Position numbers and translations under genes: made by a program
The notes under the pieces: generated by a model
Databases searched by the model: none
Seen by the model: the letters and a program-made list of their open reading frames with translations, nothing else
Told to the model about the DNA's origin: nothing
Shown here: positions 1 through 64,000 of the stretch, in pieces
How positions within the stretch are numbered: position 1 is the first letter of the stretch
Layout of the letters: the number at the start of each line of letters is the position of its first letter
Assembly (NCBI GenBank): GCA_964016885.1
Contig: OZ024743.1
Coordinates: 37,572,001-37,636,000, forward strand
Source: Eledone cirrhosa
Lineage: Eukaryota
Direction of reading: 5' to 3'
DNA length: 64,000 nt

Positions 1-247
1 CCTACCAGTTCAGAGAAACAATTGTCAGCAATATTAATAAAGCCCTTATTGTATAGCAAACCATGTCAGTCTTTTTTATTGATTTATATACATATATATA
101 ATCAGGAACCCCTGATGATTTCTCCCGAATGAAAGAGTTCTAGTCCTGTAGAAGCCTTTTCTATATTAGATGTTTATACCTTTTATAATCTGCTTTGTAT
201 TGAGTACCCTACTTACTGTGGTTATCCCCGATTGAACCTGGGATAAA

Positions 248-287
<40 letters not shown>

Positions 288-425
288 GTAAGGGGTGTAT
301 GTGAGTGTGTGTGCGTGTGTGTATAAAGAAAATAAGAAACGAACAAAGAAGTGGATACTTTAATAAAAAATCGTATTAATTTCACGCTTATCAGAAGCAG
401 AGTGATACACGCCCCCCCACACACC

Positions 426-598
<173 letters not shown>

Positions 599-717
599 GT
601 ATGTTTGTGTGTGTGTGTATCAGTGTGTGTCCGTGTGTCTATTTGTATTTGCAACCATTATATACTTCATGAGTTCATGGAATTTAGTTTTCATATTTTG
701 TATATTGTGAGTGAATA

Positions 718-800
718 TAGAGGTTGTCCCCCCAAATATATACATATATTTATTAGAATGCTATTGAAGTGTGTATACATTTTTTTGGGGAAGGCCTGTA
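718..800. mobile_element. Possible Tc1/mariner-type MITE (~80 bp)
   Basis: Imperfect terminal inverted repeats (tagaggttgtccccccaaatatataca vs reverse complement of tgtatacatttttttggggaaggcctgta), TA at both ends, no coding capacity. Confidence 0.35.
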
Positions 801-923
801 TATATGATGTATTATATAATATATACATATATATATATGTATATATATTTATATATATATATATATATATACATACATATATATATATATATTCATATAT
901 ATACACACACACAGAGACCCCCC

Positions 924-968
<45 letters not shown>

Positions 969-2621
969 CATATATATTTATATACATATAATTAGCTAAC
1001 CGTCATAAATATGTAATCAATTTACGGTAAAATGTTTTCTCCATATAATAAACTCAGTCCAGGAGCGAGGATATCTCTTTCATTCTGTATATATTCTTCT
1101 CTCTTTCTCAATCTCACTTTTACTATCTTTCTCTCGTATACATACTTCCTTCCATCTTTCCTTGTTTCCTTTCCTGTCGAAACGAATACACGACCCGGTT
1201 TTGATTTCCACTTCAGAAGCAGCACCATTAAACTTAACGTCGGATTGATCACAGGAAAAATAATTGTTCATTTAAAATCTTACTTGATATCGATAGCTGA
1301 TTGTCTCGACATGGCATGTACTGGTTGTAATGATGACTACTTAACCCAACATTCGGTAAAGTAAATAAATATTGCAAACAGTCACACATACACTGATTTC
1401 AACAACCGGTTTTTAAACGCACCGCAAGTTATACATAAATACATACGCGCATACATACATACTTACATACATACAAACATACAATCAGACAGACAGACAT
1501 TCATAAATATATACATAAATACATACATTGTTCAACCGCGCTTGCATACAGCCATTCATACATGTATACATATATTCTTGCATAAATACACATATGCATT
1601 CAAAAAGACCTATTTATAAAAGAAAACGTTTGTATGGTTCTTGACACATGATTTCATGGAGGACAGACAAGCATGTATCAACACACAAATATACACACAC
1701 AGAGTAAATGTACATATATACTAATACATGTATATATAGCATCACACGTTACTCAAACATATATGTATCTCAATGTATATGAATGCCATTCAAATATCAA
1801 TAGTATTCCAGAATGTATACACATACCCAACTATCTATCACTTTCTCCCCCCTCTCTCCGTATATATATATATATACATAAATAAATATATATATATACA
1901 CAAACACACAGACTCGCATGTATATCAAATACACATGTGCGTGCCTTGGTGTGTGGGCGCAGGCATGCTTTCTCTCGCGTGTATAGGCTTCGATCTACGT
2001 GCTAAATATCGATTTTAAATAACTGCTTGCCAAAACGATGGCATCGAAGAAAATTTGAAGTCTGTGGAAAAATTTTCTTGCGTGATTTAACGATTCTGCA
2101 TTAAAGCAAACTTTAACTCACGATTCAATTCTTCTTAATGTTGCTCGTGTGAAAGAAGTCTGCTGGAATGGTAACTTTCTCGCTGGATATTTTAATACTA
2201 CAATTTCAAATCCTTTCCTATCCTACACCGATTTCTATCTCTCAGAAACGCCAATGTTTTAATCTGTATTTCTTCCAAGAACACGCAATTACCTTTATAT
2301 ACTTTTCTATGTTTCTATTTTGTTTTCAAGACTTAATTATGATATCAGTGCAATAGAGATAGGAAAACTTCGATTTTAAACTATAGTCGAGGATTACTCA
2401 AATATCTGTCAAAATGAATACGTTTCCCACCTGATGAAATGTCTTTAGTTCGTGACCAAGAATTAAGAATCGCTACTATTATTCTGATTTAGAAGAGAGT
2501 TTAAACTATTCTCGATAACAAGAATTTTTCCAGAACCGAACTCATACTCACAGACAAAGATCCCTACCGTCACAGATGAATACATGCTTACATAGATACA
2601 CTCATATATATATGTACACAC

Positions 2622-2717
<96 letters not shown>

Positions 2718-2796
2718 GTATATATTGTATATATATATATATATATATGTGTGTATATATATACATATATATCTATATATATATCTGTATTTATGT

Positions 2797-3340
2797 CAGG
2801 TCACCAGTTGGTGCTACTGGTAACATGTATCCCAGTACAACCTGTCTCATGGTCGGGTCGTTGGCCACTAAACTGGCAACCCCACCAAGGTTTCTTGGTG
2901 AGGAGGGTGACTTTGGACATCCTGCAGGACTAAAAACAAAACCTGTCAAAGGGCAATGGCCCTCTTAAGAGTCAATGGCCATCCAAAATCACCGGGAGAG
3001 ATGACCCCTTAGCCTTTGTCAAGGCAGAATTCTAGGAGAAGGAAAACTGATATAACACCTGCAACCCTGATGGTATCCAATGATGTTGACTTGTTCTTCT
3101 TTTTGGTAAATATCATCTTGGTTAAGAGAGTGGGACTGGCTTTGTGCAGTGCCTTTGCTCACTATAAAAGCTTCACGGTACAGGAATTGCTTTATATCTG
3201 GAGATCACTCTACACTTGTCATCACATAGTTCCATGGGCCCAGCACTATGTGTCAATAATTATCACAAGTGTAGCATTTGTACCAGAGTTTTCAAGTCGT
3301 TGGCTGGACTAAAAAGTCACACTCATTCAGCGCATCGGTA
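2797..3340 (+). mobile_element. GC-richer interspersed repeat fragment, resembling an RTE-type LINE 5' UTR or derived SINE
   Basis: Compositional island between microsatellites. Motifs aactggcaacccc and ctaggagaaggaaaact resemble RTE-clade leader sequences from memory. No ORF support. Confidence 0.3.
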
Positions 3341-3448
3341 GGGGTTCTCCTACATGGATATAAAGTAGTGGCCGTACTTGAAAACCAGTTGGCAGCCACC
3401 ATATCTATATATATATATATGTATATGTATATATGACGATATATATGT

Positions 3449-3544
<96 letters not shown>

Positions 3545-3822
3545 GTGTATATACACTCACACATATATATATATATATGTATATACATATATATGTATAT
3601 ATATATATATATATATGTAAACTTTTATATGTAATAATCTCCCATTAGGTTGAGATACACATTTGGCTGTATTGTGTTGTGCTTTATAGCAAAAAAGCCA
3701 CCAGCCGTAAGCAACTACCACACCCCTTCCAACCTGACCGCTACTACGTCACGATTCTTAGCCATTTTGAATGAATTCTTGGCGTGATCACTTTCAAAAA
3801 TTTAGTGTCTAGATCAGAGCAA

Positions 3823-3907
3823 ATCTCCTGATGAATCCGATGCTCGAGCTACATAATTATTACATAATTATTGTAACTCAAAATGCTGACGAAACCATGG
3901 TAGAGGT
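3823..3907 (+). ncRNA. Type I hammerhead ribozyme motif with long stem II insert
   Basis: atctc-CTGATGA-(~56 nt)-GAAAC-CATG-GTA-gaggt. Stem I atctc/gaggt, palindromic stem III ACCATGGT, GUA cleavage triplet. First stem II pair is mismatched (A-C). Confidence 0.65.
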
Positions 3908-4165
3908 ATTTAAATGTATTCTATTTTCTCCTAGTTTATTTTACACCTAATTCTGTTTAATTGACTGTATCTAGGCGATTACGCTGTCGAAATATTCGAT
4001 AAATATTCCATTGCGGCCGACGCGAAGGGCTAGTTTCGATTATTTGTTGGAGATTTCTTCATAGAAGCCTCATTCTTATAGCCTGGTCTATTCGATTTTT
4101 TATATAGTTAATTACGCTAATTGGGAGAGGAAATGGTATATATTTTATCTTGTGATTCTAAAGAC

Positions 4166-4206
<41 letters not shown>

Positions 4207-4211
<5 letters not shown>

Positions 4212-6836
4212 TGGAATAAATGCTCTGAAATAGCGATATATATGTGAATATAGACATAGAATATTCGAAAATATTCTGTATGTTTATAATAAACATTTTG
4301 AAGACCTAATCGCTATAGAATAGAATACGTCACGTATTACAATTAGATTCTCGATAAAAGCAAGGGAAGTAATCTACGCGTTTCATTCTTGTTAGAAATC
4401 ATCAGGACTACATATCCAGTGCTTTTATCGAGAATGACACAGCTAGAGACTTATAGAATACTTAGCTGTGTACAGGAACTGGTTTGAAAGAGCGGTTGCC
4501 GGTCCGGCAGAAATTAGAAATTGGAATAAATGCTCTGAAATAGCGATATATATGTGAATATAGACATAGAATATTCGAAAATATTCTGTATGTTTATAAT
4601 AAACATTTTGAAGACCTAATCGCTATAGAATAGAATACGTCACGTATTACAATTAGATTCTCGATAAAAGCAAGGGAAGTAATCTACGCGTTTCATTCTT
4701 GTTAGAAATCATCAGGACTACATATCCAGTGCTTTTATCGAGAATGACACAGCTAGAGACTTATAGAATACTTAGCTGTGTACAGGAACTGGTTTGAAAG
4801 AGCGGTTGCCGGTCCGGCAGAAATTAGAAATTGGAATAAATGCTCTGAAATAGCGATATATATGTGAATATAGACATAGAATATTCGAAAATATTCTGTA
4901 TGTTTATAATAAACATTTTGAAGACCTAATCGCTATAGAATAGAATACGTCACGTATTACAATTAGATTCTCGATAAAAGCAAGGGAAGTAATCTACGCG
5001 TTTCATTCTTGTTAGAAATCATCAGGACTACATATCCAGTGCTTTTATCGAGAATGACACAGCTAGAGACTTATAGAATACTTAGCTGTGTACAGGAACT
5101 GGTTTGAAAGAGCGGTTGCCGGTCCGGCAGAAATTAGAAATTGGAATAAATGCTCTGAAATAGCGATATATATGTGAATATAGACATAGAATATTCGAAA
5201 ATATTCTGTATGTTTATAATAAACATTTTGAAGACCTAATCGCTATAGAATAGAATACGTCACGTATTACAATTAGATTCTCGATAAAAGCAAGGGAAGT
5301 AATCTACGCGTTTCATTCTTGTTAGAAATCATCAGGACTACATATCCAGTGCTTTTATCGAGAATGACACAGCTAGAGACTTATAGAATACTTAGCTGTG
5401 TACAGGAACTGGTTTGAAAGAGCGGTTGCCGGTCCGGCAGAAATTAGAAATTGGAATAAATGCTCTGAAATAGCGATATATATGTGAATATAGACATAGA
5501 ATATTCGAAAATATTCTGTATGTTTATAATAAACATTTTGAAGACCTAATCGCTATAGAATAGAATACGTCACGTATTACAATTAGATTCTCGATAAAAG
5601 CAAGGGAAGTAATCTACGCGTTTCATTCTTGTTAGAAATCATCAGGACTACATATCCAGTGCTTTTATCGAGAATGACACAGCTAGAGACTTATAGAATA
5701 CTTAGCTGTGTACAGGAACTGGTTTGAAAGAGCGGTTGCCGGTCCGGCAGAAATTAGAAATTGGAATAAATGCTCTGAAATAGCGATATATATGTGAATA
5801 TAGACATAGAATATTCGAAAATATTCTGTATGTTTATAATAAACATTTTGAAGACCTAATCGCTATAGAATAGAATACGTCACGTATTACAATTAGATTC
5901 TCGATAAAAGCAAGGGAAGTAATCTACGCGTTTCATTCTTGTTAGAAATCATCAGGACTACATATCCAGTGCTTTTATCGAGAATGACACAGCTAGAGAC
6001 TTATAGAATACTTAGCTGTGTACAGGAACTGGTTTGAAAGAGCGGTTGCCGGTCCGGCAGAAATTAGAAATTGGAATAAATGCTCTGAAATAGCGATATA
6101 TATGTGAATATAGACATAGAATATTCGAAAATATTCTGTATGTTTATAATAAACATTTTGAAGACCTAATCGCTATAGAATAGAATACGTCACGTATTAC
6201 AATTAGATTCTCGATAAAAGCAAGGGAAGTAATCTACGCGTTTCATTCTTGTTAGAAATCATCAGGACTACATATCCAGTGCTTTTATCGAGAATGACAC
6301 AGCTAGAGACTTATAGAATACTTAGCTGTGTACAGGAACTGGTTTGAAAGAGCGGTTGCCGGTCCGGCAGAAATTAGAAATTGGAATAAATGCTCTGAAA
6401 TAGCGATATATATGTGAATATAGACATAGAATATTCGAAAATATTCTGTATGTTTATAATAAACATTTTGAAGACCTAATCGCTATAGAATAGAATACGT
6501 CACGTATTACAATTAGATTCTCGATAAAAGCAAGGGAAGTAATCTACGCGTTTCATTCTTGTTAGAAATCATCAGGACTACATATCCAGTGCTTTTATCG
6601 AGAATGACACAGCTAGAGACTTATAGAATACTTAGCTGTGTACAGGAACTGGTTTGAAAGAGCGGTTGCCGGTCCGGCAGAAATTAGAAATTGGAATAAA
6701 TGCTCTGAAATAGCGATATATATGTGAATATAGACATAGAATATTCGAAAATATTCTGTATGTTTATAATAAACATTTTGAAGACCTAATCGCTATAGAA
6801 TAGAATACGTCACGTATTACAATTAGATTCTCGATA
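4207..6836 (-). repeat. Tandem array of a 310-bp hammerhead-containing unit (retrozyme-like): 8 full copies plus a 150-bp partial
   Basis: Unit starts at 4207, 4517, 4827, 5137, 5447, 5757, 6067, 6377 and 6687. No differences seen by eye, no ORF reported in the track, and the left end abuts (TA)n. Confidence 0.97.
4369..4411 (-). ncRNA. Type I hammerhead ribozyme (copy 1 of 8; others at +310 intervals up to 6539-6581)
   Basis: Minus strand reads GUAGUC CUGAUGA U-UUCU-AACA-AGAA-U GAAAC GC GUA GAUUAC: intact CUGANGA and GAAA boxes, 6-bp stem I, palindromic stem III ACGCGU, GUA triplet. Stem I is extended by a perfect 16-bp helix (4347-4362 with 4420-4435). Confidence 0.85.
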
Positions 6837-6886
6837 TTTTCGAATATTCTATGTCTATATTCACATATATATCGCTATTTCAGAGC
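6834..6886 (-). repeat. 53-bp inverted (fold-back) copy of part of the 310-bp unit
   Basis: Exact reverse complement of 6702-6754 (gctctgaaatagcg...cgaaaatat). Confidence 0.95.
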
Positions 6887-6902
6887 TGGGAATTCTCCCG
6901 TT

Positions 6903-8342
6903 CTATTGCCAGTTGCAGTAGATGTCCGCCAAGAGGCTTCCGAACAAGTCTGGCATCTGTACATAAAGTTCATAGGGCAGACCATCCAAATTACCCCTTG
7001 TGCAGCTAGTCATTGCCTCCCGTACTTCAGCGGCTGTTATCGGCTTTTCGCAACACTCCACCTCAGTGGCCGAGAGCCGCGGCAGTCCGTCGAGGTAGAC
7101 ACTAAAGTCCATCCCTCGATCCGACCAGCCGCTACCCCCGAACAACGTAGCGAAGTGTCGCTGAAAAGCTTTAAACATTTGCCCGGGATCGAGTAGCATG
7201 CGCCCGTCGTGGTCCACCAAAGACCGGATCGTAGCTTTGTTGCCACGACGCGCCTCCGCCACTCGGGCCCATTGAATGGCTTTCGTCCCCTCGTGTCTGA
7301 GAGCACGCACCCTAGCTGTTCGTGCTTTGCATTGAAGAATTGGTCAAGGGCCAATTTCGCCGCAAGTGCGTCGGTCGCGATGCCTTTGCTAAGCGCCTCG
7401 TCTAATTTTCTAACTAATTCTCCCTCTGTTCTATTTTTCTCTATTGCTAAAGCCTTACTGAACCTAATGGACTCTATTCTAATTGTCTTTTCAGAGCAAA
7501 CCACCACTTGTTGTTGACGATGGCCCCCGTCAACGCCCGCTTAACTAGTTCGCTAATCCGGTCTCTGTAGGTCTTGCGCGCTGGTAAGGACGCGTTTAGC
7601 TTCAAGTAGCCGGGACCTCGTCTAAGAAGCCTATCTAAGTCAAGTACACAGATCACGAATTTGTGGTCCGTGTAGCTGACTATCTTGAATTGTGGACAGC
7701 CTATGCTAGACCTATCTATTTCCCTACAAAATACTCTATCTAGATATGATCTGGATGACCCTATGCTATTTGTCCCAGTCCACATTGGCACATTCGGGAA
7801 ATCTAATCGGTACCTGTCAGACAGTTCAAAACGCCTGAGCACGCTGGTGAGGCTCTTGCACCCTCCTCCTCTATCCGCTAATCCCACACAGTCCCAGCGT
7901 GCATCTAAGATCCCGTTCCAGTCGCCTACTAACACTAAAGTTCGGGACGTTCCAAGAAAGGTCTCCAGACGCCGGAACAAATCAGGCCGCCCTGCTCCTG
8001 TCGGGGCATAGACGGCCACTAGCCTTAAAGCTTGGCCGTCTCAGCTGGTCACGTCCAGCACCACCAACTTACCTTCTGGGTCCAAGAAGATGGCACGTAT
8101 GGCGAGATCCAAACCTCTCCGAAAAAGCACAGCAACTCCTCCCCCCGATCCCGGACGGCTGGGAGATGCGTACACATCGTAGCCGCCGAAGTCGGTGCTA
8201 AGGCCCGTGCTTCGGAGATTCTGCTCTCGCTGATGGCCACTACATCTATGTTTAGTGACCTGAGGTCGTTGAGCAGGTGACCCTGCTTCCATGACGACCC
8301 AAAGCCACGCGCATTTATGCTGCCTATTCTGAGTAAGATCAT
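6903..8342 (-). pseudogene. Frameshifted ORF2 N-terminus (APE endonuclease and linker) of LINE copy A
   Basis: Split across ORFs 8049-8342, 8041-8376, 7474-8019, 7037-7507 and 6903-7310. Confidence 0.88.
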
Positions 8343-8437
8343 GTTGAAATGGAGTGGAAAAGATGGGAAAGACCACTTACCTTGCTTCTCGTAGAGGAAG
8401 GACGGTTACTCCATCCTTTTCACTGCTTGTGGCCTCC

Positions 8438-10001
8438 TCAGGAGAGTGCTTGTCGGAAGTCTCCGATGTCTTTGGGGAATTTTTGTTTTAGTGTCATGTA
8501 CGTTTTCTGTGTGATGCGAGTGATTTGTATGTGTGGAGGTGGTGTGAACTTTTGGGTTGTTGTGTTGTCTTTTTCTGTGATGCTGGTGTTGTGTTGGATG
8601 TAGTGTAATAATTGGTTGTTGTTCAAATTTAATGCTGTGTAGTGTGATTCGTTTTGGTTGTTTTGTTTTGTTTGCGTTTGTTGTGGGTTTGTTTCTGTTT
8701 CGATTTTTAGTGACTTTTGTGGTGTTGGGGTTAATGATGGTGTTGGTCTTTGTGGTGATGGGGTTGGTGATGCTGGTGTGGATGGTGGCATATCTGTCCT
8801 ATCTTTTTTGTTTGATAGTTTATTTGTTTCCCTCCGTATTTTGTTTTTGGAAGGGGAGGGAAGAGAATTTTTTCTTTTTTGGTTTCTTTTTTCCTGATAC
8901 CGTTTCCCACTCCTCGTCGTCACAATCTGTCTCCAGTTGTGATAGGCCGGGGAGTGGAAAATCCTCCACAGGCGTTGGTTTTAGTTGTAGCGTGGTGGGT
9001 GGTGTAGGCGCTGGTGCTAGTTCTGGCGCGTTTGGTGGTGGTGGTGTTGGTTGTGCTACTGTTGATGGGGTTGTTGCTGTTACAGTTGCTCCTGTTGTTG
9101 CTGCTATAGTTGTTGCTGCCATCTCTGCTGCTGGTGGTGTTGATGGTTGAGTTACTGGGGTGGGTAAGAGAGGTGGCCTCAACCTTTTAGCCTGAGGGCA
9201 GAAAGCCCTCCACCACAAACGACCACAAACGACACACCTAGGCATTCTGCCCTCGACGATTACAGTGAGGTGGCTGCCGTCAGTGAGGTCTATTACCTCT
9301 GGGATCTCCTCAATGCTTTTTTGGTCCGCTTGGATCAGGAGCTCCATCCCTGATCCGGACCAGTTCTCCTGCTTTTCTTTCGCTATTTCGATTATCTTGG
9401 TGTTGGCGTCGATGCCGGCGAGGACTGCAGCTATTAGCCAGGGAATTTCGATGGCACGTGGAACGTGGGTGACCCTGATCTTTACGAGTCTCTGGCCACA
9501 ATAGCTTGGGACGAGTGTGAAGTCGTCACTTCTTAATGGGTCCATGGAGTGTTCTCTAGCCTCCTGTGGTGTTTCAAAGAACACGTCCACGGTTCCATAT
9601 CTTTGCCCACGTCTGATGTGGGTTTTTTTTGCCCACACATGTCCCAAAGCTTTTTGGATTTGGGACTCGGATGCCCGTTCCACTCGGCGCGATTTTATAT
9701 TAATTGTTCTATAAGACACGGTGCATAGGCGCCGATGCTCCATTTTATTAGGTGTGTGTGTAGGGGGGACCCTGTACCCATCTTTCTTTACCATTTTTTT
9801 GGCTTCTCTTAATTCCTCCTGAGTTACCTGAAATGCTTCGCACTGTTTTGCTACTCTGTCAAAACTCAGGGTGGTTTTCTTAATGTCATTGTTGCTGTTG
9901 TTGTTATCGTTATTTTTGTTATTATTAATTTTAGTTTCAGTTGTGGTGGTGGTGGCGTCAGTGGTGTTCGGTGTGGAAGAGTTCATTTTGGTTGAGTTCA
10001 T
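8438..10001 (-). pseudogene. ORF1 (gag-like) of LINE copy A
   Basis: 393-aa ORF 8820-10001 plus frameshifted tail 8438-8923. Homologous to ORF1 of copy B, with a degenerate zinc knuckle (CVVCGRLWWRAFC) and a Pro/Thr-rich tail. Lies upstream of the APE ORF. Confidence 0.8.
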
Positions 10002-10489
10002 TTCGATATCACGAGTTAATTAATTTTTTTCTTTTGTTTCTGTTGTCACGTTGGTGGTGGGGGTGGTGGTTGTCGCGGTGGTGGTTGAGGTGGCGGCATT
10101 AACACCTGCAGTCATTGGTAATAGCGGGAGATGAATGTCTGCCTGAGACAAATTTAAAATATTGCTACTGCTTATAATTTTAGTGTTTGGCAAACGTAGC
10201 AATATTTACAGTGGTGGTGTCGGTGTGAGGTGTTAGTTTGTGAGGAAGGAGTGAACCTGAGTCATCCATGATTTTTAAAAGAATAACTTTTGTTTGATAA
10301 TTATAAAAGTTTAAATTTTGGGCTCAAGGCCCCAATCCTTTTGGGTGTCCTTTTCAGATAACAATGTATGTGCACATATATACAGTTAACAATAACAAAT
10401 TTCCATGAATGGCAATTTTAAACAACTGAAAATAACAAACCTTTGCGGAGCTCACGATGATACGATTTAGATTTACTACGTAGGTCGCC

Positions 10490-10538
<49 letters not shown>

Positions 10539-12370
10539 GGATGGATAGACTACAGAAAGGCATTTGACATGGTGCCTCATTCTTGGATCACCAAAAGCCT
10601 GGAGATCTTCAGGGTGGCAGATAACATCAGACAGTTGCTGGGCAGGAGTCTGGGGTCCTGGGAGACAGAGTTGACATCAACTGGAGAATCCTTGGAAAGC
10701 GTGAAGATCAAGAGAGGTATCTTCCAGGGAGATAGCCTGTCCCCTCTGTTGTTTGTCCTTGCCCTAATGCCCTTGACCATTATGCTGCGAAAAGTGAGAG
10801 CAGGATACAAGTTGGGAAGGGGAGAGCTTACCATCAATCACCTCCTCTTCATGGACGATCTTAAGCTCTTCGGGAAAAGTGAGAAGGAGTTGGATGTGCT
10901 TGTTGACACTGTCCGTATTTTCAGCAGTGATATATGTATGCAGTTTGGTATTGGTAAATGTGGAGTCATTGTGATGAGGAGGGGTAGGTTGAGCAGAAGT
11001 AGCGGGATCCAGATACCAACAGGTGAGATGATAAAGGAAATTGACTCTGAGGAAGGATACAAGTATTTGGGCGTTCTGGAGGCTGATGGCATAAAGAACA
11101 AAAAAATGAAGGAATTGTTAAGAACTGAATACATTCGGAGAGTAAGGAGCGTATTGAAGTCACATCTGAACAGCAGAAATGCCATAAGCGCAGTAAATTC
11201 CCGAGCTGTGTCTATTATTAGGTACAGTGCGGGAATTCTGAGATGGAATGTTGCTGAACAAAAAGAAATGGATAGGAAGACTAGGAAGCTATTGACTATC
11301 TACAACATGTTCCACAAGAGGAGTGATGTCGATAGACTCTACCTAAGGAGATCTGAGGGTGGAAGAGGTCTTATCAGCATAGAGGACTGTGTTCAGATGG
11401 AGAAAAACAACCTATACAAATACGTGACCTATAGTAAGGAGCCAATGCTCAAAACAGTACTGAAGGAGGGGACAGTAGGCCAGGGGATGTCCAAGGAGGA
11501 AATAACATCAAGGAGGAAGAGCAGCCTTAAGGGAAAATCCCTTCATAGTACCTTCTTTGAGAAAACTGAATTTAGAGATCCACAGACATGGAACTGGTTG
11601 AGAAGAGGAGACCTCAAAAAGGCTACAGAAGGAATGATAATGGCTGCGCAGGAGCAGGCCCTCAAAACGAAGTGGTTGAAGCACCATATTTACAAGGAGG
11701 AGGCTAGCCCACTGTGCAGGATCTGTGGAGAGAGAGAGGAGACTGTGGCTCACATTGTGTCCGAGTGTAAACACCTAGCCCAGACCCACTATAAGGGCTG
11801 GAGACACGATGTGATGGGCAGGGTGATCCACTGGCACCTGTGCAAAGTAAACAATTTACCACACTCTGAGAAATGGTATGAGCATAGGCCGGAGGCGGTG
11901 ATGGAGAACAATCAGGTGAAGGTGCTGTGGGATTTTAGGATACAGACGGACAAAAAACTGGAACACAATAGACCTGACCTGGTGGTTGTGGACAAAGAAA
12001 AAAGATCGTGTCTGATTGTGGATGTGGCCTGCCCGTTCGACACGAGAGTGCAAGAGAAGGAGAGGGAGAAAATTAACCGATACCAGGACCTAAAGTGGGA
12101 GGTGAAAAGGATTTGGAACTGCCATGAAGTCAAAGTGATCCCGATTGTCATAGGCGCACTGGGGACTATCTCCAAAAGTTTCCAGGGATGGTTAAAGAAA
12201 ATCGGCCCCTTCACGCTTTTTGGAACGCTTCAAAAGGCATGCTTGCTTGGAACAGCAAGAACCCTCCGATACGTCCTGAATATCTGAGGCTGCAGGTAGT
12301 GGCTTGATATTCATTCCAACGGACTTTCCAGTTAACCAACATCAATGACTGAGATTCAAGGAATAACAAC

Positions 12371-12402
<32 letters not shown>
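10490..12402 (+). mobile_element. R4/Dong-type LINE copy 1 inserted in (TAA)n
   Basis: (TAA)n tracts on both sides (10490-10536 and ~12362-12402) and a short 3' UTR. Dong elements are known to target TAA repeats. Confidence 0.88.
10536..12287 (+). CDS. 5'-truncated RT plus restriction-like endonuclease ORF of an R4/Dong-clade LINE (583 aa, uninterrupted)
   Basis: RT motifs [27 protein letters not shown] and YKYLG; CCHC knuckle CRICGEREETVAHIVSEC; RHD; PD-(D/E)xK-type RPDLVVVD...IVDVACP. Confidence 0.93.
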
Positions 12403-12404
<2 letters not shown>

Positions 12405-12782
12405 TTTTCTTTATTAACCACAAGGGTTTACATAAAGTAGACATTAAGGACAGTACAGAACAATACAGGACGGTACAAATGGGCATTTCTGCGTGTAAAA
12501 ACAAAAACAGAGGATGTAACAAAAAATAACAATGAAAAAAATTCCCCAATAGGGGGGAGACTTCGGAGGGACATTTGTGGAGAAAGCCCAGTAAAAGGCC
12601 ACAATGACCCTGACCACCAAGGCAAGTGCCCTCTCCCAGTTTTCCACCTTTAATTTACAGATATATACTCAGAGTAGGCCCATTCACTCGGGCCATTCTT
12701 GCTTCTCTCACCCATCTTTCAACAAAATGCTGGGAAGAGAGCACTTCCCTCTCTACTCTGATTTTCCTTTTCAAATGAAATT

Positions 12783-15442
12783 TTAAAAGTCAATCAGAGC
12801 ATCACCGAAGAGGTAAGTGCTCGTCTTCAGCCCTTTCAAACGTGTCCACCATACTATCTCTTTCGCCATGGCCACCAGGCAGATAAAAACTGCCTTCCCT
12901 TCCCGGCTAAAGGAGGAGGGCGGGGCAATCCTCACGATGGACTCAGATGATAGCCGGATCCGTCCTAAACGCGACAGCAGGTGTTCGACATAAACCCACA
13001 AGTCAGCAATGCTCGGACACAGGACGAGTGCGTGCAGGACGGTTTCGTCGCCCTGCGCGCATCTCGGACATGCCCGGCTGACGGCACCTCCATGCCTGTA
13101 GAGTTTATCCCGAACTGGCAAGGCTCCTCGGTAGCACTGCCAGGCCAGAGATTTCTGGAAGTTGTCCATAGGCCCTGGCCCGAAAGTTCTTCCGAAGAGA
13201 TTGGCTAGTTGATTTTCGTCGACGCCTAGAGTTTCTCCAAGTACGTCGTCGCTCTTCCCCTCCACTAATCCTCTATAGAACGCCGAGGTGGAGTTTCCAC
13301 CGATCACATTGCTCGATTGGTCGAGGACTGTAGGCGCCTGAAGACATTCCAGTCTCCAGGCTCTCCCTCTCGGTCTTCGCTTGACCCAGGACTGCAGCTC
13401 CGTCAAGGAAACGAGCTGGGGAAATACGTGTCTAGCAAACGGCGACCACACCTGATCACCGTCGAGGAAGAGGTGGAGATGTCGTAGCCTGAGCGCGTGC
13501 CTGCGCATCATCAGCCACGGCTTGCCCAGCCCTCCACGTAGCGGGTGTTGACAACAGATAGACCGCCTGACCATCGGAGCGCGTCCCTTCCACAAAAAGC
13601 GAAAGAGCAAACGCTCCAGCGCAGTCAGGCGAGGCTTAGGACAAGGTACGACGGCCAGGCGGTAGCAGATGACAGACGCAATGTACGCGTTAGCCACCTC
13701 CGCTCGACCTTTCAGGGACAGCTTCCTCTCCGTGAGAGAAGCCACCCTGCTCGTCACCTCGTCCCAGTTTTTGTCCGTCTGGAGGTCCGGACCGAACCAG
13801 ACCCCTAGCAATTTAACCGGTCCGTCCGTCCAGCGTCCAACGACGCTGTTGGACGTCATGGACCTGCTTCTCCAGGTGCCGAGCTGCAGGCCCACTGACT
13901 TTTCCTGGTTGATCATTGCTCCTGTCACCGCTTCGTATTCTCTTAGTGTAGTGCCGATCGCCTCGATGTGTTTGGCGTTCGACACCACTACGGTGACATC
14001 GTCCGCATATGCTGACACGAATCTTCCGCATCCTAGTTCGCGCGGGACGCCCCTCAACGTCTCCAGTTTGTGCAGTAATGGCTCGAAAGTCAATACGTAC
14101 AAGAGGGACGAGAGGGGACATCCTTGGCGGACCGAGCGCATGATGTTGAACGGTTTCGACAGGTGACCGTTCACTCTCACCACAGAGCAGATGTTGCTGT
14201 GCATGGCAGCGATCCAGCCTCTGAAGACGGGCCCAAAGCCAGCCGCCCTCAGGACTGCGCTAGGTAACGATGGTCGACCCTATCGAAAGCTTTCGACTGA
14301 TCTAAATTGATCAAGAACCCACCCGTGCCAGGTTCCCTAGCTACCCTCTCTACGATGTATCGCATTAGGTGGAGGTTGTCGTGGATGGATCTGTCGGGAA
14401 TGGCGCATGTCTGCGACTCTCCCACCAGACCACCAACGACAAGCGCCAACCTCTCTGCTAGCACCTTGGCCAAAATCTTGAACTCTGTGTTTAGCAGAGT
14501 TATGGGCCGGAAATTATCTATGTTATCCCCCTTGTTCGGATCCTTTCTCAGCAGTGCCAGCGCTCCCCGGCTCACAGAACTGGGAATTCTCCCGTTCTGT
14601 TGCCAGTTGCAGTAGACGTCCGCCAAGAGGCCTCCGAATAAGTCTGGCATCTGTACGTAAAGTTCATATGTAAGACCATCCAAACCAGGCGATTTACCCC
14701 TTGTGCAGCCGGGTCCTCGTCTATGAAGCCTATCTAAGTCAAGCACACAGATCACGAATTTGTGGTCCGTGTAGCTGACTATCTTGAATTGTGGACAGCC
14801 AATGCTAGACCTATCTATTTCCCTACAAAATACTCTATCTAGATATGATCTGGATGACGCTATGCGATTTGTCCAAGTCGACATTGGCACATTCGGGAAA
14901 TCCAATCGGTACCTGTCAGACAGTTCAAAACGTCTGAGCAGGTTGGTGAGGCTCTTGCACCCTCCACCCCTATCCGCTAATCCCACACAGTCCCAGCGTG
15001 CATCTAAGACCCCGTTCCAGTCGCCCACTAACACTAAAGAGCGGGACGTTCCAAGAAAGGTCTCCAGACGCCGGAACAAATCAGGCCGCCCTGCTCCTGT
15101 CGGGGCATAGACGGCCACTAGCCTGAAAGCTTGCCCGTCTCCGCTGGTCACGTCCAGCACCACCAGCTTACCCTCTGGGTCCAGGAAGATGTCCCGTATG
15201 GCGAGATCCAAACCTCTCTGAAAAAGCACAGCAACTCCTCCCCCCGATCCCGGACGGCTGGGAGATGCGTACACATCGTAGCCGCCGAAGATCGGTGCGA
15301 AGGCCCGTGCTTCGGAGATTCTGGTCTCGCTGATGACCACTACATCTATGTTTAGTGACCTGAGGTCGTTGAGCAGGTGACCCTGCTTCCATGACGACCC
15401 CAAGCCACGCGCATTTATGCTGCCTATTCTGAGTGAGGTCAT
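12783..15442 (-). pseudogene. ORF2 (APE-RT-CCHC) of LINE copy B
   Basis: ORFs 14249-15769 and 12783-14204 with a frameshift near 14250. About 600 bp of linker is missing relative to copy A. Confidence 0.9.
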
Positions 15443-15789
15443 GTTTAAAATAGAGTGGAAAAGATGGGAAAGACCACTTACCGTACTTTTGGTAGAGGAG
15501 GGATGGTTTTTACATCCCTTTTCACTTGATCGTCTGGTGAAGGGACCGTTTAATCGTCCCTTCGGCTGGTCGTCGGGTCTTCTATGAGTATGTCCGAATA
15601 TACTCTTCGATTGTGAGTTCCTCCTAGGTCCCTGAGGGAATTTCGTTTTAATGTTTGTGTATTGTTTCTGTGCTATTTTTAGCAGTCTTATGTTAGTTGG
15701 CGTTTTGATTGGTGCTGGTATTATGTAGTCGTGTTGTGAAATGTCTGTGTGTTCAATTATGTAAGTCATTAGTTTCTTGTTGTGTGTAT

Positions 15790-17547
15790 TTATTGCCGTG
15801 CATTTGTTTTTCTGGGGGTGGGGTGTGGTTCTGCTATTTTCTTGTCGTTGTTGCTGGGTGTGTGTGTTTTGTTGTTGTGTTTACGATATTGGTGCTTGTG
15901 GTGGTGGTGTTGAAGGTGTTGTTGGCGGTGGGGTTGTCGCCGGTGGTGATGGTGGTGCTAGTGTGGGTGGTGATGGTGTTGGTGGTGTTGCTGCTGTGAG
16001 TCTCTTTGCAGTAGACTTTACCCTTTTCTCATTTCTTTCCCCCTTTTCAAAGGCGACGATGCGCTGCTTCTGCGTTTGTGCCTTCTTACGACCTTTTGCC
16101 ATCCCTCTCCCACCTCACACTCCATGTCTGATTCTGTGAGGTCGGGCAGGGGTACCAGCTCCACTCTTTCACTTGTTGTTGTTGGTGATGTTTGCACTGG
16201 AGTCTCTGTTGCAGCTGTATTTGGTATTGCTGTTGTTGTTGTTAATATTTCCACTGCTGCTGCTGTTTTTGATTTCCGTGGCGTGGGTATGGGTGCCACG
16301 GACCTATCGTTCCTGGTTGCCGCTTGTCCTGTTGCTGGTAGCCGTGGAGCCGGTTTCGGAAGGAGGGGGTTTTCTCCTTTCTCAGGGTCTTCTCGTTGCA
16401 GAAGGCCCTGAGGTGAGTCTTTGATCCACAGCGAAAGCATTTCGGGCGTTTGCCCTCAACACTTATGGGCAGTTGAGTGCCGTTATCGAAGTCTATCACA
16501 TCCGGGATAGCTTCGATGCACTCCTGGTTGGTTTGGATTAGCATCTCAATGGAGGTGCCGACCCAATCTTCTCTTACTTTTTTCTGTACTTGCAGTACAG
16601 TTGTTTTGTCCTCGATTCCGACGAGGACAGACGCGGCCAGCCAAGAAGAGGCCATCCCGGGGGGGACGTGGGTCAATTTTTTGCCCGCAGTAGGAGGGCA
16701 CCAACACCATTTCCTCGTTCCTTAGGGTCACTAAGGATTGAGCCTTTGCCTCCTGGGGTGTGGCAAAAAGTACGTCTACGGTGGCATATTTTTTGCCTCG
16801 GGTGATGTGCGTTTTCCGCTGCCACACAGACCCCAAGGCTTTTTGTATTTGAGCCTCTGTGGCTCTTTCAACCCTACGGGATTTTGTACTTACTGTACGG
16901 TACGTGACCGTACAGTGCTGTTGGGTTTCGAAAAATGTTTCCGTTGCCTTGCAGATTGCTCGGTGTCCAGTCTTTGTCACCATCTTCTTCGCTTCCTCTA
17001 ATTCCTCATTTGTTATGAGGATTGTTTCCAGGTTTTTCGTAATACCTGCAAATGAGATTTGTTTTTCTTTGCTGCTGTTGTTGTTGTTGTCGTCAGAGCT
17101 GCTGTTACTTTTGTTGTTGCTGCAGGTACTACGATTACTGCCTCCGCCGCTGATGCTGTGGTTGTTGTTGGTGTTGCTGCTGCTAATGCTGTTGTTGTTT
17201 ATGCTGCTGGTGATGCTGTTGCGGCTGCTACTGTTGTTTTCATTGTCACTGTTGCTGTTGTTATTACGGCTGCTATTGCTATTATTCCTGACGTCAGACG
17301 AATGAAATGGGTTTTCGTATTTCCCGCACACCTGTTTCGTCGTTGTCGTCGTCGTCGTGGAGAAATCTTGCACGCTTTGCACGAGACTTTTCTTTTTTGT
17401 CGTCGCTTGCGAAAGAGAAGGGAGGGAGAGAGACACATTTAAAGAAGGGAGGGAGAGAGACAATCTTCTCTCTGCTGTAGTGATGATTGAGGAAGAAGAA
17501 GACGGAATGAGTGGGAGTGACCTATGAAAATTCTTTTTCGTAGCCAT
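15790..17547 (-). pseudogene. ORF1 of LINE copy B (frameshifted)
   Basis: ORFs 16546-17547, 16242-16676, 16018-16440 and 15881-16102. CCHC knuckle CFRCGSKTHLRAFC and an Asn/Ser-rich N-terminal tract. Confidence 0.8.
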
Positions 17548-17765
17548 GTTGGTTTTTTTTGTTTAAAATAAATATTCGGCACAAAACCCCAATAAGCAGT
17601 TATTTAACCCCGAAGGGCCAAATAACAGGCAGAAAGACCCTCTGTCACGAGGAGGAGGGTGTTTTTGTCTACAAGTTCGTTAAAGTTTTAAACAATTTAC
17701 AATTGTTATAGCGTTCAAAATTTACAATACTTTACAGAGCCGAGCCTCCGTCAACCATAGCATTC

Positions 17766-17803
<38 letters not shown>

Positions 17804-18059
17804 GAAGAAGAAGAAGAAAACGCACATGGTGGATATATATCGTTATGGAATCGCTCCCGTACGTTTTTGATTTTTACTTATTTAAAACAACTGTGATAGA
17901 ATAATTATTATTACAAATGAAGTATAAAATTACAGTTATTACGCTCAGCAAGCCATAACGCTTCACTTTACGCCATAGGGCCCCAATATTTAATATTTAA
18001 TTTTGGATCAGAAATGTTATAGTCGAACAATGATAGTGGGAACAATGATAGTGGGAAAC

Positions 18060-20914
18060 CTATGAACCTAAGATTTGTAGACAGGAAAAAGTTAAAAGAA
18101 ACAACAGCTAAGGTAAACAAAGTCATCCCATACCTTGAGGCGAGGAGCCTTCACCAGTGCAACAATATCCTCAAAGCAACAGCAAATGCGGTGAGGAAAT
18201 TACTTGGCATAACAGCGAGAGGAAATAACAAACAAGATAGATCAGAACCTTGGGGGAAGAAACGACTGAATGGTCAAATCAGGGAAATGAGAAATGACAT
18301 TGGAAAGCTTGAGTTCCTACTGAATGGGACACTAAAAAACATAGACACTAAAAATAGACTGGAAATAAAGTACAAAACTAGGAGGAAAAAGCTAAATATT
18401 ATCATAGAGGAACTGAAGCAACGCATTGTAGCAAAGAGTGCAAAAATTAGGCGATACGAGAGCAGAGTCAGTCAGTATAGACAGAACCGCATGTTTGATA
18501 ACAACCAGAAGATGCTGTTTGGACAGTTGAAGGGAAAGAAAGAGGCAACGACTTGATCCCTGAAGGCGGAAGAAACTAAGACATTCTGGAGAGGAATATG
18601 GGAGCAGGATGTTAAACATAATGACCAGGCAGTGTGAATTGAGACAGTACAAAATGAGATAGTGAACAGGCACACCAACAAACTGAATTGAGTATCACAG
18701 TTGAAACTCTTAAGGGGCAGGCTAAAAAAACTAACCAACTGGAAATCACCAGGCCCATCTCTCCACCCGAAACTGACAGCCATGTTCAATGACTGCTTGG
18801 TGTCAGGAGAGGTACCAGAGTGGTTGACAAAAGGTACACAGTTCTGGTAATGAAAGACCGAATCAAGGGTAATGATGTTACCAACTATAGACCTATCACA
18901 TGTCTGTCCGTAATGTGGAAACTGTTGACAAGCATTATGTCTGAGGAAATCTGAGGAAATCTACCATCACCTCCACACAAGAAACTTGTTACCGGACGAA
19001 TAGAAAGGATGCCGAAAGAAGTCGCGTGGTAGAAAGGACCACTTACTTATTGATAAGATGTTAATGAGGAATTGCAAGAGGAGACACACAGGTCTTGCCA
19101 TGGTGCCTCATTCTTGGATCACCAAAAACATAGAGATCTTCAAGGTGGCAGATAACATCAGACAGTTGTTGGGCAAAAGTATGAAGTCCTGGAAAACAGA
19201 GTTAATATCAGCTGGAGAATCCTTGGGTGACCTGAAGATCAAGAGAGGTATCTTCCAGGGAGATAGTCTGTCCCCTCTGTTGTTTGTCCTTGCCCTGATG
19301 CCCTTGACCATTATACTGCGAAAAGTGAGAGCAGGATAGAAGTTGGGAAAGGGAGAGCTTACCATCAATCACCTCCTCTTCATCGACGATCTTAAGCTCT
19401 TCGGGAAGAGTGAGAAGGAGTTGGGTGTGCTTGTTGACACTCTACGTATTTTCAGCAGGGATATATGTATGCAATTTGGTATTAATAAGTGTGGAGTTCT
19501 AGTGATGAAGAGGGGTAAATTGAGCACAAGCAACGGAATCCAGGTACCAACTACCAACAGGTGAGATGATAAAGGAAATTGGCACTGGAGAAGGATACAA
19601 ATATTTGGTGTTCTGGAGGCTGATAACACCAAGAACAAAAAAATGAAGGAATTGATAAAATCTGAGACATTAGGAGAGTAAGGAGCGTATTAAAATCACA
19701 TCTAAATAGTCGGAATGTCATAAGTGCTGTAAATTCCCGAGTTGTGTCTATTATTAGGTACAGTGCGGGAATTGTGAAATGGAATGTTGCTGAACAAAAA
19801 GAAATGGATAGGAAGACTAGGAAGCTATTGATTATCTACAACATGTTCCACAAGAGGAGTGATGTCGATAGACTCTACTTAAAGAGATCTGAAGATGGAA
19901 GAGGTATCAGCATAGAGAACTGTGTTCAGATGGAGAATAACAACCTACACAAATACGTGACCGACAGTAGGGAGCCAATGCTCAGAATTGTACTGAAGGA
20001 GAGAACAATAGACCAGGGGATGTCCAAGGTGGAAATAACAACAAGGAGGAAGACCAACCTTCATGAAAAATCCCTTCATGGTACCTTCTTTGAGAAAACT
20101 GAATTTAGAGATCCACAGACATGGAACTGGTTAAAAAGAGGAGACCTTAAAAAGGCTACAGAAGGAATGTTAATCGCTGCGCAAGAGCAGGCACACATAA
20201 CGAAGTGGGTGAAACACCATATTTACAAGGTGGAGGCTAGCCCACTGTGTAGGACCTGTGGAGAGAGAGAGGAGACTGTGGCTCACATTGTATCCGAGTG
20301 TAAACACCTAGCCCAGACTTACTATAAAGGCTGGATGATGTGATGGGCAGGGTGATCCACTGGCACCTATGCAAAGTAAACAAGTTACCACATTCTGAGA
20401 AGTGGTATGAACATAAGCCAGAGTCGGTGATAGAAAACGATCAGGTGAAGGTGATATGGTATTTTAGGATACAGACGGATAATAAACTGGAACACAATAG
20501 ACCTGACCTGGTGGTTTTGGACAAGGAAAACAGATCATGCCTGATTGTAGATGTAGACTGCCCATTTGACACGGGAGTGCAAGAAAAGGAGAGGGAGAAA
20601 ATTAACCGATACCAAGACTTAAAGTGGGAGGTAAAAAGGATTTGGAACTGCCATGAAATCAAGGTTGTTCCGATTGTCATAGGCGCACTAGGTACTATCT
20701 CAAAGAGTTTCCAATGATGGTTAAAGAAAGTTAGTCCAGCCCCGCTTTTTGGAATACTTCAAAAGGCATGCTTGCTGGGAACAGCAAGAACCCTCCGATC
20801 CGTCCTGAATATCTGAGGCTGCAGGTAGCGGCTTGATATTCATTTCAACAAACTTTCCAGTTAAATAACATCAATGACTGAGACACAAAGAACAATAATA
20901 ACAATGATAATAAT
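18060..20914 (+). mobile_element. R4/Dong-type LINE copy 2, longer but decayed
   Basis: Same RT-RLE motifs as 10536-12287, broken into ORFs 18062-18556, 19058-19339, 19343-19564, 19744-20343 and 20340-20717. Same 3' UTR and a degenerate (TAA)n tail. Confidence 0.9.
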
Positions 20915-20997
20915 ACTGATTTCATTTATTGGCCACAGGGGCCGACATGTACGGGATAATACAAAGACACGTTCACTGGTCGTCTCTACGTTACAAT

Positions 20998-21230
20998 TCA
21001 TAGCGAATGGTCTTCGAAATGTTTTTAATTAAACATGCAGTATTTTATCAAATATACTAGACATATATTCATATATACATCACTATTTCAGAGCAACAAT
21101 ACTAATACCTAAACCGCTCTGTTTAATCAGTTCTTAAACATTACTGGTATTCTATAAGAATCCAGCTTCTATAATTCTTGACAGAATCGAAGGGGTAAGT
21201 AGTCTCGGTAACCGCTAAACGAGCGAGAAT
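20998..21230 (+). repeat. Diverged single partial copy of the 310-bp retrozyme-like unit
   Basis: Colinear blocks shared with the reverse complement of the unit: atagcga..ggtcttc.aaatgttt, taaacat.cag, ctatttcagagca, aaccgctct, cagttc, gtattctataag, gtagtc. Confidence 0.75.
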
Positions 21231-21248
21231 TTATATATATATATAATG

Positions 21249-21283
<35 letters not shown>

Positions 21284-21327
21284 TTGTGTGTACGTATGCA
21301 CATATATATGTTTATATATATATATAC

Positions 21328-21556
21328 TGTTATACTTGGGGAGGGTCATATTTGTGTAATAATATTGCCAGAATTAATAACAGAACACACTCACTGTCTC
21401 GTTTGTTTTCGATTCTGTATCTTTTATATCAGTTAACTTAATTTATTCGGTCCTCGATGTAACCATTAATTCTGACAATATTATTACACAAATTAACCCT
21501 CCCCAAGTATAATAATATTTGTTTCGACACACGATTCCATATAAAAAACCTCGCAA

Positions 21557-21560
<4 letters not shown>
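21328..21560. mobile_element. PLE-associated terminal fragment with internal inverted repeat
   Basis: 21328-21378 is inverted at ~21467-21513. Homologous to 52055-52200, which adjoins a PLE GIY-YIG remnant. Confidence 0.6.
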
Positions 21561-21644
<84 letters not shown>

Positions 21645-21792
21645 ATTTAAGTCTGTGTTGGATGCTTTATGTTTTCTCTGTTCAAGTTCTAGATGCCTGA
21701 AGACGTCATAACTATTGAAATATGGTTGTCATCGCAATATAAATTCCAGCGAATATGAATTAATTAAGTTACTTCTAACCTGACATTTCTTG

Positions 21793-21830
<38 letters not shown>

Positions 21831-22081
21831 CAAAAAAGGTGACGTGGTTGCCTAAACGCTGTACGGCGTAATTCGGGCTGTTTGTTTGTTTACAAACAAA
21901 CCGAGCGCATTATAATAAATGTTCGGTAAAGCGATACGTGCATATATATATGTGTGCATGTATGTATATATATACATACTACTGTACGTCTGTATACATA
22001 TATGTATGTACGTATACATACATACATACTTACATTTAAGTAAGTGCCGTACTAATAGTGAGAAATGAAATTTCGTTTCAT

Positions 22082-22179
<98 letters not shown>

Positions 22180-22349
22180 TATTATAAAAATGACTTCTAC
22201 AGAACTGGTTCATTTGTTCTTATGGATCAGTTCCAGTCCTGTAGAAGTCACTTCTACATTAAAATGAATATGCCTATTCAAAACTGAAGTATTGATTACC
22301 ATCTTATACTGTGGTCACCGCCCGATATACATATAAAACACACACACAG

Positions 22350-22387
<38 letters not shown>

Positions 22388-22647
22388 GTATATATTTATT
22401 AAAATAACTGATTAAAGTTTAAGCAAAGAATCGTTGCTTTCACCCTTAACGGGATCTTCTGGAACTAAAAAAATCAATCTGTGAACGCAGAAGTAAATAT
22501 TTCGAAAAACGTTATATATACATATATAATAAGAATGAATGGAGGAGAAGGCAATACATTCAAAAACAAACTATACAGCTTTACGTCTAGTTTACTGTAT
22601 CACAATTTTTTCTCTCTCCTCCACTCTTATGATACATGTCTCTTCTT

Positions 22648-22755
<108 letters not shown>

Positions 22756-22842
22756 ATAATAATAAATTTGAAGACTAAAATCCAAAGAGGGCTCGATAAG
22801 GATAAATATATATCAAATATATAAGAACCGTAGAGCAAATAT

Positions 22843-24623
<1,781 letters not shown>

Positions 24624-24743
24624 ATACATATATATATGTACATATACACATACACACAAACACACACGTCTTTCTCTCTCTCTCTATATATCTATATACA
24701 CACACATATATATATATATATATACATATACGCATACACACAA

Positions 24744-24849
<106 letters not shown>

Positions 24850-25834
24850 GTGTTTATGTGTGTGTGGTGTCTGTATGTTTATGTATCACCTTGAATTTTC
24901 CTCTCAAATACTTACATCAATGTTTTACTTATAGATTACGCCTAAAAAACAACCTCTATAATCTATAACTTCCTTTATGCTTACAGTATTTATTATTACC
25001 TTGATTGACTGAACACAGCAGCACAACAACATGTGCCAATATTATTCATATATCGTTGCATTTTCTATTTATGACCAATTTTCGACATCTTTACGAGAAT
25101 CAGATGCCATAGATTTCAACCAGATATATGATATATCCAAAGGCTTTAAAACACAGTAACTCCTGCACTTATATATATATATATACTTTTCCGAAACATA
25201 TTATTGGTTCACTGCATAAAATTATGCATTATGTTATTGCTTTTACGATGCAAACTCCAGTTAGTCAGTGTCTTTGAAAAGTTTCACCAATTTATATATG
25301 TATGTATGTATGCATATCCGAGAGAACCAGTGAACTATGATCTCCACGGTATCGTGAAGGTTCACAGTCAACCTGCTGCAAGACCTGAGGCCAGTGAGAT
25401 CCATAGTTGTCACCAATGTGCGAAGGAGTATTAGTCTCTAGCCGGCTTGAAAAGCCATATTCGAGCGTCTCACATCTAAATCTGACAAGCTATTGCATTA
25501 CTCTTAGCAAAGTTTGCAGGCATCATGCGTGAGTGTGTATATACATGTATGCATGCATGTATTTTGTATGCATGTTTGTTTCCCTGTAGCGGGAGCTGTT
25601 CACCTATTACATCTCTAACGTGTTTTATCCGATTATCTGCATTGACATTTGGTGTGGGTCATGTTATCTTAATATTACCAAAAATAGTAAACCACACACA
25701 TTGCCTCTTTTGGCTTTCGCTTCAGTATGTTCTTTTATGTTTATATAAACAATTTAGCTGCCAATCAATGTTCATCATTGATTGTTCATCATTGATTGAG
25801 CAACAGTTGAACATATAAATATAATTAAAATTTC

Positions 25835-25878
25835 TCAAAGTTCTTTCGTCACACATTTTCCTCGGACATCTTCAGTGA
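25835..25878 (-). ncRNA. Minimal hammerhead-like motif (PLE terminal type)
   Basis: Minus strand: tca-CTGAAGA-tGTC...GAC-GAAAG-AA-CTT-tga. Stems are very short. Confidence 0.45.
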
Positions 25879-26419
25879 TGATCGTTGTGCTCCCTACCGT
25901 TGTGTTTGTATAAAGTTTATTTTATTTTGATTTGTTATCTCTGTTTGCACATTTATTGCGTGTGTATTTTCTGTTTGGTGTATATATTTGTATATATTTG
26001 TATGTTCTGAGACTTTCCCTGCATAACGACATGGTTTGTCCTAGCAGAAAATATCTGTATGTAGAGTTTGTATTTAGTCTTTATAGAATTGGGCTGCAGT
26101 ATTGACGATGGTGTATGTACTATTTATTTGTATATTATTTATTTAGCTTATTTCATTTACTGTATTTGGGTATATTTTGATGTGTACATGTATATACTTA
26201 AAACAGGTTTCTGGACTGAGGTGGTTGAAAGACAAGGATATATTACAACCATCACTTTTAGTAACTATGGACTTAAAATAACAAAAGATACTAATCTAAG
26301 CAAAGCCCACTACGTAGAGATAAATTTGTATTTAGCTACAGGTACGCATAGACATTATTATAATCTTTAAAATAAATTGTATATTGATTTGTTTGATTAA
26401 TTATTCAATCAGCAATAAT

Positions 26420-26605
26420 TGTTTCTACTTTAGGCACAAGGCCAGCAATTACCAGTTCATTACTGGTACTTTATTTTATCGACCCCATAAGGATGAAAGG
26501 CAAAGTCAACCTCGGCGGGATTTGAACTCAGATCGTAAAGGGACGTAGCTATGCTGGAAAGCATGGCGTCCGACCCTCTACCGATACTGCCAATCCACCG
26601 CCCTC
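26420..26605 (-). mobile_element. tRNA-derived SINE with Meta-like core and 17-bp target-site duplication
   Basis: A box TGGCAGTATCGG, B box GAGTTCAAATCC, core gcctttcatcc...ggggtcgataaaataaagtaccag. TSD attcaatcagcaataat at 26403-26419 and 26606-26622. Confidence 0.85.
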
Positions 26606-26811
26606 ATTCAATCAGCAATAATGATTTATATTTTGCGATTTTATTTTGTTAAAATTGAAAAGAACGTAGAGATTAATAAAATTATTTGGAGTGTTAACTT
26701 TGGTTTTTCTCCGAAAATATATTATTATGCTCTGTATTTTTTCCATAAGTAATTAATACATTGAGCTCTTACGCAATAGGTCAGAAACGAATGTGCCTGT
26801 TTGTGTGTGTG

Positions 26812-26848
<37 letters not shown>

Positions 26849-26851
<3 letters not shown>

Positions 26852-27048
26852 GTTATAGGAATAACCAAAGAGTGCTTAGAAATACATTGTTTTATTAGCT
26901 AACAGTGTTTCATCCATACCCCATGGCAGGGATCATCAGAGCCTTGTTTATAGGCTCTGATGATTCCTGCCATGGGGTATGGATGAACCACTGTTAGCTA
27001 ATAAAACAATGTATTTATAAGCACTCTTTGGTTAATCCTGTAACTATA
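26849..27048. repeat. ~200-bp near-perfect palindrome with divergent hammerhead-like motifs
   Basis: Arms ~26849-26944 and ~26952-27048. Each reads ggct-CTGATGA-stem-GAA(A/C)CACTGTT-agct outward from the centre. Confidence 0.8.
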
Positions 27049-27479
27049 ACGGCTCTGTAGTATACTAGTTATCCTACATTGAGCTAAAACCACACTGTCA
27101 TACTAAGGTCAATATATCTGCGTGTCTCGGCATATTGATATATTTGTCAACGAAAAAAAAAATATATATACATACATGTGTATATATATATATATATATA
27201 TACATGTATTTCAGAAATAGCTGTCGAAACTGCTTGAGCTCTATATATACATATAAGAAAATGAGGGGATTTTTAGATTAAAAAGCGAGATGTCCTACAC
27301 GGGTGAAAATATAAGGAAAAGAAATCGCAAATGCAACTGGAGTCTCTTAAAGAATATTTATTTATTTCCTTGCCGGTTTCCCAATTCTTATGCGTTTCAA
27401 AGGTAGAATTGAGTTGGGGTGTTTGTGGTTTGTCTCGCATTTGCATTTTCGATTTCTTTTCCTTATATATATATATAAG

Positions 27480-27662
27480 TTATTCCGGGTTCAATCTGGG
27501 ATAACCACAGTAAGTAAGGTACTCAATACATATCAGAGTATAAATGTTTAATATAGAAAAGCTTCTACAGGACTAGAATAGTTTCATTCGTGAGAAATCA
27601 TCAGAAAGCTTCCTAATGATTTCCCACGAATGAAGCAGTTCTAGTCCTGTAGAAGCTTTTCT
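27480..27662. repeat. PLE-type terminal repeat with fold-back and hammerhead-like motif; same family as 101-250
   Basis: 27480-27610 is the reverse complement of ~105-250. 27555-27662 is a palindrome. Minus strand reads CTGATGA-TTTCTCACGAAT-GAAACTATTCTAGTC. Confidence 0.7.
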
Positions 27663-27669
27663 CCCCCCC

Positions 27670-27736
<67 letters not shown>

Positions 27737-27743
27737 TATATAA

Positions 27744-27804
<61 letters not shown>

Positions 27805-28407
27805 CACTACCATTGTTACTATCGCTTTCCTCTAGCCATGGGACTTGGAGAGATGAACCGAATGCTACCATTCTATTATACATCGATGAGGGGCTGCTAT
27901 TTGTAATAACCATCTTTTCACTTCTTATTAATTTGTGTGTGAGACACGTTGGCTGAGACTTTTGACGGGAACGAAAAGATTTGTTTCTACTCTCTCGCCA
28001 CCACGTAAAGTTTGTAAATCGGTGGCTGGTCGAGGGACAGAATTGTATCGGATTCCAGTTGCTAATCACTTTAATCCTCGGCCGTTACAAACAGTCATAG
28101 CCGGCATGGGCTGGGTTTTGGATTGTGTCGTTCAATTAGTTATTGATTAAACGATACCCGCTGATGAAGCCACATACACCGATTATGTATTGTTGCATAA
28201 TATATGCAGGCAGAGGGTGCAGTGCATCCTACTGCTGCGTTAAGTGTGACCGAAACTCGAATCCGGGAACTATTATAGGCACCCGTTTTACGTGTGTTGT
28301 ATTGGAGCGAATAACTGTGTGTATACTCTGGGAATGTATCTTACATTGCCCATTGAGTACGCTGAAATACAACCGGTCCTGGCATTGATAAATATGATGG
28401 GTCCGTC

Positions 28408-28472
<65 letters not shown>

Positions 28473-29305
28473 CGTGTGTGTGTGCGTGTGTGTGTGTCAG
28501 TGTGTTAATTTAGTACCCTATAATGTATGTTTAAGGGAAGCTGTGGCAGACGATAGTTGTATTTGTTTTACCATAGATATCATTGCCATGTGCAAAAGCA
28601 ACGTGAATGCTATGAGCTGTAAAGTGATTTAATATTGTCCTATGACTATTACCATAAATACTACAAAATGCAACACGTTTTATGTTGTGTCGTAAAATTA
28701 AGTCCAATCGTCTCAAAGGTTTTTACGGATATTTAGCTGTGTAGTGTAGATTGAAGCTTTGACAATTATTTGTAGAATTTAACATGTAACTGCTGACTTG
28801 GGACTTGGTATTTAATTATTTATTTATTAATTTCATTAATTTCGTATCACTAACAAAACTGAATAAATATATCACGAGAGATTTAACTTAAAAGAAAATG
28901 TATTGTCGGTGTGAGAATATTGGGGCATTCGATTTAGACGCAGTAGAATAAAAAAACAGCAACGAATAAAATCTACCAGTCAAAAACAAGCAAAGTACTT
29001 TGCGATGGACTATCACAGTATTAATCTATCTGGTTTCATGCTTATTTTGGGTCGAAGCTGTTGTAAAATATAATTTTGGAACAATGAACTCTTACTCCAC
29101 CAGCAATCTGGATAGTTACGTATAAAATGATATGGTGAATATATATATATACAAATAATGAATCAAAATATATGAAATATGTTTAGAATATTTTGTTTCT
29201 GAATAAGCAAGCTCAATAGACTTTATCCAGAGCCATAATAATACATATATCGCTTTATTTGGTTATACATACATACACGCACACACACACATACACACAC
29301 ACACG

Positions 29306-29346
<41 letters not shown>

Positions 29347-29792
29347 ACACATATATATATATATATTTTAAGTGTTTTAGTAGGAAAGGTAAAGGAAATG
29401 AGAGTGCTCTATGTAGGCTACAGAGCTATTTATTTGAAGACTTCAAAAGAATTTTCTTTCTGATGAGCCATTTCAGACGTCTGTGTCGAGCTTGGCTGTC
29501 TTCATGAAACCTTTGGTTTTATTATATTATGATTTTGTTATCTTTTTATTTCTTTGTATTCTCCATCTCCTCATCTTCTTATTAGTACTATTACTCTTTA
29601 ATGTACCCTATCCGATTTTACTGATTTACATCTGTAACTTCTCCATCTATTTACCATACATGTTTTTCTATTGTGTTTATTGTTTTATTTAAACGCTATT
29701 TTATTAGTGATTTTATTATTGATGTTATTGTTTTGGTGTTACACTACTTTTCTATATAAGGCTTGCCTCGAGTAAATTATTTTCATTTTTAT

Positions 29793-29903
29793 GTGCTCAG
29801 ATGAGTTGAACAGTTACAAACAATGTATTGGATATCAATTGACACAGCACCAAGTGATTAGCGAACACTAGACACAGCTGATCAACGAAACAATTGTCAG
29901 TAC
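29793..29903 (+). ncRNA. Type I hammerhead-like motif with long stem II and altered core (CAGAUGA)
   Basis: gtgct-CAGATGA-gttgaacag...ctgatcaac-GAAAC-AATT-GTC-agtac. Downstream sequence matches positions 14-75 of the window. Confidence 0.6.
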
Positions 29904-30258
29904 TTTAAATAAAACCCTTATTGTACAGCCTACCATGTTACTCTTCTTTCTTTATATATATATATATATATATATATAGATATATTTATTAAAATAACAG
30001 ATTAAAGTTTAAGCAAAGAATCGCTGCTTTCACCCTTAACGGGATCTTCTGAAACTAACAAAGTCAATCTGTAAACGCAGAAGTGGATATTTCAAAAAAC
30101 GTTGCAACCGGAGGAAGACAGGAAGATGATACTTTGGATTTTAGTCTTCAAATTTATTATTATTACATTATATATATATATATATACACATATATATATA
30201 TATAAAATAATTAAGTCAAATAGGTAAAATTTGGCTTCGTTAATTATAAAATATAGAT

Positions 30259-30350
<92 letters not shown>

Positions 30351-30351
<1 letters not shown>

Positions 30352-30841
30352 ATATATATAAAGTTGTAGCTCCTGTCTGTTTGTTTGTTTGTTCACGAAC
30401 TCCTCGTATGGTTTTGGAGATAGATCCCCATAACCATATATATTCTGAGACTATATTGCCCAGGGTACTTGGATAAGTATATTTCATTTTAATCAAAGGG
30501 TTCCCCGGGGCCACAAACCCCCGCTGAAAATGTTTTATATGAAATTTAAACGATAGGTAAATGACAAGATATAATGCCTATTCACGAAAGTTTTGAATTG
30601 ATATTTTGAAAAAAAAATTATTTACAAGGAACAAAATATGAATAAGATTTAATTATGTAATTTTGATTTGATTTATTACAAAAAATAATGTTTTTCAATT
30701 TTTCATGCATTACATTTTACTTTGAGTAATATTGAAATGCAGAGTTTTTCTCCATGAATTATATCATTGATTTAAAATCAATCAGTATTTTCTCACAAAA
30801 AACATCTGTGAAGCGCAGCAGGGCGCGGGTAATTCGGCTAG
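30351..30841 (+). mobile_element. Probable non-autonomous Helitron
   Basis: Starts tatatataaag followed by (tgtt)n. Ends with a GC-rich hairpin (gcgcagcagggcgc) about 11 nt before CTAG followed by T. Confidence 0.6.
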
Positions 30842-30869
30842 TATATATATATATATATATATCAATAGA

Positions 30870-33644
<2,775 letters not shown>

Positions 33645-35683
33645 CCTAGGTGAATGTGGTTGTATGACATTGCTATCTTGCTCATGTATTTGAGGAAATT
33701 ATCAGCAAATTCCATGCATGTGTAATTTGAACACAGAGAACTGATGTTAAAGAATACCATGCATGTATAATACTATTAGTTTAGAGTGCTAAATGTTGCT
33801 ATGTAACAGTGTACAAGTATTTGTGTAGATAGATGAAAACTAGTGTTGAACAACATAGCAGATCTTTAGTCTCTGAAGCATCAGGCAATATGATTTGTTA
33901 TTAAAATTTACTCTGTACTGCCAAGAGAAAACAACCAATATCGCTTGTTGTTTCCCTTGGTGGCAAATAGCGAAATTGCAAACCGCAAAAGATTCGTTTC
34001 GAACAGGGTAATTGTGATTTGATGAAATAAAATTGAGATTCAACGAACATTTCTGTAGAACACGCAGACAATAAATGTGCATGTACAATGCAAATGAGCG
34101 CCAATACAAATTGCAGTTTCAGAAGAAAGCTGACGTGTAAATAAATACGTGTTTCATTTTCTTTCGTTGAGAATATCAAACGTTTGTAATAGATAACTTA
34201 CAATCAGCATATATAACATATTTAAAAAGCTGAACAAGGTGCAAATCAGTTATGTGGTACTAGCAACGCGACTGATTAGTTATAGTTACTTTGCTTTCTT
34301 CACATAAATACAATCTACAACCGACTGACACAGATAACAACTGTCAATTATCTATTGTTCTATCTCGGTTTATCAATTTGGATAGGTTTTATACCTTAAG
34401 GGAGATTGAGATGTAGACTTTTCGTGCAAATCTCTTAATTTCGGCGAGAAAAATGTTATTATGTATGTTTAAATAAATTACTTCCGCAGAAATATCACAT
34501 ACTATTAAGGTGGATATAAAATTAATGTTTTCTAATGTTCCAGAATAATGTTATTGTGATAAGTATAATAAATATAATAAAGGATATACTTTATTCTATC
34601 AAAATTATATGTAAATTAAAAAGACATTTGTTAACGCGTTAGCGCATTGTTAATGCGATACGCGGTAGTTCAATAAATTAATAGAGTATTATGAAGTATA
34701 TATTAAAATTGTTATTATTTCCGAAAGATATAATTCATATATTAAATTATGTTGGAAGATTTTGTTCTAAATACAAACCCTGTAAAATGGGTGATTTTGT
34801 TTCATAGAACCAGAGATGACTCATGGTGGGTTGGTATCAACGGGGTTGATGTAGTTACAGTATATATGTATTGCTTTTGATATGAAATTGCATGATCCAC
34901 TCCGGTCCTGAAAAACAAAACTTTTCATTTTAAAGTGTAAAATCTTCCATCATAATCTTATGCAATACATTTTTGTTAAAATATGCTTTAAATAATACGT
35001 AAGTTAATAATAACAATAATTCTTAGCAGATTCTTAATCATAGATATATATTCTATTAGGGATACCATAATTTCTGTTTACAAAGCAAAACATCCAGGTG
35101 TTTTGAGGTTAATTGTTCATCATGGAAACCAGCGGGGATCCATCATATTGCCCAATAATGGGAACGCTTCTTCAGTACGCAATCTCTTCATACAATTACG
35201 CTTCTCCATACAATTTTGACATTTCAAATGTTTCTCATAAGCCTCCAATCAACATTATTTTATGGTAAAACATAATATCCGAGAGTGTCCTATGTGGGTT
35301 GAATTGAACCCGCCACCACGTATTTGCAGAGCTAACTTCTTATATAAGCAACCTAGTATAAAATACAATTGAAACCTTTGAAAAAAGTAAAACAAATAAC
35401 AGAAATATCAATTTCTTCAGTCGACATTCCTTTATATAATGTCTTCCCTCCCATCCCAACCACCAAGATAAAAATATATAAAGATACAAACAAAGATGGT
35501 AAATATAAATGCAATCAAAAGATGCAACTGCACAAATATTGTGCATATTATAACTCTGTCTTACCATGACAGCTGTCTGATATGAGAATATTAACTGTCT
35601 CATAGAATTTGACGAAGGGAAAAATATTCATTTGTGTGTGACCATAAAGTAAGCAGATTTAATATATACATACACACACACAC

Positions 35684-35873
<190 letters not shown>

Positions 35874-36735
35874 GTATATATATATATATATAAAATATAT
35901 TAAATCTGTATACATACATATATATATATATATGTGTGTGTGTGTGTACATGAAAAGAAGACACATACATGCAGTCATATATTTCCTTCCCACTACCTAA
36001 ATTGCATTTTTGACTACACCCTCACAATATACATACTTACGTACACATGCACGAACTCTCACATAAATGCGCATTTGAGGTAAGGAAAAACGAACGAAAG
36101 AACTTGACATATTATATTGCAATATGGCATTAATAGAGGTGATATATATATATATATATATTTATATATATGAAAATATTGGAGATGCAATTGGAGTCTT
36201 AAAAAGTATTTATTATAAATAAATCTTCCTTAAGACTCCAATTGTATTTTCAACTGCTTTTGCCTATATGTTTACCCGTGTAGGATATAAAAACATGAAA
36301 CTTACTTATTTATGTATATATATATATATATATATATACATAAGTAAGTGTCCTGTCTTTATATTTTAGGGGAGATTGAGATGCCGACTTTTCGTGCAAA
36401 TCTCTTCATTTCGGTGACAAAAATGTTATTATATATATATATATATATAAGGTGGTTAGGTTTGCTCGAGATCTAAGTAAATTTTGCTATATTTGCCAAG
36501 AAGTAGTAGTTCTTGTAAAAGTGTTTAATTTTACATTGAAACTGAGAATCTTAAACTGTATGCTATGATGCCCTGCCTAGAATGTATCTTTGTTTAGGGG
36601 TAATAATATTCTATAAACCGTTGTGGATATTGTGAGTGATCATTATTTGCACAGCAACATCAGAAAATATTGCCGCACTGCTGATTCTCTCACTTTGTCG
36701 ACGATAGAGATGGGCAAATCTTGATATATTATATT

Positions 36736-36838
36736 GCGGTGGATTGGCAGTATCGGTAGAGGGTCGAACGACATGCTTTTTACGGCGTCGATAAAATAAA
36801 GTACCAGTAATGCACTGGTTAATTGCTGGCCTTTTGCC
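36736..36838 (+). mobile_element. Internally deleted copy of the tRNA-derived SINE
   Basis: gcggtggattggcagtatcggtagagggtcg...gtcgataaaataaagtaccagt matches 26420-26605. Confidence 0.7.
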
Positions 36839-39169
36839 AAGATATAGAAACAATTATATTGCAGTACATATGTATATACGTACAGGCATACCTAAACAAT
36901 AAAACTACGTATTTACCGAAATTATAAGTCATTCGTCGTTTTCTCAAATGTTTTTTTTTTATTCTGTCTTTAGGTTGTGAACCCTCATGTGATCGTAGAA
37001 ACCGATTTGGGTATCCAGATAAATATTGCCCATATAGAACGTCTATACTTAGTGGCCATGGCTGTGACGGTTGGTCGACGTTCACATCATGCATCAATTT
37101 TCCAGTGGTCGCTTCTTTTTGTAGTTGGCGTAATTGTGTATATATTTTTTTAATCATTGGTTACATTTGAGCTTCGGTTGATGTTATCTCTCTCGTCACA
37201 CAGGGAAACTGTCCGTGGAGTTTAAGCTTGTGACAAATAAGTGTCCCACAACTCTAAGTTACATCTTGATTAACATGCCATCATTATTAGTGCTCTTTAT
37301 TTACAAGTCCAATTAGTGAGATGGAATTGTTAGAGTGTCGAAAGCGATGTCTTGTGGTGTTCCCATCCGGATCTTGGTGCTCTGTGTTCAAATCCGATCG
37401 AGGTCAACTTTGTCTATCATGCATGTCGGACAAACGGAATAAAGACGCAAGCCAAAAGCAGAATCGTTAGAAAATTAGGCGAGATACATTGTGGTATTTA
37501 TTCCGACCTTTTGCCTTTTCAGTTTAAAAAACCACGTTGAGGTCAGCCTGGGTGTTGGACATTATCGGTCATCCAGATTACCACCATAGTTAAGTTCTTC
37601 GGTCCGTTCAGTGAAATCGTAACTGTTGTAAGCAATCCGACAATTTTTCCAGCTAAATCATGCCATCCTTCCTCCTCCTAGGCGCGAAGCTACTGATAAT
37701 TATTATGGGCCTTTTCCCTCTATGTTAATATGATGTCAGTATACAAATTAATAAGTAATATAGATACACGGACAAGGTGTGTCCTGAAAGAATGTTATTT
37801 TCGTTTTGGTGTCTGACTCTTTTCGTTGTGCTTTGTTAGCTGCGTCAACTGTACCGAATCGAGTGTCTAATGGGATATAACGTCATTGAGATAATTAGGG
37901 AGTAAACATTATATTGTTTGACCTGTTAGAAATAGCAGTCAAATCCGCCCTCACCACATATTTAAAGCGGTGTGATGATCATAACTGGGGCCACGTTGAT
38001 TATAGGTTTTATTACCCAAAGCTCACTGAAGGCGAAGCAACAGAAACATATGAGGTAATTAATTCTAAAATAATTGAACAAATATAAATTGCTATCAAGT
38101 TGATTGAATTATGAAATGATAAGGGTGCATCAGATTATATAGCAATACATTTAAACATTTAGTGTGTGGATATAATAACAAGATTGAATAACAAAATATG
38201 AAGAAGATATGGCAGGATACAGAAAACGATTCGCTGGAAGGTTTGTAGGCAGTTTGGATTCAAAACAGGTGAATGGCCTGGAGCTTTTAATATTGATGTC
38301 GGATTTCTCAGTGCAAACTGAAAATGTACTCTGAATTTATGAATAGATTTCATCATAAGCGTGGAGAAAATGAAAATTATCAAGATCTCAGGTTTTTCTA
38401 TGCAGCAGAAAGAAGTAGAAAATAACCAAATATTTAGTGTTCTCTAGGTGACTGATAAAATCTCTTGAATGCGAAGGAATGTTTTGTCATTCGACAACGA
38501 GAACCATTCACGATCAGCAACGTAAGAGACGAAAAATGGATCAAAGTTGAATCACAGATGGGAAAATTGACAAGAATGCATTGTTTTAGGATAAAATAAG
38601 GAATTATTTGGAGAAGGTACCATTCAATCAAGCGTTTTGTTTATCAGTTGTAGATTTTATCGTTGATAGAAAAATTAATATATATGTTTGCATGCATCCA
38701 GCCTGGAGCGTTTTTGTTTTGTAAAGATGATTTCGCAATGAAATCCGGGTGTTTAAATAGATGGGTCATACAGTCCAATGTTCCAACGCAGAGAAATAAT
38801 TGGTTGAAGCCTATCAAAATCAAATATTAGTGGAACATTCAATTGTCGTTCACACCGTATTGTCGAAGTACATGTCATAATGAAACTGCAAGCTACGTTG
38901 AAACACTGGAGTGAACAAAACGATCATTTTATTATTTTCTTACATTGTTATAAACAACATATAACTGCAAAGACTGCATCACACAGTATTAAAAAGGCTG
39001 TCTGGGCTAGACAAACGCATTATATGATCAATCTTTTAAAATAATATAATGAAATGTTTATTATTTCTTTATACTTAAGCTATTTTTTTTATTCATTAGA
39101 TATATCTATTTTGTTATAGAAAGATTTAAAAGGAATTCATTTTATAACACATTACATGTTTTAAATATA

Positions 39170-39352
39170 ATTGTTTCTACTTTTGGCGCCAGGCCAGCAA
39201 TTAACCAGTACATTACTGGTACTTTATTTTATCGACCCCGTAAGGATGAAAGGCAAAGTTGACCACAGCGGGATTTGAACTCAGAATGGAAAGGGCCGTA
39301 ACTCTATGCGTCAAATCATGACGTCCGACCCTCTACCGATACTGCCAATCCA
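39170..39352 (-). mobile_element. tRNA-derived SINE, same family as 26420-26605
   Basis: Colinear, high similarity along its length. More decayed relatives at ~37315-37450, ~54097-54215 and ~61150-61250. Confidence 0.85.
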
Positions 39353-40722
39353 GTTGTCTTTTAAATCAATTCTCTAGCGATTGACGGTCCACGTTAAATA
39401 AGGCGGATCATAATACCGTAGTGTAACATGATCTACAGTCAATATGCTAAACGAAGACATATGCTACATCGTCTGCAATTTTAGTTTATCAACGCCATTT
39501 TATATTTATCTAAGCAATGATTTCATCATAGATTTTTCACATGATTGTTTTGCTGTAATGAGTTGCCATTTCTATTGCAAGTAGATCCTATCTGCTGGTT
39601 GCAATCATTGACAGGAGACGAGATTTGAGCTTAGAACGAACAGAGTCGGATCAGATGCCACTAACCATCAAGTCCGACCTTTTAACCAATTGTACTAATC
39701 CATTCCCATGGACTCGTACTTTATTCATCGATCCTGAAAGCTTGAAAGACAATGTTGTCCTATGTGGTCTATGGAATCAGAGAACAATGAGACGGATATT
39801 TTGTTGCTGGGACACCGCCGGTTCCGACGTCGAATGTTTGGAAAACCAGACAACTTGCACATAAATTAACGTGCCAGGGACTGAGCATTCCATAGATCCG
39901 TGTAACCTTAACGTAGGTCCCATGGAGATTTACCGTCACACAATTGGGATATTGATGTCCCTTTGAATTACAGTTTTAAATCATTATTGTCAATTGTGTG
40001 GACTGAAGCCATGTGAAACACAGAGTCTTGTTCAAGGAAAAATATACATTGCCGAAAATCGATCTCACGATCTTACAATCGAAAGTCAAACACCCTACCC
40101 AATAGGTGATGTGCATTCTTGAGCATAATAACAATGGCTTTAACCACCCTTACAACTGTGTCAGTTCACTACCTAAGTACCGCATACTTAGTACTTACTA
40201 AGTATTAGCTTGAGATTAACATTATATTAAATGATAGGTGCGTTACCAATGTGATGGATTAAAAGTAAGACATATTCTGCTACGCCAGGTCCATGCGTCC
40301 ATTGAGCCAGAGCTTATTCAGTTTTCATTCAAGCAAACGAAGGAACGGAGAAACTACCTTATGTACGGGGCGCCAACGTGTTACAGGTTTAACCCATCTC
40401 AATGCTTGTACTCATTTCTTCAAACTGACTGAAAACGAGCAATGTGTATAACGGTCTTAGAATATTCCACCTTAATGTCAATCATCAGTGAATTGACATA
40501 TATGTACTGGGGTGCAATTGTGTCAATACGTAAGAGGAAAATCAAATATATTTGGGAAACTGACACTGCCCAAACCAACGTTATATTCAGTAATATTTCA
40601 ATCTTGATTTTAGCATTCTATACGAATTCATTTTGGGGTGATACCTTTCACACTTGACTAGTATATATTTTCCAGATTTGGGTTGGTTTGGTTAGAGGAT
40701 GTGTAAGTGTGAGTAGGAATAG

Positions 40723-40816
<94 letters not shown>

Positions 40817-40845
40817 GTATATATATATATTTCTAGTAGGAATAG

Positions 40846-40920
<75 letters not shown>

Positions 40921-40924
<4 letters not shown>

Positions 40925-41234
40925 AGGAAAAAAGATGAAATCGAAAATGAATCTGGAGTCTTTAAAAAAAATAATAATTATTTGGTTCCTTTACCGGTTT
41001 CGCAGTTCTTCTGCTTTTCAAAAGTACAATTGAAGTGGAGAGTTTGTGGTTTGTCTCACATCTGGTTGGTCTTTGAATGTTACTTCTGTTTTATATGGAA
41101 ACAAGTGGCTCGAAATGCTAGGTTTTTAGAGAGGTAATTTGGTTGGTGAATAAGTATAATAAATTTCGCGCCAGTTCGCGTTACAAAGTTCCTCAAACAA
41201 AGGGGGAGGGTCAGGTTGTTTTTTTCATATATGA
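40921..41234 (-). repeat. PLE-type terminal repeat; inverted homolog of 47547-47865
   Basis: Reverse-complement match over ~310 bp. Shorter fold-back relatives at ~27260-27470 and ~36170-36290. Confidence 0.75.
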
Positions 41235-41309
41235 TGAAGTTTAGTTGGTTGATGCAGCCACGTGAATAAGCACATAAGCTTTCGCGCCAGTTTGTGTTTG
41301 AATTTCTTT

Positions 41310-43950
41310 TTACTTAAAATATTTTGAATACAAAACCAGCAACTTTTTCGGACTTCCGAAGATCCACAAGTGTAGAATAATTAACGATGCCTGTAAACAA
41401 TCCACCTCAACCTGCGTGAACAGACAATATCCCACATACCTTAAATTAAGACCAATTGCAGCGGGCCCACAATGTGAAACACACAGATTAAGCAACTTTA
41501 TAGACATACTACTAAAACCAATTCTCAAACAGATACCAAGCCTTGTAAGAGACGATGTGGACCTCTTAAACCACCTACACAAACATGTCAACAGCGACAC
41601 TATTATTGTGGATATCTACACAACTATCCCACACCAATACGGACTAGAAGATATAGGATTCTGGCTAGAGAAATATCCTAATGAGATACCTGACAGAATA
41701 GAAAAAAGTTTCATCACCGAGGGATTAAAATTTATTTTACAGAACAACTTTTTTGATTTCGATGGCAGTACATACAAGCAAATATCGGAGACTGCGATGC
41801 GTACAAAAGCCGCTCCAACTTATGCCAACTTAGTCATGGCATACTTGGAAGTCCAGATATATGAACAGTCCAAACCAAAATACGAATTGAGCTTCCACAA
41901 ATAATTATCAGAGAATTGGAAACGCTACTTGGATGATTGTCTCATTCTTTGGTCTCACACACTCGACCAACTAAATGATTTAAAAAATTTAATTAATGGC
42001 ATCAATAACTACATTCAATTCACAATGGAATACAGCCAAGATCAACTCCCATTTCTGGACATCTTAATCTTAAAAAAAGACACAAATATTGAAACTGACA
42101 TACACTACAAACCAACAGATTCCAAACAATACCTGCTATTCACCTCCAACCACCCAAAGCACACGAAGACGAACACCCCTTTTAACCTAGCAAGAAGAAT
42201 TTACACAATTGTCTTCAATTATGAAACGCAAAATAAAAGACTTCAATAATTAGAGGAAATTCTACTTGAAAGACAACACCCACCATTACTAATAAATAAT
42301 GGAATAGAAAGGGCTAAAGCAATAGGCATTGATGACTTCCCAAAACATAAACAAATTCAAGGTATGTCCAATATTCTATCATATATCTCAACACACAACC
42401 CAAGAAATTAGGAAGCTTACAACACTATTCACACGAACATCCCACTATTGAAACAAGACCCAAGAATGAAAAAAGCCTTTGAAACACAAAATAATCAAAA
42501 GCAAAAGACAATATAAATCACTAAAAACATTACTCACCAATGCCAAATTACCTACCACAAACCCACAACCAACTGTCAAAAAATGTGGTCGCTCTAATTG
42601 TGGAACCTGCGCTCACTTCATTGAAGGCAACACTTATACAATTCAATCAGGACAACATTTTGCTGTAAAAAATCACTTCACTTGCTCATCAAAAAATCTT
42701 CTTTATGCCATTAAATGTAAAGGATCCAATGAAGATTATATAGGACAAACTAAACTCAAACTCAGAAACAGAATGACAGTTCATCGCCAACAATTACTAG
42801 ATCCAACCACGAGACAGATACCACTAAGTGCATATCTAGACATATGCGCAAGTAATAAGACACCAAAATTCCAAGTCTTCCCATGTTATCTTTGCGCTGA
42901 CAATACAACAGAACAAATACGAATAAATAAGGAAAATATGTTTATTCAAAAATATAGATCAGCATTAATATAGTTTAATATAAATTATGTCAACACCATA
43001 ACATGCTAACCATCCAAACAGACACATACATACGCACACACATAACACCTTCTATTTTAGAAAATAAAAACCAGAACTAAATAAACCTTAACATACGTTA
43101 ATACTCTAACACCTTAATATGCCAACCACACCCCCATAACTCCCTCCGCATTTCTAGTAACGGAATCATTTTACTACACACACACACCCATAAAAAAAAT
43201 ATATATTCTCTCCATCTTAACATGCTAACCATACTCCCACGCACACACACACACACACACACACATAACACCCATACACACAGACATAACACCCATCCAC
43301 ATACACCCACACACACAACTCCCCCCTTTCTACTAATAGAATCATTTTCCTACACACACACACAAAATATATATATTCTCTCCATCTTAACATGCTAACC
43401 ATACTCCCACACACACATACACACACACACACACATAACACCCGTACAGACACGCAACTCCCTCCCCCATTTCTATTAATAGAATCATCTTCCTATACAC
43501 ACACACACACAAGCACACAAATAAACATACATATTTCTACTTTCTTTATTTCAATAGAAAGTCTGAATTCTGACACCCCATCGCACCAGCCATATTCACT
43601 GAACCAGAACAATTCTCCCCATCCCATTTTTCTTGACCATTATCTTTTGTTTGGCTCAAAATTCTCTAAAATGCTAAAAATTAAATTGCCAAATACAGGC
43701 GCCATTTTAATGTACTTGTTCACGTGCCAGTCATAGTTTCATTTATTCCTCTGAAGGATAGACGTGTTTTGTTGGGCTCTGCTAGAGTCAGCATCAACAC
43801 ACACACCACGTGTTGCTACACACACAGGGAAAAAAATAACCGCCGAAATAGAGATATGTACATCTATATTTTCATATCTAAATATACTTATTATTATTTA
43901 CTGATGTCCTTCTGTGTTTAACGTGAAATACAAATTCATTAATATATGTA
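41310..43950 (+). mobile_element. Penelope-like element, 5'-truncated and decayed (RT plus GIY-YIG)
   Basis: FFGLPKIHK, LRPIAAGP, DIYTTIPH, APTYANL, RYLDD, LPFLDI and HPKH motifs, then CGRSNCGTC and LLYAIKC...YIGQT in ORFs 41416-41904, 41929-42249 and 42479-42973. (CA)-rich 3' region follows. Confidence 0.92.
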
Positions 43951-44039
43951 CCTGTATATATACATATATGTATGTGTGTGCACTTTCCTGTGATTAAAAT
44001 AAAATTTCTGGAACTACAAATTCAACACCCAACGAGGTA

Positions 44040-45185
44040 AACATTTTCAACTTTTCCACATCCACTCTGCCTGAATGTTCTCTTAACGTAATATCTGCTT
44101 CAAGCTCTATTTAAGATTTGTTTACCATACATTGATGATCTTACGCTTGGATTACCCATTACTCAAATACTTTTGCGTTCCAAACATTCGCGGCATTAAT
44201 TTACTGTCTAATACAAGATTCCTGGAATCAGAATGTGCTGCTATGATGGAATACATCTTAGAACGGAAACATAACCCCAAATAATAAATGCTATTAACCA
44301 TTGATAGGAACCTCACACATATAACGCACCAAAATATACGGGAAGAGCGAGAGAAAGAAACAAAATAAAAAAGGAAGGGGCACAAAAAAAAAACGACCAT
44401 CAATTCACTGTCAAATAATTTTTTTGAATCGGATTAAAAAGAGAGAAGAAATAAAAAGTAAAAACAAACCAACACGTGTTGCTCCCCACATGGATATACA
44501 CAGATATATGTGTGTATTTGACATACGAACACACATATGTACGTGGGCATACATGTATGTGTGTATATGTATGTGGCATGCTAATATTATGCCATTCCTT
44601 GGAGCAACCATACCCATTTACAGACTGTTTCATCCCATTGAATGAGAGCCGTACAGAGCTGTTATACTAGTCGCGAATTATTAAACATTATAGTTCGCCA
44701 TACGTAACTCAACGCGCGAAGCTCATAAAGATGTTGATGCTGACATCGATGAAGGAAATTTGCCTGCATCAGATACCAACCCTCTTGAGTTAATGAATTT
44801 TTATCTTAAACATTTACCACGCTGCTTCATCACTTCTAACACATTGTCAAATCCACTAGACTCTATCCATATCTACATTGGTGATTTTACGCTTGGATTA
44901 TCTGATTACTCAATAATCAAACATTCGCGGCATTAACTCACAGTTTAATCCATGATGCTGGGAAGCAGTATGTGCTGTTATGATGAAATACATCCTAGAA
45001 TGGAAATATAACCTGAAATAATAACTGCTAGGAACCTCACAATTTTAACGCACCGAAACATACGAGAAGAGCGAGAGAATAAATAAAAACAGATGGAAAC
45101 ATAAAACAATACAAAACAAAACCGACCACCAATTCACTGCCAAATAATTTGAATCGGATTAGACAGAGAGAAAGAAAAGATAAAA
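44040..45185. repeat. Two diverged direct copies of a ~400-bp repeat
   Basis: Shared blocks (ttacgcttggatta, caaacattcgcggcattaa, aggaacctcac, aattcactg.caaataattt, tgaatcggatta) at ~44040-44460 and ~44800-45185. Confidence 0.7.
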
Positions 45186-45899
45186 AAAAAAGAAAAAAAT
45201 AGAGAATATATTTATTTGCCGTTGTGCTGCCAAATGATGCCGAAAGCCACTGAACCGCATCTCCGGTTAAGAGGCGACAGCAATAGGATAATAACATCGA
45301 CTCCTCATCTTCGGTAAAAGGCACTCGAGCCTCAGGATACTGCCTGGCAGCCCGAACTGGTAGCAGTTTCCTCTCCACCACCATTTACAAGAGGAAGGCA
45401 ACGACAACAACTGTGACATTAACAACAACAACAGCAGATATGTATATACATCAACATCTCACCAGCAAACACTACCACTACCATTAACAAAAGGAAGCCA
45501 ACTCCAGCATCAGTGACAAGTATATCAACACATATGTTTTCAGGATTGAATGACACATCCCCAGCCACAATATCCTATGAGAAGCTGCTAACAAGCTCGC
45601 ATGTGTGCGGGCTGAACTCTGGGAACAACCCCGTTTTCTCTCTTCCCCCTCCTTTGGGGGTTTTTTTGTTTTGTTTTATACATTCAACCATTTGCTAAGA
45701 TTCTACCTTCTTGTGTGTCCACCTCCATGCACCCCTTCTTTTCTCTTTCTCCTCTGACGCCTCTATATCTAATGTAGGTGAGCTATGAGGCCCTCTTACC
45801 AGCACTTTCCCTTTCACCCACACACGCCAGCCACTCACCCCTGATGCCACTCGGTGCCCCAGTCCCGAGGAATTGCCTAGTAACTGCCCAGGAACTGAC

Positions 45900-47548
45900 T
45901 CTTCCCCTCGTCTGCCCAACCACCGCCGTCTGGCACACCACCAGATGAGAGAGCGAGCTTGCCTGAGCCCCAAGCGTCGCTGGTCAACATTGCTCGGCTC
46001 AGGCGGCTCCGAAAGATCCCACTCAGGGTCCCGAAAGCGGCCCGGGTGCCGGTAGCCGATGCCCTCGCTTCCTCGATTGAGAGCGCCCTGGACTCCAATC
46101 GAGCCAGCAACTGGGAGCGACTCTTTTATTACGCCCCACTCGCCCTCGGCCTCCCCAGCTCTGTCGCTGACCGGGGCAGCTGATCGACAGCAGCCTGCGT
46201 CAAGACCAATGTTTCGTCCTTTGGGCAAACGCCCATTCCAAGCGTGCCCAGGGACGCCGCATACTCCATCCTCGGGTAACCCCATTCCTCCACCCATGAG
46301 GCCAGCGCCAAGCATTTTCCTGACTGCGTAAATGCTAAACTAATCATGGGTAATGTCTCGGCCGCAGTCAGAGTGATTGCCTCACACGACACTCTCCTCG
46401 AACCCACTGAGGAGGTCCTTGCTGCCTTGCGACTCAAACACCCTGAGCCACCCGCTGATCTCAGACACATACCCCCACCCGACCTCAACTTGCTCCTTGT
46501 GGCTTCCGACGCAGACATCATGTCTCCCATCAGGTCCTTCCCAGCTAGCACCAGCGGAGGTGCTGTTGGTCTCCGACCAGGTCACGTCAAGGAGTTGCTA
46601 CCCCCTCTCTCCGCTGACGCCGGTCGCCGCCTTCTGAGTGCAATTCTGGCGCTCACCAATAGGCGAATCCATGGCACCCTGGAGCCTCACACCCGAGGCC
46701 TCTTTTTTTCGGCTAGCCTCCCCGCTCTCAGGATGAAAGAGGGTGGCATATGCCCCATCGTTGTGGGCAATCTCTTTCGGAAGCTGGCTGCCAAGGTGTT
46801 TTGCATGTCCATAACACCCGAACTGGGTGAGGAGTTCAATCCGGTGCAACTGGGTGTCGAGGAGTCCGGTGGCTGTGAGGGGGCCGCACATGCAACCAGG
46901 CTGTTCTTCAACAGCTGCCCACCGGAACCGGAATCCAGGGACTCCAGGCACCTTATTGTCAAGCTTGACATGAGGAATGCCTGCAACTGCTTGCCCCGGG
47001 ACTATCTGCTCTATGTCTGCCTCAGCCGAGCCCCCTCTGCCTACCCGCTGGCCTACCTGTCGTATGGAGCATGCTCCTTGTTGCTGATACAGTCATATCT
47101 TCGGCTACTGGGATCCAACAGGGTGACCCTTTGGGACCCCTCCTGTTTGCCCTTGGTATAGACCACATCGTCCGGAGTATCACTGCCCCTCTCAACGTTT
47201 GGTATTATGATGATGCTACGTTGGCGGGCCCGTACAGTATGTCTGCCATGACCTACAATTGGTGGTTTTTGCCTTGGCGGGAATCGGCCTCCAGGTCAAC
47301 TCGACAAAAACGGAGGTGGTGAATGTAAGCCACGATGCTGAGAGCTTTGCAGCCTCCGTCTCGGAGGTGCGGTCCATTCTCCACCAGCTACAGGTGACCC
47401 CCAAAGAGGATGTCCTCATCCTCGGGTCACCGATACAACCGCCGGCCATCCGCTCCACAATCAGGTCCAGGCTTCCTCAACTCCAGACTCTCACGAGCCG
47501 ACTAGGCCCGATCGACGGTCACCCAGCTCTCTTTGTGTTGAGGAACTC
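45900..47548 (+). mobile_element. CRE-clade non-LTR retrotransposon RT region, frameshifted and 3'-truncated
   Basis: VPKAARVPVA, LRLKHP, GLRPGHVK, PIVVGNLFRKL, QLGV, KLDMRNA, GIQQGDPLGPLLF and WYYDD across ORFs 45959-46183, 46346-47161, 47071-47322 and 47259-47570. Confidence 0.82.
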
Positions 47549-47915
47549 ATATATGAAAAAAACAACCTGAGCCCCCTCCTTTGTTTGAAAAACTTTGTAA
47601 CGCGAACTGGCGAGAAATTTATTATACTTATTCACCAACTAACCAAGTTACTTCTCTAAAAACCTGGCATTTCGAGTCACTTTTTTTCCATAAAAAACAG
47701 AAGTAACATTCAAAGACCAACTAGATGTGAGAAAAACCACAAATCCTCCATCTCAATTCTACTTTTGAAAAGCAGCAGAACTGCGAAACCGGTAAAGGAA
47801 CCAATAAATATATATAAAAAAAAAGACTCCAGTTGCATTTCGATTTCATCTTTTTACCTTATACTTTCACTCGTGTAGGACACCTCGGTTATTTGTCAAA
47901 AAACCTCACTTTCTA
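47547..47915 (+). repeat. PLE-type terminal repeat truncating the CRE element
   Basis: Inverted homolog of 40921-41234. Contains a hammerhead-shaped motif at 47762-47797. Confidence 0.7.
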
Positions 47916-47997
47916 ATATATATATATATATATATATACATATATATTACTAATAGGAATATATATATATGTATGTATATATATATATATATATATA

Positions 47998-50079
47998 TGT
48001 AGCGGTTGTCTCCCTTGTTTTGATTAGGATCTAGACGGGAAGTGGAACCCTTTCTGCAACTTCCGGTCAGAGCCCTATAAAACTAACAACTTTAAGCTTC
48101 CTTTCTCTCTTTGCCTTTTCGGCACCAGGTCGAAGAGCCTCTCATTTGGCTCTGCCATTAATTTGGCCAACAGGCGCCTGGCCTTAGCCAGGCGCCCTCT
48201 GCCAGCCGCGTTTGCCTGGCAATCAAAACGGTAACTACTAACTTTGTTTCATTCTAACATCTATCTTTGACATGTCAAGTATTCTATCTACCGTTAATTA
48301 AATATTATATACACAAACATTGTCTCGTTTTGTTACATTCATACAACTCAGTACTTTCGCTATATTGGTAACCCTGACGTGATACGAACACGCAGCCGCT
48401 CATCGCTATAAGTGGTCACCCCCAAAAAAAGAAAAAAATAGCACATCTGGTTTTGTGAGTAACATTACGAATACACAGCAAATTTAGCGACAAACTATGA
48501 AAATACTCAAGGACACGCACACACGCACATGTGGAATTCGCACAGACATACTTTTTCTCTCACGCATCAATTAACTGTCGCATTTCACCAATATATATAT
48601 ATATGTTTCTCGTTTCTTACAACGAACACTTTCAAAACAAAAAAAACATTTCACGATATATATATATGTATCTCGTTTCTTACAACGAACTCTTTCAAAA
48701 CACACAAAAAAAAAAAGAAATTTGATATTCTTTAAAAAACATTTCAACAGGAACATTTATTTTCGATGAACCATTGCCTTTTGTTCATCGTTCAAGTTTT
48801 TTGTTTTTTTCCAAAGTTCACACCTATAATTATGCTGATTGAAGCCTTTCTTTTTCATCATTGTCACTTTCAAAATTGCACTATCATTTTCTCGCGCGTT
48901 AGAAATATTTTTTTTTCAACCTTGTATTGGCACGTGTAGGCAGCATAAATTCTCGATTCACTGAGATGTCTCTACGCACAGACAGCCGCACGCCATTTAT
49001 CACCAGGGATTCTTCAGCCTTAAGCTATATTCTTCTATTTGCCGGTTTATAAATTTACAATGTAAATTTACCGTTGATAACCGCGCATTTATTGGGAATG
49101 CTTATTTCTCTGGTCGCTGGCCTCTTGACCCTTCCAGGTCAACGCATTCTCAACATCGACCATCAACTTCGGCTGCTATTTCTAGCACTTTGCGCAACTC
49201 ATTTTTTTCTAAAAAAAAAATTTTTTTACTGTGAATTTAAACACCGAATACGCTCACTCAGCGAGACAACAGCAGCAGCAACAGCAATATAACAGCAACA
49301 GCAATACATCAACACAGCTTCACCAAAGCCAGAGAATTTATTTTTGCAGCACTCTTCCTGTGAGAAAATCCATTCGGAGGTTGGAAATTTCACGATATAC
49401 CACAGAACAGAAACCACCTGCATTCATTCTCTGGAACACACTTTCTTTCCAGCTGTCATGTGATTGCACACCTGTGAACTATATTTTGAACTTTGAGCTC
49501 TTCTATTACTTTTACTTTATTACATTGTATCTTTGGGTGATGGATAGATGGATGTCCAGTCGTTCTCTGGCCAAGAGCGGTTGGCTACCTTGATATCTAT
49601 CATTGATTTTTCCAAACATTCTTTTGTCGCAATTTTCATGCCTGTTACAACATTCTCGCCAACTTGCTACATATTTTCATTTCGATTTTTATACACTAAA
49701 ATTCTGGCGGGAGGTTATGTAGCGGTTGTCTCCCTTGTTTTGATTAGGATCTAGACGGGAAGTGGAACCCTTTCTGCAACTTCCGGTCAGAGCCCTATAA
49801 AACTAACAACTTTAAGCTTCCTTTCTCTCTTTGCCTTTTCGGCACCAGGTCGAAGAGCCTCTCATTTGGCTCTGCCATTAATTTGGCCAACAGGCGCCTG
49901 GCCTTAGCCAGGCGCCCTCTGCCAGCCGCGTTTGCCTGGCAATCAAAACGGTAACTACTAACTTTGTTTCATTCTAACATCTATCTTTGACATGTCAAGT
50001 ATTCTATCTACCGTTAATTAAATATTATATACACAAACATTGTCTCGTTTTGTTACATTCATACAACTCAGTACTTTCG

Positions 50080-50084
<5 letters not shown>
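47998..50084 (+). mobile_element. Non-autonomous LTR retroelement (TRIM/LARD-like) with apparently identical 367-bp LTRs
   Basis: LTRs 47998-48364 and 49718-50084 (tgtagcg...cgctata). PBS tggtaaccctgacgtgat at 48366 is tRNA-Trp-like. Purine-rich ggcgggagg precedes the 3' LTR. The 1.35-kb interior is non-coding and both flanks are (TA)n. Confidence 0.93.
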
Positions 50085-50141
<57 letters not shown>

Positions 50142-50289
50142 CATCAAAAGATGGTTAAAGGAGTTCCATGTATTTTATTATGAGCATTTCAAAAACAAAC
50201 ATCATCATGCAATAATATTTGTATTTTCATCAGATAAAACAGGAGAACATGATATGAAGGCTAAAAAACACTTGTGGATAGTGCAGTTT

Positions 50290-52214
50290 TAAATCAACAT
50301 ATGAAAAGTAGTTTTAGATTGATGTGTGATATTGGGAAAATATTTTATTTAGAGAGGAGGGGGGTGGAGAGGATGAAAAAAGGGGAGGAGATGAGAGTGA
50401 AGGTGGAGAGGGAGAGATGGGTGATAGAGAGAAAGAGATAGTTTTTATAACTGAGAGAAGATATATTGTTTTACATAGAGAGGTTGAAAACCGTTGGAAG
50501 ATAATGTATAAATTAAAAGAATTTGAAAATTAACGAAGAGAAAAATATGTACGAGGAAAAAATATTTTATTTAGAGAGGGGGGGGGGGTGGAAAGGATGA
50601 AAAAAGGGGAGGAGATGAGAGTGAAGGTGGAGAGGGAGAGATGGGTGATAGAGAGAAAGAGATAGTTTTTATAACTGAGAAAAGATATATTGTTTTACAT
50701 AGAGAGGTTGAGAACCGTTGGAAGATAATGTATAAATTAAAAGAATTTGAAAATTAACGAAGGGAAAGAGAGGGAGTTGATATGTATTGAGATTAAAAAG
50801 TTTGAAGATAGAGAGAAAAAATAATAATTGCGGATGAATATTCTAACGTCAAAAAGGTGTATGTTTATAAGTATTATGGCAATTTCAAAATTAACGAAGA
50901 GAAAAAAATTATTAAGGTTTGTGTGTTGAAGTTAAAGTTTGTATATTGAAGGAATTGATAATATGTGCGAAGAAAGAGTTAATATGTATTAAAATTATCA
51001 AGGTTTGTGTATTAGATGATTTGAGAAAAATAATGTGAAGTTAAGGTTTTTATATTGAAGGAATTGATAATTTGTGCGAAGAAAGAGTTAATATGTATTA
51101 AGAATGAGTTAGTTGATGGGAAGAAAAAAATATATTATTAAGGATGAATATTCTAGCGGCAAAAGAAGGAGAGGGAGTTAATGTGTTGAGATTAAAAAGT
51201 TTGATGATGGAGAGAAAAAATAATAATAATTGCGGATGAATATTCTAACGTCAAAAAAACAAATGTATATGTTATGAAGGATTTTACAAGGTGAAGATAG
51301 AATGAGGGTAATGAGTAAACAAGTATTATAGAGTGTATAATGCCCTTTGAAGTAAGGTAGGAAGATGGGTATATTTTAAAGAGGTGTATGTATATGTGCC
51401 TTTGAGAAAACATTCTAAATTGATAAAGAATTGAATATTAGCTGTATACTTTGTGAAAAGTCCTATGGAATTTATGCAGGCAGATAGAAAACAAATCTGT
51501 ACGTCTATTTATTATAGAATCTAGATTAGAGATAATGGTAAATTTTTCATTTAGGCAGAGATTACAGATTTTAGATAGAGAGCTGTTCAAGGACGCAGAA
51601 GAAACCTTCTTCCAAAAGATGGTATATTTAATGTTTTTGTCTTTCAAGGACCATATGAGTTCTGAGAGAGCCGTGTTGGTTCTTTTAAGTTTGTATTTAA
51701 AAGATGAATGATGATTATAGAGACAAGCTTTAAAAGAGGTGGAAGTGGAGCCAAAATAGGTGAAGGAATTGGTGCTAGTTATAACTTCACATTCATAAAT
51801 TAAGTTTTATCAAGACAATGGTTGTTGAGAGGACATTTATTTTTAATGCAGCAGTTGCAATTACAGAGATTATTAATGAGTGACCTAGTGTTATCTATAG
51901 AAGGAATTGGATTGGAGAAGTTGTTTGCGATAGGAACAGCTCTCTATCTAAAATCTGTAATCTCTGCCTAAATGAAAAATTTACCATTATCTCTAATCTA
52001 GATTCTATAATAAATAGACGTACAGATTTGTTTTCTATCTGCCTGCATAAATTCAATAAAAGACACAGAAACGAAAACCAACCAAACAGTGAGTGTGTTC
52101 TGTTATTAATTCTGGCAATATTATTACACAAATATAACCCTCCCCAAGTATAACAATATTTGTTTCGACACATGATTTCATATAAAAAACCTCGCCAAAC
52201 TAATTCATCGCCGT

Positions 52215-52215
<1 letters not shown>
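50290..52215 (-). mobile_element. Penelope-like element 3' end (GIY-YIG C-terminus) with inverted segment
   Basis: Minus-strand CNC...CPLNNHCL, YFGST, ALSELIW and CNLCLNEK at ~51438-51870. 51468-51582 is inverted at ~51940-52053. A ~220-bp direct duplication lies at 50337-50762. Confidence 0.78.
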
Positions 52216-52265
<50 letters not shown>

Positions 52266-52859
52266 CTATTCCTACTTACACTTACACATCCTCTAACCAA
52301 AGCAAACCAAATCTGGAAAATATATCCAGGTCAAGTATGAAGTGTATTACTCCAAAACTGTTAAGAGGCCCTGGCCAGATGAATGTTGTAGCCTCCCAAA
52401 GATAGTAACACACAAGCCAGGTGTGAAATTTAGGCCCTTAAAACTGGTACTAGTTCTATGCTAGATATGAAATATTAGCTTCGTTGGTAACAGGACTAGG
52501 CCAGATATCAAATAACGGTCCCCAATATGGTAAGAGATCCAGATGTTTTCCAGATACTGACTAATCACGTTAAGAATCAGTGTCAAATATATATGATGTA
52601 TGTATGGGTCCGTATATGGTAGGACATGATGTACATGCAAGTGACAGAACAGAATAAAAGAACTATCATTTGAGGAAAGTCGGTCCTTCAATATACTAGC
52701 CCCATGCTAACAAGCCTAGCTCTCCCCCTCACTAAAACCTTTGTAGCATTATACTCCATTATTTACAATTTCCGTAATTTTAGGTACGGTGATTAACAAA
52801 CAAACTACAGATAAAAGGTAAACCAAATAATTTTGAACACACACACATACACACACACT

Positions 52860-52895
<36 letters not shown>

Positions 52896-52967
52896 GGAGA
52901 GAGGGATAGAGATAGATAGAGAGAGAGAGAGAGGGAGAGAGAGAGATAGAGATATATATAGAGAGAG

Positions 52968-53040
<73 letters not shown>

Positions 53041-53629
53041 AAAGAAAAATAGAAATTCTTGAATAGTGATTGATCAATAAAAGTGAGTAAGTTTGGCCAA
53101 GAATGATTGAAGAGAGAGAAATATATAAGTAAATGGTGATTCACAATATCTCCCGTAATAATTTGTAAAAGAAAGATGGATGTCAGAAAGATAGGGCGGA
53201 AATAGAGAGAGCGATAATTGATAGTGTTAGTGCTTCAGAGATGACGGACTAGAATCTGTCAATTGTGAGGCTGACGACATATTCACAACAATTCAGATAA
53301 GAAAACTCAGAACGAGATTAGAAATATTTGAACCGGTGCCATTCAACATTTGTTTAAAGAACATTCCGTAGAAACTTTGTCAAATGTGGTGCCAAAGAAC
53401 TGTAGGAAGTTAATATATCAAAATAATCTTAGCTGATATTGCAGTCCTGAACGAACTCTACAAAAGAAAAGACCCGATATTTTGCCAAGCTTAATAAATT
53501 TTCTTTGACAACATATATTTTAAAATGCACAATTTGAAAATGTGTATCATTATAACGTATATACACATAGACACAAACACGCCCACAAACCCTCCCGCCC
53601 ACACGCACATATATATATATATATATATT

Positions 53630-53701
<72 letters not shown>

Positions 53702-53906
53702 ATAATGTTTCATTAGTTTTACCAAAAGTGGCAAATGATGTATTGATAATATAATGTGATTTCAGAAACATATCCTCTTCAAATTTTAGCACTTTCACTT
53801 GTATTAATACACGAATATAAAACAACCATAAATTACACAACGTCATAAACTTTGACTTGCAAGTTATCATTTTTTAAATATATATATATATATGTGTGTG
53901 TGTGTG

Positions 53907-53952
<46 letters not shown>

Positions 53953-54299
53953 CATATACAAAAATACATATATATATGTGTGTGTATATAATTCATTGTC
54001 TGTTACGTCATAAAAATAAATAAATAAATAACGATACTATTGTAGCATAGGTTTTCCAATAAGAATATTACATAATGGTCTTATTAATCGTATGTGGGGT
54101 AGATTGGCCGAGTCGTTAGAGCATCAAACCAATATTTAGCTGTATTTGTTCCGGGTCTTTCCTTTCCGAGTTCAAATTCTTCCGCGCTCATATTTGACTT
54201 CCATCTAGCTGAAGACATTTTCGTCCACTTTATATTTGACACATCCCACATAGAGGTTAGTTCATTAACTCTTAACATGTTAAAGTAAAATATCGTATA

Positions 54300-54517
54300 T
54301 AAACAGCATGTTCCGGCGGACAGGATGTAGAAGACATTGACCCAAAGTACGGCGAGGAAGACGCGCTGGAACAGCCTCGCCACATTGTGAGGCTCGCACG
54401 TGTGTGTAGCCAGCTTCTCTCCAATAATGGTGAGCAGGGATGAATTATGGAGTCCAAGAATGCCCGTGATCTCCACCGCCACAGGCACGACAACAAAACT
54501 ATCAGAGAGCAGCCGAT
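54300..54517 (-). pseudogene. C-terminal endonuclease fragment of a CRE-clade LINE, cut by the Gypsy LTR
   Basis: YRLLSDSFVVVPVAVEITG...LFQRVFLAVLWVNVFYIL resembles the conserved PVAVET.G...QRLS.AVQRGNA tail. Confidence 0.65.
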
Positions 54518-55392
54518 ATAAAGGAAACGAATGTTTGTCGATGAATGGACAATTCATCGTTTCCCTTTGTATGAATAAATGACTCCAGAAAGGGGGTGAA
54601 CAATCAAAATTTAACGATCTTTTATTAAATGTGATATTTAATAAATTTCCTACAACGTCAATTTAAACATACCTTGTGGGTTAATAAAAAAAGGTGTAAT
54701 AATATTCTCCGGTACAGAAATAACGAAGACATGAGCAAATGCCTATTCGTCGAGATATCGTAGCGTCCTTGATCCGAAGGAGGGCATTTTCACATCGTCT
54801 TTTACGAAGACAGCATAGTCAATATTTTATCAGGAGCGAATCCTTTCACGTCTGTTCAAACCAGCGTCTGTGATCGGATGTGTATTGCCTCCGCTCTCTG
54901 AAGAGTTGTTAAGGGGAGGCAACTGCTAGTTGTTAAGCGACCATCTCAGTCACTACATTCACCTCGGAGCAGATTTTTTGTTGAAAAATCGTTAACGATG
55001 AAGCAAAGGACCCACAAGGTAGTTTACAAAACGTAGAAGCATGTATCAACAAATTATGAAAAAAAAAAAAAAAATAGGTTCATGTCTGCAAGCATTAACA
55101 CAGAAAAAAAAATGTACAGCAAAAGATGCAAAATGCATGAAAAGATAACACTCTTCGCAATAAAGGGGCCCCAAATGCGATAAACAAAAAAACATTTTTT
55201 GCTAGGCAATGAAAATGCCATATGTAGCATAGCTATAAAAACGCACTAAAAAAATGGACTGTGTCAGAATTGACAACAGTCGTAATGTTACGAAAAATAA
55301 CATATATTGACACTGCAGTAGGCAGTCAGGAATCAAAAAGCAACCAAATGCAATATACAGCAAAAACAATTGTAAGAAATAAAGAATACAAT

Positions 55393-58300
55393 TCAGTTTA
55401 TATTACTGCATAGCTTACGGGGCCAATGCACCCTTCGCCCAGAACGGGTCGTAGTTCTGTGTTGATGGTGGGGGGTGGGGGAGGGGGGGGGGGGGGTAAT
55501 AGGCGTATGTGGCAAAGGAAAAGAAGAGGGCATTTGAGTTTCAAGTGTCATTGTGTCATTGTCCAGGTTTGCTCGTTTGAGACGATCAACGGAAACCGTT
55601 TCCCTGGAACCCCGAATGTCCAGTGTGAAATGTTTGTCTGTGCGAGCAAGCACACGATAGGGTCCAGAGTACGGCCGTTGAAGAGGGGGGTCTCACAGCG
55701 TCGTCTCTAACGAACACATGTGTCCACAAGGCAATATCCCTTGGGACGGCAGATTTTACAGTCTGATTCCTAGTGCCCATCGGTGGTAGATCCTTGAAAT
55801 AAGAGTGAAGCCGGGACACGTAGGAAGCGGGGTCCTGCGAAGTCAGGTCAAAAGGGGCCAGCATTTGCCCCGGTAACGCCAGAGGAGTACCATAAACTAA
55901 TTCGGCAGAGGAGAACCCAAGGTCCACCTTTACCGTCGACCGAATACCCAACAACACAATAGGTAGGTACTGGCCTCAACGTGAAGAGTCCATGGAAGCC
56001 CTTAAGGAGGCGTTGAGTTGCCTGTGGTATCTTTCCACCATTCCGTTTGAGGCTGGGTGGTAAGCCGTGGTTCTTATTCGAGTAGCCCCCAGGATTTGGG
56101 TTAATTCTCGGAAGAGGTTAGACTCAAATTGACGACCACGATCTGTTGTTATGGTGGTTGGTACACCGAAACGAGCGATCCATGAAGATACGAGAGTACG
56201 GGCTGTGGTTTCAGCGGTGATATATGTTATAGGAACGGCTTCAGGCCAACGCGAAAAACGGTCAACAATCGTCAAAAGATACGAAAGACCACGACTAACC
56301 GGCCACGGGCCGACGATGTCCACATGAATGTGACGAAATCTTGCATCCGGGCAGGTGAAGGTTCCGAGAGGAGCCTTAACATGTTTATGAACTTTCGCTT
56401 GTTGGCAAGCGACACAGAAACGATACCAAGCAGCAATGTCACGTCTCATATCAGGCCAGAAAAATCTGGCTGTTATGAGTTTTACTGAGGCTGATACTCC
56501 ATGTAAAGCGAGAAACACAGTTTGTCGATGTTCCACTGGGATTAGAGGTCGTGGTGAGTCCAACGAAACATCACACAGTATTTGTCCGTCAGCAGTTGAG
56601 ATCGGAATATATTTCAGTTTGCAATGTACAAACTCTGGCGATGTAACATCCAACGATTCGAGAGTGGGTTGGGCAGCTGCCATTCGATGTAAATCTATCT
56701 CCTCGGAAGAAGAAATCGATGCGATCGGCAGGAGAGACAGCGCATCGGCCGCTGTATTCAAAGAACCCGGAATATATTGAATGTCGTTCGTGAACTGTGA
56801 GATGAAGTCTAGATGTCTCGTTTCTCTGGGCGAGTATTTGTCTGCTTTAGTTCGAAGAGCAAACGTCAAAGTTTTATGATCAGTGAAAATGGTGAATGTT
56901 CTACCTTCAAGTACATGAGCAAAATGTTTCACTGATAAATAAATTGCTAATAGCTCCCTTCCAAAGGTGCTATAGCGAGTTTCGGCAGGCTTTAACCTTC
57001 TCGAAAAGAACTCGAGTGGTTGCTGTAACCCATCACACTTCTGCTGTAAGACTGCGCCCACGGCGCTATCCGAAGCATCAACACAGAGCGATGGCTCGGC
57101 GTTGGGTATTGGGTGGGCGAGCAAAGACGCGCTCGCTAACGCCTTTTTCACTTTTTTAAAATCCTCAAGCTGCATTTTATTTAAGGAAATGTCCATATTC
57201 TTACGCCGGCAACCCTTAAAAATTTCTGTCAACGAGAACAGCAAGTTGGAACAACCAGGTACGAATCGCCTATAAAAATTTACAAGGCCCAAGAATTGAC
57301 GCAATTGTCGCAGTCAACTTGGCGGAGGCAAATCCGATACTGCCTTAACCTTCTCAGGAAGAGGTCGAATACCATCGGCGTCAATCAGATGGCCTAAAAA
57401 TGTTAGTGAAGTCGAGCCGAAAACACACTTGGAAGCATTAATACGAACATTATATCTCTGTAAACGACGAAATACGAGATCCAGATGCTTTGAATGCTGC
57501 TCAGGGGAAGAACTAGCAATCAACACATCATCGATATACGTGTACACAAAATCCAGGCCCTGAGTAACATCATCCATAAATCGTTGGAAGGTACTTGCAG
57601 CATTTCTAAGGCCGAAAGGCATGGTGAGGAACTTGAATGATCCGAAAGGAGTAGCAATAGCAGTCTTTGGGATATCCTCCTTGTTAACCGGAATTTGATT
57701 ATAAGCGCGGATCAAATCAAGCTTAGAAAAGATTCTGTAACCCTGCAATGACGATGCAAAATCCTGCAAATGCGGGATTGGATAACGGTCAGGCACAGTA
57801 ATCGCGTTTAAGCGTCGGTAGTCACCCGTCGGTCTCCAATCACCAGAAGATTTAAGTACCATATGTAGAGGCGATGCCCAAAAATTTGTGGAACACCGAA
57901 TTATTCCTAATTCCAGCATGTGGTCGAATTCAAGACGTGCAGCTTTCAACTTCTCTGCAGATAATCTTCGAGGACGTGAGAAAACAGGTGGACCTGTAGT
58001 GGATATGAAGTGTTCAATCGCATGATCCGGGCTAGTAATTCGTAACTTTCCCTGCGTCAACTGAGGGAATTAATGTAACAGGCTTTGATACTGGTTGCCC
58101 ACTTCAGCCAAGAAAAAGGAAGGGCTGACAGTGGCGACGTCCGGCTCTGAACCCTCGAAAGATAGGCGTTTCAGTATCAAAAAGGCGTTGTCTGCGGATG
58201 TCCACGGACAAGGAAAAATGGTGGAGAAAATCCGCTCCCAAAATGGCGTATGGCAAGTCGGCGATAGTAAACTTCCACTTCAAATCACGACGCACATTTT

Positions 58301-58500
58301 TTAACCGAAGAGGAAGCGAAATTTGCCCGTACGTTCGAATGGCCGTGTGGTTGACTGCTCGTAGATTTATATTTGCTTCAAGGGTTTTTTTGAGATAACT
58401 GACTGGCCAAATACTCAGCGACGCGCCAGTATCGACAAGGAAAAATTTTTTTGACCGCAGGTCGTATACGAAAAGATGGCGGTTCGGTCCATTTTCCCAG
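55393..58500 (-). pseudogene. pol: Pol (protease, RT, RNase H, integrase) with several frameshifts and stops
   Basis: FLVDTGAS near 58430; [10 protein letters not shown] and YIDD (57314-58060); RNase H DAS, ELLAI, TDHK; integrase HVDIVGP, TDRGRQF and SNGMVER (55976-57304). Confidence 0.92.
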
Positions 58501-58516
58501 AGTTCACTAGCCGCCC

Positions 58517-59386
58517 CTAGTGGCTCTGCTTTGCGTTTTCCGATCTCTTGTAATTACAGGACGTGCGACAACGTTGTGCCCTACTGCCGAAGTTAGTATG
58601 ATACCAACAAAACGAAGAATTATTGTTGTCTGCGTTGTAGTGCTGGCGATGAATAGAAGACGGCGGCGAACGGTACTCGTAGCGGTTTCGAGGAATAGCA
58701 GACGAAGGCAAACGGTACTCGTAGCGGTTTCGAGGAATAGCAAACGGAGGCGAACGGTACCTCGAACGTTGAGAAGGCTCTCTGTGTTGTACGGTCAAAT
58801 CCTCCACTTTTTGGGTGAGCGCTTCGATCATCTCCAACAGTTTGCTGTCGGCCACAGAAGAATTGCGTGGGGGAACAGAAGAAGAAGCCACACAAGGATT
58901 ATGCCGATTGCTGTTAGAGTCCACCTCAAGTATTCTATCCGCGGATGCGGCAAGTTGATCTAACGACTCCCTCTCCAAACTATTAACCAAAACCATTTGC
59001 GCACTTGGCGGTAAACGTGAGAAAAAGAGCTGTTTTATGAATGGGGTGTCCATCCCCTGGGAGTCGCTCAACACCCGCAAATGTCGCAAATAGGAGCTCG
59101 GCGTTCTGTCACCCATTTGCGCATCCTCCAACAAACCCCGAAAACGACTTTCCACCGACTTGGTATTTCTCCGAAGAGTTTCGGTTTTTAACGAGCCGTA
59201 AGTAACGTCGGCGTCCAAATCCGTCACCACGTCCTTCACAGAGAATGCCAAGAAAACAGACAGGCCATTGATCAGGACCTTTAATCTGTTTGGTTCCTTA
59301 GTATGGGTCAAGTCGAAGTAGCATTCGAGCTGCGAAAACCATAATCCGACGTCGCCTGCGAAGGTCGGCAAATGATGTGGATTCAT
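58517..59386 (-). CDS. gag: Gag (289 aa)
   Basis: LWFSQLECYF, MGDRTPSSYLRHLR, LFFSRLP and CWYHTNFGSRAQRCRTSC (Cx2Hx9Cx3C). Confidence 0.88.
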   Translation of the reverse strand: MNPHHLPTFAGDVGLWFSQLECYFDLTHTKEPNRLKVLINGLSVFLAFSVKDVVTDLDADVTYGSLKTETLRRNTKSVESRFRGLLEDAQMGDRTPSSYLRHLRVLSDSQGMDTPFIKQLFFSRLPPSAQMVLVNSLERESLDQLAASADRILEVDSNSNRHNPCVASSSVPPRNSSVADSKLLEMIEALTQKVEDLTVQHREPSQRSRYRSPPFAIPRNRYEYRLPSSAIPRNRYEYRSPPSSIHRQHYNADNNNSSFCWYHTNFGSRAQRCRTSCNYKRSENAKQSH

Positions 59387-60199
59387 GATTGCCGAAGATT
59401 TGAAAAATTTTTAAAGACGAATTATGTCCCTGAAGCAGCTATATGACCAAAAGGTTATACTGGAATTCCGAAATCAGTTGAAGACTCCAAGATGGCCGGT
59501 TGAGAAAAAAATGCTTTTGGTGAAGACGCCGTCACGTGGCACGATGCAGCCAATCAGACTGCCTAAATTTTTACAGTGTGAACAGCGAACATAGTTTAGA
59601 AATCATCTAATTTTATTTTTTTTTTTTTTGGAAAAAAAGGTTTGGATTCAAACCAAAGAAAAAAAAAAAAAATTTTTTTTTTTTAGTATCCGCGTATTGG
59701 AATCACGTCGTCGGTCACCAATAAAGGAAACGAATGTTTGTCGATGAATGGACAATTCATCGTTTCTCTTTGTATGAATAAATGACTCCAGAAAGGGGGT
59801 GAACAATCAAAATTTAACGATCTTTTATTAAATGTGATATTTTCCTGGAAATATTTTGGTATATCAGAGAGCCGGTTTAAAATCAACTTCATCAATCACG
59901 AAACGACCTGCAAATATCCAAATAAACTAAACATCACAAATTTTGCAAAGAAAATATGGCATAAATGACTAGCAAAACGTACGTACTGTGTAAGGAGTCA
60001 TTGTTTATGTATATATATATATATATAATGAAACACAAAAACAAATCAAGCAAAGCTCTTAATTGTACGTTTAATTACAGGCTACATAAGAACGTGCAGT
60101 GTACTCTCATTGCAAACCAGCTCATCCGGATCTCTAAAACATATTTAAATTTACATTAACAAGGTATTACTTCGCATTGGTAGCGTCCAAACAAGAAAC

Positions 60200-60420
60200 A
60201 ATCGCTCAAATACCTCCGACATCATTATGGGGTCGAGCGACGCTACGCGGGTAACAGACTTAGTTGAACTGTTCCTGCTTAACAATTTAATGAAGGAATT
60301 CCCGGCTATGAAAAGTGGCGTATACTGACATGATGCACAATTTTCCTTCATAAATATTACCAACCCCGGCTTCGAAAGCTTTAAATCGGTATGCACAGAA
60401 TCTTCAAAACGTATAATTTA
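60200..60420 (+). pseudogene. Old Penelope-like RT remnant
   Basis: Hand translation SDIIMGSSDATRVTDLVELFLLNNL...GVY*HDA resembles the PLE motif [22 protein letters not shown]...GLYRDDG. A weaker related remnant lies at ~26255-26360. Confidence 0.55.
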
Positions 60421-61714
60421 GGTATAACCATAGATAATAGTACTAGGTTAATCAACGTCTTAGATGTTACATTATACCTAAACACAGAATCACACAGGCC
60501 TTAAAACAAGCCCAGTGAGTACCTCTATTAAATACATAGGGACTCAAACCACGCAAAAGCTATTATTAAATCTATCATTAAAACTGTATCGTGCAGGATT
60601 TCCAGACTTTCTGATAATGAGCAGTCTTTCGATCTTAATGCTCAATACTGTATTGAAGAGTACTTGTGTGTGTTGTGTCTTTATGTAAGTTTTTGCAATG
60701 GTACTAATATTAATATGTCATATATGCATTAATATCAGGCCAAACATCCTTTTTGTCACAATAACGCATTATATATAAATGGGAGTGGTATTTTTGTTAT
60801 TGGAATAAGATTTCTATCATAATAGGATGTTTACATAAGAGGGTGTTTATATAATATGATGTTTTATACAGATATTATAGAAAGTAGAATTGACACATAT
60901 GTCATTTCATATGTAACAACGAATATATTATTTAATCTGACTGCCTCTGTGATATATAATCTAATAGCATTCATAATTCCTTACATTGTTATAATAGCAA
61001 TTTTTTGGGTGATGTGTTCTGTCAAATAAATGCACCTCACCATACATGTAGTACAAAATGACCTCATGATTAGCGAGATAAACACTTAACAATAAATCAA
61101 ATTCATCTTTCATACGGCTGGCGTTGGGGAGATAAAATAAAGTGCCAATCCAAGGTAGTGGATTGGCGGAATTATTAGAGCGTCGGGTAGGAGGGGTTAC
61201 TGTCGGACATCCACTAGCTCTGAATTAGGTGATTCGAGTTCAAATATAGCTTCCAATCAACAGAAAAACAACGGCATGATATGAAACACATTACGAAAAC
61301 ATTCTATGAGATGCAGACCTAAGAGAGGCCGGGTAAACCCACGTAAGTGTGAGCCGTAAGTACAATATTAACAGCAAAATAAATACAAAAATAGGAAAGT
61401 AATTTGAAGTGTTTTCCTATTTCTAAATCTCATAAGGATTGGTCTATCTCACAAAACATTATCAAAATGGTAATGTCACAGGTAAGATTGTAAGCACCAA
61501 ATATCGGTTAGATACAATTAAAATGTTATTAAATGAAAATACTAGTTTATCGGATAATACTAATTTAATCGTTTGGGTAAGTACGGTGGAGAAATCCAGA
61601 CATGTTTTGGCCGATTAAAACTCAGTTAAATGTAGACTTCAAATTGTTTAAGCTCAGTGTAAAATATTTCCCATCTTCTTAAGGATTCTTTTAGTAATAA
61701 TTATGAAAATATGT

Positions 61715-61778
61715 TGAAGTGTATGATCTAATGTGATAGAAATATGCATATTTCTATCACATTAGACTATACACTTCA
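61715..61778. repeat. 64-bp near-perfect palindrome
   Basis: tgaagtgtatgatctaatgtgatagaaatatgcatatttctatcacattagactatacacttca. Confidence 0.85.
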
Positions 61779-62029
61779 CCACATTTAGTACACACCCGCA
61801 AACACACAACTGCGTTTACCCACACGCACATACAAATATGTACATACACACATATATCTATACATGCACATACATCCATATATAACCATATCTATGTACA
61901 CATATATACACATAAACACACAAGCTGACACATACACATACACAGACACATATGTACTCTTTAGAGGAATGGAAAAAAATAGGTACCGCTTATTTACTTA
62001 TCACAGTTAGTACTGACGTTCATGTGCGA

Positions 62030-62114
<85 letters not shown>

Positions 62115-62295
62115 ATAAATGGAAAACTATATTTATAAAACCATATTTATTTCATTATATATATTTCGGGGATATCATATTAACAATATGTTATGCCTTC
62201 ATCAGACAAAATACAATATAAACAGTTTTATAGATAAATATATTCGACATACCGTAATAAACATCAACATAACCCAACAATTTTAAATATAACTT

Positions 62296-62327
<32 letters not shown>

Positions 62328-63074
62328 TTGTAACCATAGACTCAAAGAGAAGTTTTCGCACTACAAATCGAACCCTTAACCTCTTACTACCAACTGACAA
62401 ACTGCACATACTTAGACTTTATACCCTCTTGTTGTATCTAAACCCTTTTAATTACCCACAAAACCAATACATATATCCCCCTCTTCTCCCCCATTCCTCT
62501 TCTATTTCTTCGTTTTCTCCCCCCCCCCCTTCTTGGCTATCTTTTCTTTTCTTCTTTCTCACCCCTTTCTTTGCTTTTAATTTTGTCATTATTATCTTTA
62601 TCTTTATTTTTATATATATATATATATATATTTATCTCTCTCCCTCTCTATCCACCCCTCCCACTATGATCAATGTAATTCTCTTTAACTCACTACATTC
62701 CACGACATGAAGTCTCCTATCAAAACTGACCAAGGAATCCTTCCACCTCTACCCCTCCCTCCATCTCAGTTCGTCACTCTACTTCCTACCTCTCCCCCAT
62801 TCCTCTCTCTCTATACTATTCCGTTTGCCCCTCACCTTCTGATTCCTCTCTCTATATACTAGTAAATACAATTCCAAATAAATGTTTTTCTCTATATATT
62901 AAGAATTATTTCAAGAGTAACTCACTATTTTGAAAATTTGGACCGTGAACAACAATTATAATTGAGTGGCTGCTATTTTCAGTATAGCAATATATGGTTG
63001 CACTTACCAATGAAACGGTCGTAAATACCTGGATAAAATCCTTCTCTTGATGCTTACCTGTGTTTTCTCTTTTA

Positions 63075-63147
<73 letters not shown>

Positions 63148-63201
63148 TATATATATTGACATATATTAATATATATATTAATATATATATATATAATAAT
63201 G

Positions 63202-63328
<127 letters not shown>

Positions 63329-64000
63329 AGTAAGAATATTTTCGAAACAGCGAGTTGGTTTGAAATTATTAGAAATGTAAGCTATCGCTGTATTTTGACT
63401 AAAGAAATTAAAGAAATTATTTAGCCTGATAGTGGGGAAATAGAAAAAGATGAGTATTGACGTACATGGGAAATTAACATTAATACCCAGTCATTTTATT
63501 GGACATATGATATTTCTCAAGAAAATTGGATGCCTCCTTACAGCATGTTCGTTCTACTTGGTGTACATATATGTAGATCGGTTTCAATTTTTACTTCTCA
63601 AGTGGAGGCACTTTCTTACGAAGTAAAGTAATTGAATTTAAATTCAATCATTCGGTAGAAATCGATGAAAATAACCAGCATACTAAATCCTGGAATCGAT
63701 ATAGTTGTTATGTCCTCGGAATCTGGATCCACAAATGTAATCATATTTGTATATGTGATAGAGAGCAATTGATTCATACTATTATTACCTTATTTGAAAA
63801 TAAAATATGCACTACACGCTTAAATTTCTGCTTGAGACTATATTTACAATTAAAAATTAGGTGACAGTGGGAGATAAAACCGTCAGGAATTTAGTGTTTT
63901 TGTGAATCTAAAGAGTAATAGAAATTATCGTGGCAAAATATATCGTTGTATTTAGAAGAACTTAACTCCTACCATTTTACAATTAATTCGAAATTTCTTT

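Follow-up and report, generated by a model that had tools for sequence, protein, structure and literature searches.

Tandem arrays of a 310-nt hammerhead-bearing unit in the genome of Eledone cirrhosa were probably written by a Penelope-like enzyme that primes both DNA ends on one RNA, itself probably a circle. At the locus described here, a deletion would have removed most of the second of the two resulting arms, together with the 3′ part of a neighboring LINE. The arrays of this family end at fixed sites of two kinds, A and B, which are paired within insertions. The lengths of the two arms are independent, the arms share a haplotype, the junctions carry microhomologies, and the LINE at our locus bears the marks of a resident copy. 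The enzyme, the circularity of the template, the deletion and the sequence of events are inferred from these features.

The locus and its repeat unit

From left to right, the locus consists of a (TA)n tract, an array of the 310-nt unit, a 53-nt inverted piece and a Tx1-like LINE. Its features are as follows, in coordinates of the window (the whole 64,000-nt stretch that was analyzed):

3617-4171, plus strand: older inserted copy from another repeat family with a hammerhead (unit of about 650 nt, long stem II); the 3′ end of this copy adjoins the target (TA)n
4172-4206, no strand: (TA)17.5 target half-site, the inferred primer of arm A; TA-rich repeat is also found at the outer ends of other sampled insertions
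4207-6836, minus strand: arm A, 8.48 units of 310 nt, from unit 1 (site A) to unit 150
4207-4250, minus strand: "tail" interval from start site A (unit about 1-4) to start site B (unit 30 or 39), from the end tallies of 54 insertions
4349-4433, minus strand: type I hammerhead motif of copy 1 in a long stem, with minimal helix III and a palindromic loop (motif scan)
6834-6886, plus strand: inverted piece of 53 nt (unit 68 to 16), probably what is left of a B arm, with a 3-nt overlap or microhomology with arm A
6881-6886, no strand: 6-nt microhomology common to the retrozyme unit and the LINE subfamily
6887-10489, minus strand: Tx1-like LINE copy A, probably resident; its 5′ end is normal and lies at (AAT)n, it has indels private to it, and about 2.2 kb of its 3′ part is absent

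This anatomy is as the initial annotation had it. The 8.5 copies counted there are 8.48 identical units, with no mismatch between array copies at 4207-6836, and they are followed by the 53-bp inverted copy and the LINE. As stated, the minus strand carries both the hammerhead motif and the LINE ORFs. The array was also rightly said to start away from the cleavage site: cleavage is predicted at 4374/4375, which is unit 168/169, and the array begins at unit 1. The inverted piece matches unit positions 16-68 in reverse complement. Since the array ends at unit 150, the two do not form an adjacent hairpin.

The left end of the locus is a normal A end, lying inside the TA tract that terminates the older insertion, and the 150|68 center junction is of a type ordinary for the family. 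The anomalous end is the right one, where the inverted piece passes site B to unit 16 and meets the LINE through 6 nt. The microhomology annotated at this junction, by comparison with copy B, needs one correction: 7/9 copies in the LINE's nearest sampled subfamily have the full hexamer, so the match is a perfect 6 nt. The chance of a 6-nt microhomology here is 0.13%. Among the contigs listed for read runs X2, X6, X7 and X18, none spans either junction (4/4 runs).

The family of about 650 nt to the left has its hammerhead-like motif at 3828. Its kin are 94-97% identical, some being tandem or inverted, and at 11/11 other fetched loci a copy ends at the same point in (AT)n. Further along the window, at 20982-21205, lie the remains of an older repeat related to the 310-nt unit (about 80% over unit 15-115), which likewise has many dispersed kin, some tandem or inverted. 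A 370-bp direct repeat, 100% identical, occupies 47996-48365 and 49716-50085, 1.7 kb apart.

Core and stems of the hammerhead motif are found in 8/8 array copies that span it (motif scan), and the fold of the region has z = −6.2. At gathering thresholds Rfam gave no match; its best match to the unit, Hammerhead_HH9, is weak (E 0.082, 19 bits, under the gathering score of 52). No stop-to-stop frame of at least 120 aa exists inside the array. Judged by its sequence, the unit is a new member of the non-LTR retrozymes: it is tandem and non-coding (310 nt, against about 170-400 nt in that class), has one type I hammerhead motif per unit, and forms a dispersed multi-locus family that coexists with Penelope-like elements. 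By likeness to HHR_Amex1, its self-cleavage is predicted to be dimer-dependent. None of the listed sequence runs containing the unit is an RNA run.

Paired ends, arms and haplotypes in the family

One 32-mer of the unit has 4,232 exact matches in the 3.0-Gb genome, a lower bound because variants fall inside the 32-mer. Patterns for the two end types match 823 and 887 times on the reverse strand. We built the estimate on these counts, those of the forward strand being inflated by overlapping matches, and put the family at ~1,600-1,800 insertions genome-wide. All sampled insertions lie within the initial ~130 Mb of contig C1; 12 were picked by an internal pattern and the others by one of their ends (A or B). 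The tally of 54 two-arm insertions leaves aside the insertion in the window, two overlapping loci (L070 and L072), one locus with an end out of reach (L180), L073, whose two copies next to a gap are probably an assembly duplicate, and 14 insertions with one arm or nearly so.

Most sampled insertions are two facing arrays, with the ribozyme-strand 3′ ends outermost and in TA repeat; the initial annotation had called for (TA)n flanks and inverted ends across genomic arrays, and these are what most of the sample displays. Where both ends of a two-arm insertion are visible, an A end is paired with a B end in every case (54/54; A+A 0, B+B 0). The A ends (n = 54) fall at unit 4 (36), 2 (8), 307-310 (8), 1 (1) and 12 (1), the B ends (n = 54) at unit 39 (31), 30 (13) and 35-44 (10). 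Starts are thus fixed at two sites, contrary to the random permutation that had been proposed. The main sites are 26-38 nt apart, and a tail of the Penelope type (30-40 bp) is present at one end only in 54/54. The insertions also have the inverted, 5′-truncated partner of Penelope elements, placed head to head, and the AT-rich or (TA)n target, as measured by the TA fraction of the flanks. These traits across the sample support priming at (TA)n by machinery of the Penelope type, as suggested earlier for this locus.

A target-site duplication of at least 12 nt is seen in 5/43 insertions (shuffled mean 1.3, maximum 4), most flanks being pure TA. Possible duplications of 25-32 nt, a size near the tail length, occur in the imperfect TA tracts of L032, L082 and L034-L035. 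At L187, every copy in the array carries a unit variant whose site B is lengthened to a more extended AT run.

The longer arm is A in 22/43 insertions and B in 21/43, and the lengths of the two arms have a Spearman coefficient of 0.21 (p 0.18; both L073 copies are in this set). Arms of up to 27 units were seen. The inner ends are scattered over the unit, and center junctions with at least 2 nt of microhomology number 23/43, against 18% by chance (p 2e-7). One-arm insertions occur for A (L174, L183 and L185) and for B, so the second arm is not obligatory. In the 14 insertions with one arm or nearly so, the inner end adjoins a gap in one case, a very short A arm in two and microsatellite in the others.

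Where each arm has at least 330 nt, the two arms have the same majority haplotype in 41/43 insertions, against 11.8% sharing between insertions, which means that both ends are usually copied from the same RNA. The initial annotation had looked for homogeneity within arrays and differences between them, and the haplotypes, each fixed per insertion, are of that kind. There are 19 of them, 15 found once only; they are nested, differ by single changes and are fixed across whole insertions. Such a pattern points to a bottleneck of one unit and favors a circle. Minority variants amount to 5e-4 per base. Of those in the shorter arms, 2/17 recur at the mirrored position of the longer arm and one more is common to both arms but out of register, as would follow from a degree of copying between arms, from gene conversion or from multimeric templates. 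A change of haplotype within a single arm was seen at L173, and in one array a variant recurs at a spacing of seven units.

The unit is present in 20 sequence runs carrying 17 organism labels. Four runs were examined: X1 and X3 hold it at trace depth, plus scraps of the LINE, and X2 alone is deep. X21, of which about 1 in 100 raw reads was sampled, has no reads on the unit. We considered horizontal transfer and set it aside, as the pattern in these four runs looks like trace carry-over.

Template, enzyme and route of insertion

The route we favor would begin with a Penelope-like reverse transcriptase/endonuclease cutting a (TA)n tract. Both DNA ends would then prime on one, probably circular, RNA, each from its own site (A or B, 26-38 nt apart), and each cDNA would roll round the template for a number of turns independent of the other arm. 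The two cDNA ends would anneal through a few bases, and fill-in would complete the head-to-head pair of arrays. At our locus, a deletion sealed by the 6-nt microhomology, during or after insertion, would have taken the B arm for the most part, along with its (TA)n half-site and the 2.2 kb of LINE 3′ sequence. A narrower version, in which a dimer of the Penelope reverse transcriptase on one RNA circle primes both ends of the double-strand cut, each at one fixed site and rolling independently, seems to us evenly balanced between right and wrong.

In the initial reading the cDNA went repeatedly round a circular template, and this part is upheld for a template that is continuous and likely circular. 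In 523 passes over the cleavage site only two have a minority variant nearby, and inner ends within 10 nt of that site number 0/84, against 5.7 expected. Few variants and no inner ends there indicate that the template is continuous. Jumping between cleaved linear monomers was rejected, there being no scars or stops at the cleavage site. The further argument, that a start away from the cleavage site speaks for a circle, is insufficient by itself, as Penelope reverse transcriptase initiates internally in vitro (PMC11167929). Taken with the haplotypes, the sequences indicate that the template is probably a circular RNA.

The same enzyme could instead prime both ends on uncleaved, linear multimeric transcripts of existing arrays. 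Hammerhead cleavage is dispensable for Penelope insertion in vitro (PMC11167929), 8/9 tested Xenopus dimers were without cleavage (10.64898/2026.07.22.740005), and the minimal helix III and the few minority variants common to both arms are in keeping with such a template. Yet nested haplotypes with single changes, fixed per insertion and 15/19 of them found once, imply the one-unit bottleneck, and arms reach 27 units. We consider the linear template improbable.

Local growth by unequal crossover after insertion of a monomer has also been considered for retrozymes (10.64898/2026.07.22.740005), and periodic or mosaic variants in some arrays do suggest later reshuffling. As the origin of the arrays it is disfavored, and we find it scarcely credible: it leaves unexplained the opposed arms with fixed A and B ends, the scattered inner ends and the single haplotype on both arms, and minority variants are merely 5e-4 per base.

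The initial annotation derived the inverted arm from snap-back of the cDNA, followed by a jump to LINE RNA or a resident LINE. In its full form, one primer would give a rolling copy that snaps back and jumps to LINE RNA, so that LINE A is co-inserted. The strand orientations fit, and arm A could have served as template for the 53-nt piece. Foreign templates do get captured: at the center of another insertion, between its two retrozyme arms, lies a 272-nt segment from a repeat that clusters on contig C25 (L036:4599-4870). Self-priming is, moreover, the published account of Penelope inverted junctions, where an antisense template is invoked (PMC3846280). However, the template sets an upper limit on the length of a snap-back copy, so the insertions in which B is the longer arm (21/43) and the 10/55 arm pairs in which neither arm is contained in its partner oppose this source of inverted arms. 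The 150|68 center junction is ordinary, and near-hairpin centers (within 25 nt) are not enriched (10/42, against 6.9 expected, p 0.14). Snap-back is not supported as a general route.

LINE A itself also stands against co-insertion. Its 5′ end is at (AAT)n, as in 5/5 full copies, and not at a TA half-site; about 2.2 kb of its 3′ part is missing; its closest full-length relatives, among 30 sampled from about 7,200 pattern matches, share 93.5-93.8% identity with it; and its 9-nt deletion has one match genome-wide, leaving no twin as a source. It has frameshifting indels, whereas the array is mutation-free. By these marks in its sequence, LINE A is most likely an older resident copy and not co-inserted, and the junction is probably an ordinary deletion. 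The switch to LINE RNA is in this way set aside, and the resident LINE is kept. Of what would identify a retrozyme-LINE chimera (a fresh LINE copy, a source locus, a LINE 5′ end at the target half-site), nothing was found. We regard the co-insertion route as very unlikely.

The LINE family (window 6887-10489 and 12404-17765) sits at (AAT)n, often in tandem, with a spacing of about 5.8-5.9 kb. Past the inverted piece, LINE A aligns from 14575 with copy B, which has endonuclease and reverse transcriptase domains. Another non-LTR element is present on the plus strand in two copies, 10538-12370 and about 18000-20915. They are 89% identical, start at (AAT)n and encode a reverse transcriptase and a C-terminal nuclease-like region.

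Snap-back could still apply to this locus only: arm A might have snapped back over 53 nt, or the second primer might have been a resected end in the resident LINE, and a long B arm would never have existed. The final sequence would be identical. Microhomologies of 3 nt and 6 nt are typical of end joining with templated insertions, and A-only insertions exist. In those, however, the inner ends meet TA repeat directly, and among about 70 other insertions none has an outer end in non-microsatellite DNA. We hold this local variant possible but not likely, and prefer two-end priming followed by deletion.

A candidate for the partner enzyme in two-end priming is a young Penelope-like family, represented at L070:640-3900 (G000:C1:55777139 onward), with an open frame of about 900 aa and a hammerhead-like motif after the ORF. 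The labels Penelope-like and Tx1-like are tentative and rely in part on motifs. The element has 133 scored matches at 99-100%, reverse transcriptase and GIY-YIG-like motifs, and two end sites about 60 nt apart, in (TA)n. Pfam matches to its ORF are weak (none in one search; RVT_1 at E 2.5e-4; an intron endonuclease at E 0.32). Its opposed pairs, paired by eye among 30 fetched loci, are 4/4 long plus short, and retrozyme arms adjoin its ends in L047, L063 and L192. The unit has no significant similarity to this element (248/300 shuffles score as well), and comparison with two Penelope-like families (60 loci) gave no informative homology.

Comparison with known elements

If two-end priming is correct, the arrays would provide direct evidence from the genome for retrozyme movement through Penelope-driven rolling-circle reverse transcription; mobilization via circles by Penelope reverse transcriptase has been put forward as a hypothesis (PMC7229834). 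The inverted copy and one-sided tail of Penelope would also be explained generally, with no antisense self-priming. How Penelope inserts in inverted, one-tailed form, and whether retrozyme arrays arise at insertion or grow later, are questions that the sampled literature leaves open. The very young insertions of this family let arm length, start site and haplotype be read directly, and the sample separates snap-back, local amplification and two-end priming, besides providing a 310-nt substrate and a candidate active enzyme. The titles and abstract openings covered, which take in little of the subscription literature, do not describe retrozymes with paired priming at two ends; figure S9 of PMC7229834 (the life cycle) and the tables of 10.64898/2026.07.22.740005 may bear on novelty.

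In the covered parts of the same two sources, metazoan non-LTR retrozymes have, as here, a non-coding tandem unit (170-400 nt) with one type I hammerhead, and coexist with Penelope-like elements. The axolotl HHR_Amex1 shares with our unit the minimal helix III and palindromic loop. Circular RNA has been demonstrated for metazoan retrozymes; for the present unit a circle is proposed from genomic DNA. The two-armed insertion with paired start sites, usual in our sample, is not described in the portions of PMC7229834 and 10.64898/2026.07.22.740005 covered.

The hallmarks of Penelope are the 30-40 bp tail at one end, the inverted truncated partner and (TA)n targets (PMC8557442). In vitro, the purified protein cuts and extends both strands, and its reverse transcriptase has two internal start sites that bound the 30-40 bp tail; the steps after initiation remained open in that work (PMC11167929). 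Our family resembles endonuclease-positive Penelope-like elements in its (TA)n targets, inverted 5′-truncated partner, one-end tail and two reverse transcription starts (PMC8557442, PMC3846280, PMC11167929). The Penelope literature covered invokes self-priming on an antisense template, whereas the present data speak rather for priming from both ends with the ribozyme strand as template. MRC1 and similar Chlamys elements are likewise non-autonomous, arranged in multiple head-to-tail copies and dependent on Penelope-like machinery (PMC8557442). They have 3′ sequence in common with their autonomous partner and belong to a clade mostly without hammerheads; the present unit has a hammerhead, and no homology to a partner was found in the two Penelope-like families compared.

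Unlike Penelope-like elements, the unit has no ORF, and many turns of a short unit are found in both arms. In twin priming of L1, both target ends prime cDNA on one RNA and the inversion is sealed by microhomology; a linear template is used, and the position of the second priming site varies. In the present family, by contrast, both start sites are fixed, and each arm comprises several turns.

Follow-up and report, generated by a model that had tools for sequence, protein, structure and literature searches.

A selected RNA fold is suggested for a probable 310-nt hammerhead retrozyme repeat of Eledone cirrhosa by comparison of three related lineages

Metazoan retrozymes consist of repeats, arranged in tandem and about 170–400 nt long, with type I hammerhead ribozymes, and they are expressed as circular RNAs that are predicted to be highly self-paired (PMC7229834). 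According to the same source, the hammerheads of amphibian retrozymes require dimers, and retrozymes are circularised by tRNA ligase. By its sequence features, the 310-nt repeat family of Eledone cirrhosa described here agrees with the metazoan non-LTR retrozymes (Cervera and de la Pena 2020). As in the retrozymes of coral, mussel and axolotl (PMC7229834), its unit lies within the size range, is low in GC and carries a type I hammerhead; thousands of copies are present, the circle is predicted to be self-paired, Penelope-like elements (PLEs) occur in the same genome, and no LTR, PBS or PPT was noticed in the array flanks that were read. Those retrozymes are expressed as circRNA (PMC7229834); the circle of the 310-nt unit is a predicted one. 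Its arrays have fixed (TA)n outer ends and head-to-head arms, features of which the consulted text of PMC7229834 makes no mention, and three related lineages in the same genome allow the entire circle to be tested for covariation. Plant LTR retrozymes differ by their two LTRs, type III hammerheads, PBS and PPT from this type I, tandemly arranged and (TA)n-flanked repeat.

The window analysed, 64,000 nt of E. cirrhosa contig OZ024743.1 (37,572,001–37,636,000, forward strand), contains a minus-strand tandem array at 4207..6836, delimited by TRF and by hammerhead cores, with eight full copies and a further 150 nt (TRF period 310, 8.5 copies, 100% matches). The unit under study is the first of the array (4207..4516), and no mismatch was found among the eight full copies. 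Eight hammerhead cores, one per unit, all lie on the minus strand, the ribozyme-sense strand of the array. The unit is non-coding: it contains no long reading frame, circular reading included, and the longest ATG-started frame has 30 codons. The outer end of the array abuts a (TA)17.5 microsatellite (4172..4206, TRF, no strand), which is likely the insertion target. A short inverted arm at 6834..6886 (plus strand, ribozyme sense), running from unit position 68 down to 16, stands head-to-head with the main array and terminates against GC-rich LINE-like sequence. Furthermore, a diverged copy of an old family was found at 20979..21235 (plus strand, 70–80% identity to the unit); this copy has lost the hammerhead core by deletion and terminates at a (TA)n tract (21232–21275).

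Family copies were located genome-wide by tight sequence patterns. A 43-nt hammerhead pattern with up to three mismatches gave 15,577 genome matches (8046 + 7531), while its reversed control gave none. Copies at sampled loci were 97–100% identical, and this family of hammerhead-bearing tandem repeats is young. Its arrays adjoin (TA)n tracts, with at least 100 exact junctions at unit position 4, and many loci are built of head-to-head arms; in each of the eight loci (out of 30) that contained the outer terminus of the opposing arm, this terminus was unit position 30. Dispersed short arrays with fixed (TA)n ends follow the pattern of a mobile element and are unlike a satellite block. This speaks against ordinary satellite DNA with a dead hammerhead relic, whose helices would be chance AT-rich palindromes without RNA function, an interpretation that agrees with the AT-richness of the unit (34% GC) and that we regard as highly improbable in view of the evidence below. 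The head-to-head arrays at many loci, together with a perfect palindrome with two facing hammerhead cores elsewhere in the genome (L043:1866-1975), could also be explained by inverted repeats acting in DNA, as hairpins or cruciforms of a foldback-type or rolling-circle DNA transposon, rather than in RNA. We find this barely credible: Penelope-like retroelements are described as showing complex tandem/inverted insertions and a preference for inserting at microsatellites (PMC8557442), and the motif between the arms of the longest helix, the clamp, is a ribozyme.

Insertion beside (TA)n is shared with PLEs. A PLE-like ORF was matched in 12 of 33 loci searched, 30 of them centred on a related hammerhead and three being stretches around pairs of that hammerhead. 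The ORF gave a weak GIY-YIG match in Pfam, and HTH_animal, RVT_1 and GIY-YIG occur in its atlas neighbours. In the searched CUGAUGA-helix II-GAAAC stretch, this PLE-linked hammerhead family has 24 of 26 bases in common with the 310-nt unit. A canonical fold drawn for it by eye was dropped, as neither MFE nor Rfam (E ≤1) backed it. A full-text literature search with four core strings returned no paper.

Two relatives proved homologous to the whole 310-nt unit, namely a young 316-nt family (63% identity; z −6.0 for its own circular fold) and the old, decayed family, with 2616 first-look candidates whose copies are 74–83% identical to the old-family copy of the window. All related copies compared thus come from one genome and represent three lineages.

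A type I hammerhead with a complete core and a palindromic helix III of minimal length lies on the minus strand of the 310-nt unit (4369..4411; cmscan, Hammerhead_HH9, and pattern). Helix I (5′ strand 4411–4406, 3′ strand 4374–4369) comprises 6 bp including one G·U and is followed by CUGAUGA (4405–4399), by helix II with its loop (4398–4385; a U·U at the base, then 4 bp) and by GAAA (4384–4381). Helix III is the palindrome ACGCGU (4381–4376) with 2 bp and a 2-nt loop, and A17 (4375) precedes the predicted cleavage site (4375/4374). The open end, where the 5′ and 3′ ends lie, is helix I, which gives the type I layout. CUGAUGA, GAAA and A17 (H17, not G) are intact in eight of eight array copies, and cmscan recovered CUGAUGA…GAAAC with helices I and II in each copy, on the minus strand only. 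The Hammerhead_HH9 score of 19.2 bits (E 0.33) is below the Rfam gathering score of 52 and to that extent agrees with a relic in satellite DNA, whereas the intactness of each invariant core base in all eight copies does not. The 316-nt relative scored 24.0 bits (E 0.031) against the Rfam hammerhead; the old-family loci L115 and L140 had no hammerhead match at E ≤1, and no other Rfam ribozyme was detected at E ≤1 on either strand of 3600–7600.

As helix III consists of ACGCGU only, it cannot close within one copy. Cofolding of two 53-nt domains yielded −20.7 kcal/mol versus −7.3 for a single domain; in the predicted two-domain structure an intermolecular 6-bp ACGCGU helix forms, both helices II are present and both cores are unpaired, as in a double hammerhead. 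The isolated 54-nt hammerhead domain folded no better than shuffles (z −0.73). A dimer-only counterpart is the double hammerhead of Forster et al. 1988, and the modelled dimer logic resembles that of ASBVd. Newt and axolotl satellite 2 (HHR_Amex1, HHR_Amex2; PMC7229834) is similar in unit length (about 330 nt) and likewise has a helix III too short on its own, with a palindromic loop, so that activity is expected as a dimer; HHR_Amex2 also shares the U·U at the base of helix II (PMC7229834, PMC4209133). The 310-nt unit differs from satellite 2 in its unrelated sequence and in a helix III of 2 bp closed by a 2-nt loop. The genome also contains its old relatives, whose helix III is closable (3 bp and a GGAC loop), so that the dimer-only form of the 310-nt unit is derived. 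The catalytic pair is C3–G8 in the 310-nt unit and U3–A8 in both related lineages, the latter as in the minimal PLE hammerheads of Cervera and de la Pena 2014 (PMC4209133), for which C3–G8/U3–A8 covariation is known from the same paper. As helix II, the three lineages have UUCU/AGAA, CGCU/AGCG and GCUU/AAGC. Unlike PLE hammerheads, which lie in the pseudo-LTRs of a 3–4 kb element (PMC4209133), the 310-nt unit stands in tandem, is non-coding and has a canonical 6-bp helix I.

The initial annotation had described the unit as largely self-complementary, like a viroid-type RNA, on the basis of five helices, all of which were found at their positions when checked against the window. The clamp is formed by 4347..4362 (3′ arm on the ribozyme strand) and 4420..4435 (5′ arm), perfect reverse complements over 16 bp that prolong hammerhead helix I. 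The 8-bp helix 4230–4237/4309–4316, again perfectly complementary, closes a left domain (4230..4316) that contains hairpins of 8 bp (4258–4277) and 7 bp (4280–4296); the former reads AGAATATT-CGAA-AATATTCT and thus presents a UUCG loop on the minus strand. The remaining three are 4324..4338 (a palindrome at 14 of 15 positions, 6 bp with a 3-nt loop), the hairpin 4437..4471 (9 bp, with perfect arms 4437–4445/4463–4471 and a loop containing the block UUCUAUAAG) and 4497..4509 (a palindrome at 12 of 13 positions, 5 bp with a 3-nt loop, present in the circular fold). A multiloop is closed in the predicted minus-strand fold by the 5-bp helix GCUCU/AGAGC (4222..4226 and 4489..4493), which is invariant in all three lineages. 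The predicted circular fold is branched rather than rod-shaped and pairs about 60% of the bases.

To compare this fold with chance, both strands were folded as circles alongside dinucleotide shuffles, and both energies fell outside the shuffled distribution. The plus strand reached an MFE of −77.9 kcal/mol (shuffles −53.8 ± 4.6; z −5.2) and the minus, or ribozyme, strand −67.8 (shuffles −47.0 ± 4.6; z −4.5); for either strand, none of 300 shuffles matched the observed value. The unit has four perfect stems of at least 8 bp (shuffle mean 0.83; four were reached in 8 of 1000 shuffles), and its longest stem of 16 bp exceeds the maximum of 12 bp among 1000 shuffles. Only the summed length of stems of at least 6 bp lay within chance (78 vs 70 ± 21), a measure that misses 3-nt loops equally in the observed sequence and in the shuffles. 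This last value would suit the satellite interpretation, but an energy beyond 300 of 300 shuffles and a stem beyond 1000 of 1000 would not.

Good folding of both strands is also what a viroid-like replicon would show, with the circle copied from RNA to RNA and the genomic arrays arising as by-products of occasional reverse transcription. Plant retrozymes have been proposed to replicate in this manner (PMC9695139), and mussel circRNA clones without an exact genomic match are reported (PMC7229834). Like Avsunviroidae and hammerhead circular satellite RNAs, the unit would give a small non-coding circle, processed by a hammerhead, with dense, branched pairing. However, Avsunviroidae carry hammerheads in both polarities and have no DNA stage, whereas the hammerhead of the 310-nt unit was found on one polarity only, with no second Rfam ribozyme in the stretch scanned, and the unit is encoded in nuclear DNA by thousands of near-identical copies with defined insertion ends. 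Moreover, the copies within an array are uniform, which is the expectation if a single template gave rise to each array. We therefore consider the replicon very unlikely. The wealth of helices noted in the initial annotation holds, but the likeness to viroids is one of analogy: a hammerhead on one strand only and thousands of genomic DNA copies indicate a retrozyme and not a viroid.

Since copies of the old family decay neutrally after insertion, only differences between lineages are informative. We aligned 31 rows and scored 79 named pairs, using as controls the same pairs with partners slid by 1–3 columns. Pairing was possible in 82.0% of cells (32.8–43.8% in the controls), 22 pairs were altered on both sides (8–17) and the covariation score was 0.101 (0.037–0.053); none of the five covariation measures was reached by any of 500 shuffles. 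The clearest signal arose from the clamp, in which all 16 pairs form in both the 310-nt and the 316-nt family although nine of them differ (eight on both sides, one on one side) and seven are unchanged (Fisher p = 0.0007). Eight double compensatory changes between two young families are hard to reconcile with chance palindromes in a satellite. Outside the clamp, seven of eight double changes relative to the 316-nt family keep pairing, whereas 8 of 11 one-sided changes disrupt the pair. Covariation across the relatives was likewise seen in helices I and II of the hammerhead and in several further hairpins. RNAalifold predicted no pairs from all 31 rows, many of which are partial or decayed; from six rows, including four old ones chosen partly for intact clamps, it returned 79 pairs, a consensus near the named structure and a positive net covariation term (+3.15).

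The helices differed in their persistence. The clamp and the hammerhead make up the conserved core together with 4230–4237/4309–4316 (five to seven of eight pairs kept in relatives), 4258–4277, 4280–4296 and 4222–4226/4489–4493. By contrast, three helices of the initial annotation are lineage-specific: 4437–4471 retains only its three inner pairs in the relatives, 4497–4509 is retained in the old family with a U·G pair and lost in the 316-nt family, and 4324–4338 is paired in only 27% of cells in the MAFFT register, its place in the relatives being taken by another hairpin, unlike it in sequence and shifted by about 5 nt. Four double changes seen there by eye require a shift of the old hairpin by about 5 nt; we thus dropped 4324–4338 as a covarying helix and counted it as a replaced hairpin. 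The hairpin with the UUCG loop is present on the ribozyme strand, but the loop itself is not conserved, reading AUCA or GCCA in the old family and GCAA in the 316-nt family. Two of the conserved helices, 4280–4296 and 4222–4226/4489–4493, were absent from the initial list. The proposal made there, that the helix density reflects selection on RNA structure, is nonetheless supported by folding energies beyond shuffles and by compensatory changes, which were sought among diverged genomic relatives and are present. The 5′ ends of old-family insertions were scattered, with several 14–27 nt downstream of the predicted cut site and none at it; they were thus rejected as cut-site scars.

As the plus strand is the more stable of the two, folding energy alone gives no verdict on the functional strand and was set aside as ambiguous. 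Watson–Crick helices are equal on both DNA strands, as the DNA-level explanation would have it, but G·U pairs are tolerated in helices on one strand only. Majority states of the old family showed G·U at four helix pairs and A·C at one, the latter in a non-conserved helix; one old-family clamp is paired at 16 of 16 positions including three G·U, and the 316-nt clamp has one or two. Within the 310-nt family, 14 array-level substitutions were found, none of which hit an invariant hammerhead core base. All six that fall in helices preserve or improve pairing on the ribozyme strand, while four would disrupt pairing on the plus strand. Both lines of evidence, G·U pairs and transmitted variants, favour the ribozyme strand as the functional one. 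The avoidance of pair disruption is at odds with inert satellite DNA, and the preference for one polarity with a replicon.

The excess of helices and the paired mutations in diverged relatives mark the unit as the likely gene of a small circular retrozyme RNA. We are confident that it is a hammerhead non-LTR retrozyme repeat whose minus-strand RNA would likely be cut, ligated to a 310-nt circle and folded into a branched, helix-rich form. In the proposed pathway, a multimeric minus-strand transcript would be cut at each hammerhead: neighbouring copies would pair ACGCGU with ACGCGU into a double hammerhead and be cleaved after A17 (4375/4374). A host tRNA ligase would then close the released monomer into a circle, as has been demonstrated for other retrozymes, and in the circle the clamp and the absence of a partner copy would prevent the ribozyme from cutting again. 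At (TA)n sites, the circle would be copied by rolling target-primed reverse transcription, for which a Penelope-like element is the probable source of the enzyme; this would explain arrays that are tandem, internally uniform and head-to-head.

Four blocks are invariant across the three lineages, namely GGUCUUCAAAAUG, GCUAUUUCAGAGC, CAACCGCUCU and the TATA-like UUCUAUAAG in the loop of 4437..4471. We entertain, as an unlikely extension of the retrozyme interpretation, that the non-ribozyme part of the circle, two thirds of its length, is a selected platform and no spacer, with covarying stems presenting these blocks, which could be read by the reverse transcriptase of a Penelope-like element or act as an internal promoter, and that the catalytic module was copied from the hammerhead of a Penelope-like partner. 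Under such copying, the module of the 310-nt lineage would have been rebuilt from U3–A8 to C3–G8 and from C17 to A17, with a new helix II.

Retrozyme circles have been called "highly self-paired" mostly from folds of single sequences. The occurrence of three homologous lineages in one genome, two young and one old, made this claim testable by comparison. To judge from the aligned copies, paired changes preserve the clamp, the helices of the ribozyme and a small number of hairpins, whereas the remaining helices appear and disappear. Nothing basic is changed by this result, as the kind of element, the dimer-only hammerhead and the likely Penelope-like link were already published; it indicates the strand and the parts of the circle on which selection acts. 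If both the platform and the copying of the module were true, the genome of E. cirrhosa would amount to a natural experiment on the requirements for mobilising a retrozyme circle.

The 310-nt unit forms a tandem array at window positions 4207–6836 with a period of 310 nt, comprising eight identical copies and 150 further bases. When checked against the window sequence, each helix listed in the initial annotation was found at its given coordinates: the perfect 16-bp clamp (4347–4362/4420–4435), the perfect 8-bp closing pair of the left domain (4230–4237/4309–4316), a hairpin at 4258–4277, a hairpin of 6 bp with a 3-nt loop (4324–4338), perfect 9-bp arms (4437–4445/4463–4471) and a near-palindrome (4497–4509). 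Hairpin 4258–4277 has a loop that reads CGAA in plus-strand sense, so the UUCG loop indeed belongs to the minus (ribozyme) strand. The unit is non-coding, and a full-text literature search gave no match to its core sequence. Its proposed self-complementarity was borne out by circular folding, which yielded –77.9 kcal/mol for the plus strand versus –53.8 ± 4.6 in dinucleotide shuffles (n = 300) and –67.8 kcal/mol versus –47.0 ± 4.6 (n = 300) for the minus strand; none of the 300 shuffles equalled the real energy on either strand, and about 60% of the bases were paired. Four perfect stems of at least 8 bp were present, whereas 1000 shuffles averaged 0.83 and eight of them reached four, and the longest perfect stem, 16 bp, exceeded the shuffle maximum of 12. 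As the summed short-stem length was unremarkable (78 versus 70 ± 21 in shuffles), the signal resides in a few long helices and not in a general surplus of small ones.

Every copy matched the Rfam model Hammerhead_HH9 on the minus strand (4355–4420; 19.2 bits, E 0.33, far below the gathering score of 52), and a search of both strands of 3600–7600 brought up no other Rfam family at E ≤ 1. Inspection of the sequence shows every part of a hammerhead: helix I (GUAGUC/GAUUAC, 6 bp including one G·U), CUGAUGA, helix II (UUCU/AGAA above a U·U), GAAA, helix III (the palindrome ACGCGU) and A17, with cleavage predicted at 4375/4374. The 16-bp helix extends helix I past an internal loop, so that "clamping the ribozyme" describes it well. 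Since helix III consists of two pairs and a 2-base loop, closure within a single copy is impossible. Cofolding of two 53-nt domains, by contrast, gave a predicted –20.7 kcal/mol versus –7.3 for one domain, with ACGCGU/ACGCGU pairing, both helices II formed and both cores unpaired; the predicted complex is a classical double hammerhead. According to PMC4209133 and PMC7229834, the same architecture occurs in most metazoan type I hammerheads, those of newt and axolotl need dimers, and axolotl HHR_Amex2 shares the U·U at the base of helix II.

In the 3.0-Gb assembly, the 43-nt hammerhead pattern had 8046 forward and 7531 reverse matches with up to three mismatches, while its reversed control had none. 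Sampled copies were 97–100% identical to the window unit, in short arrays scattered through the genome. At their outer ends the arrays join (TA)n at unit position 4, exactly so in at least 100 cases, and many loci consist of two head-to-head arms with a variable inner joint. Eight of 30 loci examined include the outermost end of the opposite arm, in each case at unit position 30; this is the site where the unit itself has ATATATAT. The left side of the window array conforms to this plan, with (TA)17 (4172–4206) at its outer end and the junction three bases farther out than usual. On the right, the array has only a 53-nt inverted arm (6834–6886), which ends at unit position 16 where it meets GC-rich, LINE-like sequence rather than at position 30 next to (TA)n. 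Fragments of Exo_endo_phos, RVT_1 and zf-RVT occur in both orientations over the following 14 kb (6887–20970). Dinucleotide microsatellites abound in the window, with (TA)n, (AC)n or (GT)n making up the majority of 86 TRF rows.

With the unit as query, BLAST of the window revealed a diverged copy at 20979–21235 (plus strand, 70–80% identical), 14 kb from the young array and past the block of LINE-like fragments, with its hammerhead core deleted and (TA)n at 21232–21275. A genome search with this copy returned 2616 first-look candidates and 62 scored matches, an old family whose members are 74–83% identical to the query; its unit measures about 305 nt, and the homology spans the entire 310-nt unit. 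One outlying copy pointed to a further young family (L143:1711–2026 and loci L142–L171), based on a 316-nt unit; its copies are 95–100% alike, occur in tandem and inverted arms and share 63% identity with the 310-nt unit (191/303 aligned positions). Its ribozyme strand folded as a circle at –79.9 versus –51.0 ± 4.9 (z –6.0) with the same helix layout, and its hammerhead has U3–A8, C17 and a closable 4-bp helix III. The catalytic tertiary pair (window 4405 and 4400, set against columns 262 and 267 of alignment A2) is C3–G8 in the window family and U3–A8 in the old family, where 25 of the 29 rows that have letters there show it. Given that the 316-nt family is young, a recently amplified lineage has the U3–A8 form. 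The exchange of C3–G8 and U3–A8 has already been reported for Schistosoma hammerheads of Penelope-like elements (PLEs; PMC4209133). Four minus-strand blocks were invariant across both young families and the old-family majority: GGTCTTCAAAATG (4300–4312), GCTATTTCAGAGC (4219–4231), CAACCGCTCT (4486–4495) and TTCTATAAG (4450–4458). GGTCTTCAAAATG and TTCTATAAG are unpaired in the predicted fold, the latter being TATA-like and inside the loop of the 4437–4471 hairpin.

As old copies decay neutrally once inserted, comparisons between lineages are the informative ones. The 79 pairs of the named structure, taken from the window unit, were scored on 31 rows (two from the 310-nt family, 28 old-family copies and one partial 316-nt copy; L119 and L133 were excluded because they overlap other loci). 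Paired cells amounted to 82.0% of 2051 versus 32.8–43.8% with partners slid by 1–3 columns, keeping in mind that a structure drawn from one row's sequence favours itself. Pairs changed on both sides numbered 22 versus 8–17 in the slid controls, and the covariation score was 0.101 versus 0.037–0.053. None of 500 shuffles attained any of five measures, although relatedness inflates the shuffle control and the slid control is fairer. The clearest single covariation result is the clamp, whose register was set by the rotated unit's final 16 bases and their best ungapped partner. It is paired at 16/16 positions in both young families, between which eight pairs changed on both sides, one on one side (U–A to U·G) and seven not at all; every changed pair was kept, and changes in the two arms were coupled (Fisher p = 0.0007). 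Old-family clamps kept 12–16 of 16 pairs, the best copy (L115) all 16 with three G·U. Outside the clamp, seven double changes between the young families were kept and one lost, versus three one-sided changes kept and eight lost. The lost pairs fell in the 4497–4509 hairpin (three), at the inner end of 4230–4237/4309–4316 (three) and otherwise at single terminal or internal positions in three helices. Helix II differs in sequence among all three lineages and is paired in each, and helix I covaries within the old family (A–U to G–C in one subfamily) and against the 316-nt family. Other results speak against selection on structure. RNAalifold predicted no pairs from all 31 rows; given six rows (both young units plus four old copies picked partly for good clamps), it predicted 79, including most named helices and 14 with kept double changes, but with a net covariation term of +3.15. 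Hairpin 4324–4338 was paired in just 27% of relatives' cells, the relatives having a hairpin of the same size and other sequence about 5 nt away, and only three inner pairs of 4437–4471 survive. At the position of the UUCG loop, old-family copies have AUCA or GCCA and the 316-nt family has GCAA.

Folding energy fails to pick the strand for the 310-nt unit. Wobble pairs modestly indicate the ribozyme strand, the old-family majority state being G·U at four helix pairs and A·C at one, in the non-conserved part of 4437–4471. A variant survey of 52 loci of the 310-nt family, all on one contig and many overlapping, gave 15 array-level profiles with 14 substitutions: six in helices, two in loop 2, one at the variable core position 7 and five in unpaired stretches. 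All six helix substitutions preserve or improve the ribozyme-strand pair, four of them being A to G opposite U (C·A on the plus strand), and the invariant core bases were untouched by all 14 in these 52 loci. Nine of 13 variant sites fell within the hammerhead and clamp region (unit positions 149–220, window 4355–4426), and several of the substitutions there recur among separate arrays of the contig; the family therefore has sublineages whose differences lie mostly within the ribozyme domain.

A hammerhead core family, CTGATGATTTCTAAAGAATGAAAC, had 19,660 genomic matches (L049–L078; e.g., L052:1501–1524) and differs from the 310-nt unit solely by a 2-base indel over CUGAUGA, helix II and GAAAC (26 bases in the unit). 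It occurs singly or as facing pairs, and its element end, ...ATATTAAAAC, adjoins (TA)n. PLE-like ORF or protein matches with PLE traits were found in 12 of 33 loci (30 fetched on this family and three stretches around pairs of it). Described PLE traits include complex tandem/inverted insertions as well as a bias toward insertion at microsatellites (PMC8557442), and animal retrozymes have been argued to derive from PLEs (preprint 10.64898/2026.07.22.740005). Other hammerheads were also observed. L031–L048 contained 18 classical Hammerhead_1 matches (GUCC-UAAAUA-GGAC type) above the Rfam cut-off, with scores of up to 37.8 bits and no sequence kinship to the 310-nt unit. Two Hammerhead_HH9 matches (L052:2213–2284 and 2680–2751; 37.7 bits, 467-nt spacing) may represent another hammerhead tandem repeat. 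A perfect palindrome of about 110 nt (L043:1866–1975) contains two facing cores of the PLE-linked type and adjoins (TA)n and (GA)n.

By its features, the 310-nt unit is most likely a metazoan non-LTR retrozyme. As described in PMC7229834, such elements resemble the 310-nt family in being short, AT-rich and tandemly repeated with a single type I hammerhead per unit, in their thousands of copies, in a highly paired circle (here predicted) and in having PLEs in the same genome. A viroid identity was rejected. In analogy to published retrozyme and PLE work, the minus strand would be transcribed, the transcript cut by paired hammerheads and the RNA ligated by tRNA ligase; the circle, putatively shielded from re-cutting by the clamp and the lack of a partner copy, would then be reverse-transcribed at (TA)n in a rolling and target-primed manner. 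Compensatory changes between lineages support the suggested selection on RNA structure in the clamp, the ribozyme and a portion of the left domain. This kind of element is already known, and the 310-nt family is an additional member of it.
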